A stretch of 64,000 nt of DNA from Terriglobia bacterium. Lineage in GTDB: Bacteria; Acidobacteriota; Terriglobia; JAJPHL01; JAPKYU01. Location of the stretch: positions 64,001 through 128,000 of the forward strand of contig CBDCVK010000003.1 of assembly GCA_965223005.1 (NCBI GenBank), in the 5' to 3' direction. Each line of letters begins with the position of its first letter. The first letter of the stretch is position 1. The notes below the pieces were generated by a model. That model was not told the DNA's origin. It did not search any database and worked only from the letters and a program-made list of their open reading frames with translations. A program made the position numbers and the translations under genes. Of this stretch, positions 1 to 64,000 are shown piece after piece.

Positions 1-2
1 TC

Positions 3-215
3 TACATCATCGATGCTCGGACATCTACGCCGGAGGGAGGGGTGCCATCACAAGACATCATTGGCGCCGTCGAAGTCCACGCTGGCGCGGTGACTGGCTA
101 CCAAGGCAACCCCAACTACCAGCTCTTCACGGCCAACGGCTTGATGATGCTAGAGTCTTGGTTTCGAAGTAGGCTACTGGAGGAGATCGAGAAGATGCTG
201 GACGAGTCCACCTAA
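3..215 (+). CDS. 3' end of a hypothetical protein (truncated by window edge)
   Basis: Open frame 3, YIIDARTSTPEGGVPSQDIIGAVEV...KMLDEST, ending TAA at 213-215; read manually, not in the ORF track. Confidence 0.65.
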   Translation, partial: YIIDARTSTPEGGVPSQDIIGAVEVHAGAVTGYQGNPNYQLFTANGLMMLESWFRSRLLEEIEKMLDEST

Positions 216-237
216 CACACCGGTGCAGCGGTTAGAC
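210..237 (+). other. Collapsed attC-like site (integron cassette junction remnant)
   Basis: ACCTAAC (RYYYAAC, containing the upstream stop codon) at 210-216 and GTTAGAC (GTTRRRY) at 231-237, with the next ATG at 245; only 28 bp long. Confidence 0.45.
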
Positions 238-244
238 AAACGCC

Positions 245-595
245 ATGCCCATCTCGCTGAAACGTGCCTACGAGACCCCGTCACGATCGGATGGCTGCCG
301 CATTCTTGTCGAACGGCTGTGGCCCCGCGGTCTCTCGAAGCAGGAGGCGAAGATCGACCTCTGGCCCAAGGAGGCTGCTCCCTCCACCGAATTGCGGCGC
401 TGGTTCAATCACGAGCCGGCCAGGTGGACAGAGTTCAAGCGCAGATACTTCAAGGAGTTGCGCGCCCGACAGGAGTCGCTGCATCCCATCCTCGAGCGCG
501 TCCGAGCTGGTCGGGTCACCTTCGTCTTTGCCTCACGGGAGTCGCGGTTGAACAACGCCGTCGCTCTCAAGGAGTTCGTGGAGCGTACAACCTGA
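245..595 (+). CDS. DUF488 / YeaO family protein
   Basis: Motifs KRAYE, RILVERLWPRG, APSTELRRWFNH and NNAVALKE. Confidence 0.92.
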   Translation: MPISLKRAYETPSRSDGCRILVERLWPRGLSKQEAKIDLWPKEAAPSTELRRWFNHEPARWTEFKRRYFKELRARQESLHPILERVRAGRVTFVFASRESRLNNAVALKEFVERTT

Positions 596-724
596 ATGAA
601 CACCGCGGCACCAAAAGCGAGAGAAGAGTCGTGCAGCTCGCGGCTAAACGGCACCCTTGCCGGAGACTGACCCGCTACCCCCGCGGGGTTGACTGTTGGT
701 CAAGGGCAGGGCGACAATGCCCAC

Positions 725-2044
725 ATGATTGAACAGTTGCTCTTACATCCAGTCCGGTCGCTGCACGCCACCGCCCCGGGTATTGCGGAAGTGGACCCGG
801 CGGTCCGCCGTGCCTTTCAGGCCGTGCCGGAAGTCCTGACCGGCATTCCGGAGGGCGCGCCGGTGGCCGTCACCTGCGGCAGCCGCGGCATTGACCGGAT
901 CGCGGCGGTCGTGCGGGCCGCCTGTGCCGTGTTGCGAGAAGCTGGCGCGCGGCCCTTCGTGGTTCCGGCCATGGGGAGCCACGGCGGCGCCACAGCGGAG
1001 GGACAGCGCCGGCTGCTGGCCGACCTAGGGGTCACCGAAGAGCTGGTGGGCGCCCCGGTAGTCTCCTCGATGGAAACGGTTTCGCTTGGTCGGACTCCCG
1101 AGGGCTTTGAGACCTTCATGGACCGCGCCGCATGGGAGGCCGGGCGGGTGCTGGTGCTGAACCGGGTCAAGCTCCACACCGACTTTGAGGGGGAGGTGGA
1201 AAGCGGCCTGCTGAAGATGATGACGGTGGGGTTAGGCAAGTTGGAAGGAGCCACCAGCTTGCACAAGAACAGTCTTCGCAGCGGATTCTCTGAGGCGATC
1301 CTTCCCATGAGCCGCCACGTGGTGGCCAGTGGCCGCATCCTGGCTGGGTTGGGCCTGGTGGAGAACGACCGGCACAGATTGTGCGAAGTCGCCGCCGCGC
1401 CCGCTGCCGACCCCGCTGCCGGCCCTGCTGCTGGCATCGAAGGGCTGGACCGTCGCTTGCTGGCTCGATCCCGGCAGTTGCATCCCAAGCTGCCCTTTTC
1501 CTCGCTGGACCTGCTGATCGTGGATGAGATCGGCAAGAACATCAGCGGCGTGGGAATGGACACCAAGGTGATCGGGCGCAGTGTCCATCCCGACCGCTTC
1601 CCGCTGGACGTGGAGCGCTCCATCCGGATCCGTCGCATCTACATCCGAGACCTAACACCGGAAAGCGAGGGCAATGCCTCCGGCATAGGCCTGGCCGACG
1701 CGATGCACGAGCGCATCGGCCGCAAAGCCGATTTCCACGTCACCTACACCAATGTGCGCACCGCGCTCGCGTATGTGCCTGCCCGCATGCCCATCTCTTT
1801 CCCAAGCGATCGAGCAGCGCTGGATTTTCTGCTGAGCAACCTGGGCTCGCCTGAGACCGAAACGGTGCGGGCCGCCTGGATTCGCAACACCTTGTCGATG
1901 GCCACGCTCCTGGCCACGCCTCCCTGCGTGGCCGAGCTGGCTGGCAACCCCAACTACGAAGTGCAACCCGCGGTGGCATTGGAATTTAACGAGGCGGGCG
2001 ATCTGAAAACAGGTCCTCCGGTCCTGGCCGAAGCCACCCTGTAA
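725..2044 (+). CDS. Lactate racemase N-terminal (LarA-like, DUF2088/DUF362-type) domain protein
   Basis: GSRGI, PAMGSHGGATAEGQ, NRVKLHTDF and GKNISGVGMDTKVIGR motifs; ATG at 725 preferred over TTG at 689. Confidence 0.75.
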   Translation: MIEQLLLHPVRSLHATAPGIAEVDPAVRRAFQAVPEVLTGIPEGAPVAVTCGSRGIDRIAAVVRAACAVLREAGARPFVVPAMGSHGGATAEGQRRLLADLGVTEELVGAPVVSSMETVSLGRTPEGFETFMDRAAWEAGRVLVLNRVKLHTDFEGEVESGLLKMMTVGLGKLEGATSLHKNSLRSGFSEAILPMSRHVVASGRILAGLGLVENDRHRLCEVAAAPAADPAAGPAAGIEGLDRRLLARSRQLHPKLPFSSLDLLIVDEIGKNISGVGMDTKVIGRSVHPDRFPLDVERSIRIRRIYIRDLTPESEGNASGIGLADAMHERIGRKADFHVTYTNVRTALAYVPARMPISFPSDRAALDFLLSNLGSPETETVRAAWIRNTLSMATLLATPPCVAELAGNPNYEVQPAVALEFNEAGDLKTGPPVLAEATL

Positions 2045-2046
2045 TC

Positions 2047-3090
2047 ATGCGTCCGGCCATTATTGCCGACGACCTGACCGGGGCCTGCGATTCTGCCGCT
2101 CGTGCAGCGCTGGCCGGCTGGCACCCGTTAGTTCTGCCAGCCGGAGGACGGGCAGGCTCTCCCCCGAATGCCATCGAGGCCGGAACAACCCACACCCTCT
2201 TGGTGGTCTCCACGGCCACCAGAAATCAGCCACCCGAGCCGGCAGCGAAAGCCGTGGCGGAAGTGGCGCGAGCTTTGTTGGCCGGCGGTGCTTTGCCCAG
2301 TTTCAAGAAGATTGATTCCACCCTGCGCGGGCCGTGGGCTGCAGAAGTGGCCGCGCTGCGGCAGGTCATTGGGGCGCAGGTCGTAGCCGTTGCACCTGCG
2401 TTCCCGGCCTGCGGGCGCATTGTGCGTAGCGGCATGGTGTACGCCGATGGGAAGCCAGCGGGCGAGCTGGCCCCCGCCCTGGCCGACGCCGGTGTTGCCG
2501 ACGCATTAATCGAAAATGCGGAGAGTGACAAGGACCTAGCCGCATTCGTCGAGTCGATCGCCCGACGTCGGGCCACGGTGTTATGGGTGGGCTCGGCTGG
2601 TTTGGCGCGCTTCGCGTTTGGCCCACCCCCGGCGGGCGAGCAAACCCGCGAACTGCCCTCACCTAGGTCCACCTCACCCAGATTCATCGAGGCCGCGCGC
2701 TGGCTGATCGTGGCCGGCAGCACCCACCCGGCCACCCTGGCCCAGGTGGAGGCGGCGCAAGTGGGGGTCCGGGACGCCGTTGGAGTTGCGGTAGAGGTGG
2801 TCAGCCAGGTTCCTAAAGCTTTGGAGCGTGACACCGGACTGTTCCTCATTGGCGGCGATACAGCCGAGGGCGCAGTCGGCGCCCTCCAGGTAGAAGCGCT
2901 GGAGGTGTTCGGCGAAGTACTTCCGGGGGTAGCTACGGGCCGGATGCTTGGCGGGCGGGCCGACGCCGTTCCCTTTCTTAGCAAAGCCGGCGGCTTCGGC
3001 CGGCCCGACGCTCTGATCCAGGCCATCGCCCTTGCCATGTCAAACCCGAGCGGGCAAGCGGCTGAGCTCATCGGCCATTCGCGATCATGA
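2047..3090 (+). CDS. Four-carbon acid sugar kinase family protein (DUF1537)
   Basis: IIADDLTGACD, FKKIDSTLRG, APAFP..GR, GGDTA and SKAGGFG motifs. Confidence 0.9.
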   Translation: MRPAIIADDLTGACDSAARAALAGWHPLVLPAGGRAGSPPNAIEAGTTHTLLVVSTATRNQPPEPAAKAVAEVARALLAGGALPSFKKIDSTLRGPWAAEVAALRQVIGAQVVAVAPAFPACGRIVRSGMVYADGKPAGELAPALADAGVADALIENAESDKDLAAFVESIARRRATVLWVGSAGLARFAFGPPPAGEQTRELPSPRSTSPRFIEAARWLIVAGSTHPATLAQVEAAQVGVRDAVGVAVEVVSQVPKALERDTGLFLIGGDTAEGAVGALQVEALEVFGEVLPGVATGRMLGGRADAVPFLSKAGGFGRPDALIQAIALAMSNPSGQAAELIGHSRS

Positions 3091-4052
3091 GGCTTCCCCG
3101 GATTGGCATCAGCTTGGGCGACCCTGCGGGAATCGGGCCCGAAGTGACTGCCAAAGCCCTGGCCCGCAAGTCCCTGCGCGAGCAGGCGGAGCTTTCCCCC
3201 ATCGGGCCGCCTTCGGTGCTCGCGCATTGGGGTCTGAGTGGCCCGCATGCCGTTCCCGCCGGCAACCTGGAGTGGTCACAGGTTCGTCCCGGGCAGGTCA
3301 GCGCCGAATATGGTCACGCAGCACTGGAGGCGGTTCGCGCCGGGGTGCGGTTGTGTCTCGCGGGGGAATTAGACGCATTGGTCACCGGCCCCATTCACAA
3401 GCGCGCGGCCCAATTGGCGGGGATAGGATTTCCCGGGCACACTGAATTCATTGCCGCGCTCTGCGGGCATCCGGAAGTGCGCATGCTGCTGGCCGGGGAA
3501 CGGCTGCGCACCATCCACGTCACCACTCACCTGGCACTCGGCGAAGCCTGCCACCAGGCGACCGCGGCTCGCGTCTGGCGCACCATCCAACTCGGTAACG
3601 AAGCCATGCGGCTGCTGGGCTTCGAGCAGCCGCGCATCGCCGTCGCCGGGCTGAATCCCCACGCGGGCGAGGAGGGGATGTTCGGAGAAGAAGACCGCCA
3701 GCAGATCGCGCCGGCCGTTGAGCAGGCCCGCGCCCAAGGCCTGCCAGCCTGCGGCCCGTTGCCTCCGGATACGGTTTTCCTGCGGGCCTGGCAGGGCGAG
3801 TTTGACCTGGTGGTGGCCATGTACCACGACCAGGGGCACATCCCAATGAAGCTGGTGGAGTTTGACAAGACCGTCAACATCACCGTCGGATTGCCGATTC
3901 TGCGCACCTCGGTGGACCACGGTACCGCCTTCGACATCGCCGGGCAGAACCGCGCTCGTCCGGAAAACATGGTAAGCGCTATTGAGGTGGCCATCCGCCT
4001 GGCCTCCCGCCGCAAATCCGTCGAAGCCCACCGTCCTGCCCGCTCCCAGTGA
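3087..4052 (+). CDS. pdxA: PdxA-family dehydrogenase (4-hydroxythreonine-4-phosphate / tetronate-4-phosphate dehydrogenase)
   Basis: GDPAGIGPE, GHTE, GLNPHAGE, AMYHDQGHIP and RTSVDHGTAFDIAG motifs; ATGA overlap with the kinase gene. Confidence 0.95.
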   Translation: MRLPRIGISLGDPAGIGPEVTAKALARKSLREQAELSPIGPPSVLAHWGLSGPHAVPAGNLEWSQVRPGQVSAEYGHAALEAVRAGVRLCLAGELDALVTGPIHKRAAQLAGIGFPGHTEFIAALCGHPEVRMLLAGERLRTIHVTTHLALGEACHQATAARVWRTIQLGNEAMRLLGFEQPRIAVAGLNPHAGEEGMFGEEDRQQIAPAVEQARAQGLPACGPLPPDTVFLRAWQGEFDLVVAMYHDQGHIPMKLVEFDKTVNITVGLPILRTSVDHGTAFDIAGQNRARPENMVSAIEVAIRLASRRKSVEAHRPARSQ

Positions 4053-6898
4053 AAGCGTTTCTTCTCTGCTATCCGCTCGTAGCCCTATTGCTCGGCACCG
4101 TGTCGGGCAGCGCGTCCTGGCTGCGCGAAGCGGGCATGCACGCGCTGGTGGTGCTGGCGCTGGGCGCCGCCTTCCTGGCAGCGAAACGGCAGCAGCGCTG
4201 GCCGCTGCTGGGTGGCTTCTTCGAGCCGCTGCTGGCGTTGCTGTTGGTGGTGATGGCTGCCGGCGCCCTTCAGTCGCCCTGCCCCGGACGCAGTTGGCGG
4301 ATGATGTTGCTGGCAGCAGCGGCGGCGGCAGTTTTCTACCTGGTGGTGGGGCTGGCCTCGTCCGGCCGGTCTCAACCAGCAGCCACCCTGCAATGGGTGC
4401 TCCCCGCGACGGGTACGGCGGCGGCTCTGGTAGGTCTGTCACTGTACTTCTTGGGCTGGACTCCCCGGGTGGTTGCACCGCTGGGGCATCACAATTACAT
4501 GGCGGGCTTCCTGCTGCTGCACCTGCCTCTGACGGCTGGCGCCGCAGCAGCCGCGCGCTCAAACCCTGCACGCCTGTTCTGGTATGCGGCAACGGCAGCG
4601 CAGGCGCTGGCGATTGTGCTGACAGGCTCGTTGGCGGGCGTGTTGGTGCTAACCGGGTTGGGTCTTGTCGCTCTAGTCAGCCGTTTGGGTTTTAGCCGTT
4701 TGAGCTTCAGAAAGTCACTCGGTCCACAATCCACAATCCGAAGTTCGAAATGGCAGCTCGTGGCGCTACTGGCATTGGGCACACTGGCGGCAGCCGTGTT
4801 CCTTTGGTCTCGCAGCCCCGTGGTTGCGGGCTTGCGAGGCCGCGTGGCCGCCATCGTGGCCGAGCGCCGCGATCCGTCGCTGTCGCTGGAAAACCGGCTG
4901 CGCCACCTGCGGGCCGGGTTGGGGATGGCTGCCGCTCGTCCGCTGGTCGGCTGGGGGCTCGGAGCCACGCCGTTTGCCGCTTCCTTGCACCGCGAGCAGA
5001 CGCCTGGGCTCAGCCCGCCCGGCGAAGTCTTGCCGCAGCTGCACAGCCTGCCCGCAAACCTGCTGGCTGAAACTGGCGTGCTGGGACTGGCCGCTGCCCT
5101 GTTGCTCGCACTGACCACGCTGAGGATGGCGACAGGCCGGGCGGCCACGGCTTTGTGGGCTTACCTCATCTTTTCCCTGAGCGACTATCAGCTAGATCTG
5201 CCCGCCATCTTGTTCCCGCTAGCCATTGTGGCTGGCTTTTCTGTAGCTACAGGCCTCCCGGCACGCAAAGAAATTCAACCTACTCCCGTGCTCCGGTGGC
5301 TGGCGATGGGCGGGTTGTTCCTGCTCTCGCTAACGGGCGCGGCGCTGCTGGGTCGTTCTTCGGTGGCCCATTACTTCTACCAGCGCGGCGATCCGGCGCA
5401 GGCAGCGCAATGGGATGCCAGATGCGGCTTCTACGCCTTTCGCGCGGGCGGGCTCGCCGACCAGCAAACTGAGGTAAATCAAACTGACGCAACCAATGCT
5501 ACCCGGCGGACCCGGCGGTTCTACCTGGAGGCGGCAACGCAGATGCCAAACCTTATCCCGGTGGCCGCCCAGGCGGGCAGCAGCCTGCTGCAAGCGGGCC
5601 GGTACAGCGATGCGTTGCCTTGGCTGGAGCGCGCCGCCGAGTTGGATTACTACTTCACCCTGGCGCACTTTCACCTGGGCCGGGCACGGCTGCGCACCGG
5701 CGATCAGGCGGGCGCCATCGAGGCTTTTTCAACTGCGGTGCTGGTCCAGCCAGCAACGGTGATGGCCGAGGACTGGCTGCGGTCGCCCGAGCGCGAGGTT
5801 TACTCGGAATCGCTGGAGCGCGCGCTGGACAAGCTTTATGAACTAGCCGCCTTCGATCCCGGAAGCGGTCCCTGGCCCGAAAGCGGTCCCTGGCGCCGTT
5901 GGAACGAACTGGGCGTCTTCTTAATCGGGAGTCGAAATCAGTTGCCGGCTGGTCCATACCGCGTGCTGTTCTTCGAGTTGGTGGACCGGGACCTGACGGT
6001 GAACCACAGCCTGATCGTATTTCGCCGCGCCGCCTCGCCGCTGCGCGTCGCTCCAGTTGTTCTGCTCTCATCCACACCCAACCCACGCCAGCCTGCCGGT
6101 CTCGGCGTTATCGCCGGCCTGCCCTCCGTCCGGGCCCTCGACCTTAAAATCCCTCCTCGCCGCACGCTTGCCGAAGCCCCACCCGTGGTTGGCGAAGGTG
6201 GGATTGTCAACGGTGCCAGTTTCTCGTCTGAGGCGGTCGTCAGCCCGGGTTCCATTGCCTCGCTGTTCGGGATGAACCTTGCAGCGGCCACAGTGGCAGC
6301 CAGCTGGCTGCCACTGCCCACCATGCTGGCCGGCACCGAGGTTCTGGTCAATGACACGCCCGCGCCGTTGTTCTTTGTTTCGCCGTTACAAATCAACTTC
6401 CAAATGCCGTTCGAGGTAACTGGCCCTACCGTCCGAATAGCCGTGGCCTCCGGCGGAGTTCGTGGCCCGGAAGTAATGGTGCCAGTGATGGTAAAAGTTG
6501 AGCCTGCGGCTCCGGGCATCTTCGCCGCTGTAGCAGGCGGAAGCGGGCAGGGTGCCGTTTTGAATGAAGACTTTTCGCCTAACTCAGCGGAGAACCCGGC
6601 GGCAGTGGGCTCGGTGGTTCAGATTTTTGCGACTGGCCTAGGCGCAACGGATCCGCCACTGGCTACGGGCCAGACTGGAGCCAGCTCGCCGCCATTCAAC
6701 CTAACAACAATGATGCCGGTTGTAATGATTGGTGGCGCCTCCGCGGAGGTACTTTCCTCAGGTATGGCGCCGGGGTTCGTGGGGCTCTACCAGGCCAACG
6801 CCCGCGTACCGACGGGAGCGCCAGCCGGTGATGAGGTGTCGCTGGAAATTGAGATCGGCGGAAGCAGTAGCAACACCGTCACGTTGGCTGTCCGCTAA
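4049..6898 (+). CDS. O-antigen ligase-like membrane protein with TPRs and a C-terminal TIGR03437-type domain
   Basis: Multiple TM helices; GHHNYMAG, LTGSLAG, PLVGWGLG and HSLPANLLAETGVLG (Wzy_C-like); TPR-like helices; C-terminal IVNGASF...LFFVSPLQINFQMP...APGIF...IFATGLG...GLYQAN. Confidence 0.8.
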   Translation: MKAFLLCYPLVALLLGTVSGSASWLREAGMHALVVLALGAAFLAAKRQQRWPLLGGFFEPLLALLLVVMAAGALQSPCPGRSWRMMLLAAAAAAVFYLVVGLASSGRSQPAATLQWVLPATGTAAALVGLSLYFLGWTPRVVAPLGHHNYMAGFLLLHLPLTAGAAAAARSNPARLFWYAATAAQALAIVLTGSLAGVLVLTGLGLVALVSRLGFSRLSFRKSLGPQSTIRSSKWQLVALLALGTLAAAVFLWSRSPVVAGLRGRVAAIVAERRDPSLSLENRLRHLRAGLGMAAARPLVGWGLGATPFAASLHREQTPGLSPPGEVLPQLHSLPANLLAETGVLGLAAALLLALTTLRMATGRAATALWAYLIFSLSDYQLDLPAILFPLAIVAGFSVATGLPARKEIQPTPVLRWLAMGGLFLLSLTGAALLGRSSVAHYFYQRGDPAQAAQWDARCGFYAFRAGGLADQQTEVNQTDATNATRRTRRFYLEAATQMPNLIPVAAQAGSSLLQAGRYSDALPWLERAAELDYYFTLAHFHLGRARLRTGDQAGAIEAFSTAVLVQPATVMAEDWLRSPEREVYSESLERALDKLYELAAFDPGSGPWPESGPWRRWNELGVFLIGSRNQLPAGPYRVLFFELVDRDLTVNHSLIVFRRAASPLRVAPVVLLSSTPNPRQPAGLGVIAGLPSVRALDLKIPPRRTLAEAPPVVGEGGIVNGASFSSEAVVSPGSIASLFGMNLAAATVAASWLPLPTMLAGTEVLVNDTPAPLFFVSPLQINFQMPFEVTGPTVRIAVASGGVRGPEVMVPVMVKVEPAAPGIFAAVAGGSGQGAVLNEDFSPNSAENPAAVGSVVQIFATGLGATDPPLATGQTGASSPPFNLTTMMPVVMIGGASAEVLSSGMAPGFVGLYQANARVPTGAPAGDEVSLEIEIGGSSSNTVTLAVR

Positions 6899-6958
6899 AT
6901 GGCCAAGTCCTTCCGTGGGCTCCCACAACTTTCCGAGATGCACAAGCGGGAGCCATCC

Positions 6959-8692
6959 CTAGCGGGCGGAGCGGAGCAGGTCGCGGGCGTGCTTAAGGAC
7001 GGTGTCGGTGATGCGGGCGCCGCTGAGCATGCGCGCCAGCTCCGGGGCGCGCTCGCCCTCCTCCAGATGGCGGGTCAGGGTGATGGTGCGGCCGTCGCGC
7101 TCCACTTTTTCGACGAAGTAATGGTGGTCAGCGAAGGAAGCGATCTGCGGTAGGTGGGTCACACAGAGCACCTGGTGGCCGGCGGCCAGCGCCTTCAGCT
7201 TGCGGCCCACAACTTCGGCGACGCGCCCGCCGATGCCGGCATCAATTTCGTCGAACACCAGGCTGCGGGCGGAGTTCGTCTGGGACGTCCTCCCCTTGGA
7301 CAAACCGGCAGGCCTGTCCCGACGGGTTTCGGCGGCGGTGATGAGCGCCAGCATCAGCCGGGACAGCTCACCGCCCGAAGCCACCTGATCCACCGGACGC
7401 AGCGGTTCGCCCGGGTTGGGCGAGATGAGAAACTCCACGCGGTCCATGCCGGACGCCTTCCAGGACTCGCTGCCGGAGGCGCCCTCGGCTGGCGCAGCAA
7501 ACTCGATGCGAAAGGCGGTGCGCTCCATGGCCAACTCGGCGAGAATCCGGGCCACGGCCTTCTCTAGCCGAGCGGCGGCGTTCTTGCGCTGTGCAGAAAG
7601 CTTTCCGGCCAGTTGACGGTAGCGTTCGGCGGCGGCTTCGAGTTCCTGCTGCGCCTGGCGTGCCAGCTCGTCCGAGGACGCCAACTCCTCCAGTTGCCGC
7701 GCCACTTGTTCCATGTGGGCCAGCACGTCTGCCAGCGTGGGGCCGTACTTGCGCTTCAGCCGGTCCAGAATTGACAGCCGGTCCTCCACTTGTTCCAGGT
7801 GCTGCGGGTTGGCGTTCAGTTGCTCCAGGTAATCGCGCAGGGAAAGGGAAGCATCCTCGACGCTGATGCGGGCGCTGCGCAGGCCATCGCAGATTGGCTC
7901 AAAGGTGCGGTCGAAGCGGGCCACATCTTCCAGCGCCCGCAGCGCCGCGGCCATGGCGGCTGCGGCGGCGCCAGGGGCGTCGTAGAGCTGCTGGTAGGCG
8001 CTCTCGACGGCGCCGTGGATGCGCGTGCTGTTGGCCAGCACGCGCTTCTCCTCCCCTAGCCGTTGGTCCTCGTCGTGCAGCGGGCGCGACGCTTCAATCT
8101 CCTGCTTCTGGAAGGACCACAGGTCAGCCAGACGCAGCTTCTCCTGCTCGTCACGGGTCAACTCGGCCAGCCGCGCCGTTGCCTGCCTCCATCCCCGGTA
8201 AGCATCGGCCAGCTGCTCGGCCAGTTCCTCGGCGCTGGCCGAGCGGTCCAGCAGCTCCAGTTGGGAGGCAGGCACCAGCAGAGCCTGCTGCTGGTGCTGC
8301 CCGTGGATGTCGGCCAGCCACGGGGCCAGGGCGCGCAGGGCCGCCACCGTGGCCGGGCGGTCATTGATGAAGACGCGGGTGCGGCCTGACACGTGCAGCT
8401 CGCGCTTCAGCAGCAGCTCGCCGCTTGCCGCCAGCTCGACGCCGACTTCGTCGGCGGCGCGTTTCAGGTCCCGCGACACCACGACTTCAAACAGGCCGCA
8501 CAGCACGGCCCGCTCAGTGCCGGAGCGGATGATTTCCGGCGATGCTCTGCCGCCCAGCAACAGGCCCAGGGCGTCCACCACGATCGACTTGCCGCTGCCG
8601 GTCTCGCCGGTCAGCAGGTTCAGTCCGGGGCCGAATTCCAGCGAAAGGCGGTCAATCAGCGCGTAGTTCTCAATGTGGAGTTGCTGGAGCAT
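6959..8692 (-). CDS. recN: DNA repair protein RecN
   Basis: LTGETGSGKS Walker A, ASGGELSR signature, VFDEIDAGIGG, VTHLPQIA. Confidence 0.97.
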   Translation of the reverse strand: MLQQLHIENYALIDRLSLEFGPGLNLLTGETGSGKSIVVDALGLLLGGRASPEIIRSGTERAVLCGLFEVVVSRDLKRAADEVGVELAASGELLLKRELHVSGRTRVFINDRPATVAALRALAPWLADIHGQHQQQALLVPASQLELLDRSASAEELAEQLADAYRGWRQATARLAELTRDEQEKLRLADLWSFQKQEIEASRPLHDEDQRLGEEKRVLANSTRIHGAVESAYQQLYDAPGAAAAAMAAALRALEDVARFDRTFEPICDGLRSARISVEDASLSLRDYLEQLNANPQHLEQVEDRLSILDRLKRKYGPTLADVLAHMEQVARQLEELASSDELARQAQQELEAAAERYRQLAGKLSAQRKNAAARLEKAVARILAELAMERTAFRIEFAAPAEGASGSESWKASGMDRVEFLISPNPGEPLRPVDQVASGGELSRLMLALITAAETRRDRPAGLSKGRTSQTNSARSLVFDEIDAGIGGRVAEVVGRKLKALAAGHQVLCVTHLPQIASFADHHYFVEKVERDGRTITLTRHLEEGERAPELARMLSGARITDTVLKHARDLLRSAR

Positions 8693-8710
8693 GGCAGCCG
8701 CCAGATGCCG

Positions 8711-8752
8711 GGTTTCAGGTGCCAGGTTCAGGTGTCACAGGTTCAGGTGTCA
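8711..8752. repeat. Short tandem CAGGT(T/G)-based repeat; a 19-bp piece recurs inverted at 42469-42487
   Basis: ggtttcaggtgccaggttcaggtgtcacaggttcaggtgtca. Confidence 0.7.
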
Positions 8753-9039
8753 AATGATAGCAGAGTCCGAGACTGCTAGTTCTGACTGCCAAATCCAGGA
8801 CTGCTTCCCCTTCGACCTTTGTTGACCAAGCCGGCGTTGAGCCAGGAATTCTACTTATGTGATACCGGCCTGATACCAGCCCTGACACCAGCTTTGAATG
8901 CGGCCGCTGGTTTTGTGCTAAGTTAAATGAGGGGAAGGCTGCAGCGGAAGGGATCTGCGACGGATTTAAGCGGCGGCCGGGAGCAGGCCAGCATCGCCGC
9001 GGCTTTAGAGTAAGCTGGGGAGTAAACGGGGGAGTAGAG

Positions 9040-9744
9040 TTGACTGTCGTTCCGCTTCTGGCTCTAATCGGCGGCACCGAAGTGGTCGGTTTGATCGGAC
9101 AGACCGGCTGGGTCGTCAAGGGTGTTCTGCTGCTGCTGCTGACGTTTTCTGTCTTTTCCTGGACGGTGACTTTCGCCAAGTGGCGCCGCTTCCGGCGGGC
9201 ACGCGCGCAGAGCGAGCGGTTCCTGCGCGCCTTTCGGCGGAGCCAGACCTTCTCGGAGCTGCATGCCATCAGCGACCAGTTCCAGCCCAGCCCGCTGGTG
9301 GAGATGTTTGAATATGGCTACGGAACCATCCGCCAGCAGGCGACCCCGGCCAATCCGCATTCGGGCAGGCTGCCGCCGGGCGGCGTCGCGCGAGTCCAGC
9401 GGGCGTTGCAGATTGCCGCCAGCGACCAGTTGACCGGCATGGAGCGCATGCTGAGCTGGTTGGCAAGCACGGGTGTGGTCGCGCCGTTCATCGGCCTGTT
9501 CGGGACGGTCTGGGGCGTCATGGACTCCTTTCACGGACTGGGAACAGCCGACTCGGCCTCCCTGCGCGCCGTGGCTCCAGGAATCTCCGAGGCCCTGGTC
9601 GCTACAGCCGCCGGGCTGTTCGTGGCCATCCCCGCGGTGGTGGCCTACAACCACTTCCTTCACGTGCTGCGCGATTTCGGGTCGGGCATGGACAGCTTTG
9701 CCCTGGAATTCCTGAATGTGGTGGAACGCGACCAGGCCGGCTAG
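9040..9744 (+). CDS. tolQ: TolQ (MotA/TolQ/ExbB proton channel)
   Basis: APFIGLFGTVWGVM and VAPGISEALVATAAGLFVAIPAV; first gene of the tol-pal cluster. Confidence 0.93.
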   Translation: MTVVPLLALIGGTEVVGLIGQTGWVVKGVLLLLLTFSVFSWTVTFAKWRRFRRARAQSERFLRAFRRSQTFSELHAISDQFQPSPLVEMFEYGYGTIRQQATPANPHSGRLPPGGVARVQRALQIAASDQLTGMERMLSWLASTGVVAPFIGLFGTVWGVMDSFHGLGTADSASLRAVAPGISEALVATAAGLFVAIPAVVAYNHFLHVLRDFGSGMDSFALEFLNVVERDQAG

Positions 9745-9765
9745 CAGGCGAGGCAAGGGTACACG

Positions 9766-10196
<431 letters not shown>

Positions 10197-10200
<4 letters not shown>

Positions 10201-11045
10201 GAGTACAAGTCCGAGTCGCTGGTAAGCATGTGCCCGCCACGAGCGAGCCGGAAGGGTTGAAGGCGCCGCTGACCGCCTCCGTCGTCTTTCACAGCATGAT
10301 TTTCGGCGTAGCGCTGTTCGGTGGCGCTCTGGTCCCGCCGCACCACGGGCAGCAGTGGGGCGAAGTAGGTTTTGGCGGGGGGAGGTCGGTCCCAGTGAAC
10401 TTGGCGCCGAGCGTTCCGCTGCCGCGCCGCGCCGCGCCACGAAACCCGGTGGCCGCCGATACCCGGGAGCTTCACCCGGCCCAGCCCAAGCAGCCGAAAA
10501 AAGCGCCACCAGCGTCCCCGGCGCGGGAGTTCCAGTTGACTGAGGAAGACTGGAAGAAGAAACTAGCGGAGCTGGAGCGCCGTCAGGCGAGCAAGGAGCT
10601 GGCGCAATTGCGGGGTGAGCTTCCGGAAGGGGCGATTCCCGGCGCTACCAGCGGTCGCGCTTCGTCGCCCATCTACGGGATGGCAACCGGGCAGGGCGCC
10701 GGGGGTATCGGCTTCAGCGGGCAGTTCGGCCTCCTTTACGGCTGGTACGTGCGTGCGGTGCGGAGCTGCATCGCGCGCCATTGGGACCGCAGCAGGGTTG
10801 ATTCCGCCATCCGCTCGGCGCCGCGGGTGTATGTCGAATTTGATATCTTGCGGGACGGGACCATGAGGAGCGAACGCATCAGCACATCCAGCAGCATTCC
10901 GTCGATTGACCGCGAAGCGCTCCGGGCAGTGCAGGCCTGCAGCGGCCGGCGCGACGTGGGCGCCGACGCTCATTTACCAGCACTGCCGCGGGATTACCAG
11001 GGCTCCAGCGTGCACGTGGAAGTGTGGTTCGAATTTCAAAGATGA
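10197..11045 (+). CDS. TolA-like / TonB C-terminal domain protein
   Basis: N-terminal TM with SxxxH (SVVFH), Pro/Lys-rich linker, C-terminal FDILRDG...SSSIPSIDREALRAV; located between tolR and tolB. Confidence 0.8.
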
Positions 11046-11132
11046 GACAAGCACCGAGTGAGTTGCCACATTCGCAGCAAGCAACACCAGATGCGCAGTA
11101 ACCAACAAAAGACGCGCAGTAAGCAACGGCTC

Positions 11133-12524
11133 ATGGGGAAGTCATGGGCCATTGTCTTTACGGTTGCGGCCGTGGTTCTGTCGCTGGTGTGGCTGCAGGC
11201 CGAGGCCACGCCGCGTGCCGCGCTTGGCGCACCTCAAGCGGCTTCCCAGCGCCGGGACGTCATCCGCTTCGGCATTGACCTGACGCTGGAGACGCTGAAG
11301 CTGGCGGTGGCTGACTTTCGGGCTCACGGCACCGAGGCTGCGCCGCTGATGCGCGTCTTTAATAAGGTGCTTTGGAATGATCTGGACCACGCCGGAATTT
11401 TCGATCTGGTCAGCAAGAGCTTCTACCCGCCGGCAATTCCCGGGCGACGCGAAGACCTGAAAGCCGCCGGCGCTCTGTCGGCTTGGGCCAATCCGCCGGT
11501 CAACGCCGAGATGCTGGCGTTCGGCAACGGGGCCGTTGTCGACGGGCGCCTGAGGATCGAAGGCTTTCTGTACGATCTGCGGAATCCGCTCCGCCCGGAA
11601 GTCCTGGCCCGGCGCTACACCGACGAGGCCACCGAGGAGGCTGCCCGGGTGATTGCGCATCGGTTTGCCAACGCCATCGTGGAGCGGCTCGGCGGCGGAC
11701 TGCCGGGCATCGCCGACTCCAAGATCTATTTCTGCCGTAGGACTCGTCGGGACGTTAAGGAAATCTGGGTCATGGACTACGATGGCGCCAACCAGCGTCC
11801 GGTCACCGCCTACCGCTCCCTGGCGCTGACTCCCAACGTCTCGGCCGATGGCAGCCGGTTGGCCTTTACGAGCTATTCGGAAGTCTACCCCCGAATCTTC
11901 GTGTTGTCGCTGGAGAGCCGGCGACGCCTGAGCTTTCATAACACCCGCAGCGGGCTGAACACTACCCCTGCCTGGTCCCCCGACGGCCGTCAGATGGCCC
12001 TGTCGTCCTCGCTGAGCGGAAACCCGGAGATCTATGTGGCCAATGCCGACGGTACGAACCCCCGTCGCCTCACGTACTCGCGGGGAGTGGATATTTCCCC
12101 GGCGTGGAACCCGAAGACAGCAACGCAGATCGCCTTCGTCAGCGGCCGGGGCGGGGTGCCGCAGATCTACCTGATGGACGCCGACGGGTCCAACGTACGG
12201 CGTCTGACCGCCGGCGAAGGCGACGCGGTGACGCCGGCCTGGGCGCCCAACGGCCAGACGCTCGTCTTTTCCTGGACCCGTGGCTATGCCCCCGGAAATT
12301 ACAATATTTTCCTGATGGATGTAGCCAGTGGCGAAGTGGTACAGTTGACCCACGGCGCCGGGCGTAACGAGCACCCATGGTTCTCTCCCGACGGCCGGCA
12401 CATTGTTTTTGAGTCGAGCCGCAACGGGGGCAAGCAGATTTTTACCATGTTGGCGGACGGCACCAGGATCCGGGCTTTGACGCGGGATGGCAACAACACG
12501 GCCCCTGTTTGGAGCGTACGCTAG
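11133..12524 (+). CDS. tolB: Tol-Pal beta-propeller protein TolB
   Basis: Signal peptide, AHRFANAIV, WVMDYDGAN and repeated PAWSPDG (PD40) motifs; start uncertain (ORF opens at 11058). Confidence 0.95.
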   Translation: MGKSWAIVFTVAAVVLSLVWLQAEATPRAALGAPQAASQRRDVIRFGIDLTLETLKLAVADFRAHGTEAAPLMRVFNKVLWNDLDHAGIFDLVSKSFYPPAIPGRREDLKAAGALSAWANPPVNAEMLAFGNGAVVDGRLRIEGFLYDLRNPLRPEVLARRYTDEATEEAARVIAHRFANAIVERLGGGLPGIADSKIYFCRRTRRDVKEIWVMDYDGANQRPVTAYRSLALTPNVSADGSRLAFTSYSEVYPRIFVLSLESRRRLSFHNTRSGLNTTPAWSPDGRQMALSSSLSGNPEIYVANADGTNPRRLTYSRGVDISPAWNPKTATQIAFVSGRGGVPQIYLMDADGSNVRRLTAGEGDAVTPAWAPNGQTLVFSWTRGYAPGNYNIFLMDVASGEVVQLTHGAGRNEHPWFSPDGRHIVFESSRNGGKQIFTMLADGTRIRALTRDGNNTAPVWSVR

Positions 12525-12816
12525 GGCCGTGCTGGCAGAATGGCTTCATAAGGGCTCTTGGGGAATCCTTTCCGTGGCGGGCGGGGGCTTGCTTCGGCAC
12601 CACCGGAGTTGCTGACCCCGTTGCGCGCGACAAGCTGCTAGGAGAGAATCCGGCCGGACAGGTTTGCGGCCAACAGTTCGCCTAGCAAACAAGTTCCAAA
12701 GGCATCAGGCTGGAAGCCGATCTCAGAAGGGGCTGCGACTAGGTAGGGTTCCAGGGATTCAAGATTCACGAGATGGCTTCCAGTCCGCCGGTTCAAATCG
12801 CATGGAGGAAAAAAGA

Positions 12817-13557
12817 ATGAGACGCAAATACTCCCCGGCTCTGGGCATGATTTTGCTGCTGGTTCTGTTCATGGGTGCCTGCAAGAAGAAAGAGGCGCCG
12901 CCCCCGCCACCCCCGCCGCCGCCGCCTCCCCCGGCTCCGACAGTGAGCCTGACGGCGACGCCCACCAGCATCGAACGCGGGCAATCCAGCACGCTGGAGT
13001 GGAGTTCCACCGAAGCCAAAACGCTGACGTTAGAACCGGCCCTAGGCATGGTGCCTCCCAAAGGCACGATGACCGTCTCGCCGCTGGAGTCGCTGACCTA
13101 TACCCTGAGCGTCGAGGGGCCCGGCGGAAAGGCCCAGGCCAGCGTGCGGGTCACGGTGACCGCCAAGCCGCCGCCACCCAAACCCCCGCCACCGGTCGAG
13201 GAGGATATCGCCGCCTCGTTCGCGGCCCGGGTGCGTGACGTCTACTTCGATTATGACATGTACGACGTGCGCTCTGATGCAGTGCCGGTGCTGCAAGCCA
13301 ATGCCGATTGGTTGCGCGCACACCCGAAGGCGAACATCGTGGTTGAGGGCCATTGCGATGAGCGTGGCTCAGCCGAGTACAACCTAGGCCTGGGCGATCG
13401 GCGCGCAAATAGCACCCGGGACTACCTGCTCTCGCTGGGCATCAGCGGGAACCGCATCCGCACTATCAGCTACGGCAAGGAGCGGCCGCAATGCACCGAG
13501 GCGAATGAGGGCTGCTGGCAGCGCAATCGCCGCTCGCACTTTGTCCTGGCCCGCTGA
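12817..13557 (+). CDS. pal: Peptidoglycan-associated lipoprotein Pal with polyproline linkers and an extra Ig-like segment
   Basis: GGAGG RBS, lipobox MGA-C, VYFDYD, EGHCDERGSAEYNLGLGDRRA, SYGKERP, NRR. Confidence 0.93.
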   Translation: MRRKYSPALGMILLLVLFMGACKKKEAPPPPPPPPPPPPAPTVSLTATPTSIERGQSSTLEWSSTEAKTLTLEPALGMVPPKGTMTVSPLESLTYTLSVEGPGGKAQASVRVTVTAKPPPPKPPPPVEEDIAASFAARVRDVYFDYDMYDVRSDAVPVLQANADWLRAHPKANIVVEGHCDERGSAEYNLGLGDRRANSTRDYLLSLGISGNRIRTISYGKERPQCTEANEGCWQRNRRSHFVLAR

Positions 13558-13588
13558 GGCCGAGGGCAGGGCGCAAGCAGAACGCAAA

Positions 13589-13633
13589 CGGCTGGCAGGC
13601 GCCAGTCAGATGAAACCTGGCGCCTGCCAGCCG
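13589..13633. other. Perfect 17-bp inverted repeat (intra-operon stem-loop) between pal and cpoB
   Basis: CGGCTGGCAGGCGCCAG-N11-CTGGCGCCTGCCAGCCG. Confidence 0.8.
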
Positions 13634-13654
13634 CAGTCTTAAGGAGAGGGAACC

Positions 13655-14458
13655 ATGAGAGTGTTACGAGCCATCTTGATGGCGGTGCTCGTGGTGGCAC
13701 TCCTGCCCACCCCGGCCTACCCTGTCGCCAAGGAGATTATCCGGATCGAGGCGGCAGTGGCCCGGCTGGAGTCGGACATGCGCGACATGCGCAGCACGCT
13801 GGACGAGCGCATGGGGATGATGCGCCAGCTCATGGAGCAGACCACCGACGCGATCAACAAGCTCAACGTGGTGACCGAGCAGGTGCAACGTTCGGTCCAG
13901 GGCAGCGTGGCCGCCCAGGGCACCAAAGTGGATTCGGTCGCCGGCAACGTGCAGGGGTTGCAGGACTCCCTGGAGGATGTGAAGGCGCGGCTGTCCAAGC
14001 TGTCTGACCAGGTGGCGCAGGTGCGAGAGTCGGTAGAGGCGCTGCAAACGCCGTCGCCGCCGGGCCCGGGGGCGGGCGCACCTCCACAGTCGCCCGAGGA
14101 GCTCTACCAAAATGGGCTGCGGGACCTGCAAGGCGGGAAACTGGAACTGGCGTTGCAGCAGTTCCAGGACTACCTTCGCTACTACCCGGAGACGGAGCTG
14201 GCCGGCAATGCCCAGTTCTATGTCGGCGAAGTGCTCTATCGTCAGGGCAAGCTACGCGAGGCGATCGAAGCGTACGACTTGGTGCTGGAACGCTACCCGA
14301 ACGGCAACAAGACCGCCGGCGCCCATCTCAAGAAAGGCTTCGCCCTCCTGGAACTGAAGCAGCGCACATCCGGGGTCCGCGAGCTGCGCGAGTTGATCCG
14401 CCGTTTCCCGCGCAGCGAAGAGGCCAAGCTGGCCCGCCAGCGCCTCCGCCGTCGCTGA
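13655..14458 (+). CDS. cpoB: Tol-Pal system protein CpoB/YbgF
   Basis: Signal peptide, coiled coil and TPRs (LAGNAQFYVGE, YPNGNK); follows pal. Confidence 0.9.
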   Translation: MRVLRAILMAVLVVALLPTPAYPVAKEIIRIEAAVARLESDMRDMRSTLDERMGMMRQLMEQTTDAINKLNVVTEQVQRSVQGSVAAQGTKVDSVAGNVQGLQDSLEDVKARLSKLSDQVAQVRESVEALQTPSPPGPGAGAPPQSPEELYQNGLRDLQGGKLELALQQFQDYLRYYPETELAGNAQFYVGEVLYRQGKLREAIEAYDLVLERYPNGNKTAGAHLKKGFALLELKQRTSGVRELRELIRRFPRSEEAKLARQRLRRR

Positions 14459-14527
14459 GAGCCACCTCCACGCGGGATCCCACTTGCTCCTGAGCCTCAT
14501 TCCAGGCCTCCGGCACGGGTGGCGCGT

Positions 14528-14556
14528 TTGCCTTACCCGAGAGCTTCCGCTATACT
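14528..14556 (+). promoter_or_regulatory. Putative sigma70 promoter of ssb
   Basis: TTGCCT-N17-TATACT about 95 bp upstream of the ssb ATG. Confidence 0.6.
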
Positions 14557-14649
14557 CGCGTTCCAAACGGTGACGCCTGATTTGGGCGGGCCAGGCTCCG
14601 CGACACCGCCCCAACAGCGGCGCTACGACACAAGGAGAGGGCTGGCCCT

Positions 14650-15105
14650 ATGGCACGAAGCGTAAACAAAGTCATTCTGCTAGGGAATCTAGGAAAAGAC
14701 GCGGAGTTGAACTACCTGCCGTCCGGCCAGGCGGTCTCCAAGTTCCCGCTCGCGACCAATCGCCGCTTCAAAGACAAAGCCGGCGAGTGGCAGGACCAGA
14801 CGGAGTGGCACAACATCGTGGTCTGGGCCAAGATGGCGGAAAACCTGACCCAGTATCTGCTCAAGGGTCGCCAAGTGTACGTGGAGGGGCGCATCCACTC
14901 CCGCACCTGGGAAGGGCGGGATGGCAGCAAGCATCACGGCACCGATATTGTCGCCAATGATGTCGTCCTCATCAGCGGGCGGGGCGGTGAAGAAAGCTCA
15001 GGGCGCGCACAGGCCAGCCAGTCGCGTCCCGCCGCCGCGCCTGCGGCCTCCTCTTCCGACGAGGGAATCTCACCCGAGATCACCGACGACGACATCCCGT
15101 TCTAA
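14650..15105 (+). CDS. ssb: Single-stranded DNA-binding protein
   Basis: SVNKVILLGNLG, TEWHNIV and C-terminal DDDIPF. Confidence 0.98.
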   Translation: MARSVNKVILLGNLGKDAELNYLPSGQAVSKFPLATNRRFKDKAGEWQDQTEWHNIVVWAKMAENLTQYLLKGRQVYVEGRIHSRTWEGRDGSKHHGTDIVANDVVLISGRGGEESSGRAQASQSRPAAAPAASSSDEGISPEITDDDIPF

Positions 15106-15609
15106 AATATGCAGACCTGAGCTGAGATCAACCTAAGGCGGGAAGGTCCTGCTTGTTTCTTGCCCTCCGCGCAATAGGTAACGCCAGCATCCTGCCGACC
15201 GCCTCAGCCCAACCGCCGGGACAGCTTGCCCTGATTCCCACCGGGTGGGCGCTCTCGCGCTAGTCCGAAGGTACCCCTCAAAATGAACCTGTTCGCCTAT
15301 TGGCTGCCTGGTGCCGCTGCGCTTAACTAGGCTACGTTATGAACGGGACAAAAACTCAGGCTATGGCAGCGCTGTTTTGCGCAGTGGTTGCGGCACAGAG
15401 GAGCCGCAGGAGCCTGCCGGAGTTTTTGCGGATTCTGCCGGTGAGTCCCAAGAGCAAGTTCATGGTGCTGGAATGTTATCGAGGCGTACTTGAAAACGAT
15501 TAACTGAAGCCATGAGCGGCGCGAAACGAAGCAAAATCCTGGTCATTGCCGATAAAGACGAAAATGATCCGCATGACCCTTGAAAGCTAATGAGTTGGAG
15601 AGGATAAAT

Positions 15610-15969
15610 ATGCCGGCGGAAATCCAGGATGTAAAACGCCTCCGCTACTTCCCGCGCTTCAGGGCACCAGATAGGAGTCACGCCGGCTTCATTACCGGCA
15701 ATCGTCGCGTCGCTGGAGAACTCAAGAAGATTAGCCTAAGAGGCCTGTCCCTTCGGACCAAGGAATCGGTTCCGGTGGGGAGTGTCGGCAAGGTCGGCGT
15801 GCAGTTTCAAGACTGGTTTTTCCGCGCCACCGCGATTGTCCGTTCCGCCGAACCGGGCCGGTGGTTGGGCTTCGAATTCATCAAAATGTGCTCGCTGGAT
15901 CGACAGGCCCTCCGCCTTTCTTGCGGTGCCCAACGTCGGATGGCAGTTGAGAACAAGAGCACCAGTTGA
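15610..15969 (+). CDS. PilZ domain protein
   Basis: RxxxR (RYFPR), xISxxG (KISLRG), and C-terminal LGFEF; AGGA upstream of ATG 15610. Confidence 0.7.
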   Translation: MPAEIQDVKRLRYFPRFRAPDRSHAGFITGNRRVAGELKKISLRGLSLRTKESVPVGSVGKVGVQFQDWFFRATAIVRSAEPGRWLGFEFIKMCSLDRQALRLSCGAQRRMAVENKSTS

Positions 15970-16076
15970 CTCGCTACCCCACTCCCCCTAGCTCCCGCGC
16001 CTCCCAGCAGTTATTGTCGTCCTAGACCTGTGCGGCCAGCATTGGATTGAAGTGCCCTCGAAGAATTACGTCCGGT

Positions 16077-18401
16077 TCAGAATTCCGTGCGCAACCGGAG
16101 GGCGAAGCTGCGGGGCGGGGCCAACGCCGTGCCAGAGAACAATCCGACGAAATTGATCACGTTCAAGCGGTTGGTGAGGTTCAAGACGTCGAGTTGGAGC
16201 CGCACCGAGAGGTCATCGCGACTCCAAAGCTTCACCCCCAGCGAAGTATCCAGGGAAAACGAGGGGCGAACGCGGCCGCGTGTGAGGTTGACCCGGCTCA
16301 GAATTCGCTGCCCAAGGCGCTCCTCCAGTTCCTCTTCCTCCAGCGGTTCCTCTTGCTCGATGGGCAACCCGCTGCCGTACCGGGCGCCGAGCGCCACCCA
16401 GACCCTGGGGCTAATCTGATAGTGCACGCGCGCTTGGGCTGTATGGCGCTGGTCTTGCGAAATAGGAAAGCGGTCGGTGGCGCGCAACAGCTCGTCGGCG
16501 CCCTCTTCCAAGAACAGCCCGCCGGTGATGGGAAGAAACCCGGTTCCGACAAGGTGCGCGTAGCTCAGAAAGCCAGAAACGGGCCCCCAGCGCGGCACTT
16601 CCAGTTTGCCCTCAAAGCCGTAGACTTCGGCGCGGGAAAACGCGATGGGGAAACTCACCCCGGTATTCAAGAAGACGTCGTCGTCGGCAAAATTTCGAAT
16701 CTCTCTTCGGAAATAATTCCCGTCCAGCCGCAACTTGCCGAAGACGCTCTTGGCAAAGCCGGCTTGGTAGAAGTTCCCGCGGGAGGGAGACACGAGCAGC
16801 GCCGTCGTCTCTTCAGTGAGCCGCTGCGCGGACGCGGAACTGGCCAGCAGCAGATTCTCGGTGGCGGGAATCTGAAACGCGCGGTCGTAGGAGGCGCGGA
16901 AGACCAGCCCGGTGCCCGGCCAGTGCCAGGCCACTCCCAGGCGAGGACTGAAGGCACTGTCCCGGACTAGCAACCGATAGCGGTCCCACCGCAGTCCTGC
17001 GCTGAAGGTCCAGGGCCCGGCGCGAACCAGGTCCTGCACGAACAGGGACTGCTCGCGGCCTGCTCGACGGTCCGCAAACCGGAAGCTGGGCGGGATTCCG
17101 GCATCGAAGACTTGCTGGTCCACGATTTCGTACCCAAACCGCTCGCGCACAGAAGTCCAAATCGCCTCCGCGCCGGTTTTCAGCTCGTGGGCGCCAAGAT
17201 GCGCCGACAGGCTGGCGCTGCCATAACCTTCCCGCAAGCTTCGTTGCTGGTCGGCCAGGATGGGGGTGGAGAGCGGATTCGACCAAAAGTCTGCAGAAAG
17301 GTCCCTCGCCATTCCCCGGAAGGCGGCCAGCAGGCGGGGTGAGAGGGTGTGCTGGTAGGATAGATGTCCCAGGGTTTCGGCGTTACGCTGATCCTGCCGC
17401 TGGCCGGCCTGCTGCTGAAATTGTTCGTTCGGGACCAGGAACCCCGTGCGTTTTCTGTACAGCGAGAGGCGCAGTCGGCTCGTCTGGCTCCAGTCACGTT
17501 CGAGGCGGCCACTGATCCCGGAATTGGATGCTTTGTTGGTGAAATTTTCCTCCACCGGCGGATCCAGGTACCGCTCCGTGTGTCCCCCCTGAACGGCTAA
17601 GGCGGCGGCCGTCCGCCCGCGCACGTACTGTCCGGAAACATAGCTGCTTTGGGTCGAGAAGCTGCCGACCTCGAGCACTGCGGTCCCATGAAAGCCCGAG
17701 GTCGTGTCACGGGCGGTGACCACCTCGATGACCCCACCCAGTTTCCGCCCATATTCAGCCGGGTAGTTGGCGGTCAACACATTCAGTGACCGGAGTTCTT
17801 CAACTTCAAGCGCCGGGGCGAAGGCGGGAGAGCGATTGTCGGTGATGGGGAACCCGTCAATGACATACTGCGTGTTGTACTCGGAGCCCCGCGGGTGCAG
17901 CACGCCGTTGGCCTCCAGCAACCATCCCGGCTGCGTTTGCACCAGCTCCGGCACGGCGCGGGCGGGCTGTGAGGCCTGCCGGTCCCGCAACGTTTCTGGG
18001 CCGAGGCGGAAGACTGGGCCCGTCCGATGCGGGTCCAGAAGCGTGGCCGAATCGGTGACCAGCACGGTGGCTTCCAGCGGGGCGATCCCGAGCGTCACCT
18101 GGTACTCGCGGGGGAGTTCCGAGCGGATTTCCAGCAGCGCGGAGAACGGTGCAAACCCCGAGCGCTCGACGCGCAGCAGATACACCCCAAATGGCAAGTC
18201 CCTGGCCCAATACTGTCCCTCCGGGTCGGTGTGGAAAGCTTGCTGAACTTGGTTGGCTTGGCTGACCAGCTCTCCACTGGCTGCCACCCCCAGGCCGGTG
18301 GTGTCCCGCACGGTCAGGCGCAACTCCCCCGTGCCCCGCTGGGCGAGCAGTGGCATCGCCCACAGAACTACCCAAAGCAAGCGTTTGCACTTCAACTTCA
18401 A
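16077..18401 (-). CDS. TonB-dependent receptor with carboxypeptidase-regulatory-like N-terminal domain
   Basis: Signal peptide, plug region (LHPRG, YVIDGFPITD, AEYG), beta-barrel, NLTN motif and terminal Phe. Confidence 0.88.
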   Translation of the reverse strand: MKLKCKRLLWVVLWAMPLLAQRGTGELRLTVRDTTGLGVAASGELVSQANQVQQAFHTDPEGQYWARDLPFGVYLLRVERSGFAPFSALLEIRSELPREYQVTLGIAPLEATVLVTDSATLLDPHRTGPVFRLGPETLRDRQASQPARAVPELVQTQPGWLLEANGVLHPRGSEYNTQYVIDGFPITDNRSPAFAPALEVEELRSLNVLTANYPAEYGRKLGGVIEVVTARDTTSGFHGTAVLEVGSFSTQSSYVSGQYVRGRTAAALAVQGGHTERYLDPPVEENFTNKASNSGISGRLERDWSQTSRLRLSLYRKRTGFLVPNEQFQQQAGQRQDQRNAETLGHLSYQHTLSPRLLAAFRGMARDLSADFWSNPLSTPILADQQRSLREGYGSASLSAHLGAHELKTGAEAIWTSVRERFGYEIVDQQVFDAGIPPSFRFADRRAGREQSLFVQDLVRAGPWTFSAGLRWDRYRLLVRDSAFSPRLGVAWHWPGTGLVFRASYDRAFQIPATENLLLASSASAQRLTEETTALLVSPSRGNFYQAGFAKSVFGKLRLDGNYFRREIRNFADDDVFLNTGVSFPIAFSRAEVYGFEGKLEVPRWGPVSGFLSYAHLVGTGFLPITGGLFLEEGADELLRATDRFPISQDQRHTAQARVHYQISPRVWVALGARYGSGLPIEQEEPLEEEELEERLGQRILSRVNLTRGRVRPSFSLDTSLGVKLWSRDDLSVRLQLDVLNLTNRLNVINFVGLFSGTALAPPRSFALRLRTEF

Positions 18402-18423
18402 AGCTCAGGCGGGAGAAGAACTC

Positions 18424-19218
18424 TTAACCGAGGACCACGCCCACATCGGCGCCCTTATCGATTCCCAGGATTTTGGCGGCGGCACCCCGACTGGTGGCCA
18501 ACTCCAGGTAGCCGGTGCTGCCCACGATGGCAAACAGGTCGCCCGGGGCGCTCTGGGCGTAGGCGAGGTTGAGTTTCGTAATCTCACTCTTGCCCGCCAC
18601 AAACTTGAACGGCGGAGGGCTTTGCTGGAACAGCATGGGCAGGTCTTCGGGCGTGAAGTTAGTGATGACGTTGCCGAACTTGTCCACCTTCAGCACCACT
18701 CCTTTAATCAGCCGCTCGTTCAGCGCCTTCGGCTTAGGAGGCTGGAAGCGGACATAGTCGCTCACGTAGTCTCCGAACTTGCTCGTTTCGACCCCACGGC
18801 TTAACCAGGCGGCAATTGGGGCGAAGATGTCGCGGCCATGGAAGGTCTGGCTGACCGGGTTCAGGAAGTAGTGCTCAGAAGTGACGTGGCGCACGGTGTG
18901 CTCTTCGCCCGCCAACACCAGCGACAGCACCCCGTTATCCGGGCACAGGAAATAGTGCCTCTCGGTGGCGACCAGGATGGGGCGGCGGTGCGTGCCCACG
19001 CCGGGATCCACCACCACCACATGAATGGTCCAGGCGGGAAAGTGGCGGTAGGCCTGGGCGATCGTAAAGGCTCCGTCCAGGACGTCGAAGGAGCGGACTT
19101 CGTGACAGATATCGATGATTTGGGCCTCTGGAGTGATTCCTAGGATGACCCCCTTCATCGTTCCCACGAAATGGTCCGAGAGACCAAAGTCGCTGGTGAG
19201 CGTAATCAGCCGTGACAT
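18424..19218 (-). CDS. SAM hydroxide adenosyltransferase / chlorinase-fluorinase family (DUF62)
   Basis: ITLTSDFG, VVDPGVGT, PDNG, TFHGRDIFAP, DKFGNVITN and GSTGYLEL motifs. Confidence 0.93.
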   Translation of the reverse strand: MSRLITLTSDFGLSDHFVGTMKGVILGITPEAQIIDICHEVRSFDVLDGAFTIAQAYRHFPAWTIHVVVVDPGVGTHRRPILVATERHYFLCPDNGVLSLVLAGEEHTVRHVTSEHYFLNPVSQTFHGRDIFAPIAAWLSRGVETSKFGDYVSDYVRFQPPKPKALNERLIKGVVLKVDKFGNVITNFTPEDLPMLFQQSPPPFKFVAGKSEITKLNLAYAQSAPGDLFAIVGSTGYLELATSRGAAAKILGIDKGADVGVVLG

Positions 19219-19420
19219 ACTTAGGGCAATATCGGCGAAATGGGGAGGGCGTGTCAAGCACGCTGGCAGCCGGCGGCTGATCCTGCCGGAGCGAACGCGC
19301 CTAATTCAGCGGCCAGTATATGGGCGACCCCGCTGCAACGAGGGGTTCGCCCGCATTCCGGACCCGCATTCCGGAAAGGCTGAATCCTAGACCCTGCCAG
19401 TGTGCCGCATAGTTTGCGTT

Positions 19421-21199
19421 CTACTCTTCACCGGGTGGGGACTGGCAGAGCGAGGAAGCCTGGCCCAATTGGGCGGGCGGAAACAGCAGCACCACCCGCC
19501 GGTTGAGTTCACTGGGGCCGGGCACATCCTCAACGGGTTCCCGCTCCCCCTTGCCCTGGACCGTGTCGCCCAGATCAGCAAGGAGTTGTTGCCGCCCGGA
19601 TGGGTCCCTTTGTGAGGACGCGTAGCTCATCCCGGAGAGTTTCTTCACCGTCGCAAGGCGCTGCTCGAGGTCCTCGCGGGCGAGGTCTTCAGTTTCGTTG
19701 CTGAGCTCCTCCTCGAGGAAATAGTGCTGGACGGCAAGGGCGCGCTGCTCAGAGAGCCACTGGTTATAGTCGTCTTTCCCAACGCGGTCCGTGTGGCCTT
19801 CGTAGCGGACTTCAGCATTGGGAAAGAGCAGCATGCGCAGCACAGTCAGCTTGGAGAGATTCTCCCGCGCGGTAGGACGCAGTTTAGAACTGCCGAAGTC
19901 GAAAAGAATGTCGGAAGCCAGTGTGAGCACCATGCTACCGCCCTGTTCAGTCAACTGGCCGAGGGAGGCGAGCTGACGACGGAGTTCGGCACAGATCGCC
20001 TCCCGGTCCTCACGGAGACGCGCATTCTGTGCGCGGGCCTCATCGAGGGCTTCCTGCAGGGCACGGAGTCTGTCTTCGGCCTCGGCGCGACGTCGCCGCT
20101 CAGCGGCAAGCTCTGCTTCCAGTTCCTTCATCCTGTCGCGCAGGGCGGCCAGCTCTTTCCTACATTCTTCGGCCTCGGCGCGGAGACTAGCTAGCTCCTT
20201 CCGGCATTCATCGACCTCGGCGCGGAGCTTGTCCAGTTCGCGGGCAAGTTTCCGGACGTAGATGCCGCCGACAGCGCCTAGGGCAAGGGCACGCGCATTT
20301 TCTGCAATTTGGGCTGCAGTGCGGGCAAATTGAACCGCCTCACGGCTGCTCCCGTCGGCGCCGAATGCTTCTTCGGCCTGAGCCAAGTATGCGCGCGCCC
20401 GCGCGAAGGTCTCGCGTGTGCGGGCTTCGTCGGGGAGCGGTTTCTCCCCCTTCGGGGTCGGGGTTGCCAGGATTCCAGATTTGGAAGCCAGCTCAACGGC
20501 TTTGCGCGCCTGCAGGAGCTCGTTGGGGACAGAAGAGTCAGGGGAGGCAGGCGAGGTATCGTAGCGACTGTAGTAAGTGTAGTAGAGGAGCTTGCCGGGA
20601 ACAGGCAGGGCTTTGTTGCTTGTTTGGCTGTCATCCTGGTTGACGCTGTAGAGGACGACGACAGGGCTGGGATCGTTGACCGCAAAGTCGGGCTCGGCGG
20701 TGAGCATCAGCCAGAAGGTTTGGTAGGGAGTGGTGACGTTGATGCTCACGGGCCTGCCGCTCTCAAACGTGATCTCACCCAGATTCATTGCTTCGCCATC
20801 CACCGAGACGGCCCAAAGGACATAGGTCAGGAAGTCTTTGCCAAAGTATCGGGCGGGTCGAAGTCTCTTGATGTCGCCACGGTTAATATCGATCTCGATG
20901 AAACCCCGGCGACTTCCGATTTTCATGCGCGCCGAAGCAGCAGGTTCGACCTTGGTGCCCTTCATCTCGACCACGGTAGATCCCGTGAGATGCCGGAAGC
21001 TGAGGATCTGTCCGCCCGGTTCCGTAACCTCGACGGCCTCAATGCTTGCGGGTAAGGTGACAGTCGCAGGCGTTGGCTGCTGGGAGTGCAGCGAGCTAAC
21101 GACCAACAACGCGGCAATGAAGGCCAAGGCAAGGCACAAAGGTTGGCTGCTGTGCACAGGATTCACCCCTTCCGCAATTCGCCCCATATATTCTCTCAT
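19421..21199 (-). CDS. OmpA-family (peptidoglycan-binding) protein with long coiled coil
   Basis: LTYVLWAV...TAEP.FAV N-terminal domain, coiled coil, and DILFDFG, EGHTD, NQWLSEQRA, NRRV motifs. Confidence 0.85.
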   Translation of the reverse strand: MREYMGRIAEGVNPVHSSQPLCLALAFIAALLVVSSLHSQQPTPATVTLPASIEAVEVTEPGGQILSFRHLTGSTVVEMKGTKVEPAASARMKIGSRRGFIEIDINRGDIKRLRPARYFGKDFLTYVLWAVSVDGEAMNLGEITFESGRPVSINVTTPYQTFWLMLTAEPDFAVNDPSPVVVLYSVNQDDSQTSNKALPVPGKLLYYTYYSRYDTSPASPDSSVPNELLQARKAVELASKSGILATPTPKGEKPLPDEARTRETFARARAYLAQAEEAFGADGSSREAVQFARTAAQIAENARALALGAVGGIYVRKLARELDKLRAEVDECRKELASLRAEAEECRKELAALRDRMKELEAELAAERRRRAEAEDRLRALQEALDEARAQNARLREDREAICAELRRQLASLGQLTEQGGSMVLTLASDILFDFGSSKLRPTARENLSKLTVLRMLLFPNAEVRYEGHTDRVGKDDYNQWLSEQRALAVQHYFLEEELSNETEDLAREDLEQRLATVKKLSGMSYASSQRDPSGRQQLLADLGDTVQGKGEREPVEDVPGPSELNRRVVLLFPPAQLGQASSLCQSPPGEE

Positions 21200-21379
21200 C
21201 GTTATAAACGAGTCAATCCAACTCTCCAGTGCGGGAGGTGCCGGTGTCTTTCCCTCTCAACCTGCGAGTCAAGCCCACAGCACCCGGCCGAGCTGTTTGC
21301 GCCTTGGGTACTAGCGAGATACTGGGTAATGCTAGAATAGGAATTTGATGCAGCGTTGCTGGAGTATGTGACGGAGTGA

Positions 21380-22570
<1,191 letters not shown>

Positions 22571-22637
22571 GAATTAAGAATGAAGAAATGAGAAGTAGGG
22601 GGGAAGAATTCTTCACTCATAACTGTTCGGTGCTTTT

Positions 22638-23750
22638 ATGAAGCCAACCGTAGTCGTGGCCATGAGCGGCGGCGTAGACAGCTCCACCGTCGCCGCGCTG
22701 CTTTGTGGCCAGCAGGACAACGTGATCGGGCTGACGATGCAGCTCTGGAACCAGCGGCGCCTGGCCGGCTTTCCCGGGATGCCGGAGAGCAGCCACGGGC
22801 GCTGCTGTTCGCTGGAGGATGTCTACGACGCCCGCCGTGTCGCTCAGCACTTGGGGTTGCCCTACTACGTCGTGAACCACGAGGCCCGCTTCGAGCAGGA
22901 CGTGGTGCGGCCCTTCATCGAGGACTACCTGGCGGGGCGTACACCCATCCCCTGCGCGTTGTGTAACAATTCGCTGAAGTTCGACGAGTTGCTGCGGACG
23001 GCGCGGCAGATCGGCGCCGAGATGGTGGCTACCGGGCACTACGCGCGGCTGGAGCGCGACCCGGCTTCAGCCCGCTACCGGCTGCGCCGCGCGGTGGACC
23101 CCTCCAAGGACCAATCCTATTTCCTTTTCGGCCTGACGCAGGAGCAGTTGAGCCGGACGCTATTTCCGCTGGGAGAGCTGACCAAGCACCAGGTGCGCGA
23201 GTGCGCGCGCGGCGCGGGCCTGCCCGTGGCCGACAAGCCCGATTCGCACGAGCTGTGCTTCGTGCCCGGCAACGACTACACACGCTTTATCGAGGCCTAC
23301 TTCGCCGAGCGCGGGCAGCCCGTGCCCGCCGCGCCGGGCCCGGTGGTGGACAGCCAGGGACGCCGGCTGGGCCAGCACAACGGCATCCAGCGATTCACCG
23401 TAGGGCAGCGCAAGGGATTAGGAGTGGCCGCAGGACGCCCGCTCTACGTTCTACACATTGAGCCGGCCACTGCCGAGGTCACTGTGGGCGAGGACGCTGA
23501 GCTGTTTGGCACCACGGCACTGGTCTCCCGCCTCAACTGGGTTTCGCTGGCTTCGCCCGATGGGCCCGTCCGGGCTGAGGTGAAGATTCGCTACCGCCAT
23601 CAGCCCGCGCCTGCCACCGTCACGCCGCTAGATGACGACCACGCGCGGGTGGACTTCGACGTACCCCAGCGCGCCGTCACCCCCGGGCAAGCGGCGGTTT
23701 TCTACCAAGACGACCTGCTGCTGGGCGGCGGCTGGATCGACGGCAAATAG
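22638..23750 (+). CDS. mnmA: tRNA 2-thiouridine(34) synthase MnmA
   Basis: AMSGGVDSS, TPIPCALCN, ATGHYAR, KDQSYFL, TVGQRKGL and PGQAAVFY motifs. Confidence 0.97.
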   Translation: MKPTVVVAMSGGVDSSTVAALLCGQQDNVIGLTMQLWNQRRLAGFPGMPESSHGRCCSLEDVYDARRVAQHLGLPYYVVNHEARFEQDVVRPFIEDYLAGRTPIPCALCNNSLKFDELLRTARQIGAEMVATGHYARLERDPASARYRLRRAVDPSKDQSYFLFGLTQEQLSRTLFPLGELTKHQVRECARGAGLPVADKPDSHELCFVPGNDYTRFIEAYFAERGQPVPAAPGPVVDSQGRRLGQHNGIQRFTVGQRKGLGVAAGRPLYVLHIEPATAEVTVGEDAELFGTTALVSRLNWVSLASPDGPVRAEVKIRYRHQPAPATVTPLDDDHARVDFDVPQRAVTPGQAAVFYQDDLLLGGGWIDGK

Positions 23751-23809
23751 CCAGGGCAGAAACTTTCGGTTCCAGTCGTTATTTCTGAAGCGGGAACCCG
23801 GAGTAGTTA

Positions 23810-24553
23810 TCAGTTTCCGTCTGAGAATATTTTTCCGGCTCCCGCGAGTGAGGCGGTCCTGCCTTTGAACGAATCGATCAGGGGAAGGAAAAGCTCTCCT
23901 ACGGCCCGCGCGAACTGGTCGCGACAGAAAAGGACGATGACCAGGACCTGGTTGCCGGAATACACGCCCCCGGTCCCGAACACGCTTTTCACCTGATAGG
24001 CGGAAACAAAGTCTTGTGAGGCGATGATATTCCTGCCTTGCTGATCTTTCGCCTGGGCGGCGTTGTCCACAAAAAACAAGCCCGCCGAACGGCCCACGGT
24101 TTTCTGAAGGATTTCCGAGTCGCGCGTGTCGACCCACTCCAGGGGAACGCCGAGTTCCTTCAGCAGGCGAGAGATCATCGGAATGGCGTCCACGAAGGCT
24201 GAGGAAATCAACGGGATCCCCATATGGCCTTTGGAATTGCGACGGTCATTCCAGTCCGCCTCCTGGCCGTGCGTCCCCAACAGCGACAGCACCAGGGTAT
24301 TGCCTTTTAACTGGCCTCCCGCCCCGGCCGACTCGGCCAGCTTTCGCACAAATTCTTGATTCGTCTTCGGCAGGGAGTCGAATGGAACAGTGAGAAAGGC
24401 ACGGGCCAGAACAGCCGATTCACTGAACTTCGCGTGCAGCCCGCGGGCCAACTACTGGGCAGCTTCCTCCAGCGATGCCGCCTGCCGCGCCTTTGCCTCA
24501 ACCTGACCCCAAAGTTCTGCAAGGACTGCCGATGTCGCGTGCTCGATCTTCAT
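23810..24553 (-). pseudogene. Hypothetical protein interrupted by one in-frame TAG (24452-24454)
   Basis: GGAGG RBS then ATG at 24553; MKIEHAT...LEEAAQ*LARGLHAK... continues in frame for 213 more codons. Confidence 0.6.
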
Positions 24554-24938
24554 GACTCTTCCTCCGCGCCCTGATTGCATCGATCCTAAGAATGCAACGA
24601 CAGCGTGCAAGATAGCAGCCCAGGCGCGCAGTGTCCATTTCAATCAACAGCGAGCAGTGGGGAGAAGCTGGCGCTGCGTCGGGGAGCCCACAGTGCCTTG
24701 AACAACGAGTAGCTTTCTCTAAGCAAAGGCAATTCCAATCCACCAGGCAGCCACCGCGGACCAGCCGGGAGGGCACGCCTCTGCCGGTGACCACAAATTT
24801 GTTCGACCTGCGAGCTACGCCCCAGCCGACACCGTGGTATATTAACCGGGCGAAAATTAGGCAGGAAGGCCCCCTGCCAGGGGGTTTGATTGAGCATTGC
24901 AAGGAACCTGCCACTGAACTTAAGGAAGGAGATTGTAG

Positions 24939-26246
24939 ATGCTAGAGCAGCAGCCGGAGACAGCCAGTTCCCCTCCGCCGTTCCGTTTGGACGTGCAGGT
25001 GCATGACCTGTTGATGAAGCCGAAGCCCAAGTCCCTGGTGCCGCCTCCACTTGCGGCAGAGCCCCAAGTGTTGCCGGTGCCCGCATTTCCGGAGCACCCG
25101 GAACTGTTCCGCGAGGATGACTCCGACATTATCGAGATGGAGCGCAAGGCTCTCAATGGCCGCCGGCCCTGGAGCGGGCCTCTCGTTGCTCGGGCGCTGC
25201 GGGGCTGGGCGGTTCCCTACTTCAAGTCGCGCATCTTGCCAGGGGACTTCCACCCGATCATCGCCTACCTGTTCACTGAATGGAAGTGCAACCTGGACTG
25301 CCATTACTGCTGGTCCTTCGACAACAACGTGAAAGGCATGACCGAAGACACAGCCAAGCGCTCCATTGACTGGTTGCACTCCACCACCTGCCGGGTGCTG
25401 GCGCTGATGGGCGGCGAGCCGCTTCTGCGTCCCCAGTTCGTACACAAGGTAGTGTCCTACGCCGCTAAGAAAGGCTTCTGGGTGTACCTGCCCACAAACG
25501 CCCGTCTGCTGCGACCCGAAGTGCTCGACTGGCTGGGCGATGCGGGACTTGCCACGATCAACTTTGCGGTGGACGTCGTGGACGAAAAACCCGGGCTGCC
25601 CAAGGCGCTGACGCCGGTGCGCAAGTATTTTGATTACCTGCTCAAAAAACAATACCGGTACGGCATCACGACCGCCTTCAACATCAACATCTGCCGCAAC
25701 AATCACGAGGACGTCAAGCAGCTCACGGAAATCGCGCATGACAACGCGATCATCACCGATTACCACATCAACGAGTCGCCGATGGTCGAGCAGGACCACT
25801 TTAAGCACATGGACGAGAACAGCACCTTTATCACTCCGGAAGATTTCCCGAAAGTGGACGCGCTGGTGGATTGGCTCATCGAGAAGAACCAGCAAGGCTA
25901 CAAGATGGTGAACTCTACCCAGCGCTTGCAGGGCATGAAGGAGTTCATGCGCGGCAAGGTGAAGCCGTGGAACTGCCGTGCTGGTCAGAACTCGATGATC
26001 ATCCGGGTGGACGGCACGCTGGCCCCCTGCTTCCCCATGTATTCGGCCACCTACGACTGGGGAACCATTGAGAATCACAAGTTCCAGGTCTCCCAGCTCG
26101 ACCACATGAAACAGTCCTGCCAGACGCATTGCTTTTCGACCCTGAACCACAATCTGGGGTTCTGCTATAACGACGCCCGCGTCCTCCGCTGGATCATGCG
26201 GCAGGCGCGGCACGGCTTCCAGGGGGTCACGGGCAGCTTCGACTAA
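24939..26246 (+). CDS. Radical SAM protein with Twitch/SPASM-like C-terminal domain
   Basis: CNLDCHYC, MGGEPLL, TN motif, CRAG...DGTLAPC and CQTHC. Confidence 0.9.
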   Translation: MLEQQPETASSPPPFRLDVQVHDLLMKPKPKSLVPPPLAAEPQVLPVPAFPEHPELFREDDSDIIEMERKALNGRRPWSGPLVARALRGWAVPYFKSRILPGDFHPIIAYLFTEWKCNLDCHYCWSFDNNVKGMTEDTAKRSIDWLHSTTCRVLALMGGEPLLRPQFVHKVVSYAAKKGFWVYLPTNARLLRPEVLDWLGDAGLATINFAVDVVDEKPGLPKALTPVRKYFDYLLKKQYRYGITTAFNINICRNNHEDVKQLTEIAHDNAIITDYHINESPMVEQDHFKHMDENSTFITPEDFPKVDALVDWLIEKNQQGYKMVNSTQRLQGMKEFMRGKVKPWNCRAGQNSMIIRVDGTLAPCFPMYSATYDWGTIENHKFQVSQLDHMKQSCQTHCFSTLNHNLGFCYNDARVLRWIMRQARHGFQGVTGSFD

Positions 26247-26268
26247 GGTTCAACCGGCCAATCTGCAG

Positions 26269-26301
26269 CAAAAATGCCGGAGCTCTGCTCCGGCATTTTT
26301 G
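26269..26301. terminator. Probable bidirectional intrinsic terminator
   Basis: CAAAAATGCCGGAGC-TCT-GCTCCGGCATTTTTG between convergent genes. Confidence 0.85.
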
Positions 26302-26444
26302 TGCTCTCACACAAACCGGGCAGCGCGACTTGTGTGCGAGCGTCGGATAGGTGTCCGCGAAGGATGGACGATGCGGTGCGGCGCTGGAAAGGGAGCGACG
26401 TTCCATTCCCGGAAAAGGCAGCAGCCCAGCCCGCGAACAGCATC

Positions 26445-28301
26445 CTACTGGCTGGCCGTTATCGCTTCCGCGTAGCGGAGTTCTCCCGTGAGGCCATCGT
26501 AATATTGGAAAACTACCTGAGGAACGGGGAAAGCCAACCAGCGATCTTCACCCGGTCGGAGAGGATTGTTAAAGACGTTATTGATCTGCACCACGCAGTA
26601 CAGAGGGTACTGGAGGTTCTGGCGGGGGATATCGTCCAGGAAGTAGCTGGACCAGCGGATTTGGCTTCGGCGTCCGCGGGAGTCGAACCATCCGGTGGGC
26701 GGACGCCCGCTTTCATCGCTGGCGCGGTGATTCCCTGAGTTGTGCGGTCCGGAGGCAAACTCCCACACGCGGTCGGTGATCTTGATCGCAAAGCTGTTGT
26801 GGAGGTCCCCGGTGAGAACAAACACGGGCTTACCCAATGAATCCCAGAAACGGATAAGTTCCTCACGTTCCTCAAGGAAGACTGTCCACGCATCGTCCTT
26901 GTTCGAGGGGCGGACTCCTCCACCGCCCACGTGCGGAATCATAAAGTTCACTGAGGAGACCACGAAGAAAAAGTCGGCATCACTGCGCGACATCCCCTCC
27001 CTCAGCCAGGCCTTTTGACGCCGGCCGAGCATCGAGAGGCCCGGTTTGTCGGGGTGGCGGACATCATGCATTTGGCGGTGGGTCCGGGTGTCGAGCACGA
27101 AGAAATCGGAGTTACTGATGCGCAGATGGTAGTAGGAGCGACGACCGATGGAATAAGAGGGACGGCCGTCGTGCTTGGGGACAGGTCGGATGCGGAGACG
27201 ATGCTTGTCGAGCACTTCGACGATGTCGTAGACGCCGGCATTGGGATCACCGCCGATCGCGTCGAGCCGGTTGTCGTTCACCCCTGCCGTCGGCCCACCC
27301 CAGTGGACGTGGAGATTGGCTGACTGGGCCAGGTCTAAACCAGTGAAGTCGGCGCGGGGATCGGTGAGAACTTCGCTCCCCGCCTTCAGCTCAGCCTGCC
27401 CAAAATAGATTCCCTGGGTGTGTGGCACCGGGTTGCTCCAGCCCAGGTAGTCGTACCACGCTTGTACGCCTATATCCCGGAAGATGGCGCGGCGGTCTCG
27501 TAAACCCGCTGAGCCTGCTCCCCAAACGTCGTTCAGAATTTCGTGATCGTCGAAAGTGAAGAAGGAGGGGATCTGCCGGTGCCATGCGGCAAGGTTTTTG
27601 CCTCGTTCCAAGTAGATCTTGTAGTTTTCCCATACGCCGACGATGGTGGGAGCGTAGCGAACGACCGGAGGCATCTCCTCGCGCGTGCGCTGAACCTGCC
27701 GGAGCCATTGCTGGGAGGAATACTCGCGGCGATCCTCATAGAGCCAGTCACCGTTCTGAATTGCGAAGTGGATTTTGTCCCTAAGCTGGTCGAGCATGGT
27801 CTTGAAGGCTGGGCCATCGGGACCGGCGCCTCCGCCGCGATCCTGGTTGTTGCCGCAAGCAAACTCAAAGCGAAAGTTGAACAGACCGCGTGGATTGAGC
27901 TCGGGATGGCGAAAATCATCGGGGTCAGGAAGGGTTCGGAACGAGCCGCGATGGTCAGTATCAGGGACGCCCGCCGCTACCTGGTAATAGTACTTGGTGT
28001 TGGACTGGAGACCCTGAATTAGCAACCAACCGGTGTTGTCGCGTTCGAGCCGGGTGGTGGCCGACGGGGACAAGTTGTCAAGTTTTTCAGGCTTGAGTCC
28101 GTAACGGACCTGAAAGGTCCCCGGCTGCGAGGTTCGTACCCAAATGCCGATCTGGTGAGCGCCGGGTCGGCCGAGGATCGGCCCGTGAGTAATCCGCACT
28201 GCTTGCTCGGTCTTGGATTTTTCCGGCGCAAACACCGGAAGGGCCAGCATCAAAGCCAATCCCAATCCCAAAACCGAAGAGATTCGTATCCCCTGCATCA
28301 T
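26445..28301 (-). CDS. Alkaline phosphatase D (PhoD-like) family protein
   Basis: Signal peptide, THGPILG, GDWLY, DDHEI, LDTR, LGRRQKAWL and LTGDLH motifs. Confidence 0.85.
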   Translation of the reverse strand: MMQGIRISSVLGLGLALMLALPVFAPEKSKTEQAVRITHGPILGRPGAHQIGIWVRTSQPGTFQVRYGLKPEKLDNLSPSATTRLERDNTGWLLIQGLQSNTKYYYQVAAGVPDTDHRGSFRTLPDPDDFRHPELNPRGLFNFRFEFACGNNQDRGGGAGPDGPAFKTMLDQLRDKIHFAIQNGDWLYEDRREYSSQQWLRQVQRTREEMPPVVRYAPTIVGVWENYKIYLERGKNLAAWHRQIPSFFTFDDHEILNDVWGAGSAGLRDRRAIFRDIGVQAWYDYLGWSNPVPHTQGIYFGQAELKAGSEVLTDPRADFTGLDLAQSANLHVHWGGPTAGVNDNRLDAIGGDPNAGVYDIVEVLDKHRLRIRPVPKHDGRPSYSIGRRSYYHLRISNSDFFVLDTRTHRQMHDVRHPDKPGLSMLGRRQKAWLREGMSRSDADFFFVVSSVNFMIPHVGGGGVRPSNKDDAWTVFLEEREELIRFWDSLGKPVFVLTGDLHNSFAIKITDRVWEFASGPHNSGNHRASDESGRPPTGWFDSRGRRSQIRWSSYFLDDIPRQNLQYPLYCVVQINNVFNNPLRPGEDRWLAFPVPQVVFQYYDGLTGELRYAEAITASQ

Positions 28302-28369
28302 TGATTCCTAAGAAGACGCTCAGTTGAGCTATTCCTCCAGCGGACCCGTGAGGCCTCAAGCCTCTTCGC

Positions 28370-29539
28370 TCAGCAGCAGCCTTCCGGACCGCAACAGGCG
28401 TCATCGGTGGGAGCGACCGTCTTGCGGTAGCGTTTGCCTTTGGTCTCCCGCGGATCGCGCACCGCGGCCCCGTTACAGGCGAATACCCGCGCCTTCCGCA
28501 ACGGGACGTTCCGCAAAGGCGGTACGGGAAGGATGTCACTTGCGTAGGGCGAGCGGGTGGGCAGGTGGTAGGTTTTGTCACAGACGGCCATGCGCTGGCC
28601 CCGGCGCAGGACGTGGCCGTCGTCATCGCGAACCTCCTTCCACGGTCCCTTGTAGACGACCGCCTGGTAACGCTCCAGGCAAGGCCCTTCCTTGCCCTTG
28701 GAGGCTGTCACGGTGGCGGAGCGGAACTGGATGCCCCGCACCGTCTGCCAGGGCTTTTCGTCGTACTTGGCCAACTGGATGCCGTGGAAGCCGGCGCGCT
28801 CGAAGGCCTGCAGAAACCGGTCTTCGCGGAGCGCGCCCGCCAGACAGCCGCTCCAAAGCTTGGCGTCGCGCTTCATCTCGCCCGGCACATCTTCATCTGA
28901 GACGATATCGCTGACGGCCACCCGGCCGCCGCGCTTGACTACCCGGTACATCTCGCGGAACAGCTTTTCCTTTTCGGCGTCTGGCACCAGGTTGAGCACG
29001 CAACTGGAGATGACGATGTCTACCGATTCATCGGGGAGGAGCGGCGCCGAAGAGCGCAGGCGCGCCGCGAAGGCGTCGAAGTCCGCCAATTGCTCAGTGG
29101 TGCGCACCGGATGAGCTTTCAGGTAGGCGTCCACCTCGTCCAGCGAGAGTCGCGGGTCCTGGATGCGGGCGCGGTGAAACTCTACGTTGTCGTACCCCAA
29201 CCGTCGCGCAATCGTCGGCTGGTGTTTCCGCGCCAGCGCCAACATTTCGGCGTTGAAGTCCACCCCGATCACTCTGCCGGTGGGGCCGACCAGTTGTGCC
29301 GCGATGTAACAAATCTTGCCGGCGCCGGAGCCCAGGTCGAGTACCGTGTCGCCAGGCCGTACAAACAAGGAGGGGTCGCCGCAGCCGTAATCTCTCTCCA
29401 AGATCTCGGTCGGGATAAACTCCAGGTAGCGCGGGTCGTAGCTGACCGGACAACAAAGCGCCGGCTCTTTGGCGCGGGCAGCCTGGCTGTAGCGCTGCCG
29501 CACCGCCTTTTCCGTATCCAGTGAAGTTGCGCGTGGCAT
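28370..29539 (-). CDS. ArsM/AS3MT-like SAM-dependent methyltransferase
   Basis: LCCPV, RDYGCGDP, VLDLGSGAG, SSCVLNL, DIV and LWSGCLAGA motifs; C-terminal CC-GPEG-CC. Confidence 0.8.
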   Translation of the reverse strand: MPRATSLDTEKAVRQRYSQAARAKEPALCCPVSYDPRYLEFIPTEILERDYGCGDPSLFVRPGDTVLDLGSGAGKICYIAAQLVGPTGRVIGVDFNAEMLALARKHQPTIARRLGYDNVEFHRARIQDPRLSLDEVDAYLKAHPVRTTEQLADFDAFAARLRSSAPLLPDESVDIVISSCVLNLVPDAEKEKLFREMYRVVKRGGRVAVSDIVSDEDVPGEMKRDAKLWSGCLAGALREDRFLQAFERAGFHGIQLAKYDEKPWQTVRGIQFRSATVTASKGKEGPCLERYQAVVYKGPWKEVRDDDGHVLRRGQRMAVCDKTYHLPTRSPYASDILPVPPLRNVPLRKARVFACNGAAVRDPRETKGKRYRKTVAPTDDACCGPEGCC

Positions 29540-29713
29540 ACTTCGGTCTCCTTCTCAAGCCGGAATTCCCGCGGCCAGCGAGCGTGGTAGATACTGAGCG
29601 CTCCAACGGCCGCCGGTGCCTCCTCCGAGGACGTACATTATACTTGCATGCCAGGCGCGGCGGGAACATGGAGTAGAGTGCCTTCGGCTGGAGAAGACGG
29701 ACAGTGATGAATC

Positions 29714-30400
29714 GTGGTTTTCGGTACCCGTAGCCCAGGAAATCGAACGTTGCGGGCGTTCCCCAACAACACGGTCCTACTGGTGGCGTTCACAGTAGCG
29801 GGCTGGTGGGCGGAAGCTGAGATGCTGTCTGGAAGATCTCCCAACCCACACGGGGTTTCCCAAGCCAGCCATTGTGCCTGCGATCCGGCGCGACCGGAGA
29901 CGCTGGAGGCTCGCGAGTGTAGCCTCTGCCGGGAGGCAGAAAAACAGCCGCCCGGTGTGATGCTCTTTTTCCTGAAAGACAACCACCCCCGCAAGCCCAA
30001 CCGCTGGCTGGCCCTGCCCCGGCTGCACAGCCGGGGGATGCACGATATCGCGCACCTCAATGCGCGGCAGAGGGCCGAGTTCTGGAAAGCGACGATTCGC
30101 AAGGCACGTGCGCTGTGGGGTGACCAATGGGGCCTGGCGATCAACGGAGACAAAGTGCGCACCCAGTGCCACGCTCATGTGCACATCGGAAAGTTGTTGG
30201 AGCACGCCGCACAACATGAGGCGGCGTTGACCCCCACGGGGGCTGTCGCGCCCGGCAACCCTGCCCGGAGCGCAAACGGACCGGGCGAAATCCCGGTGCC
30301 GCAGGCAGGACAGGCTCTTTGGATTCATCCTAAGGGCAAGAAGTTGCATGTGCATGTCGAAGACCGAAACCAGGCCACAGAATTCGTCCTAAGACGATGA
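29714..30400 (+). CDS. HIT-superfamily protein resembling CDP-diacylglycerol pyrophosphatase (Cdh-like)
   Basis: GLAIN...RTQCHAHVHIG histidine triad; N-terminal hydrophobic stretch and CAC/CSLC; start uncertain. Confidence 0.5.
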   Translation: MVFGTRSPGNRTLRAFPNNTVLLVAFTVAGWWAEAEMLSGRSPNPHGVSQASHCACDPARPETLEARECSLCREAEKQPPGVMLFFLKDNHPRKPNRWLALPRLHSRGMHDIAHLNARQRAEFWKATIRKARALWGDQWGLAINGDKVRTQCHAHVHIGKLLEHAAQHEAALTPTGAVAPGNPARSANGPGEIPVPQAGQALWIHPKGKKLHVHVEDRNQATEFVLRR

Positions 30401-30573
30401 GGCCACGGAAAACCCCGAGCTATAGCTGGTGTGCTGGGTGCGGCTCGGAGGTCGCCACGGCTATCGGGTGTATACTGTGCCCGGCGCGATTCCCATTTGC
30501 CCTCGAGCAGGAATTTGCGCCGACATGAGAACGTGGCGCGGCTGGGCGGCCGCTTCTCCCTAGTTTCAAGACC

Positions 30574-31368
30574 ATGAGGCAGTACCTGGAATTGCTCCGG
30601 CACATCCTGGACGAGGGGGAGGAGAAGCCAGATCGGACCGGGACGGGTACGCTGAGCATTTTCGGCTGCCAGATGCGCTTCGACCTGGCCCAGGGCTACC
30701 CGTTGCTCACTACCAAGAAGCTGCACCTGCGCTCGATCATCCACGAGCTGCTTTGGTTCCTCTCGGGCAGCACCAACGTTCGGGATTTGCAGAAACAGGG
30801 AGTCACCATCTGGGATGAGTGGGCTGACCCGACCGGCGAGCTGGGACCCATCTACGGCTACCAGTGGCGCTCCTGGCCCGCGACGGGGGGCGGACACATT
30901 GACCAGATCACCCGGGTCATGGAGCAGATTCGCGCCAATCCCGACTCCCGGCGCCACCTCGTCAGCGCCTGGAACGTGGCCGACGTCGACAAGATGGCGC
31001 TACCACCTTGCCACGTGCTCTTCCAGTTTTACGTGGCCAAGCGACGCCTTTCCTGCCAGCTCTACCAGCGTAGCGCCGACGTCTTCCTGGGGGTCCCGTT
31101 CAACATTGCCTCCTACGCGCTGCTGACGCAGATGGTCGCCCAGGTTTGTGAATTGGAGGCAGGCGAGTTTATCCACACCTGCGGCGACGCTCACCTCTAC
31201 AAGAACCACCTCGAACAGGCCCGGTTGCAACTGACGCGTGAACCGAGGCCGCTGCCGCAGATGAAGCTAAATCCGAGGGTCAAGTCCATCTTCGACTTCC
31301 AGTATGAAGATTTCTCGCTGAGCAATTACTCCCCGCACCCCGGCATTCCCGCGCCAATCGCGGTATGA
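30574..31368 (+). CDS. thyA: Thymidylate synthase
   Basis: [29 protein letters not shown] and [18 protein letters not shown] motifs. Confidence 0.99.
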
Positions 31369-31868
31369 GGCTTTCCATCATCGCCGCGATGTCACAGAAC
31401 CGAGTCATCGGGCGCGATACCCGGCTTCCTTGGCACCTCCCCGCCGATTGGGCGCACTTCAAAAAGTTGACCATGGGACATTGCTTACTGATGGGACGGA
31501 AAACCCTTGAGTCGATTGGCCGCCCGCTGCCGGGCCGCACAACCGTGGTCGTGACGCGGCAACGCGACTATGCCCCGGCCGGCGCCCCGCCTGGCGTGCG
31601 CGTGGCTCATTCCCTGGAGGAAGCGTTGGCGATGACCACCGGGGACGAGGTGTTTATCGCCGGCGGCGCGGAAATCTATCGCCAGACCCTTCCACGTGTA
31701 GACCGGCTCTACCTGACCCTCGTCCAAGCAACCTTGGAGGGCGACACCTACTTTCCAGAATTTGACGAGGCCGACTGGCAGCTTGTCTCCCAGGAACACT
31801 TTTCAGCCGCCGCCAAGAATCCCTATCCGTACAGTTTTCTGGTCTACGCGCGAAAAAAATCGGAGTGA
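31365..31868 (+). CDS. folA: Dihydrofolate reductase
   Basis: [24 protein letters not shown] and GDTYFP motifs; ATGA overlap with thyA. Confidence 0.97.
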
Positions 31869-31949
31869 AGGCGGTCGGTTGGAAGAAACAATTTTGCTCG
31901 CCTGAAGCCCGGCAGTCGATCAGGCCAGTCTATGGCGGTTTCCCGCCTT

Positions 31950-33200
31950 TTATCGCGGCATCCGCTCCCTCATGATTCCGCCGGTGCAGGAGGTTTCCTG
32001 CGCGGGTAGGGCCGCTTGCCCCCGCAAATAGGTCATCAATACTATCCCCGCACAGGTGACTTTTCGGTGGCCGTCAACCAATCCGAATTGTTTGACTCTG
32101 CCTTCTGTGTTGTCGTAGAGTTGCCAGTACACTGCGTAGCGGACTTGCTCGCTGTCGAGTAACCTCAAGACCGCGGCCAAGCCCGCTGTTACAGCCTTCG
32201 CCAACTTCCATTCGCGAGCAAATCGAAACTCCCCCAGCAACACGTGATATTGGCCAAAGAATGCACGGCCCGCCGCCGTCACACTCCGCCGCGTGCGCAT
32301 CCTGATGTCGGCAAGTGCCTCCGTCAAAGCCGCATGCACGTCCTTGCTCGCCATTGTCTCCCAAGCAGAAAAGGAAACGAAATCGTAGTTGACCTGAGGC
32401 AGGACCTCCTCCAAGGCGTTAAGGCCAAGGTTCTGTTTTACAAACTCTCCCGTAGCGGTTCGCCCGAGCTTCAACTTCCACAAAGAAATCTCCACTCCGG
32501 AGAAAACTTTCAGGCGAGCGGAAGGGAATTTTTCTCGCACGTCGGTCACTGCCTGGAAACGCGTTTGGAGATCGCGCTCTACATTTCCCACTGCGAGCTC
32601 GGGCTTGCCGGTGGCGTTGAGCACCTCGCGCAGTTTTTCGTCAGCCTCGTTGTTGCTGATCAGAATGACCTTGTCACGGTCGCCGAAATTCCGATAGAGC
32701 CATTCCACCATTTCGCGCAGTTGCCTGTGCTCTTCTTCCCACTCCCGTTCGGCCACTTTCCTGCGCAGGTCAATTTCGTCAGGTCCCTGACCGTAATCAA
32801 ACACAGGATAGGCGGTCAGCCAAACAGTCTTGAATTGGGAGTGTTCTAGAATCTTTCTATAGCGCGGCAGGGCTAGAATCTTCACCAAAGTGACAGGTTT
32901 CTTGACTTCTTCAAATCTCCGCCGCGCTCGGGCCGGGTGGATGTAGTCGTACCGCCCGGCGACGACAATCCGCACTGTCCTGAAATCAAACCGCTCTATA
33001 TCAACGACAGCAGGAGCCAAATTGTCCGTTCCGGCTCCGGAGGAGTGACGGGCGGTTGCACTCCCGCCCGGTACTTGACCTTCCCAGCTATAGACGCCGA
33101 GTCGATCAGACGGGAGCGACGGCCATTCGCTTTGCGCCCCCGCGAGCGCAACAGCAAAAAACAGCAGCACCGCCGGCAACAGTCTTCTCTGCGCTCTCAC
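31950..33200 (-). CDS. Secreted hypothetical protein (possible TIM-barrel glycoside hydrolase-like)
   Basis: Signal peptide; NNE motif, later GEF and YAVYWQLYDN resemble clan GH-A spacing; weak. Confidence 0.55.
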   Translation of the reverse strand: MRAQRRLLPAVLLFFAVALAGAQSEWPSLPSDRLGVYSWEGQVPGGSATARHSSGAGTDNLAPAVVDIERFDFRTVRIVVAGRYDYIHPARARRRFEEVKKPVTLVKILALPRYRKILEHSQFKTVWLTAYPVFDYGQGPDEIDLRRKVAEREWEEEHRQLREMVEWLYRNFGDRDKVILISNNEADEKLREVLNATGKPELAVGNVERDLQTRFQAVTDVREKFPSARLKVFSGVEISLWKLKLGRTATGEFVKQNLGLNALEEVLPQVNYDFVSFSAWETMASKDVHAALTEALADIRMRTRRSVTAAGRAFFGQYHVLLGEFRFAREWKLAKAVTAGLAAVLRLLDSEQVRYAVYWQLYDNTEGRVKQFGLVDGHRKVTCAGIVLMTYLRGQAALPAQETSCTGGIMRERMPR

Positions 33201-33260
33201 CGTTCTCTTCTCTCTCTCCCGTTGCGGTGGGACAAACGACGGCGCTGCCGGATATTAGCT

Positions 33261-33503
<243 letters not shown>

Positions 33504-33539
33504 GAGAACCTCAGTCGAACATTTTTTCGCTAAACACCT

Positions 33540-33568
33540 ATTATAACCGAAAATCTGTAGCGCTGCAA
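33540..33568 (-). promoter_or_regulatory. Putative sigma70 promoter of rpmE
   Basis: TTGCAG-N17-TATAAT on the minus strand. Confidence 0.7.
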
Positions 33569-33618
33569 AGCGCAGCCAGAGACTGGTAGTGGGCTACTTT
33601 GAATCCGCAGGAGATGTC

Positions 33619-33673
33619 GTAGCGGCGGCCTTTAGGCCGCGATGGGTCTTGGCATACTGAAGCCTGCCGCTAC
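33619..33673. repeat. GTAG-type REP dyad (BIME-like)
   Basis: GTAGCGGCGGCCTTTAGGCCGC followed by an inverted partial copy CTGAAGCCTGCCGCTAC; lies just after a stop codon. Confidence 0.6.
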
Positions 33674-33675
33674 GC

Positions 33676-34617
33676 CTATGGCAGTGCAGGCCGCGCGCGC
33701 CGATGGACGAGCTGTCGCGCCACGTCCTCGACCACTTTACGCCCGCTGCGCCACGCGTCCTGGTACGCCTTCTGTTTTTCGGTGCGGGTAAAACGCTGGC
33801 CGAGACGATGGAAATGCTCCAGGCCGCGTCCCACCACATAGGTGGCCGAGTAGGCTACCAGCCCTTTGGCGACCAGGCCTCCGCCGGCCGGCACCTTGCC
33901 GGCCAGTTCCCGCGCCAGAGCGCGCCAGCCGAAGGCTGTGCCAGCAATGGAGGCCAGTTGCGCCTTCTGCTGGCGCCAGCCTACCGGAGCATCGCTGGCC
34001 GCTGCCACTAGAAAGGCCATGCGGAACTGGTTCGCAGTGAGAAACGCCGTGTCCGAGGCGAATTCGCCGAAAATCCAGGGCAACTGGAGCGGGCTGGGTA
34101 GCAGGTTCGGCAGCGCGCTGAGAATGGCGAAGCCGGCATTCTCGCGGGCGACGGCTCGGATGATCCGGTCCACCACCGGCTGGCGCAACGGCCAATAGCA
34201 GCGAGCCAGGGCCAACGACCAGTCCGGGCGCCTTTCCTGGACGTCTTCCAGGAGTAGCTCTGCCCAGCGGTCGTCGGCCACATCCTCGAGCAGCAAGTAG
34301 TCGCGGATGAACGGACGCACTTCGGCGGCGCTGGTGGCCGGCACCAGGCACAGGTCGAAGCGCGGCATCAGCTGCGTGTACGTCGGGGGGATGGGCACGG
34401 GGATGGGAAACAGGCGCTTCAGCCCCTGATCGCGCTTGCGCTCGCCCAGCTCAGGCGGGACCAGCTTCTCGGTCCAGTACTGCAGTTCCGCTTCAGCGCC
34501 CACCAGGGCCAGCGAGAACGGCCGGTCCGCATCCTGTTGGATGGACTCGGGGCTCAGCTGGCGGAGCGCGACGGCAAGTTGCCGCCAGAAACGCACGCTG
34601 GTCGCCGCCCTGCGCAC
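33676..34617 (-). CDS. Hypothetical protein
   Basis: 313-aa ORF with natural composition; C-terminal SDTAFLTANQ...GWRALARELAGKVPAGGGL segment. Confidence 0.7.
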   Translation of the reverse strand: MRRAATSVRFWRQLAVALRQLSPESIQQDADRPFSLALVGAEAELQYWTEKLVPPELGERKRDQGLKRLFPIPVPIPPTYTQLMPRFDLCLVPATSAAEVRPFIRDYLLLEDVADDRWAELLLEDVQERRPDWSLALARCYWPLRQPVVDRIIRAVARENAGFAILSALPNLLPSPLQLPWIFGEFASDTAFLTANQFRMAFLVAAASDAPVGWRQQKAQLASIAGTAFGWRALARELAGKVPAGGGLVAKGLVAYSATYVVGRGLEHFHRLGQRFTRTEKQKAYQDAWRSGRKVVEDVARQLVHRRARPALP

Positions 34618-34734
34618 AGCTTTATCTTAGCACGACGATAATCGGGATCTTAGCACGCCGGCAATCCGGCACGCCGCACGCCTTCCTACCGGGCCGCGCC
34701 GCGCCCGGTCTGCGGCCTGCGGTAGAATGAAGTA

Positions 34735-36171
34735 GTGCGCATCGCGCTGGCGGCCCTGCTGTTGCTCGTTCTGCTGCAAGCCCCTTCGGCTCCGGACCCG
34801 GTGGAGGAATCCCTGCGCCGGCTCACTGCCGTTTACAGCGTCGTCGAGGAACAGTACGCCGACCCGATCGATCCCGAAACTCAGATCTACCGGGGCGCGA
34901 TTCCTGGAATGCTTCGGCGGCTGGACCCCTACTCGGTGTTTTTCGATGCCGATCAGTTTCGCCTCCTCCAACAGCACCAGCAAGCCAAGAGCGAAGGCTT
35001 TGGCACGATCGTCACGGTGATGCCCGGGCGGGTAGTGGTGCTGGAGGCATTTGTCGGCTCTCCGGCGGCCCGCGCCGGCCTCCAGGCAGGGGATGAAATT
35101 CTGGAAGTTAATAACCACCGCATCGAGCGCCTCAACATGGCGCAGATCGTGCGAGTGCTCAACGCTGCGCGCTCGCAACAGCGTACTCACATGCTGGTGC
35201 TGCGCCCCAACAGCAGCAAGGTCGAGAGCATCACCGTGAGCCCCGCCGAGCTTTCCGAATCCACCGTAGACCGTGCTTTCTGGCTGCGCGAGGGGATCGG
35301 CTACCTGCACGTCACCGCCTTCGAAAGCACCACGGTGGCCGAGCTGAGGCAGGCGTTGCAGCGATGGGGCCCGGCGCTGGATGGGCTGGTGCTCGACCTT
35401 CGCAAGAACGGCGGTGGCCTGCTGCAGGCGGCGGTGGAGACGGCCGGGCTGTTTCTGCCGGAGGGTGAGCTGGTGCTAACCGCTCGCGGTCGCACAGGCG
35501 AGGCCCATCGCTTCACCGTGGAGAAGGCTGAGCCGCTGGCACAAGAACTGCCGCTGGTCGTGCTGGTCAGCGGCCGCACTGCCAGCGCTGCCGAGATTCT
35601 GGCTGGGGCGCTGCAGGACCATGGCCGCGCACGGCTCGTGGGGCAAACCACTTTCGGCAAAGGAACGGTGCAGACAGTCTATCCGCTGAGTGGAGATACA
35701 GGCCTAGCGTTGGCCACCGCGTTGTACCTCACGCCTTCCGGCCGCTCCCTGGAACGGACCCGGAGCGATACCGGCGGCATCACCCCAGATGTGGTTGTCG
35801 CGCCTTCCGGCTACACGAACTATCAGGCATTTCTGGAAAGCCGGTTGGTGTTCTTGGAGTTTGCGCGGTACCTGCGCGCCGACGGGCGCCCTATCCCGCC
35901 CGAGTTCGAAGTCTCACCAAAGCTGCTTGACGAGTTTCGTGGTTTCCTTCGCCAGCGAGACATTCCTATCACCGAGAAGCTCTGGTCTGAAAACCGGAGG
36001 TTCGTCCGGACCCGGCTGAAGACGGAAATTTTTAACCTAACTTTCGGCGTGGCGCGGGGCGACGAGATCGCCGCCTCGGACGACCCACAGATACAGCGGG
36101 CAGTAGAGTTGCTCTTGGAGGCGGCGCAAGCTAGGTCCAGCGGAACCGGCGCAAGGCCAGCAGGAAGCTGA
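34735..36171 (+). CDS. Carboxyl-terminal processing protease (S41 family, PDZ)
   Basis: LDPYS, GSPAARAGL, VLDLRKNGGG, TASAAEILAGALQD and TFGKG motifs. Confidence 0.95.
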   Translation: MRIALAALLLLVLLQAPSAPDPVEESLRRLTAVYSVVEEQYADPIDPETQIYRGAIPGMLRRLDPYSVFFDADQFRLLQQHQQAKSEGFGTIVTVMPGRVVVLEAFVGSPAARAGLQAGDEILEVNNHRIERLNMAQIVRVLNAARSQQRTHMLVLRPNSSKVESITVSPAELSESTVDRAFWLREGIGYLHVTAFESTTVAELRQALQRWGPALDGLVLDLRKNGGGLLQAAVETAGLFLPEGELVLTARGRTGEAHRFTVEKAEPLAQELPLVVLVSGRTASAAEILAGALQDHGRARLVGQTTFGKGTVQTVYPLSGDTGLALATALYLTPSGRSLERTRSDTGGITPDVVVAPSGYTNYQAFLESRLVFLEFARYLRADGRPIPPEFEVSPKLLDEFRGFLRQRDIPITEKLWSENRRFVRTRLKTEIFNLTFGVARGDEIAASDDPQIQRAVELLLEAAQARSSGTGARPAGS

Positions 36172-37165
36172 GGCTGCCCCAGGCAGCCAGGATAAGCAAC
36201 CGCGTGGACTGGGCCGTCAAGCTGGCACCTTCCAAAATCACCGACCGCAAGGCATCGTTGAGGGCCGTGAGCGGCAGCAGGCGGATTAGCGGCTGCACGA
36301 CGTCCGGGAATCGGTCTGCGGAAAAGAAAACCCCGGACAAGACGAACATGGGCAGCATCACCAGGTTCATTAGGCCGGAAACGGTTTCGATCTTCTGGGC
36401 TCGGCTGGCCACCAGCAGTCCCATTCCGGCGAAGCAGAGGGAGCCGGCCGCGCCCAGCACCAGCACGCTGGAAATGCTCCCCTGGACCACCATGTCGAAG
36501 ACGACCCAGCCCAGGCCCAGCAGCAGCGCCGCCTCAATTAACATTAGCAGCAGCCGGCTGGAAATCATCGCGAGTAGGAAGTCTGGGCGGCGCATCGGGG
36601 TAGCGATCAGGCGCTTCAGCAGCCTCTTGGCCCGCATGTCCACCAGGGCGAAACCCACTCCCCACATCCCCCCGCCCAGCAGGTTCATCCCCAGCAAGCC
36701 GGGAATCAGGAAATCAATGTAGCGCGCTCCGGGCTCGCTGACCGGCTCCTGGCGAGTGAGCAACGGGTCGGTGCGACCGGCAGCCTGCTGCAATGCCGCA
36801 TCCACCAGAGAGCGGGCCAACAAGCTGCCAGGCCGGCTGGGGTCGTAGCGGTAGCGGAAACTCTCGCCGGGGAAGACCACCAGCGAGACCTTGCCCAGTC
36901 GGAACTGCCGGCCCGCCTCCTGAGTGCTGGTGACCTTGGCCCGGAGCGAGGGCGCCGCGTTGAGCGTGCGCACCAGCCGCTGCGCCTCCTCATGTTCGAC
37001 CACGGCCACAAGAATCGTTTCCTGTGGGCCGTCCCGGAAGGCGAGGCCCAGAGCCAGCGCCAGCAGGACGGGAAAGAAGAACACCCAGAAGACAACTTCC
37101 GGCTCCCGCTTCAATTCCCGCAGCCGAGCCAGTAGCAGCTGCCCGTAGGCTTGCCAGTGAATCAT
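36131..37165 (-). CDS. ABC-2 type transporter permease
   Basis: YIDFLIPGLLG, LKRLIATP and SGVFFS motifs; multiple TM segments. Confidence 0.9.
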   Translation of the reverse strand: MIHWQAYGQLLLARLRELKREPEVVFWVFFFPVLLALALGLAFRDGPQETILVAVVEHEEAQRLVRTLNAAPSLRAKVTSTQEAGRQFRLGKVSLVVFPGESFRYRYDPSRPGSLLARSLVDAALQQAAGRTDPLLTRQEPVSEPGARYIDFLIPGLLGMNLLGGGMWGVGFALVDMRAKRLLKRLIATPMRRPDFLLAMISSRLLLMLIEAALLLGLGWVVFDMVVQGSISSVLVLGAAGSLCFAGMGLLVASRAQKIETVSGLMNLVMLPMFVLSGVFFSADRFPDVVQPLIRLLPLTALNDALRSVILEGASLTAQSTRLLILAAWGSLSFLLALRRFRWT

Positions 37166-37199
37166 CCCGCGCTCCGGGCTGCATCCCTAATCATCACGC

Positions 37200-38138
37200 C
37201 TACTCATCACGAAGGTGCCGGCCGGTCAGCTTTACGAATACATCCTCCAGGCTGGCGTGGCGCGTGGTCAGCCGCGCCAGCTCCAGTCCCTGATTCTCCA
37301 GCCAGTTGCACAGCCCGGGCAAAGCCAGGTGCGGCGCGGCAACGGTCAGCAGGTAGTTGCCGCTTTCCTCGCGGACGGCGCGCACCGCGGGGAGCGTAGC
37401 CAGCCCGTCCTGCGCCAAACCGGCTGGGGCAGCCGCCTCGGCCAGTGCGAATTCCACTACGTGGTCGGCGCCCAGCGAAGCGACCAATTCGGCAGGCGTG
37501 CCCAGGGCGATGATGCGGCCGTAGTCAATGATCGCCACCCGGTCGCACAACCGCTCGGCCTCGTCCATGTAGTGAGTGGTCAGCAGGACGGTGCCGCCGC
37601 TCTGCTGGAAGTTGCGGACGATCTCCCAGAGCTGGCGGCGCGACTGCGGATCCAGTCCGGTGGTCGGCTCATCGAGAAACAAAACGCTCGGATTGCCCAC
37701 CAGGGCGCAGGCGACCGCCAGTCGCTGCTTCTGCCCGCCCGACAGCTTGCCTACCCGGCTGTCGGTCTTTTCGCTAAGCGATACTTGCTGCATCACCTGA
37801 AATGGGTCGGCCGGCTGCCGGTAGAAGCTGGCAAACAACGCCAGCGTCTCTTTGACGGTAAGCTTTTCCGAGAGCCGGGTGTCCTGCAGCGAGATCCCGA
37901 GCAATTCGCGTAGCTGCTGGTCCTCGACACCCCATCTCTTGCCCAGGATTTCCACCTCGCCGGAGGTGGGCTTCAGCAGGCCTTCGAGAATCTCGATGGT
38001 GGTGGTCTTTCCGGCGCCGTTGGGCCCCAACAGTCCGAAACACTCGCCCTGCTCGACGGCCAAGTCCAGGCCGCGCACTGCCTCCACCTTGCCGTCGTAG
38101 CTTTTGAAGAGGGAGGTGCAGCGGATGGCAACTGGCAT
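37200..38138 (-). CDS. ABC transporter ATP-binding protein
   Basis: GPNGAGKTT, LSGGQKQ, LDEPTTGLD and TTHYMDEAE motifs. Confidence 0.95.
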   Translation of the reverse strand: MPVAIRCTSLFKSYDGKVEAVRGLDLAVEQGECFGLLGPNGAGKTTTIEILEGLLKPTSGEVEILGKRWGVEDQQLRELLGISLQDTRLSEKLTVKETLALFASFYRQPADPFQVMQQVSLSEKTDSRVGKLSGGQKQRLAVACALVGNPSVLFLDEPTTGLDPQSRRQLWEIVRNFQQSGGTVLLTTHYMDEAERLCDRVAIIDYGRIIALGTPAELVASLGADHVVEFALAEAAAPAGLAQDGLATLPAVRAVREESGNYLLTVAAPHLALPGLCNWLENQGLELARLTTRHASLEDVFVKLTGRHLRDE

Positions 38139-38314
38139 GAACGAAACAATACTATCACGCGGCACCATCACACGGCCGCGGCCAACCGGACCGTCGGCGC
38201 ACGCCTTTGGGTAGTGTTTGCCCGCTGACGCTGACGAAATGGTTGGCCGGTCTTGGCAGTCCCCGATAGAATCGACCAATGCCAGCAGTTCCGCCGATCT
38301 TTGCGACCCTCGCC

Positions 38315-38737
38315 ATGAAACGACCCTGGGCAATGAGCTGCGGACGTCTTTGGGGAACGTTCGCCCACCTGACGCTGATCCTTTTTTCTTCTACCCCACT
38401 GGCCGGCAAAGCCGCGCAGTACGCCTACAGCTTTTATCTGGCTCTGTTCGGAACGTTGGGGATGGACTGGGGCGTGAGGTCCCTGGCCCAGAAGGGCCTG
38501 CATTTCGTGCTCTTCTTCTCGCTGGGCAGCTGGCTCTCCCACAGCTTGAAATGCCCGCCGCTGCAGAAATTCCTGGCAACCGCCGGAATCTGCCTGCTGG
38601 CGGGACTTGGCTCGGAAGCCTTTCAGCTACTGTTTCCAGGACGCCAAGCGACGCTCGCCGATGTGCTGCTGAACGCCACCAGCGGCACGCTGGCGGCGGG
38701 GTTGGCGTGGCGCTGGAGCCCCTCACCTGAGATGTAG
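38315..38737 (+). CDS. VanZ family membrane protein
   Basis: KGLHFVLF...SEAFQLLFPGR...DVLLN. Confidence 0.8.
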   Translation: MKRPWAMSCGRLWGTFAHLTLILFSSTPLAGKAAQYAYSFYLALFGTLGMDWGVRSLAQKGLHFVLFFSLGSWLSHSLKCPPLQKFLATAGICLLAGLGSEAFQLLFPGRQATLADVLLNATSGTLAAGLAWRWSPSPEM

Positions 38738-38778
38738 GTTAGGAACTCGCGCGGGTGAGCAAGCGGGCAACGGCAACC

Positions 38779-39681
38779 TTACCAGCGTCGAGGCCAGAGC
38801 CGAGGCCAGCTCCGAGGCGGCATCCAGCGATCCATTGCGAAATTCCAGCCGCGGCGCAGGGCAACTCGAGCGCCGGCCAGGACCAACCAGCCGCGCGGAA
38901 AAACCACTTTGCCGAAGAACCGCACCAGGGTGTCGTGGGAGAGGATGCAAATACGGTGCAGGTGGAAGCGGTCCGAGCCCCCATCATTCAGGCCGGGCTG
39001 AACGCCAAGGCCAAGCTGGTAGCCGGCCTCGCGCGCCGCCAAACCGACACGCTCTTGGTAGTCCCCGTACGGGTAGGCCACGTACCGAACGGGAAGACCC
39101 AGTTCTTGCTCTAGTTCCTTCTTGCTGAGGACGAGTTCCTCGGACAGGGTCTCAGGGTCAAGCTGGGTTAAGGACGCATGCGATCGGCTGTGAGACCCCA
39201 AGCTGATAACCGGCGCCAGGTTACGCAAGCCTTGCGGACCCAACAGCTTCAGGGGCTTGCCGGCGGGCAGGTCCCAGCGGTTCAAGTCACCCAGCAAGGA
39301 GCTGACAACAAACATAGTGGCGGGAATCTCCCTTTGGCGAAGCAACTGCTTGAGTGGCTCAGTCATCTCCTCGTAGCCATCATCGAAGGTCACGGCCACC
39401 GCCTTGCGCGGCACCGGCTTGCCTTGCTGCAAGTAGTTCAGCCAATCGTCCAGAGAGATGAAGGAGAAGCCCAGCCAGCGAAGCAACTTCAACTGCCGGT
39501 CAAGCCTGGTCAGCGAAATCGAAGCGGTCGCAACCCCAGAGGAATCCTCCCGCACTGCATGGTAGGCTAGGATGCGGACTTTGGCGTGTCCATTAGCCCG
39601 GGACGCGATTTGCATTGGGCTAAGGTTCATCGCTTGGGCAACTTTGGGAGCAGCCGACAATCTAGGCGCCCTGTGTTTCAC
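38779..39681 (-). CDS. Polysaccharide deacetylase family protein
   Basis: ILAYH, VTFDDGY, GSHSRSH and AYPYG motifs; start may be 39630. Confidence 0.9.
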   Translation of the reverse strand: MKHRAPRLSAAPKVAQAMNLSPMQIASRANGHAKVRILAYHAVREDSSGVATASISLTRLDRQLKLLRWLGFSFISLDDWLNYLQQGKPVPRKAVAVTFDDGYEEMTEPLKQLLRQREIPATMFVVSSLLGDLNRWDLPAGKPLKLLGPQGLRNLAPVISLGSHSRSHASLTQLDPETLSEELVLSKKELEQELGLPVRYVAYPYGDYQERVGLAAREAGYQLGLGVQPGLNDGGSDRFHLHRICILSHDTLVRFFGKVVFPRGWLVLAGARVALRRGWNFAMDRWMPPRSWPRLWPRRW

Positions 39682-39930
39682 ATCAGAACCTTCGACGGGT
39701 GGCCCTCTGTTCCCTTTTCGGCATCATTCCCACTTCGATGCGAAACGACTGCCCCACTTCCGATGGAGTATATCAAATCCGGGCCAGATCAGGTCAACCG
39801 AAAGCCGCAAGGGGAATACAGCTCAGGCGGTTCGAGTCCCAGATGCGAATTATTCCTGAAAGGGGACAAGCGCTACGCCCCTCTGGAGCTTTGGTGGGCC
39901 TAAGGTTAAGATCAGGAAAAGCGACGACTG

Positions 39931-40971
39931 ATGACCGAGCTGCGGAAAGAAAAGACTGTCGGCGTGGTGCTGTTTCAACTTGGAGGGCCAGATTCGCCCG
40001 AAGCGGTTGAGCCGTTTCTATACAACCTGTTCTGTGATCCCGACATCATCCAACTGCCGCTGGGACGCGCCCGCGCGCCGTTGGCCCGCCTGCTGGCTTC
40101 CAAGCGCGCTAGCAAGGTTCAACACCACTACGCGGCCATTGGCGGTCGCTCGCCCATCCGTGAATTAACGGAGCAGCAGATGCGCGCCCTGCAAGCTGAA
40201 TTATTGAAGTCGATGCGGGCACGCGTCGTCCTCGCCATGCGCTACTGGCGCCCGTTGACTGAGGAAGCGGTGGCGAAACTGGAGTCGGCCGGGCCGGACG
40301 AGGTGCCGAACGAGCCGGTGGACGAGCTGGTGTTGCTGCCGCTTTATCCGCAATACTCGAAGACAACCACCGGCAGCAGCCTCAACGAGTGGAAGCGCAA
40401 ATACACGGCTCGGCCGGGCGTGCCGGTCCACACCATTCCCCACTTCTACGACCACCCAGGCTACATTCGGGCGCTGGTGGAGAAAATGCACCAGGGTCTG
40501 GCGCGCTTCTCACCCTCGACCAACCTGCACTTGGTGTTCAGCGCGCACGGCGTGCCTGTCAGCGTCGTGGAAGCCGGCGACCCCTACACAAGACAGACGG
40601 AGGAGACGGTGCGACTGGTCATGGAAGCAGGCGGCTGGCAGCATCCGCACCTGCTCTGCTATCAGAGTAAGGTGGGATCGGGCCGTTGGGTGCAGCCCTC
40701 GTTGCTGGCCACCCTGCGCGGGTTAGGCCGGCGCGGCGTTGCCAATGTGCTGGTGGTTCCCATTTCCTTCGTCACCGACCATGTCGAGACTCTGAACGAG
40801 ATCAACATTGAAGCACGCGAGGAGGCCAGCCGGGCCGGCATCACCGGTTTCCAGGTGATGCCGGCGCTCAACGATTCACCCACCTTCATTGCCTGCCTGG
40901 CCGATCTGGTGCGAAGGCAAGTGTCAGGGCCAAAGGCGGCCGAGATGCCACCCCCAAAGGGACCGTGGTGA
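39931..40971 (+). CDS. hemH: Ferrochelatase
   Basis: LGGP, IGGRSP, MRYWRP, LPLYPQYS, FSAHG, GDPY, YQS and FVTDHVETL motifs. Confidence 0.97.
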   Translation: MTELRKEKTVGVVLFQLGGPDSPEAVEPFLYNLFCDPDIIQLPLGRARAPLARLLASKRASKVQHHYAAIGGRSPIRELTEQQMRALQAELLKSMRARVVLAMRYWRPLTEEAVAKLESAGPDEVPNEPVDELVLLPLYPQYSKTTTGSSLNEWKRKYTARPGVPVHTIPHFYDHPGYIRALVEKMHQGLARFSPSTNLHLVFSAHGVPVSVVEAGDPYTRQTEETVRLVMEAGGWQHPHLLCYQSKVGSGRWVQPSLLATLRGLGRRGVANVLVVPISFVTDHVETLNEINIEAREEASRAGITGFQVMPALNDSPTFIACLADLVRRQVSGPKAAEMPPPKGPW

Positions 40972-41121
40972 TCTGAGCTTGAATCGAAAGAGGGGCGGGC
41001 GTATGGTCTTGGGCGAAGGGGAAGCTCAAATCGGAAGTTCCGGCTAGCAACGGCTGGTAAGAAAAGGACCGAGGTCAGGTCGCCTGGGGCTGATCCTCAA
41101 GCTCAACAGGAGGTTTTCACA

Positions 41122-42333
41122 ATGAGTCAATCATTGAGACGCAGAGATTTTCTTAGCTTGGTTGGGGTGGGAACGGCGGGGCTGTTTGTTTCCCCTTTGG
41201 CTTTTGGCTCAAAAACAGATCCGCTTTTCCAGTCGAAGGACGTCTTCACCGCTGGCCTGGACGGGATTCGCGAGTATAGGATCCCCGCCCTGGTTACCAC
41301 CAGCAAGGGTACGTTGCTGGCGCTTTGTGACGCCCGGGTGGAGAAGCCCGGTGATGCTCCCAACAACATCGACCTGGCTTTGAAGCGCAGTGTCGATAAC
41401 GGCGAAACCTGGGAGCGAATGAAGATTCTCATTGATTTCCCCGGCTATCAAGCGGCCTGCGATCCCTGCATGCTGGTCGACCGGCAGACGGGTCACATCT
41501 GGATCATCTACGACCACATCTGGCCCACCTTAGAGTCACTGGAAAAGGCTAACAGAACTCTTCCCGAGGGCCTCCAGCCTGACGGACGAGGCCGGATCAT
41601 CATGCTTCATGCCATCGTCAGTGACGACGACGGACAAACCTGGTCCCAGCCGAGGGATATCACCAGCATGCTCACGCAGCCGGGCTGGACCGGGGTGATG
41701 GCTGCACCGGGCATGGGTATCCAGATGCGAAATGGCCGTCTGATCGTTCCATGCTACTTCAGCCGAGGAAAGCCAGCGACGAATGAAAGAGATCACTCCA
41801 CGGTAGCCTACAGCGACGACCATGGTAAGACGTGGCAACTGGGGGCCGGAGCCGGCCCTGCGACGAATGAATGCCAGGTGGTGGAATTAGCGGACGGCAG
41901 CTTGATGCTGAACATGCGCAGCTACCACGGAAAAGGATGCCGCGCCGTTGCCACATCCAAGGACGGGGGCAAAACCTGGTCTGAGCTGAGTCACGAGTAT
42001 GCATTGATCGAACCACGTTGTCAGGGAAGCTTCATTCGCTTTACGGATCGGAGGGGTGTCTACGCCAAGAATCGGCTTTTATTCTCTAATCCGGCCCACA
42101 AAAAAGACCGCGTCAACATGACGGTTCGGCTCAGCTATGACGAGGGCAGGACTTGGCTACTCTCGAAAGTCATCTATCCTGGACCTTCCGCCTATTCGTG
42201 TCTGACAGCTCTTCCAGATGGGACAATTGGCCTGCTTTACGAAAACGGCAAGAACGAGCCGTACGACCGGATTACTTTTGCGCGATTCAACTTAGAGTGG
42301 CTTACCGATGGGAAGGACCAGTTGGCGGTCTGA
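41122..42333 (+). CDS. Tat-exported sialidase (GH33/BNR)
   Basis: RRRDFL twin-arginine signal, YRIP motif, several Asp-boxes (SVDNGETW, SDDDGQTW, SDDHGKTW, SKDGGKTW, SYDEGRTW), SAYS, LLYE. Confidence 0.9.
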   Translation: MSQSLRRRDFLSLVGVGTAGLFVSPLAFGSKTDPLFQSKDVFTAGLDGIREYRIPALVTTSKGTLLALCDARVEKPGDAPNNIDLALKRSVDNGETWERMKILIDFPGYQAACDPCMLVDRQTGHIWIIYDHIWPTLESLEKANRTLPEGLQPDGRGRIIMLHAIVSDDDGQTWSQPRDITSMLTQPGWTGVMAAPGMGIQMRNGRLIVPCYFSRGKPATNERDHSTVAYSDDHGKTWQLGAGAGPATNECQVVELADGSLMLNMRSYHGKGCRAVATSKDGGKTWSELSHEYALIEPRCQGSFIRFTDRRGVYAKNRLLFSNPAHKKDRVNMTVRLSYDEGRTWLLSKVIYPGPSAYSCLTALPDGTIGLLYENGKNEPYDRITFARFNLEWLTDGKDQLAV

Positions 42334-42487
42334 GACTGATCCCCACGGAGCAGCGGATCAGTTTGAGTCGGCTATAGAAGGGCAACGCCTCCGTTAGGCG
42401 CGCCGCAGACGGGATACGGCTGCAACTCACTAGCCGAGTTTCAGGTGTCAGCTTCAGACTACAGCTTGGAACCTGGCACCTGAAACC

Positions 42488-42631
42488 TCAAACCTGTTGA
42501 TTGCGGGATTCCAGCAGGCGGCGGAGGGCATCCAGGTCGCGGCGGAGCTGGCGCTGGCGCATGGCGATGCTGAACAGGTAGCCCAGGTGCACCAGCCAGG
42601 CAGCGAGGAATCCATAGAAGAGCCAGTTCAT
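42488..42631 (-). CDS. ccmD: CcmD family small membrane protein
   Basis: MNWLFYGFLAAWLVHLGYLFSIAMRQRQL...; TM plus charged tail; ATGA overlap with ccmC. Confidence 0.75.
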   Translation of the reverse strand: MNWLFYGFLAAWLVHLGYLFSIAMRQRQLRRDLDALRRLLESRNQQV

Positions 42632-43314
42632 GAGAGGACCTCCCGGCGCAACGCCTCCACTTCCTGGCGCGCTTGTTCCAGTTGCAGGCGCTGGTACATA
42701 AGGAAAGCAAACAGCAGCAGCAGCGCCCCGAGTGCTTGCAACAGCCCCAGCCACATCTGCGGATCGAGGCCCGAGTCGGAGCCGCCGGCGATCACCGGCT
42801 GCGGGTGTTGGGTCCGCCACCAGCGGTTGGCCATGTACACCAGGGGCACGTCCAGGAAACCGAGGATGCTGAGCACGGCAGAGATGGTGGCCCGCCGCGT
42901 CGGCTCATCCAGGAAACCGCGCAGTACCAGGTAGGAGACATAGATCAGCCACAGCACGAAGGTGGAAGTCAGCCGGGCGTCCCACGTCCACCAGATGCCC
43001 CACACCGGCTTCGCCCAGATGGGTCCAGTCACCAGCACCACCGAGCAAAAGACCACGCCAATTTCTGCCGCCGAAACCGCCCAGCGGTCCCACCTAAAGT
43101 TCCGGCTGACCAGGTAGGCGACGCTGGCCCCGGCTGAAACAGCGAAGGCGAGAAAAGCCACCACCGCCGACGGCAAATGAAAGTAGAAGATGCGCTGCAC
43201 CGCGCCCATGGTGACTTCCATGGGCACTTCCAGGAAGATGGCGTGCAGCGCTTTGGCCATCACCCCCAGCGTGACGGCGAACAGGACCAAAGCGGTGATT
43301 GGACGTTGGTTCAC
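42628..43314 (-). CDS. ccmC: Heme exporter CcmC
   Basis: RIFYFHLP, TGPIWAKPVWGIWWTWDARLT and WWRTQH motifs. Confidence 0.95.
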   Translation of the reverse strand: MNQRPITALVLFAVTLGVMAKALHAIFLEVPMEVTMGAVQRIFYFHLPSAVVAFLAFAVSAGASVAYLVSRNFRWDRWAVSAAEIGVVFCSVVLVTGPIWAKPVWGIWWTWDARLTSTFVLWLIYVSYLVLRGFLDEPTRRATISAVLSILGFLDVPLVYMANRWWRTQHPQPVIAGGSDSGLDPQMWLGLLQALGALLLLFAFLMYQRLQLEQARQEVEALRREVLS

Positions 43315-43377
43315 AGCTTCTCCCCAAGGTATAGCCAAAGGTATAGCGGGCCAACCACCGGTCTGTTGCCCGCTCCC

Positions 43378-44058
43378 TTACGGTTCCGCCAGCACATATT
43401 CCACCAGCAGCAGCGAGGCCACCGTAAAGATAATATCGAAGCCCAACATGAGCTTCATCCATAGCTGGTAAGCGCGCCAGGGCTGCGCCGCCAGCACCGC
43501 AGTGGTGGCCTGGACTATGGCGAGCAGCAGGGGCGTGAGAAGGGGAAACAGCAGCACGGGCAGCATCATCTCGCGGGTGCGGATGGTGATGGTCATCCCC
43601 GCTAGCAGGGTGCCCAGCACGGCGAATCCCCAGGTGCCCAGTAGCAGGATCGCCGCCAGCGGCGCCGCATGCTCGAGCACGCTCACGTTGTAGAATACCG
43701 CGAACAGCGGCAGCATCAGCAGCTCCATCAGAAACAGGAAGCCAACGTTGCCCAGCACCTTACCTAGGTAAAGCGCCGCCGGAGAAACCGGCGCCGCCAG
43801 CAGCCCGAGCAGCGCGTCGTTGGGCAGCTCGCGGGCAAAGCTGCGGTTCAAGGCCAGAATCCCGGCGAAGGTGATGGCCACCCAGAGCAGGCCGCCGGAA
43901 ATCTGCCGGGTCTCCTCCGCGGTGGGCTCGAACGAGAAGCTGAAGGTCACCAGCACGATGAGCGCAAACAGCAGGCTGGTGTTCAGCACCTCCTTGGTGC
44001 GGCGCTCGGCGCGTGCGTCTTTGCCCAGCACGGCCAGAGATGCTTTCCAGAACCCCAC
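43378..44058 (-). CDS. ccmB: Heme exporter CcmB
   Basis: GLLWV, SFARE, LYLGK and LPVLLFPL motifs; position in the ccm operon. Confidence 0.92.
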   Translation of the reverse strand: MGFWKASLAVLGKDARAERRTKEVLNTSLLFALIVLVTFSFSFEPTAEETRQISGGLLWVAITFAGILALNRSFARELPNDALLGLLAAPVSPAALYLGKVLGNVGFLFLMELLMLPLFAVFYNVSVLEHAAPLAAILLLGTWGFAVLGTLLAGMTITIRTREMMLPVLLFPLLTPLLLAIVQATTAVLAAQPWRAYQLWMKLMLGFDIIFTVASLLLVEYVLAEP

Positions 44059-44059
44059 C

Positions 44060-44791
44060 TCAGGTCCTCCCCGTTTCCGAGCCTGTTTCCGAGCCCGTTT
44101 CCGAGATTGACGCGCGGCGCACCGAATGCGGAGTGCTCTCGCCGAAGCGGGTCATCCGTCCGCGTTCCAATACCAGCACGGTGGTGGCCAGCTCCAGCGC
44201 CTGCCGCTGGTCGTGGGAGCTGAAGACGACGGTGCGGCCGGCGGTGCGCCAGCCCGCCAGCAGATCACGCAGCGCCTGCGCCGCCGACTCGTCCAGCCCG
44301 GTGAAGGGCTCGTCCAGCAGTGCCAGGTCCGGTTCGTGCAGAAAGGCGCGGCCCAGAGCCAGCCGCTGCCGCATGCCGCGGGAAAAATGACGGACCAGTT
44401 GGTCGCCAACCTCAGTCAGTCCGGCCGCCCTCAGTTGGCCCTCGACGCGCGCGGCGCGGTCGCTGAGTCCGTAGAGGCGCGCGAAGAACTCCAGGTTCTC
44501 GCGTGCCGTTAATTCCTCGTAAAGGAACGTCTGGTGGCTGAGCAGGCCGATGGACGCTTTGGCGGCCAGCCGCGCGGTTCCGGCCATCTCCACCCCGCCA
44601 ATGCGCACGCTGCCGCTGGTGGGTTGCGTCAGCAACGCCAGCAGGTGAAGCAGCGTGGTCTTACCGGCTCCATTGGGACCGAGCAGGGCCAGCACTTCCC
44701 CGGGCCGCAGCCCGAACTCCACCTTCCGCAGCGCCGGCTGCTCCCCGTAGGATTTGTTTAGCTGGATAGCCTCGAGAGCGAAGAGAGACAC
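44060..44791 (-). CDS. ccmA: Heme ABC exporter ATP-binding protein CcmA
   Basis: GPNGAGKTT, LTARENL, FSRGMRQR and LDEPFTGLD motifs; upstream of ccmB. Confidence 0.92.
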   Translation of the reverse strand: MSLFALEAIQLNKSYGEQPALRKVEFGLRPGEVLALLGPNGAGKTTLLHLLALLTQPTSGSVRIGGVEMAGTARLAAKASIGLLSHQTFLYEELTARENLEFFARLYGLSDRAARVEGQLRAAGLTEVGDQLVRHFSRGMRQRLALGRAFLHEPDLALLDEPFTGLDESAAQALRDLLAGWRTAGRTVVFSSHDQRQALELATTVLVLERGRMTRFGESTPHSVRRASISETGSETGSETGRT

Positions 44792-44809
44792 GATAATCGG
44801 CGCCCGTGG

Positions 44810-46285
44810 TCAAGCCCGGCGCTTGCGGGAGGGGGCTCCGCCGCGGGCAACCTGTCTGGGCAGGGTACCAGGCTTTTGCTGAAGCCATAGGCGCAGGAAA
44901 CCCATCCCCAGCGCAGCCAACACCATCGCCAGCAGATACTCGCGCCACTCCCCGACCGGGCCCAGCCGGGAAACGACGTCGGAATCGTTCTCGGCCGCGC
45001 CGCCCCCCTCACCCGTCGCACCCAATGCTGGCCGCCCTTCGCCCGCCAGCCGCACCGTCCAGCGATCGTTGCGCGCCAGGTCGTGGATTCGAAAACCAGT
45101 CTCCGGCTCGGTACTCAAGAAGCGCACCCCTTCGCCTTCCAGAGTGACACCTTCGGGAACCGCCAGCAGCGTGCGCTCTACCTCCTCGACCGCCTGCGAC
45201 TCAAACTCCAGCGAGCCAGGATAATCCAGGTGATAGTTGACCCCGATTCGGTTCTCGCCAGGCTTAAGCGGATGGCTAACGGCCAGCACGCCGGACTGAG
45301 CGACGTACGGCCGCGGCTCCAACGGAATCGACATACCAGCCGCGCCTCGGAGGCTGACCTGCACGTTACGGCTGCCCCCCTCCGGGACAAAGAACCGGAA
45401 CGTGTTGCCCGCCGGGGCATAGGTGGCCGGCGGGTCCGATCCGTTCCACAGGCGGTAGGATTCGATCACCAATAGCTTGCCCCTCGTAGGGTGCAAAATC
45501 ACCGCGCGCTCAGCCACGCGAATGGCGGAAGCCGGAGCGCCGGCTTCATAAATCGCCAGCTCTACGGGTGCAGTGCCCACAGTGGGCTCGGTGTAGCGCA
45601 CGCCGCCATGCTCCACCTGCACCAGCAACATCGCTGGCGGCGCAGGCACCTCGACAGGTTGAAAGCGGAAGCGCCCCCCACGGTCGCTGATCACCTGCTC
45701 CAGCGACTCTTTGCTCTCGCCGGCGCGGATCAGCGCCACTAGCGCGCCGGTGGCCGGATTACCCGTGGTGCCATTGCGCACGACTCCCTCAACTGCCACC
45801 TGCTCGGCAACTGCGGGCAGTGCGGCGATACTCACCCCAGCGAGCAGCAGCAAAACCACCACCATCTGCAGGCGGGTGCCGCATTCCGAGCAGTGCTTGT
45901 GCTTCGCCGGGTTCGGATGTCCGCAGGAAGGGCAAAGAGGGGCCTCACCTCCGCTTGCCGTCTCCACTGCCGGCTCGGCCGTGTCGGCTGCCTTGCGCTT
46001 GCCTGCCGGCTCCCGACGGGTTTCTAACTCCTCAATCTGCTTCATCACCAGTGCCAGCTCGTATTGCAGAGAGGTTTTTAACTGCTGGTAATCTTCGTCG
46101 GAGAACTTGCCGGTGCGGTATTCAAAGTGCAGGTCCTTCAGGTTGTCATAAAGGACCTTCTTCTTCTCCTGCAGATGATCCAGCCGAGTAGGCGGCTGGG
46201 GGACGTGGATTTCCTGCCGGGGAACCCACAGCGTGTACAGGAGCACGAACCCGGCCAGTGCAGCACAGACCAGGACCACGCTCAT
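44810..46285 (-). CDS. CcmI-like N-terminus, zinc ribbon and exported carboxypeptidase-regulatory-like domain
   Basis: TM followed by LKDLHFEYRTGKFSDEDY; CPSC...CSEC; internal signal-like segment; C-terminal TM. Confidence 0.65.
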   Translation of the reverse strand: MSVVLVCAALAGFVLLYTLWVPRQEIHVPQPPTRLDHLQEKKKVLYDNLKDLHFEYRTGKFSDEDYQQLKTSLQYELALVMKQIEELETRREPAGKRKAADTAEPAVETASGGEAPLCPSCGHPNPAKHKHCSECGTRLQMVVVLLLLAGVSIAALPAVAEQVAVEGVVRNGTTGNPATGALVALIRAGESKESLEQVISDRGGRFRFQPVEVPAPPAMLLVQVEHGGVRYTEPTVGTAPVELAIYEAGAPASAIRVAERAVILHPTRGKLLVIESYRLWNGSDPPATYAPAGNTFRFFVPEGGSRNVQVSLRGAAGMSIPLEPRPYVAQSGVLAVSHPLKPGENRIGVNYHLDYPGSLEFESQAVEEVERTLLAVPEGVTLEGEGVRFLSTEPETGFRIHDLARNDRWTVRLAGEGRPALGATGEGGGAAENDSDVVSRLGPVGEWREYLLAMVLAALGMGFLRLWLQQKPGTLPRQVARGGAPSRKRRA

Positions 46286-46818
46286 GCCTCGCGCTCCAGC
46301 TCTTCGTCAATCGAGGCAGTGTAGCGTTGGAGAGGACCGCTGGGGAGGGTATCGCTGGCGCGGGTACCGCTGCTGGGCGCGGCGGTTGAGGCCGGTGGGC
46401 CGGCACGTTCGGCCGCCGGCTGCGGCCGCCAGCGCTTCACGACCCGGAAAATCACTGCCAGGCCCAACAACAGCGCGGCCACAGGCATGATCCAGGCCAC
46501 CAGGCCGATGCCCCGGGCAGGCGGCGTCGCCAGGACGCCGGCGCCCATCTGCTGGACGAACTCCTCGACGATCCCTTCTTCGCTCTTCCCCGCGGCGATC
46601 GAGGCGCGGACCTGATCCCGCATGGGGTAGGCGGTGCCACAGGGATGCATATTGCATCCCTGCAGGTGCTGCCCGCACCCGCACTGGCACAGCAGCCGGT
46701 CCGAGAGGCGGTTGAACGCCTCTTCCGAAGGGCTGGCGCGGCGCGGACTGAGGGCACCCGCGATGACCAAGCCTACTGCGACCAGGCTCACCGCGGCGAT
46801 CTTATGCCAGGACTTCAT
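46282..46818 (-). CDS. ccmH: Cytochrome c biogenesis protein CcmH/CcmL
   Basis: RLLCQCGC, MRDQVR, FVQQMGAGVLATPP and WIMP motifs. Confidence 0.85.
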   Translation of the reverse strand: MKSWHKIAAVSLVAVGLVIAGALSPRRASPSEEAFNRLSDRLLCQCGCGQHLQGCNMHPCGTAYPMRDQVRASIAAGKSEEGIVEEFVQQMGAGVLATPPARGIGLVAWIMPVAALLLGLAVIFRVVKRWRPQPAAERAGPPASTAAPSSGTRASDTLPSGPLQRYTASIDEELEREA

Positions 46819-48880
46819 CCTTTTGTTTGGTCCTTTGAGACGCGATCTTGAGGGCCACGCGCGCCGGCGGCGGCGGACGATTGGGAACCAAGGCAATGCC
46901 GGTTCCCAGCGCCATCACCAACCCTCCCAGCCAGATCCAATTCACCAGCGGGTTCAGGAACACCTGGAGGAAGGCACCGCCGTCGGTGCCGGCCTCGGCC
47001 AGCACCACGTACAGGTCCTCGCTCATGCGGGAGCGGATGGCCACTTCACTGGTCGGCTGTTGGCTGGTCTTAAACATGCGCTTTTCCGGCATCATCGTGT
47101 CGATGGGCTGGCCGTTCTTTTTGGCGTGGACGTAGGCGCGCTGGAAAGCGTAGTTATCGGTCTCACCCATCTCCACGCTGTGCAGCGTGAGGGTGAAATT
47201 TCGAACTAGCAGCGGCTCGCCGGGCTTCAACTGGCCCTGCTTCTCGACGTTAAAGGCAGCGCCCGTGAAGCCAATGAAGACGAACACGATTCCCAGGTGG
47301 ACGATGTAGCCGCCGTAGCGGCGCGTGTTCCGCAGGGTGAGCTGCGCGGCCGCCCGGGGCAGCGAAACGGCTGTCTTGCGCCGGATAGCCCACGCGCCCC
47401 GGTAGAATTCCGAGATCACCGTGGCGGCCACAAAGCCACACAGGGTGAACGAGACCAGCGGGTAGAAACCGCGGGCGCCGAGCCAAAAGGTCAAAGCCCC
47501 GAACGCCACACCAAACAACGCCGGTGGAAACAGGCTCTTCTCCAGGCTCTTGAGGGAACTGCGCCGCCAGGCGATCAGCGGTCCCACGCCGGTCAGGAAC
47601 AGGAGAAACAGTCCTATGGGGATGTTCACCGTGTTGAAAAACGGTGGGCCCACGGTGATCTTGGTACCCTGAATGGCCTCGGTGATCACTGGGAACAGCG
47701 TGCCCCACAGCACGGCAAAGCAGGCGGCGAGCAAAATCAGGTTATTGAACAGGAAGCTGGACTCGCGAGAGACCACCGATTCCAGATGATTCTCGCTCGT
47801 CAAGTAGTCATGCGGCAGGAAATGTGGCCATGGGCGTGGCCATGGGCGGAGTCGTAGGCCCCGCCGGATTAGGATCAGCACGATCGAGAAGAGGATGCCT
47901 ACCCCCAGGAAGCCAACAAAGTAGTCGCCGATGGGCGACAGGGCAAAAGTGTGGACCGAGCTGACAATGCCGCTGCGCGTCAAGAAGGTTCCGAAGATGC
48001 ACAGGAAGAAAGTGGTGAACACCAGCACCATGTTCCACACCTTCATCATGCCCTTCTTCTCCTGCATCATCACCGAATGCAGGAAGGCGGTGCCAGTCAG
48101 CCAGGGCAGCAGCGAGGCGTTCTCCACCGGGTCCCACCCCCAGTACCCGCCCCAGCCCAGCACGGCGTAGGCCCAGCGGGCGCCCAGCAGGACGCCAACC
48201 GTCTGGAACAGCCAGGCGATCATGGTCCAGTTGCGGGTGGCCCGGATCCAACCCTCGCCGGGAGCGCGGGTGATCAGGGCGGCCATGGCGAAGGCGAAGG
48301 GCACCGAGAAGCCGATGTAGCCCAGGTAAAGCATCGGCGGGTGGATGGCCATCATCCAGTACTGCAGCAGTGGGTTCATCCCGTTGCCGTCGGGGGGAAC
48401 GAACCGAGCGAAGCCCTCGGAAGTCTCGAACCCCAACAGGGTGAACGGGTGGACGACAAACAGGTTCAGCACCAGGAAAAAGCCTTGTACCACCATCAAG
48501 GTGGCAATGACGTAGGGTTGCAGCTCGGGCAGATGCCGCCGGTTCAGCCGGACTGCAATCACGCTGTAGCAGGCCAGCAGCCAGCTCCAGAACAGCAGCG
48601 AGCCTTCCTGGCCCGACCATAGCGCGCTGAGCTTGTAGATGGCCGGCATGGTGATGTTGCTGTGTGCGGCCACGTTCGCGACGTGGAAACTGTCCTGCTG
48701 AAACAACACCACCAGCGCGCCGATGGCCACCGTCAAGGACACCCACAGGGCGGTGACGGAGCGCCCCGCGCTGGCCACCAGCGTCGGCCGATGGGACCAG
48801 TGCCCGGCCAGCGCCGCCACCAGGGCGTACAGGCACAACCCGAACGCCAGAACTAGGGCGAATGCCCCTATGTGCTCCAT
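46802..48880 (-). CDS. ccmF: Heme lyase CcmF
   Basis: WSGQEGSLLFW, GMNPLLQ, IHPPMLYLGY, WAYAVLGWGGYWGWDPVENAS and RSGIVSSVH motifs. Confidence 0.98.
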   Translation of the reverse strand: MEHIGAFALVLAFGLCLYALVAALAGHWSHRPTLVASAGRSVTALWVSLTVAIGALVVLFQQDSFHVANVAAHSNITMPAIYKLSALWSGQEGSLLFWSWLLACYSVIAVRLNRRHLPELQPYVIATLMVVQGFFLVLNLFVVHPFTLLGFETSEGFARFVPPDGNGMNPLLQYWMMAIHPPMLYLGYIGFSVPFAFAMAALITRAPGEGWIRATRNWTMIAWLFQTVGVLLGARWAYAVLGWGGYWGWDPVENASLLPWLTGTAFLHSVMMQEKKGMMKVWNMVLVFTTFFLCIFGTFLTRSGIVSSVHTFALSPIGDYFVGFLGVGILFSIVLILIRRGLRLRPWPRPWPHFLPHDYLTSENHLESVVSRESSFLFNNLILLAACFAVLWGTLFPVITEAIQGTKITVGPPFFNTVNIPIGLFLLFLTGVGPLIAWRRSSLKSLEKSLFPPALFGVAFGALTFWLGARGFYPLVSFTLCGFVAATVISEFYRGAWAIRRKTAVSLPRAAAQLTLRNTRRYGGYIVHLGIVFVFIGFTGAAFNVEKQGQLKPGEPLLVRNFTLTLHSVEMGETDNYAFQRAYVHAKKNGQPIDTMMPEKRMFKTSQQPTSEVAIRSRMSEDLYVVLAEAGTDGGAFLQVFLNPLVNWIWLGGLVMALGTGIALVPNRPPPPARVALKIASQRTKQKDEVLA

Positions 48881-48883
48881 GGA

Positions 48884-49372
48884 TTAGTACGTCCTCGAAC
48901 CTTGCTGGGCTGGGGCCTCCGGCACAACGCCGGTCTCACCCGGTTCTTGCGCCTCATGCGTTGCACTCGGCTTCTGGGCTTCATACTTGGAGGCGCACTT
49001 GGCCTGAATCCGCTTGGCTACGAAAACCCCGTCGGGCCCGTAGGAGCCGTCGGCCAGCGCCTGCGCGCGGTCGCGGAAGGTGTCCGGCAGTGGCTCGGTC
49101 CCTACATACAGTACTGGAAGCGTTTCGCTCTCTTGCTCCAGGGTGAACGAGACGCGGTCGTGGTCCCGGTGAATGGAACCGACCGTGACATCGCCGCCTA
49201 CCCGCAGCCGCTTGCCGTAGGCCTCATCGCCCATGGCCTGCAGCTCCGGGACGGTGACATAGTAGGTCTTGCTTTCCTGGATGCCGCTGACTACCAGCCA
49301 GGTAATCGTGGCCAGAATCAACAGGATTCCTGCGCCAATTTTCCAACGCTCTTTGCGCATTCGACCCGACAC
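48884..49372 (-). CDS. ccmE: Heme chaperone CcmE (CxxxY variant)
   Basis: TM, YYVT, LRVGG, PDTF and AKCASKY in place of AKHDENY; AAGGAGG RBS upstream. Confidence 0.92.
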   Translation of the reverse strand: MSGRMRKERWKIGAGILLILATITWLVVSGIQESKTYYVTVPELQAMGDEAYGKRLRVGGDVTVGSIHRDHDRVSFTLEQESETLPVLYVGTEPLPDTFRDRAQALADGSYGPDGVFVAKRIQAKCASKYEAQKPSATHEAQEPGETGVVPEAPAQQGSRTY

Positions 49373-49645
49373 AGGCACACCCTCCTTCTGCGGGACCGTC
49401 GCGGACCCCGATGTCTATTATATCGCCGTTTGCAAGCGGTTCCCGCCCCAAACGGTGGCATACCGTCCCATCCCAGCAGGCCGCTGAAAATCCTTTTCCG
49501 TACGTTTCCGGTGGGTCGCATGGCCAGAAACGGCCGCGCTCCCCCAGCGACCGACGCCCAACGACCCATCCCCCACGACCGGCGGGCGGGCGGCACGTGC
49601 CGCGCTGTAGTTCCCTGCGGGTTGTTGAGGCGTCGCAGAAAAGGC

Positions 49646-49685
49646 TTGACAGAGGGGTCCAATATATTCAAAGATATGAATATAT
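49646..49685 (+). promoter_or_regulatory. Promoter/operator of the arsR-like gene
   Basis: TTGACA at 49646-49651; palindrome ATATATTCA-N6-TGAATATAT (49662-49685) overlapping the start codon; ArsR/SmtB-like AT-rich operator in a GC-rich genome. Confidence 0.75.
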
Positions 49686-50136
49686 GAATGTGAATTTGGC
49701 CCATCCTCAGGAACTCTTCGCCGCACTCGGCGATCCGCTCCGCCTGCGCCTGGCCTGTTGCCTGACCGCGGTGGAAGGGGGGCTGTGCGTCTGCGAGCTG
49801 GTGGACGCGCTCCAGGTTTCGCAACCCAACGTCAGTCGCCACCTGAAGCTGATGAAAGCCGCCGACTTGGTCGAAGAGCGACGCGAGGGGCGCTGGGTGT
49901 ACGTGCGACTGAAGGATGCCAAGCATCCCCTCTTTGAGCAGATCCGTTGTTGCCTGGAGACGGTGTGCTGCTGCTATGACGTCCAGACCGATCTGAAGCG
50001 GCTGGCGGCGCGGCTGAAGCTGCGTCAGAGTGGCAAATGCGTGGTGGGAGTTCAACCTAGAAAACGGCGTGCGAACACGCCGGGAAAGGAGGCCGACCAT
50101 GTGCCAGTGTCCATGCTCCGTACCGTGTCCGTGTGA
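49684..50136 (+). CDS. ArsR/SmtB family metalloregulator, Cys-rich
   Basis: FAALGDPLRLRL, LCVCEL, SQPNVSRHL and RREGRWVY motifs; additional CC, CC and CCC clusters. Confidence 0.93.
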   Translation: MNVNLAHPQELFAALGDPLRLRLACCLTAVEGGLCVCELVDALQVSQPNVSRHLKLMKAADLVEERREGRWVYVRLKDAKHPLFEQIRCCLETVCCCYDVQTDLKRLAARLKLRQSGKCVVGVQPRKRRANTPGKEADHVPVSMLRTVSV

Positions 50137-50149
50137 CGATTGCTGCTAG
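50099..50149 (+). CDS. Putative 16-aa Cys-rich metallothionein-like peptide MCQCPCSVPCPCDDCC
   Basis: AAGGAGG at 50086-50092, 6-nt spacer, ATG at 50099, TAG at 50147-50149; 7 of 16 residues are Cys; overlaps the arsR 3' end in another frame. Confidence 0.6.
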   Translation: MCQCPCSVPCPCDDCC

Positions 50150-50328
50150 CGAGTCGTGATCTCGTTCGGGCAAAACCGGCGCTGTCAGTGGAGCGGCCGA
50201 TCCACTACAGCCCGGTACAACAAGTTTGCGAGTAGAGGCCAGCATTGCGCACCCGCCCTCCGAGGGCAGGACCGCCCAAGGCTGCAGCTTCTGCCACGCG
50301 CCCAAGGCCAGGAAAGGAGCGCACAAGG

Positions 50329-50802
50329 ATGTGGAAAGGCACAGTCGTTTCTCTGCACATCACCCCTGGGGCCAGTGCGCCTATGAGATCGGTTCCCCAG
50401 GCGCGTGCCGTGCCCGGTCGTGGGCTGGAGGGCGATCGCTATTTTCACCAAGTGGGGACCTACTCCGACAAGCCTCGTCCAGATAGCGAGGTGACGCTAA
50501 TCGAGATCGAAGCCATGGAGGCTTTGAAACACGAATCAGGAGTGGAGCTGGATGCGGGCCAGGCCCGCCGCAACATCGTCACCCGCCACGTCCCTCTGAA
50601 TCACCTGGCGGGCCAGGAGTTTCAGGTCGGCGAAGTAACGCTGCGCGGCATTCGGCTGTGCGAACCCTGTTCCCATGTAGAAAAGCTCACCCGGCCCGGG
50701 GTCCTGCGGGGCCTGATCCACCGGGGCGGCTTGCGGGCGCAGATTCTCACCCAGGGTGAAATTCGGGTCGGCGACGCTGTGCAGGAGCGGTCCGCCGTGT
50801 AG
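50329..50802 (+). CDS. MOSC domain protein
   Basis: GLEGDRY, RRNIVT, LCEPC and RGGLRA motifs; AGGAG upstream. Confidence 0.9.
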   Translation: MWKGTVVSLHITPGASAPMRSVPQARAVPGRGLEGDRYFHQVGTYSDKPRPDSEVTLIEIEAMEALKHESGVELDAGQARRNIVTRHVPLNHLAGQEFQVGEVTLRGIRLCEPCSHVEKLTRPGVLRGLIHRGGLRAQILTQGEIRVGDAVQERSAV

Positions 50803-50883
50803 AGCGGCTCCGGCCGCTCGGACCGGTTTTGCACATTGACAATCGCACCATCCACCGCATAGATTCTCGAACGTTCAACCGGT

Positions 50884-52623
50884 ATGGAAAGTTCATCTCA
50901 CGACGTTCTGATTGTTGGGGGTGGAGGCGCGGGCCTGCGCGCGGCCATTGCCGTGGCGGAAGTCAATCCCCGACTCAGCATCGCGGTCGTCTCCAAGGTT
51001 TACCCCATGCGGAGCCACACCGTCTCCGCCGAGGGGGGCGCCGCAGCCGTCGTCAAGCCCAACGACAGCCTGGACGAGCACGCCTACGACACCATCTCCG
51101 GGGGCGACTGGCTGTGCGACCAGGATGCCGTGGAGGCCTTCATCAAGGAAGCTCCCGAAGAGCTGCTTCGGATGGAGCACTGGGGCTGTCCCTGGAGCCG
51201 GGACCCGGACGGGCATATTGCCGTGCGGGCGTTTGGCGGAATGAAAAAGATGCGCACCTGGTTTGCCGCCGACAAGACCGGCTTCCACATGTTGCACACT
51301 CTGTTTCAGACCTGCCTGAAATACAGCACCCTGATCCGCTACGACGAGTGGTTTGCCACCAAGCTGCTGGTCGACGACGGCCGAGTGCAGGGGGTGGTCG
51401 CACTGGAGCTGATGACGGGACAGGTGCAGGCCATCACCGCCAAGGCCGTGATCCTGTGCACGGGAGGTTGTGGCCGGGTCTATCCGTTCACCACCAATGG
51501 CAGCATTAAGAACGGCGACGGCATGGCGCTAGCCTACCGGGCAGGCGCTCCGCTGAAGGACATGGAATTCGTTCAGTACCATCCGACCGGCTTGCCCTTC
51601 ACGGGCATCCTGATTACCGAAGCCTCCCGCGCCGAGGGCGGCTACATGCTGAACAAGGATGGTTATCGCTACCTGCAGGACTACAACCTGGGAACGCCGC
51701 AGCCCAAGCCGGTGCTGCGCTCCATGGAACTGGGACCCCGCGACCGGCTGTCGCAGGCCTTCGTCAAAGAGCACCAGAAAGGCCGCACCATTGACACTCC
51801 CTACGGCCCGGTGGTCCACCTGGACCTGCGGCATCTTGGGGAAAAGCTCATCAACGCCAAGCTGCCGTTTGTGCGCGAGCTGTGCCAGAAATATCAGAAC
51901 ATTGACCCGGTCCGGGAGCTGATCCCGGTGCGCCCCGTGGTGCACTACATGATGGGCGGGGTGCACACCGACATGAACGGCGCGACGCCGCTGGCGGGAC
52001 TGTATGCCGCTGGCGAGGTCGCCTGTGTCAGCATCAACGGGGCCAACCGCCTGGGTTCCAATTCCCTGCCGGAACTGCTGGTCTTCGGGGCACGAGCAGG
52101 ACAGGCGGCGGCTGTGTTCGCCTCCGAGCAGAGCGGGCCCGGCGCGCACGTTCTGGCACAGGCGGCTGAGGAGCAGCGCCGACTGGAAGAGCAGTTTCTG
52201 CGCAAGACGGGAGGCCGGGAGCGCATCGCCACCATCCGGGAGGAGATGCAACAGACCACGGAGAGCAGCGCTGGCATCTATCGGACGGGGACGGAGCTGA
52301 GCGCGGCAGCGCAAACTCTGCGGACGTTGCAGGAGCGGTTTCTGGATATCCGCCTCGACGACCGCAGTCGCACGTTCAACACCGAACTGACGACTGCGCT
52401 CGAGCTTGGCTTCATGCTGGACGTCGCCGAAGCGATCGTCGAGAGCGCCCTGGACCGGAAGGAATCCCGCGGAGCGCATCAGCGAACCGACTTCCCGGCC
52501 CGGGATAACGAGAAGTACCTGGTGCACTCGCTGGTGTTTCGCAATGCGGACGGTTCAGCGCGCGTGGAGCATCTGCCGGTCACCATCACCCGCTGGGCGC
52601 CCGGCGAGCGCGTCTACGGATAG
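50884..52623 (+). CDS. frdA: Fumarate reductase flavoprotein subunit
   Basis: [46 protein letters not shown] and ESRGAHQR motifs. Confidence 0.95.
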
Positions 52624-52722
52624 ACGAGGTCTCGATTGACCCAATGGGGGGAGGCCGGTCGGGGCGGACAATGGGAATGACCGGAGTCACCTTGACATCT
52701 GAGGTTTGACATCTGCGGCACC

Positions 52723-54471
52723 ATGACACGGAGGAGACTCAGGCGGCTTTTGGTCTGCGGATTGACGGTCGCTCTCGGCCTGCTTAGCCTGCTTCATCTG
52801 GGCTGCGACGCCAGGAAACCCGCGGAGCGCAGCCGTGCCTCACCGGTGGCGCCGGAAATCAGACCTGCCCTGGGAACGATCACCAGCGGCGATCTGCTCC
52901 GGCACATCCGTGTGATGGCTTCGGACGAATACGAAGGGCGCGCGCCTGGCAGCAAAGGGGAAGAGCTGACGGTGAACTATCTCTCCCACCAGTTCCGCCA
53001 GCTCGGCCTCCAACCGGGCAACCCCGATGGCACCTTCGAGCAGCGGGTGCCGCTGGCCGGCCTCACTTGCAGATCCACGGCATCGTTGACCGTCGGCGGT
53101 AGGAAGCTGAATCTGCGCTTTCCGGATGATTATGTCGCGGTCACCCGCCGGTTCGTGCCGCAGGTGAAGGTTGAGGACTCCGAGATCGTCTTTGTCGGCT
53201 ATGGAGTGGTGGCGCCGGAGTATGATTGGGACGACTACAAAGGCGTGGACGTCAAGGGTAAAACACTTCTGATACTGATCAACGATCCCGCGGTTCCGGA
53301 CCCGCGCGACCCTGGCCGGCTCGACGACAACATCTTCAAAGGCCGGGCGATGACCTACTATGGGCGCTGGACCTATAAGTACGAGATTGCCTCTAAGAAA
53401 GGCGCGGCCGCCGCCATCATCATCCACGAGACCGGTCCGGCCGGCTATCCCTACGAGGTGGTCTCCAGCAGCTGGGGGGGCGAAAACTTCGATATCAAAA
53501 CTCCGGGCAAGAACTTGGACTGGGTCGCCGTAGAGGCCTGGATCCACCTGCGCCAGGCCAAGCGACTGCTTGCCGCCAGCGGTCAGGACTTTGATGCACT
53601 AAAGAAGGCCGCGGTGCGCCGGGACTTTCAGCCAGTGCCGCTCAAGGCCCGCGCCAGCTTTCACGTCCGGAACCGGCTTCGCGAGATTGAGTCTCGAAAC
53701 GTCATCGCCAAGCTGGAAGGATCCGACCCGCAACTCAAGGACGAGTACGTGATCTACACCGCGCACTGGGACCATCTGGGGCGGGATGAGAAACGGCAAG
53801 GCGACCAGATTTTCAACGGCGCGCTGGATAACGCCTCCGGTACTGCAGGGCTGCTCGAGATCGCTGAGGCGTTCACGAAGCTGGAGACACCGCCGAAGCG
53901 CTCCATCTTGTTTCTTGCGGTGACTGCGGAAGAGCAGGGCCTGTTGGGCACCAAGTTCTACGCGCATAACCCGCTCTACCCGCTCCATCGGACACTTGCC
54001 AACATCAATATGGACGGCGTGAACCAGTGGGGACGAACCCGGGACATCGTCAGCATCGGCTATGGCAACACCACACTGGACGACCTGCTGCGAGATGCCG
54101 CCGCGACGCAGGGGCGCTCGGTCAAGCCAGACGCGGAGCCGGAGAAGGGGTACTTCTATCGCTCGGATCACTTCGAGTTCGCCAAGCAGGGCGTGCCGGC
54201 CCTGAGTCCGGACTCTGGCACCGAATTCATCGGCAAGCCGGAGGGGTACGGAGCACAAAAACGGAAGGAATACACCAAGCGCGACTATCACAAGGTTTCT
54301 GATGAAGTGAAGCCGGATTGGGACCTGTCAGGCGCCGTCGAAGACCTCCAACTCTTTTTCCAAGTCGGCTACAGCCTGGCACAGGAAAACAAGTACCCGG
54401 AATGGAAGCCAGGAACGGAGTTCAAAGCCCGGCGCGAGCAGATGCTCCGGCAGGCCCCAGATGAAAATTAA
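52723..54471 (+). CDS. M28 family metallopeptidase with PA domain (probable lipoprotein)
   Basis: LHLG-C lipobox, [35 protein letters not shown] and RSDH motifs. Confidence 0.93.
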
Positions 54472-54478
54472 CGGTAAA

Positions 54479-54524
54479 AACGAACGCTAAGAACGAACGC
54501 TAAAACCAACGCTAAAACCAACGC
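54479..54524. repeat. Tandem ~12-bp repeat, four copies (AAC[G/C]AACGCTAA)
   Basis: aacgaacgctaag aacgaacgctaa aaccaacgctaa aaccaacgc. Confidence 0.85.
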
Positions 54525-54541
54525 CAGGAAGGCGAATAACC

Positions 54542-55336
54542 ATGGCGGAGATGATTAACCTGGAGGTGACCCGGTATTCTCCCGAACGGGATCGGGAACC
54601 TTCTTTTCAAAGCTACACAGTGCCCCTGAACGAGGATTGGGTGGTCCTAGATGCCCTGAACTACATCAAGGACCGTCTGGACGGCTCACTCACCTTCCGC
54701 TGGTCCTGCCACATGGGGATTTGCGGCAGTTGCGGGATGATGGTGAACGGAGAGCCGAAGCTGTCTTGCGCTACCTTCCTGACGCAGTACACGCCCGGGC
54801 CGATACGGGTGGAGCCGCTTCGCTATTTTCCGGTTGCGCGGGATTTGGTCAGTGAAATGTCGGAGTTCATGACCAAGCTGAAGAAGGTCAAACCATGGAT
54901 CGTCCGCGAACAGGAGAAGCCCCTTTCGGAAGGAGAATACCTGCAGACCCCGGCCGAGCTGGAAACCTACAAGCAGTTCAGCATGTGCATCAATTGCATG
55001 CTCTGCTACGCCGCCTGCCCGGTCTACGGGCTGGACCCCATCTTTGTTGGGCCGGCGGCTCTTGCTCTGGCGCAGCGCTATAACCTGGACAACCGGGACC
55101 AGGGCACAGCCGAGCGCCTCCAGATTCTTTCCGACCATGATGGCATCTGGGCCTGCACGTTTGTTGGCGAGTGCACCAAGGTGTGTCCGAAGAATGTGGA
55201 CCCGGCCGGAGCGATTCAGCAATACAAATTGGCGGTAGCCAAGGACTGGTTTGCGTCCTTTCTGATGCCTCGGGGCGCGAAAACCGGGGCCGCGGGAGCA
55301 GGGGACACAGGAACCAGGGACACACGAGAACGATGA
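54542..55336 (+). CDS. frdB: Fumarate reductase iron-sulfur subunit
   Basis: [25 protein letters not shown] and [13 protein letters not shown] motifs. Confidence 0.95.
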
Positions 55337-55794
55337 GCGAAGCCCACCAACCCGTAGCCTCAGGCAAGCAACACGGTGAAGCTCCTGGTGTTCCGTACTC
55401 GGAATACCAGCCCCGCTGGTATCGAAAGCGCCTCTCCACGTTTTGGTGGCTAGGGCAATGGTCTTTCTTAACATTCATGCTCCGCGAAATCAGCAGCGTC
55501 TTTGTTGCGTTTTTCGTCGTCATGACCCTGCTACAAATCCGTGCCTTGAGCCAGGGGCGGGAAGCTTACGCAAACTTCCAGGTCTGCTTGCAGTCGCCCG
55601 TGCTGCTGGCACTACATGTGCTCAGCTTCTTCTTCGTGCTGTTTCACACCATTACCTGGTTCAACCTGACGCCCCGGGCGATGGTGGTGCGCGTTCGCGG
55701 CAAGCGGATTCCCGATTTCCTGGTAACCGCACCGAACTACGTGGCCTGGCTGCTCGTCTCAGGCATTCTGGCCTGGTTGCTTCTGCGAGGGTAA
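55333..55794 (+). CDS. frdC: Fumarate reductase membrane anchor subunit C
   Basis: WW...[15 protein letters not shown]; three TM segments. Confidence 0.88.
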
Positions 55795-56148
55795 ATGCCG
55801 AAAAGACCGCTGGAACCGTTTCTCTGGACCCTGTTCAGCGCTGGTGGCGTGGTAGCTGCATTTTTGATTCCGGTCCACCTGCTCCTCTCTGGCATTGCGT
55901 TTCCGCTGGGTTGGCTGGAGACACCGAGCTACGAAAGAGCGCTGGCTTTGGCCGGACATCCCTTGGGGCGAATCTATTTATTCGTTCTCTGCTCGTTGCC
56001 GCTTTTCCACTGGGCACATCGGTTCCGCTACACCCTCTACGACGGATTGCAGATCAAACACCTGAGCGGAATGATCAACCCCCTCTCCTATGGCGCCGCA
56101 ATTATTGGAACAGTTCTTGCGGGCTATTTCCTGTGGAGTATTCCTTAG
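55795..56148 (+). CDS. frdD: Fumarate reductase membrane anchor subunit D
   Basis: EPFLWTLFSAGG and LPLFHWAHR motifs. Confidence 0.88.
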   Translation: MPKRPLEPFLWTLFSAGGVVAAFLIPVHLLLSGIAFPLGWLETPSYERALALAGHPLGRIYLFVLCSLPLFHWAHRFRYTLYDGLQIKHLSGMINPLSYGAAIIGTVLAGYFLWSIP

Positions 56149-56219
56149 CCTGTGGGAGTGTTCCTTAGAAGAAAAGAAAAAACAGACGCAAGAAGTCATA
56201 GCGTCTGGCGGTCACCTAG

Positions 56220-56630
56220 TCAGGATCTGTTACCCCTATCCAACGCCGTTTGCGGACGCTTCAGCAGGTGCAGCAATTCGTCGAGTTCCTGCCGGATTTG
56301 CCGCAGCTTTTGTTGATCCGGTTTTGGTCGCGCTAGGTCAGGGCCCGGAAAGGCAATCTTCTGCTGCTTGGTTTCCGTACGCAGCTTTTTGCGGGCGCCC
56401 TCGATGGTAAAGCCTTCCTGGTAGAGGAGCTTTTTGATTTCCAATACCAGTTCCACGTCCTTGCGCCGGTACATGCGATGTCCGGTGGAACTCTTCACCG
56501 GCTTCAGCATCGGGAACTCCTTTTCCCAAAACCGAAGGACGTAGGCGTGCGTGCGGGTCAGCTTGCAAACTTCTCCAATGCGGAAGTAAAGCTTGTCGGG
56601 AATTGCGACCGCGTGCCGTCGCTCCGCCAT
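56220..56630 (-). CDS. MerR family transcriptional regulator
   Basis: [22 protein letters not shown] and GFTIEGARK motifs. Confidence 0.92.
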
Positions 56631-56757
56631 GGGCTGCCGCTATGTTACGTGCCCCACCGGCGGCGCGTCAATGCGGCGTTCCGCGCCTGGCGCTTGATGT
56701 GGGGGGCGTTGGACATCCCGCTTTAAGAGCAGAATCCTGATAGCTGCACGGGGGGCG

Positions 56758-57006
56758 CTACCCTTCCGCCCGGAAGCGGTCGCGGCATTCGGCAGAGCAG
56801 AAGTAGTATTGCTGACCGCGGGCTGGCGCTTTCAGCGCCAACTCCTCGGCTACGTAGATGCCACACTGCGGGTCCTTGTGGACCTGCCCGGTGATCGGCG
56901 GGGGCGAACTGGAGGAGGAAGAGGACAGGCGCAGGAAGCCCACCAACTTCCTGTAGAGATAGAAGAGGAAGAGCAGTACAAGGCCAAAGAAGACAACCCG
57001 AAGCAT
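56758..57006 (-). CDS. Small membrane protein with YHS/TRASH domain
   Basis: N-terminal TM, then KDPQCGIYV...YYFCSAEC. Confidence 0.75.
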   Translation of the reverse strand: MLRVVFFGLVLLFLFYLYRKLVGFLRLSSSSSSSPPPITGQVHKDPQCGIYVAEELALKAPARGQQYYFCSAECRDRFRAEG

Positions 57007-57093
57007 AAAACCAACATGCCAAGCGCCAGACCTTCCCTTTCGGTCCCGGTCGGGCGTCCGGCTGCCCCTCGAAACGGGGAATCCCGAACCGGC

Positions 57094-58221
57094 CTACCGC
57101 CGCCGGCGTCTCTTTTTCTTCTCCTTCTTGAACGAGGTCTCAACCTTGACGTCAAACGATTCAATCAGAGACTTGGCGCCTGCGGCGTACGCTCCGTTCG
57201 GCTCTAATTCGATATACTTCTGCAGGGCTTCCACCGTGCCGGGGACCGGGGTGATCTTGCCGCTTTTCTCATCCAGCGTGGCTTCAGCGCTCAACGACAC
57301 GCCAAGCTGATACCAGGCCATCGAGTATTCGGGGTCGAGCTCGGTGGCCTTGCGGAAGGCCAAGGTAGCCCCCTTGATCTGGGCATTGTTGGCCAGCACG
57401 GCGCCCAGGTTGAAGAAGTAACGGCCGCCATTAGAGGGGTCAAGCTCAGCGGATTTGCTCAGTTCCGCCTCGGCCCGCTCCAAGTCACCCGAAAAAGCCA
57501 GGGCCAATCCAAAGTTGTTGTGATAGCCAGCCTCCTCCGGCTTCAAAGCAACAGCCTTCCCGTAAGCCTCGACGGACTTTTGAAAAAGGTCCCGGGATTC
57601 CGTGCCGCGCCTGGCTTTGCCCGCTTCCAAGTAGGCTTCCCCCAGATGCGCAAGCACGGGGGGTTGCCGGGGGCCCAACTGTGCCGCTTCTTCCAACTGG
57701 GCGATGGCCAAGTCGTAATTTCGGACCTGCAGTGCTGCCACTCCATCGCCGAAGGCCTTATTGAGCTGCCCCATCTTGCCTCGCTCAACAGTATCCTTGT
57801 CGAGTTGCTTCTCGAGATCCTTACGCTGTTTCGCGGTGAGGGGCGTACTTCCGCCCGCCCGGCCGCCTGCCCGCTTGCGGGACGCCTGCAAATCGAAATT
57901 AACCTCCGTCGAGGAGCCCGGCCCTCCCAGCTTTATGCCTGGCCGCGTGCTCCGTTTCCGCCCATTGACGAAGAGGGTCACGTTATGGCGGTTAAAGGAT
58001 ACGAGCGCGGCATGGGCAAAACGGCCATTCTTGTTGGTCTTAACCTTGGCAGTCCCTTTCCTGTCGATGTTCTCGATGACGATCTGGGCGCCGGCGATGG
58101 GCTGGCCATCACTCCCCTTCACTACGCCGGTCATCGCGGCGAACTGGGCGTGTGCGGGAACACAAAAACTGACCGCCCAGGCCAGCACAGCCAATAAAAT
58201 CAGAAGATCACGCTTCTGCAT
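57094..58221 (-). CDS. TPR protein with carboxypeptidase-regulatory-like N-terminal domain
   Basis: Signal peptide, GVVKGSDGQPIAGA, TPR repeats. Confidence 0.85.
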   Translation of the reverse strand: MQKRDLLILLAVLAWAVSFCVPAHAQFAAMTGVVKGSDGQPIAGAQIVIENIDRKGTAKVKTNKNGRFAHAALVSFNRHNVTLFVNGRKRSTRPGIKLGGPGSSTEVNFDLQASRKRAGGRAGGSTPLTAKQRKDLEKQLDKDTVERGKMGQLNKAFGDGVAALQVRNYDLAIAQLEEAAQLGPRQPPVLAHLGEAYLEAGKARRGTESRDLFQKSVEAYGKAVALKPEEAGYHNNFGLALAFSGDLERAEAELSKSAELDPSNGGRYFFNLGAVLANNAQIKGATLAFRKATELDPEYSMAWYQLGVSLSAEATLDEKSGKITPVPGTVEALQKYIELEPNGAYAAGAKSLIESFDVKVETSFKKEKKKRRRRR

Positions 58222-58294
58222 AATTCCTCCGTTGCTGCTCCTTCGTTGCTGCTCCCTGCGGCTAGCGAACCGCCGCGGTACTGCGGCACAGGCT

Positions 58295-59020
58295 TTAGTG
58301 AGACACGTGCGGGGTGGTTGAGTAAGAAGGCTTCCGCTCGTACGGGATCGGGTCTTCCACTCCGGCCTGTTCGAAAGCTCTCAGGCGCAACGCGCAGCTA
58401 TCGCACACACCGCAAGCTCTGTCGCTACCTTGGTAACAAGACCAGCTTAGATGAAGAGGCGCACCTGTTTCAATCCCCTTCTTCACAATCTCGTGTTTGT
58501 GCAGGCGGACGAGTGGAGCGACGATTTCCAGCCGTGTTTCCGGCCGCGTGCCAAGCTCCGCCACCTGCTGAAAGGCGCGGTAATACTCCGGGCGGCAGTC
58601 GGGATACCCAGAACTGTCGGCGGCGACTGCCCCGACATAGATGCGCGTTGCCTCGAGAACTTCGGCCCAGGAGACTGCCACCGCCAGGAAATGCGCGTTG
58701 CGGAAGGGAACATAGCTGGTGGGAATTTCAGCCGAGTCGAGATTGGCCGGGCTGACCGGGATGCCAGTCTCGGTCAGGCTGGAGCCGCCGATCCGCGCCA
58801 AGTAGCGCTGCTCGATGACTAGGCGGGGGACCTCCTCATGCTCCAATGAAGAATAAAAATCTGCCATCTGTTCAAACGTGAGACGTTCGCGGGCCTCAGT
58901 CCGTTGCCCGTAACTGCTGTGCAGCAGCGCCAGGCGGTAGCCCTCGGCCCGTGCGACGGCGGCCGTCACGCAGCTATCCATCCCGCCGCTGAGTAAGACG
59001 ACCGCTTTCGGTCTGGCCAT
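58295..59020 (-). CDS. queC: 7-cyano-7-deazaguanine synthase
   Basis: LSGGMDS, YGQR, YVPFRN, GYPDCR and WSCY...CGVCDSC motifs. Confidence 0.97.
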   Translation of the reverse strand: MARPKAVVLLSGGMDSCVTAAVARAEGYRLALLHSSYGQRTEARERLTFEQMADFYSSLEHEEVPRLVIEQRYLARIGGSSLTETGIPVSPANLDSAEIPTSYVPFRNAHFLAVAVSWAEVLEATRIYVGAVAADSSGYPDCRPEYYRAFQQVAELGTRPETRLEIVAPLVRLHKHEIVKKGIETGAPLHLSWSCYQGSDRACGVCDSCALRLRAFEQAGVEDPIPYERKPSYSTTPHVSH

Positions 59021-59138
59021 GGTTTAAGCTCCTCCGCGAGACTTCCCCGCATCCGCTTTCCTGGCCATTGCTGGCCCGGCCGGCACTGCTATCCAGCGCG
59101 ATGCTATGCCGCATGGTTCATTCAGCACGTCGCGCTCG

Positions 59139-59780
59139 TTAAACTCCCCGCATCGCCGGGTCCCAGATAAACTTGTGCAACTGGAGTCCGAGGCGAACGT
59201 CCAGGCCGTCGGCCAGGATCCATTCGGCGAGCTGGCGTGGCTCCAGTTGCCCGAAGACCGGCGAGAAGATCACGGCCCGCACCTTGCCGGGCAACGCGTG
59301 ACGCTGGAGGAACTGGCAGGCGAACTCGTAATCAGGGCGGTCCGCCAGCACGAATTTCACTTCGTCACTTGGTGACAGTACTTGCAGATTCTCGAAGCAG
59401 AATTTTTCCGCCTCGCCCGAGCCGGGGCACTTGACGTCCATCACCTTGACGACCTCGGGCGGGACCCGGCCCAGGAAGCGTTCCCCGCTGGTTTCCAGCA
59501 GCACCCGGTAGCCCTGCTCCAGCAGGCGCGCCATCAGGCGCAGCACTTCTCCCTCCTGAAGCATGGGCTCGCCGCCGGTGATTTCCACCAGTCGCGCCGG
59601 ATAGGTGCTCACCCGACGGAGCACCTCGTCCAGCTCCATGGGCTGGCCGTCGTAAAAAGCGTACTCGGTGTCGCACCAGGAGCAGCGCAGGTTGCACGCG
59701 GTGAGCCGCACGAACACGCATGGCTTGCCGGCAAAGGTGGATTCTCCCTGGATGGAGAAGAAAATCTCGGCAACCTGCAT
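59139..59780 (-). CDS. queE: 7-carboxy-7-deazaguanine synthase (radical SAM)
   Basis: EIFFSIQGE, CNLRCSWCDT, TGGEP and LQLHK motifs; adjacent to queC. Confidence 0.93.
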   Translation of the reverse strand: MQVAEIFFSIQGESTFAGKPCVFVRLTACNLRCSWCDTEYAFYDGQPMELDEVLRRVSTYPARLVEITGGEPMLQEGEVLRLMARLLEQGYRVLLETSGERFLGRVPPEVVKVMDVKCPGSGEAEKFCFENLQVLSPSDEVKFVLADRPDYEFACQFLQRHALPGKVRAVIFSPVFGQLEPRQLAEWILADGLDVRLGLQLHKFIWDPAMRGV

Positions 59781-60009
59781 CCCAAGCTGATTATAGCCCA
59801 GCGCCGCAGTTGCGGATAATGGGTCAGTTTCCGATAAACCGACTATTCGGGAGTTGGCAGCCGGACCGGAAAGAACAGGAACGTTAGGCAACGTTTATCC
59901 GGTATTTCCGGCAACAGGTGGTATTCGTTAGCACCCAAGGAGGGGAAACAGTTCGGCGAAGCCCTGTGTCCTCGACTCACGTGACTGGCTTTGGCGTCCG
60001 GGATAGACT

Positions 60010-61563
60010 TCAACCTGCTTGCGTATTGGCACTCGAGGTCCAGACAGTCAGGTTCCGCAAACTCTTCCCGCCCTGTGGGCGTAAGAGGAAGCTTAGGGAG
60101 TATGCCAAGGCAAAGAGGAAAAGGTTCGACAAAACAATAATCCAAAACTTATTGGGCAAGACCTGCTTCAGTCCTGGGAGCAGGCTGGCACCAACTTCCG
60201 AGTCCGCAAACAGCCAAAGGCAGACTGCGGAGACGGTACAAAGGGTGGCGATGAGCGCTGCACGGCTATCGACGCGCACCGTGAGAAAGCCCAAAAGGAA
60301 GATGCTTAAAAGCCCTCCGCTCACGATCGAAAACACCAGGGTCTGAAGGTCCATGAGCGTTTGTGTTCTGGTGAAGTGAATGAACAAGGCCACCGAAATC
60401 ATGATAACCGCAAAACCGACCGAAACCCACCGACCGAATTTGAGGTAGTGCTGCTCATCCTTGATCGACTTTTTGAATCGACGGTAGAAATCATTGGTCA
60501 TTGTTGCCGCTGATGCGTTGATACCGGAGTCTAAGGTGGACATGGCAGCTGCCAGGAGTCCAGACAACACAAAGCCTGCAGCTCCAGCCGGTATTTGAGT
60601 TAGGACGAAGAATGGGAAAGCCTGTTCCGAGACAAGATTATCCAATGCGGGGGTAGGGAAGTGCTTGTAGTAAACGTAAAGAACCGTTCCGATAAAGGCA
60701 AAATAAAGCCAGACCGGGATGATCATCACGGTCGAGAGAATCAGACCATGCTTGGCGTCTCGGTCTGTCTTCATGGCAATGTAGCGTTGGACGGCGTTCT
60801 GGTCGGTGCAGAGAAACTGGAAGAAGACGAATTGGTACACCAGGATGAGCACCCAAACCGTTTGATCATTCCAAACCATCGCCGTGCTGCCGACGGCGAA
60901 TTTCCCGTCCGCAACGGCTTCGGAGAGTACTTGGCTTAATCCCCCTGGCACGAGTCGGATGGCTACTGGGATACAGATCAAGCCACCCAGAATTAGGGCC
61001 GAACTTTGCAGCAGGTCTGTATAGATCACAGCCTCCAGTCCACCGGCGATGGTGTAGGAGGCGACCAAAATGCCTAGGACTATAATGACCCAGTGCAGAG
61101 GAACCCCAGTCATGGGGCCAAAGGGAAGACTGACGGCATACAAAATGACTCCGGTGCGAAACATTTGAAAGACCAGGAAGCCACCGGCCGCATAGAGCCT
61201 GGCCCAGGTGCCAAAACGCCGTTCAAGGTATTCATAGGCAGAGCGTACATGGCCCCGGCGAAAATAAGGCACGAACAGGAAATAGGCAATGATGGCCGGG
61301 ACGAAGTAGAAGAAGTGAGCGGGCATGTAGCGCCAGTCTTTTTCAAAGGTGAAGCCTGGAATCGCCAAAAAGGTCATCGAGCTGATAATGGTGGCCATCA
61401 GTGAGAATCCGACAATCCAACCGGGCATGCTGCGATTTGCGAAGAAGTAGGCATCGGCTGAATTCGTCCGTCGGGCCGAATAGACGCCGATGGCGACCAT
61501 CACGCTTAGATTTATCGCGATGGCCAGAAGATCTGGCCATCTCAGCAAGTGTTCCGAGACCAT
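60010..61563 (-). CDS. Sodium:solute symporter family protein
   Basis: YFFANRSMP, SAYEYLERRFG, GGLEAVIYTD, DQNAVQRY and AAAMSTLDSG motifs. Confidence 0.93.
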   Translation of the reverse strand: MVSEHLLRWPDLLAIAINLSVMVAIGVYSARRTNSADAYFFANRSMPGWIVGFSLMATIISSMTFLAIPGFTFEKDWRYMPAHFFYFVPAIIAYFLFVPYFRRGHVRSAYEYLERRFGTWARLYAAGGFLVFQMFRTGVILYAVSLPFGPMTGVPLHWVIIVLGILVASYTIAGGLEAVIYTDLLQSSALILGGLICIPVAIRLVPGGLSQVLSEAVADGKFAVGSTAMVWNDQTVWVLILVYQFVFFQFLCTDQNAVQRYIAMKTDRDAKHGLILSTVMIIPVWLYFAFIGTVLYVYYKHFPTPALDNLVSEQAFPFFVLTQIPAGAAGFVLSGLLAAAMSTLDSGINASAATMTNDFYRRFKKSIKDEQHYLKFGRWVSVGFAVIMISVALFIHFTRTQTLMDLQTLVFSIVSGGLLSIFLLGFLTVRVDSRAALIATLCTVSAVCLWLFADSEVGASLLPGLKQVLPNKFWIIVLSNLFLFALAYSLSFLLRPQGGKSLRNLTVWTSSANTQAG

Positions 61564-61925
61564 GTCATCAAACCCAATGGCGAGCTCTTTGTTGAGCCCT
61601 CGAGAGTAGCACCGACTCTCTGGTTCTGAGTCCCTCAAGGAGATCTCAGCCTGCCAAAGGGCCTCTGGCCGGCCTGGTCAAGTCTCGACCAGGGGCAAGC
61701 TGCGGGGACTGGAGTGGCATTATAGGTTCCATCTGGCAATGAACCAGAAACATTATGATCAGTGGTTGCTCAGGGTAGAGAGCAAGAGCGTTTGTCCGTC
61801 CAGCGGTCGAGGCCCAACTCCCGAAAAACGCCCTTACTGTAGATTGACCACCCACGCAGTTGCGTTGGGTCTTGAAACCTTTCGACTTCAGCCCTAACAT
61901 TTAACAGTTATTCGATCGTGTCGCG

Positions 61926-63740
61926 ATGAGAACAACTGCCACAGGAGCGGCGACAGCGCCCGCAGTAGCGGATGAGACACTGGACCAGGTACTTCGCGCC
62001 CGGGCCCAGGCGACACCTGACCGCGCTCACATCCATCTGCGGCAGGACGACGGCCGGCTGCGCACGATCGGCTACGGCGAACTGCTGAGCGCCGCCTCGG
62101 ATGTAGCCGGCGGACTGCTTGCCCAGGGACTGGAGCAGGCCCAGACCGTGGCCCTGATGCTGCCAACCAGCCCAGACTTCTTCTTCGCGTTTCTGGGAGT
62201 GACTTTGGCCGGAGGCATTCCGGTGCCGATCTACCCGCCGGTGCGGGCCGATCGGATCGAGGAGTACGTGCAGCGGCAAACGAAACTGTTGCGGAACGCG
62301 GAAGCCCGGGTGCTGATCACCGTCCGGGAAGCGCACAACCTGGCGCGTTTGCTCCAGCCAAGCATTCCCAGCCTGCGCAGCGTTACCACGGTGGAGGCGC
62401 TGGCCGCGGCAACAGCCAAGCCGTCCCGGAACGCCTTGCAGCCCGCCGACATCGCTCTCATCCAGTACACCTCCGGCAGCACCGGAGAGCCAAAAGGTGT
62501 GGTGCTGACCCACGCCAACGTCATCAGCAATGTGCGGGCCATCGGCCAGGGCGTCGAGGTGCGTCCGGACGACGTCGGCGTCTGCTGGCTTCCGCTGTAT
62601 CACGACATGGGGCTGATCGGCTGCTGGCTCTTTTGCCTTTATTACGGCCTGCCCGTCGCCGTCACCTCGCCGATCGCTTTCTTGCGCCGGCCGCAACGCT
62701 GGCTGCAGATGATCCATGAGCACCGCGGCACGCTGTCGCCAGCGCCCAACTTCGCTTTTGAGATGTGCGTGCGCAGGGTGGACGACCGGGCGCTGGACGG
62801 ACTCGACCTCAGCTCGTGGCGCGTGGCCCTGAACGGCGCCGAGCCCATCAGCCCCGAGACCCTGGCGCGGTTCACGACCCGCTTTGCCCCGTACGGGTTC
62901 CGGCCGGAAACCATGATGCCGGTGTACGGGCTGGCTGAATGCGCCGTGGCTCTCAGTTTTTCGCCGCTGGGACGTCCGCCGCGTGTGGACGCCATCCAGC
63001 GAGAGCCGTTCGTCCGGCAGCAACGGGCCGTGCCCAGCGATGCCCGCGATCCGGCGCCGCTGCGTTTTGTCTCCGTAGGCCGGCCCTTGCCCGGCCACGA
63101 AGCCCGCATCGTGGACGCCGCCGGCCAACCCGTGCCGGAGAGGGTGGAGGGGCGACTGCAATTCCAGGGACCCTCGGCGATGCGCGGCTACTACCGCAAC
63201 CCGGAAGCAACCCAGGCCATCCTGTGCGATGGCCTGGGTGATGGCTGGCTCGATTCAGGAGACCTGGCCTACCTAGCCGATGGCGAACTGCACATCACCG
63301 GGCGCATCAAGGACGTCATCATTAAGGCCGGCCACAACATCTACCCCCAGGAGCTGGAAGAAGTGGCCAGCGAAGTCAGGGGCGTGCGAAAAGGGTGTGT
63401 TGCTGCCTTTGCCGTCACCGACCCCGAACACGGCACCGAGCGGATTGTGCTGGTGGCCGAGACTCGCGAGACTCGTCCGGGTCCGCGGACCGAGGTGCGC
63501 GCCGAAATCATGCGCCAACTGGCCCGCTTGGGCCATCCGCCCGACAAACTGGTGTTGGTCCCGCCCCAGACCATTCCCAAGACCCCCAGCGGCAAGCTGC
63601 GCCGCGATGCCTGTCGCCGTCTTTATCTGGCTGGTGAACTCACTCGCGCCCGTCGGCCCGCTTGGTGGCAACTGTTGCGCCTGACCCTCAAGGCGTTCGT
63701 TGCCCGGCTGCGCAATTGGCGGAACAGTAGGAAAGCTTGA
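61926..63740 (+). CDS. Fatty acyl-AMP ligase (FAAL)
   Basis: QYTSGSTGEPKGV, WLPLYHDMGLIG, NGAEP, PVYGLAE and PKTPSGK motifs. Confidence 0.9.
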   Translation: MRTTATGAATAPAVADETLDQVLRARAQATPDRAHIHLRQDDGRLRTIGYGELLSAASDVAGGLLAQGLEQAQTVALMLPTSPDFFFAFLGVTLAGGIPVPIYPPVRADRIEEYVQRQTKLLRNAEARVLITVREAHNLARLLQPSIPSLRSVTTVEALAAATAKPSRNALQPADIALIQYTSGSTGEPKGVVLTHANVISNVRAIGQGVEVRPDDVGVCWLPLYHDMGLIGCWLFCLYYGLPVAVTSPIAFLRRPQRWLQMIHEHRGTLSPAPNFAFEMCVRRVDDRALDGLDLSSWRVALNGAEPISPETLARFTTRFAPYGFRPETMMPVYGLAECAVALSFSPLGRPPRVDAIQREPFVRQQRAVPSDARDPAPLRFVSVGRPLPGHEARIVDAAGQPVPERVEGRLQFQGPSAMRGYYRNPEATQAILCDGLGDGWLDSGDLAYLADGELHITGRIKDVIIKAGHNIYPQELEEVASEVRGVRKGCVAAFAVTDPEHGTERIVLVAETRETRPGPRTEVRAEIMRQLARLGHPPDKLVLVPPQTIPKTPSGKLRRDACRRLYLAGELTRARRPAWWQLLRLTLKAFVARLRNWRNSRKA

Positions 63741-63759
63741 TCAGAGCTAGCCAGGCCGC

Positions 63760-64000
63760 TCAGGGGATGCTCTTGGCACAGCGAAAGCCGATTTCCGTAT
63801 CGGTGTAATCGGGGCTGTGCCAGTAGCGGTAGGTGGCGCTCACGTAGCCGGCAGGACTGCGGAACGAGCCGCCGCGCAGAACTTTATAGGGAGTCTTCTC
63901 GGGAGAGGTCGCCGGGCCGTGCGGGTTTTCCGCCGGGCCTTTCGCGTAGTAGTTGTACAGGTACCAGTCCTCGACCCATTCCCAGACGTTACCGGCCATG
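63760..64000 (-). CDS. C-terminus of a formylglycine-generating enzyme (SUMF1/FGE-sulfatase) family protein, truncated by window edge
   Basis: MAGNVWEW, RGGSF and GFRC motifs. Confidence 0.88.
   Translation of the reverse strand, partial: MAGNVWEWVEDWYLYNYYAKGPAENPHGPATSPEKTPYKVLRGGSFRSPAGYVSATYRYWHSPDYTDTEIGFRCAKSIP

Follow-up and report, generated by a model that had tools for sequence, protein, structure and literature searches.

An ArsR-family repressor gene of Acidobacteriota and Gemmatimonadota is followed by a conserved Cys-rich short ORF: a candidate thiol micropeptide module

In cyanobacteria, repressors of the ArsR/SmtB family control metallothionein genes, and the products of the SmtB-SmtA and BxmR-BmtA systems are metallothioneins of roughly 50-60 aa. 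Fungal copper metallothioneins of the Neurospora/Agaricus type are about 25 aa long and mycobacterial MymT about 53 aa, while the arsenic metallochaperone ArsD is a folded protein of about 120 aa that partners the ArsA ATPase and binds As(III) through vicinal Cys pairs. For As(III)-responsive ArsR repressors we take the metalloid sites to be of three types, CVC, N-terminal CC and C-terminal CC..C, as in the ArsR proteins of R773, C. glutamicum and A. ferrooxidans. A report on Anabaena describes a further ArsR/SmtB repressor-metallothionein pair, AzuR-NmtA (PMC8790569), and another source presents phytochelatins, (gamma-Glu-Cys)n-Gly, as inducible chelators of As and Cd (PMC8041291). Mycobacterial polycysteine short ORFs are reported to be leaderless, first in their operons and upstream of Cys-metabolism genes (bioRxiv 10.1101/834739). 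Here we describe an arsR locus of a Terriglobia bacterium (Acidobacteriota) that, judged from its sequence, appears to be a new variant on the ArsR/SmtB-metallothionein theme.

The locus lies in a 64,000-nt stretch of contig CBDCVK010000003.1 (the window), with its genes and signals on the + strand and an inverted repeat to which no strand was assigned. A -35-like hexamer, TTGACA (49646-49651), is followed by the AT-rich inverted repeat ATATATTCA-N6-TGAATATAT (49662-49685) and by arsR (49684-50136), which encodes 150 aa with 10 Cys. Near the end of arsR, a Shine-Dalgarno (SD) sequence AAGGAGG (50086-50092) stands 6 nt (CCGACC) before the ATG of a short ORF (sORF; 50099-50149, stop TAG) encoding MCQCPCSVPCPCDDCC, 16 aa with 7 Cys, whose start shares the last 38 nt of arsR in a different frame. 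A hairpin, CTGTCAGTGGA-GCGGCCGA-TCCACTACAG, lies at 50182-50210. A preliminary description of this DNA had reported the SD sequence and its spacing, the overlapping Cys-rich ORF and an ArsR with its 10 Cys in CC, LCVC, CC, CCC and C groups, and re-reading the sequence and the translation gave the same picture. Its statement that no pump or reductase gene comes after arsR also held: what follows is a MOSC-domain gene (50329-50802) and then sdhA. Comparison of orthologous loci showed that promoter/operator, a probably leaderless arsR, SD-led sORF and hairpin form, in that order, a conserved unit of about 600 bp, with differing flanking genes.

The preliminary description had proposed that ArsR homologs be searched for a short Cys-rich ORF with a ribosome-binding site, and for synonymous variation within it, and the outcome was strongly positive. 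Across 95 orthologous arsR loci (15 from genomes and 80 from metagenomes, in Acidobacteriota and Gemmatimonadota), an RBS-led ORF of 11-18 codons with 4-7 Cys was present at the arsR 3' end in 74, or 74 of the 89 with enough flanking sequence; 15 loci lacked it, two had the SD sequence and first codons at a contig end, and four were not assessable. It was likewise present beside all five ArsR orthologues (at least 66% identity) found among 41 related genomes. The ORF either overlaps the arsR stop (35 of 74) or begins 1-50 nt beyond it (39 of 74). Its 36 distinct peptides, of 11-18 aa and 4-7 Cys, consist of ~38% Cys (38.5% after the start residue) and otherwise mostly of Pro, Gly and Asp; 27 end in CC, none contains His, and the lowest-Cys variants have four (MCPCGPCPCGPGEGE). 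Aromatic residues are absent from the window peptide; Trp (..CPWC..) occurs in many of the peptides from Gemmatimonadota, and Tyr or Phe in single ones. Low mass, high Cys content and CxC, CC and CxxC motifs give the 36 peptides a metallothionein-like composition.

Several features of the DNA are those expected of a coding sequence. AGGAGG was the best SD core in 31 of 41 unique upstream contexts, with a spacing of 5-8 nt in 36 of them. The sORF occurs in 47 distinct DNA versions, and one peptide, MSPCCPGPCCPGDGCC, is encoded by six synonymous versions. Both Cys codons are in use (TGC 164, TGT 83) and all three stop codons occur. Variable sites at codon positions 1, 2 and 3 numbered 11, 16 and 51, a count made on classes grouped by identical Cys positions and blind to Cys losses. 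Within one clade of 10 sequences the sORF varied at 2, 1 and 7 of 15 sites per codon position; the same clade had 37 variable sites among 63 at the arsR 3' end and 52 among 78 in the downstream DNA. Positions occupied by Pro, Gly, Asp and Trp are also kept through synonymous changes. The peptide is under purifying selection and is co-inherited with this ArsR subfamily.

An ORF of merely 11-18 codons could in principle be an untranslated RNA or DNA element, or a product of chance in GC-rich DNA, and the conservation of the 35 copies that overlap arsR could partly be borrowed from it. We regard this explanation as hardly credible, since the other 39 copies are free of arsR overlap, and start, SD sequence and an in-frame stop persist even though the choice of stop codon and the third codon positions differ between loci; decay, where it is seen, includes loss of the start codon. 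Genome-wide and locus controls point the same way. Six-frame translation of the 3.24-Mb genome gave 61,516 ORFs of 8-25 aa, only five of them with at least 7 Cys, and among 587 such ORFs with a strong SD sequence the window sORF alone had at least 6 Cys. The same scan returned one match elsewhere in the 231 kb of orthologous loci and three in 261 kb from 84 control loci whose ArsRs are more distant. The one of these three that was inspected, at L011, proved to be the end of a 171-aa gene. Translation as a Cys tail of ArsR by frameshift or readthrough was also rejected, as the sORF is in frame 0, +1 or +2 depending on the locus and has its own SD sequence and start in each. The sequence evidence indicates that the sORF is a real, conserved gene.

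Contigs from four RNA-seq libraries of one study of sponge metatranscriptomes (at least 99% identity) span 49702-50351 and bridge arsR and the sORF, although they carry no strand, level or ribosome information and such libraries can include DNA. Positions 49408-49677 and those beyond 50351 are uncovered, and two contigs end at 50194/50195; we do not take these gaps and ends as evidence of a transcript start or end, as the contigs come from a single study. Folding of 50050-50225 gave z = -1.76, and sequestration of the SD sequence was not convincing.

Profile searches place the regulator among winged helix-turn-helix proteins of the HTH_5 type. It matched Pfam HTH_5 (44.9 bits against a cut-off of 22) and NCBIfam HTH_metalloreg (91.1 bits against 55), and its PDB profile matches were to ArsR, SmtB and CzrA, structures 6j0e and 6j05 among them. 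Its Cys fall into C25 C26 (CC) near the N-terminus, C35 C37 (CVC) in the DNA-binding domain, and C89 C90, C95-97 (CCC) and C119 in a C-terminal extension of the form C(C)-x4-5-C(C)C plus one further Cys. C35 is invariant and C37 present in at least 90% of 42 ArsR sequences; we take the CVC motif to be an As(III) site type. The final ~28 residues are not conserved, and the C-terminal Cys region (aa 73-125), compared with PDB sequences, returned only repeat-protein artefacts and matches with E above 1.

The promoter region suggests how the unit is controlled. Of 50 unique sequences upstream of orthologous arsR genes, 41 have TTGAC in the corresponding position, and 48, in both phyla, have an AT-rich inverted repeat where the window has its own. 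A promoter scan of the window did not call a + strand promoter at arsR, which we attribute to a weak -10 in the window's genus. The arsR gene has no SD sequence, and its mRNA is probably leaderless or nearly so, as judged from the promoter geometry upstream of the orthologues. The palindrome that had been noted over the arsR start is a perfect inverted repeat with 9-nt arms that spans the -10/start region and extends two bases into the ATG; it is the presumed ArsR operator, and arsR is presumed to be autoregulated. The preliminary description had asked what this ArsR regulates. The operator core ATATTC-N8-GAATAT has one copy in the whole 3.24-Mb genome, and only the sORF and the hairpin are conserved behind arsR, which answers the question as far as sequence allows: the likely target is the module itself.

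An alignment of 28 unique hairpin copies drawn from the two phyla showed an invariant apex (GGAG..CGGCCG..TCC) and pairing in 84.9% of cells, compared with 43-61% in slid controls. The hairpin sequence occurs once in the genome, and Rfam had no match for this region or elsewhere in the window. It is likely a transcript end or stabiliser. Locus L147, which has lost the sORF, keeps the hairpin, and the downstream sequence of its sister L149 matches that of L147 through the hairpin; at L025 a canonical terminator follows the sORF. A hairpin or terminator behind a Cys-codon-rich ORF, with arsM beyond it in six loci, could also be read as attenuation, in which ribosome pausing would report the supply of Cys-tRNA and control a downstream gene, and the mycobacterial preprint offers a precedent (bioRxiv 10.1101/834739). 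This seems very improbable here. The sORF is an SD-led second cistron, neither leaderless nor first, and the hairpin begins 30-70 nt past its stop, beyond the reach of a terminating ribosome. In 35 loci there is nothing to attenuate because the next gene is convergent, and the downstream genes that were identified are unrelated between clades, with none for Cys metabolism. Conservation of the non-Cys positions, Pro, Gly, Asp and Trp, would also be unexpected of such an ORF.

The surroundings of the module varied, and no conserved neighbour besides arsR was seen within 1.2-1.5 kb at the orthologous loci. A RiPP precursor was rejected on this ground and because 11-18 aa leave no room for a leader. 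In some Acidobacteriota arsM lies downstream on the same strand (six loci; the L108 copy scored 281 bits against a cut-off of 263), and Gemmatimonadota-type loci have a convergent def downstream in 35 cases and a divergent thiC upstream in 21. Other loci adjoin an LMWP ArsC-like gene, a MIP channel, MerR, a CDF transporter or a second ArsR. Two relatives of the regulator are themselves fused to arsenic proteins, P0043 to ArsM (291 bits against a cut-off of 263; 40% identity over 119 aa) and P0146 to an ArsC-like domain. In the window's genus no arsenic-related gene is adjacent and an ArsM-like gene lies 20 kb away; the genome itself (96% complete) yielded no Acr3, ArsB, GshA (PF04262) or GshB (PF02955) with those models. 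Gene context appears to favour arsenic more than Zn or Cu, because of the six downstream arsM genes and the regulator relatives fused to ArsM or an ArsC-like domain.

These links also bear on a role in thiol redox or sulfane-sulfur buffering or sensing, in which ArsR would sense oxidants or persulfides through Cys pairs in the manner of BigR/SqrR, with the peptide serving as a sacrificial or carrier thiol. CxxC-like motifs in the peptides (CPWC, CGPC), the lack of matches to the two glutathione synthesis models in this genome and a weak BigR match of ArsR would fit such a role. That match, at 51.7 bits, is far under its cut-off of 155, however, and the CVC motif together with the neighbour and fusion links connects the module with arsenic and metal genes rather than with sulfur oxidation; we find this role quite improbable.

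The module is rare in both phylum samples. At E <=1e-35, with no more than 13 candidates scored in each genome, the ArsR matched at least 3 of 401 Acidobacteriota genomes, one of them (G324) without the Cys clusters and the sORF, and at least 3 of 301 Gemmatimonadota genomes; a plasmid collection had no ArsR match at E <=1e-15. Hosts of the module are soil bacteria and a sponge-associated lineage.

The sORF is confined to the ArsR subfamily with extra Cys clusters, being absent from G324/L184 and from the 84 loci of more distant ArsRs. One ArsR clade lacks C95/C96 (TVSG.), and there the sORF start has become CTG, CTC, ACG or AGG (product LCDCQRSTDGGDG up to the stop); since this clade is a single branch (support 100/97), the joint loss of sORF and ArsR Cys cluster counts as one evolutionary event. 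Natural fusions of ArsR to the peptide have arisen by frameshift or deletion (P0010, L164), and 6 of 71 full-length relatives bear a 2-Cys tail at the ArsR C-terminus (..TCDC, ..GCNAC, ..KTCC, ..KRCC). All four observations would suit a peptide that acts as a partner of ArsR, namely a mini-metallochaperone, an anti-repressor or a detached ligand-binding tail, and not as a bulk chelator; it would hand the metal(loid) to the repressor Cys clusters, take it from them, or bridge the two. We consider such a partnership unlikely, if worth keeping in mind. The consensus SD sequence of the peptide, set against an arsR with none, suggests a large excess of peptide, L147 and L149 retain all 10 ArsR Cys with the sORF deleted, and the peptide sequences diverge widely from clade to clade against fixed Cys positions in ArsR.

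A more elaborate and rather improbable version is a split metalloregulator, in which the peptide would be the ligand-binding tail of ArsR made detachable and encoded as a separate cistron. The metal(loid) would be bound jointly by repressor and peptide in a ternary complex of thiolates, and the cell would tune the sensitivity of the repressor by way of the peptide level. The peptide might also carry As(III) to ArsM where arsM follows the module, and serve as a gene-encoded stand-in for glutathione or phytochelatin where glutathione synthesis genes were not found.

The explanation we prefer, with a probability of about 0.55, is that this is an autoregulated module whose thiol-rich micropeptide may buffer a thiophilic metal(loid); among the candidate ions As(III) has the best support. 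A sigma-70-type promoter overlapped by the presumed operator would drive an mRNA that begins at or just before the arsR ATG and also carries the sORF with its consensus SD sequence. Binding of a thiophilic metal(loid) to the ArsR thiolates would release the repressor from the operator, and the strongly translated peptide would build up in excess over ArsR. Its thiolates would chelate the ion, in S3-type sites for As(III) and in small thiolate clusters for Cd, Zn or Cu(I), and as the free ion fell ArsR would rebind, closing a negative feedback. We infer from these sequences that the sORF is translated, that the peptide binds metal and that the feedback operates, and likewise which ion is the inducer. 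Some points count against the buffering module. We know of no metallothionein as short as this peptide, and short free peptides are usually short-lived. The Trp of Gemmatimonadota variants (..CPWC..) is atypical for metallothioneins, and the 4-Cys variants are a further difficulty. Finally, L147/L149 and the basal locus L140 have no sORF, which means that ArsR can exist without the peptide.

Should metal(loid) binding be borne out, no shorter gene-encoded thiol chelator would be known; the peptide would be phytochelatin-sized and ribosomally made. Such a role would assign a function to the Cys-rich ArsR subfamily of soil Acidobacteriota, Gemmatimonadota and the sponge-associated lineage, and would add a route of sequestration to arsenic and metal handling where an efflux pump was not found in the genome. 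Gene callers miss the sORF, which is far under their length cut-offs and surfaced only as the mis-called fusion P0010. The case shows that a gene of 11-18 codons can be validated by comparative genomics alone. As a self-regulated unit of such small size, the module is easily tested and might serve elsewhere as a minimal sensor and binder of metal(loid)s. A literature search that covered few subscription papers and no supplements found neither the peptide motifs nor such a module.

The metallothionein label given in the preliminary description stands as a functional analogy; homology to SmtA/BmtA was not detected with Pfam and NCBIfam, where the 39-aa extended sORF frame, a query that could miss a model of a 12-16-aa family, gave nothing at E up to 10 except a chance DUF7732 match. 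The module resembles SmtB-SmtA and BxmR-BmtA in having an ArsR/SmtB-family repressor with putative thiolate sensor sites, a presumed palindromic operator and a small Cys-rich product as the putative effector. Unlike SmtA and BmtA, this effector has 11-18 aa and no His, cannot form a zinc-finger-like fold and, as the 39-aa frame, matches no Pfam or NCBIfam family; its gene would be co-transcribed behind the repressor and not divergent from it, and the regulator clade is linked to arsenic genes. With fungal copper metallothioneins and MymT it shares very small size, a gene-encoded sequence and CxC, CC and CxxC motifs, although even the shortest of those proteins is about twice as long as the peptides of this module.

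The peptide is similar to phytochelatins in size and thiol density, but is read from an ORF with SD sequence, start and stop, whereas phytochelatins are made enzymatically from glutathione. Like the mycobacterial polycysteine sORFs it is an unannotated short ORF dense in Cys codons; it differs from them, as that preprint describes them, in being SD-led, placed after arsR, often followed by a convergent gene and under selection at non-Cys residues. Vicinal Cys pairs and a gene adjoining arsR recall ArsD, and nothing ArsD- or ArsA-like was seen at the module. The regulator, for its part, has the HTH_5 core of the R773, C. glutamicum and A. ferrooxidans ArsR proteins and Cys at places that appear to resemble all three As(III) site types, and it differs from each of them in carrying all three kinds of Cys cluster in one protein.

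The arsR gene of the window (49684-50136, + strand) encodes a 150-aa regulator that scored above cut-off for Pfam HTH_5 and NCBIfam HTH_metalloreg in a profile search and carries ten cysteines (C25 C26, C35 C37, C89 C90, C95-97 and C119). Its end is overlapped, in a different frame, by a short ORF (sORF; 50099-50149, + strand) encoding MCQCPCSVPCPCDDCC followed by TAG, with a Shine-Dalgarno (SD) sequence, AAGGAGG (50086-50092, + strand), and then six bases ahead of the ATG. Upstream of arsR, a -35-like TTGACA (49646) is followed by a perfect inverted repeat, ATATATTCA-N6-TGAATATAT (49662-49685), that extends into the arsR ATG. Re-reading the sequence showed that the preliminary description, which proposed an ArsR paired with an ultra-small metallothionein-like peptide, was exact for arsR, SD, sORF and repeat. 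The upstream neighbours, on the opposite strand, are ccmE and ccmF; the downstream ones are a MOSC gene and sdhA. Immediately 5' of the SD sequence is a small G+C-rich hairpin, CGGCGTG-CGAA-CACGCCG (50065-50082), which a terminator scan reported as a minus-strand terminator-like site with TTTTCT after it. The whole window (1-64000) yielded no tRNA genes and no Rfam families at gathering score.

Six-frame counting of ORFs of 8-25 aa in the window's own genome (3.24 Mb, 61.5% G+C) found at least seven Cys in 5 of 61,516, and of the 587 with a strong SD in front the window sORF alone had at least six. In 41 related genomes, five ArsR orthologues reached ≥66% identity, and every one was accompanied by a Cys-rich sORF, with GAAAGGAGG ahead and the start 5-6 nt beyond. 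A one-genome-per-species scan gave 12 orthologous loci in Acidobacteriota/Terriglobia and Gemmatimonadales, and a metagenome scan added 80 loci at 57-73% identity, partly near-copies of one another, so that unique-sequence counts are given beside locus counts. The proposal that ArsR homologues would be accompanied by an SD-led Cys-rich ORF with synonymous variation was borne out: the sORF is complete in 74 of 95 orthologous loci (73 of 94 excluding L024, a positive locus from a genome flagged unpublished) and absent in 15, while two loci end within its first codons, two have short flanks and two have arsR off the contig. The same scan gave one match elsewhere in these loci (231 kb) and three across the 84 loci (261 kb) of ArsRs that are more distantly related; the only one of these three inspected, in L011, was rejected as the end of a longer gene.

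The 36 distinct peptides are 11-18 aa long (median 14.5) with 4-7 Cys, and after the start residue consist of 38.5% C, 19.5% P, 12.1% D and 11.9% G; Lys and Arg are nearly absent, His occurs in none, and 27 end in CC. Peptides of the Acidobacteriota include the types M.PCCPGPCCPG.GCC, MAAPCCPGCPCDDND, MCPCGPCPCGPGEGE and that of the window, and those of the Gemmatimonadota include MCDCPWCTDGCC, (V/M)SDCPWCSGSCC and MNVLDCPCCGSGCC. Among 47 distinct DNA versions, six synonymous ones encode a single peptide, MSPCCPGPCCPGDGCC; Cys codons are split between TGC (164) and TGT (83), and all three stop codons occur. When sORFs are grouped by shared length and Cys positions, a grouping in which Cys losses cannot register, variable sites at codon positions 1, 2 and 3 number 11, 16 and 51. 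In one clade of 10 sequences, 2, 1 and 7 of 15 sites vary per codon position in the sORF, compared with 37 of 63 columns for the last 60 nt of arsR and 78 columns, 52 of them variable, for the 75 nt downstream. Beside this pattern, the possibility that the sORF lacks any translation is hardly credible. A frameshift or readthrough tail of ArsR is excluded because the sORF frame relative to arsR varies among loci; 39 of 74 copies do not overlap arsR at all. In one representative protein, P0010, a frameshift extends ArsR into the peptide.

In an ArsR tree built from 67 sequences and an outgroup, the sORF is spread throughout the subfamily, and ten sORF-less loci together with two short-flank loci form a single clade (support 100/97) in which TVSG(C/Y/G) replaces TVC.C in ArsR. 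The corresponding region in this clade begins with a non-start codon (CTG, CTC, ACG or AGG) and would read LCDCQRSTDGGDG to a stop. In L167 and L168, also of this clade, the ATG is retained and the stop has gone. The joint loss of sORF and ArsR Cys cluster is suggestive, but it counts as a single event. Elsewhere, L171 has the sORF deleted, a deletion in L164 joins ArsR to ..GSGCC, and L140, basal in the tree, is without the sORF; L147 and L149 have a clean sORF deletion with ArsR intact and the downstream hairpin retained. The peptide could act as an ArsR partner or as a tail detached from the repressor, a rather unlikely reading; a 2-Cys C-terminal tail is found in 6 of 71 full-length ArsR relatives.

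Upstream of arsR, TTGAC is present in 41 of 50 unique sequences and an AT-rich inverted repeat in 48 of 50, the repeat covering a -10-like hexamer ~17 nt beyond the -35 and finishing at the arsR ATG. Given this geometry, arsR is probably leaderless, in contrast to the sORF with its consensus SD. The operator-like core ATATTC-N8-GAATAT is single-copy in the window's genome, and by this criterion the predicted regulon is the module itself. Downstream of the sORF, a second hairpin (50182-50210) was aligned over 28 unique sequences from both phyla (the window and 27 other loci), with 84.9% of cells paired versus 43-61% when partners were slid, and three pairs changed on both sides. It is unique in the window's genome, matched no Rfam family, and has a loop/apex, GGAG..CGGCCG..TCC, that is invariant across the two phyla. 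We take it to be a transcript end or stabiliser, with a loop conservation unusual for a plain terminator. The hairpin is kept in sORF-less L147, and its sister L149 has matching downstream sequence.

DNA of 49300-50351 is present at ≥99% identity in four RNA-seq libraries, all from a single sponge-metatranscriptome study, which suggests that the window's lineage is sponge-associated. Contigs from these libraries cover 49702-50351, bridging arsR and sORF, and in one run the bridge also reaches the start of the MOSC gene. They agree with arsR-sORF co-transcription, short of proof, and have no bearing on translation. The sORF is very likely a real gene, because its start, SD and stop are kept, third positions vary, the frame decays where the start codon is lost, and it shares an RNA-library contig with arsR.

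Gemmatimonadota-type loci have the module flanked by divergent thiC (21 loci) and convergent def (35 loci), with no co-oriented gene after it. That the sORF is a Cys-sensing attenuator is very improbable, being contradicted by such convergent neighbours, by the SD-led, second-cistron layout and by selection on non-Cys residues. Acidobacteriota flanks are variable: six loci have a co-oriented arsM downstream (L023, L113, L116, L103, L108 and L125; NF008823, cut-off 263, gave 281 bits in L108 and 258 in L023), others have a MerR-type regulator, a MIP channel, a CDF transporter, an LMWP ArsC-like gene or a second ArsR, and the window's genus has a MOSC gene downstream. Searching 1.84 billion representative proteins with the ArsR subfamily profile gave 9 at E≤1e-30 and 3,504 at E≤1e-10. 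The next relatives share a C-terminal ..RL.LR..GKCVVG extension, and domain fusions include an ArsR-ArsM protein (P0043, 372 aa, 291 bits; 40% identical across 119 aa to the ArsR of the window) and an ArsR with an LMWP ArsC-like domain (P0146, 329 aa).

Several other proteins were seen in these surveys. Upstream of the module in L157, an ORF (625-927, + strand) encodes a product ending ..GCPAGCCHGPEDCPTPDCCAK, Cys-rich, whose N-terminal stretch, hydrophobic by eye, suggests export. A ~195-aa protein precedes arsR on the same strand in Acidobacteriota loci L022, L103 and L125, with a C-terminal DUF5818 domain in the one copy scanned (L022). Myxococcota loci L036-L038 encode more distant ArsR-type HTH proteins (318-342 aa) whose long C-terminal extension has a GxGxG motif and is methyltransferase-like by eye. 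The gene after each has a start that, by eye, presumably resembles S-adenosylhomocysteinase, and these proteins look like the known SahR type; they are unrelated to the sORF module.

The window's genome (96% complete) has no match to Acr3 (TIGR00832) or ArsB (PF02040) models, nor to the two glutathione-synthesis models searched, GshA (Glu_cys_ligase, PF04262) and GshB (GSH-S_ATP, PF02955). It encodes only three HTH_5 regulators. A 389-aa ArsM-like methyltransferase (28370-29539, - strand), 20 kb from arsR, scored under family cut-offs (NF040538, 345 bits against 500; NF008823, 197 against 263). Judging from sequence evidence, the most likely role of the peptide (probability roughly 0.55) would be as an inducible thiol-rich chelator or buffer of a thiophilic metal(loid), controlled by an autoregulated ArsR dedicated to it; neighbouring genes and domain fusions make arsenic the best-supported candidate ligand. 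A redox or sulfane-sulfur role is improbable.

Neither the peptide motifs nor a comparable ArsR-micropeptide module was found in the literature searched. The sORF differs from the mycobacterial polycysteine attenuators described in bioRxiv 10.1101/834739. Since it would be made on ribosomes, the peptide is not a phytochelatin. It also falls outside the SmtA/BmtA family, because it is several times shorter, has no His, and its 39-aa extended frame matched no Pfam or NCBIfam model. The logic of the ArsR-sORF module is nevertheless the known one of SmtB-SmtA and BxmR-BmtA.
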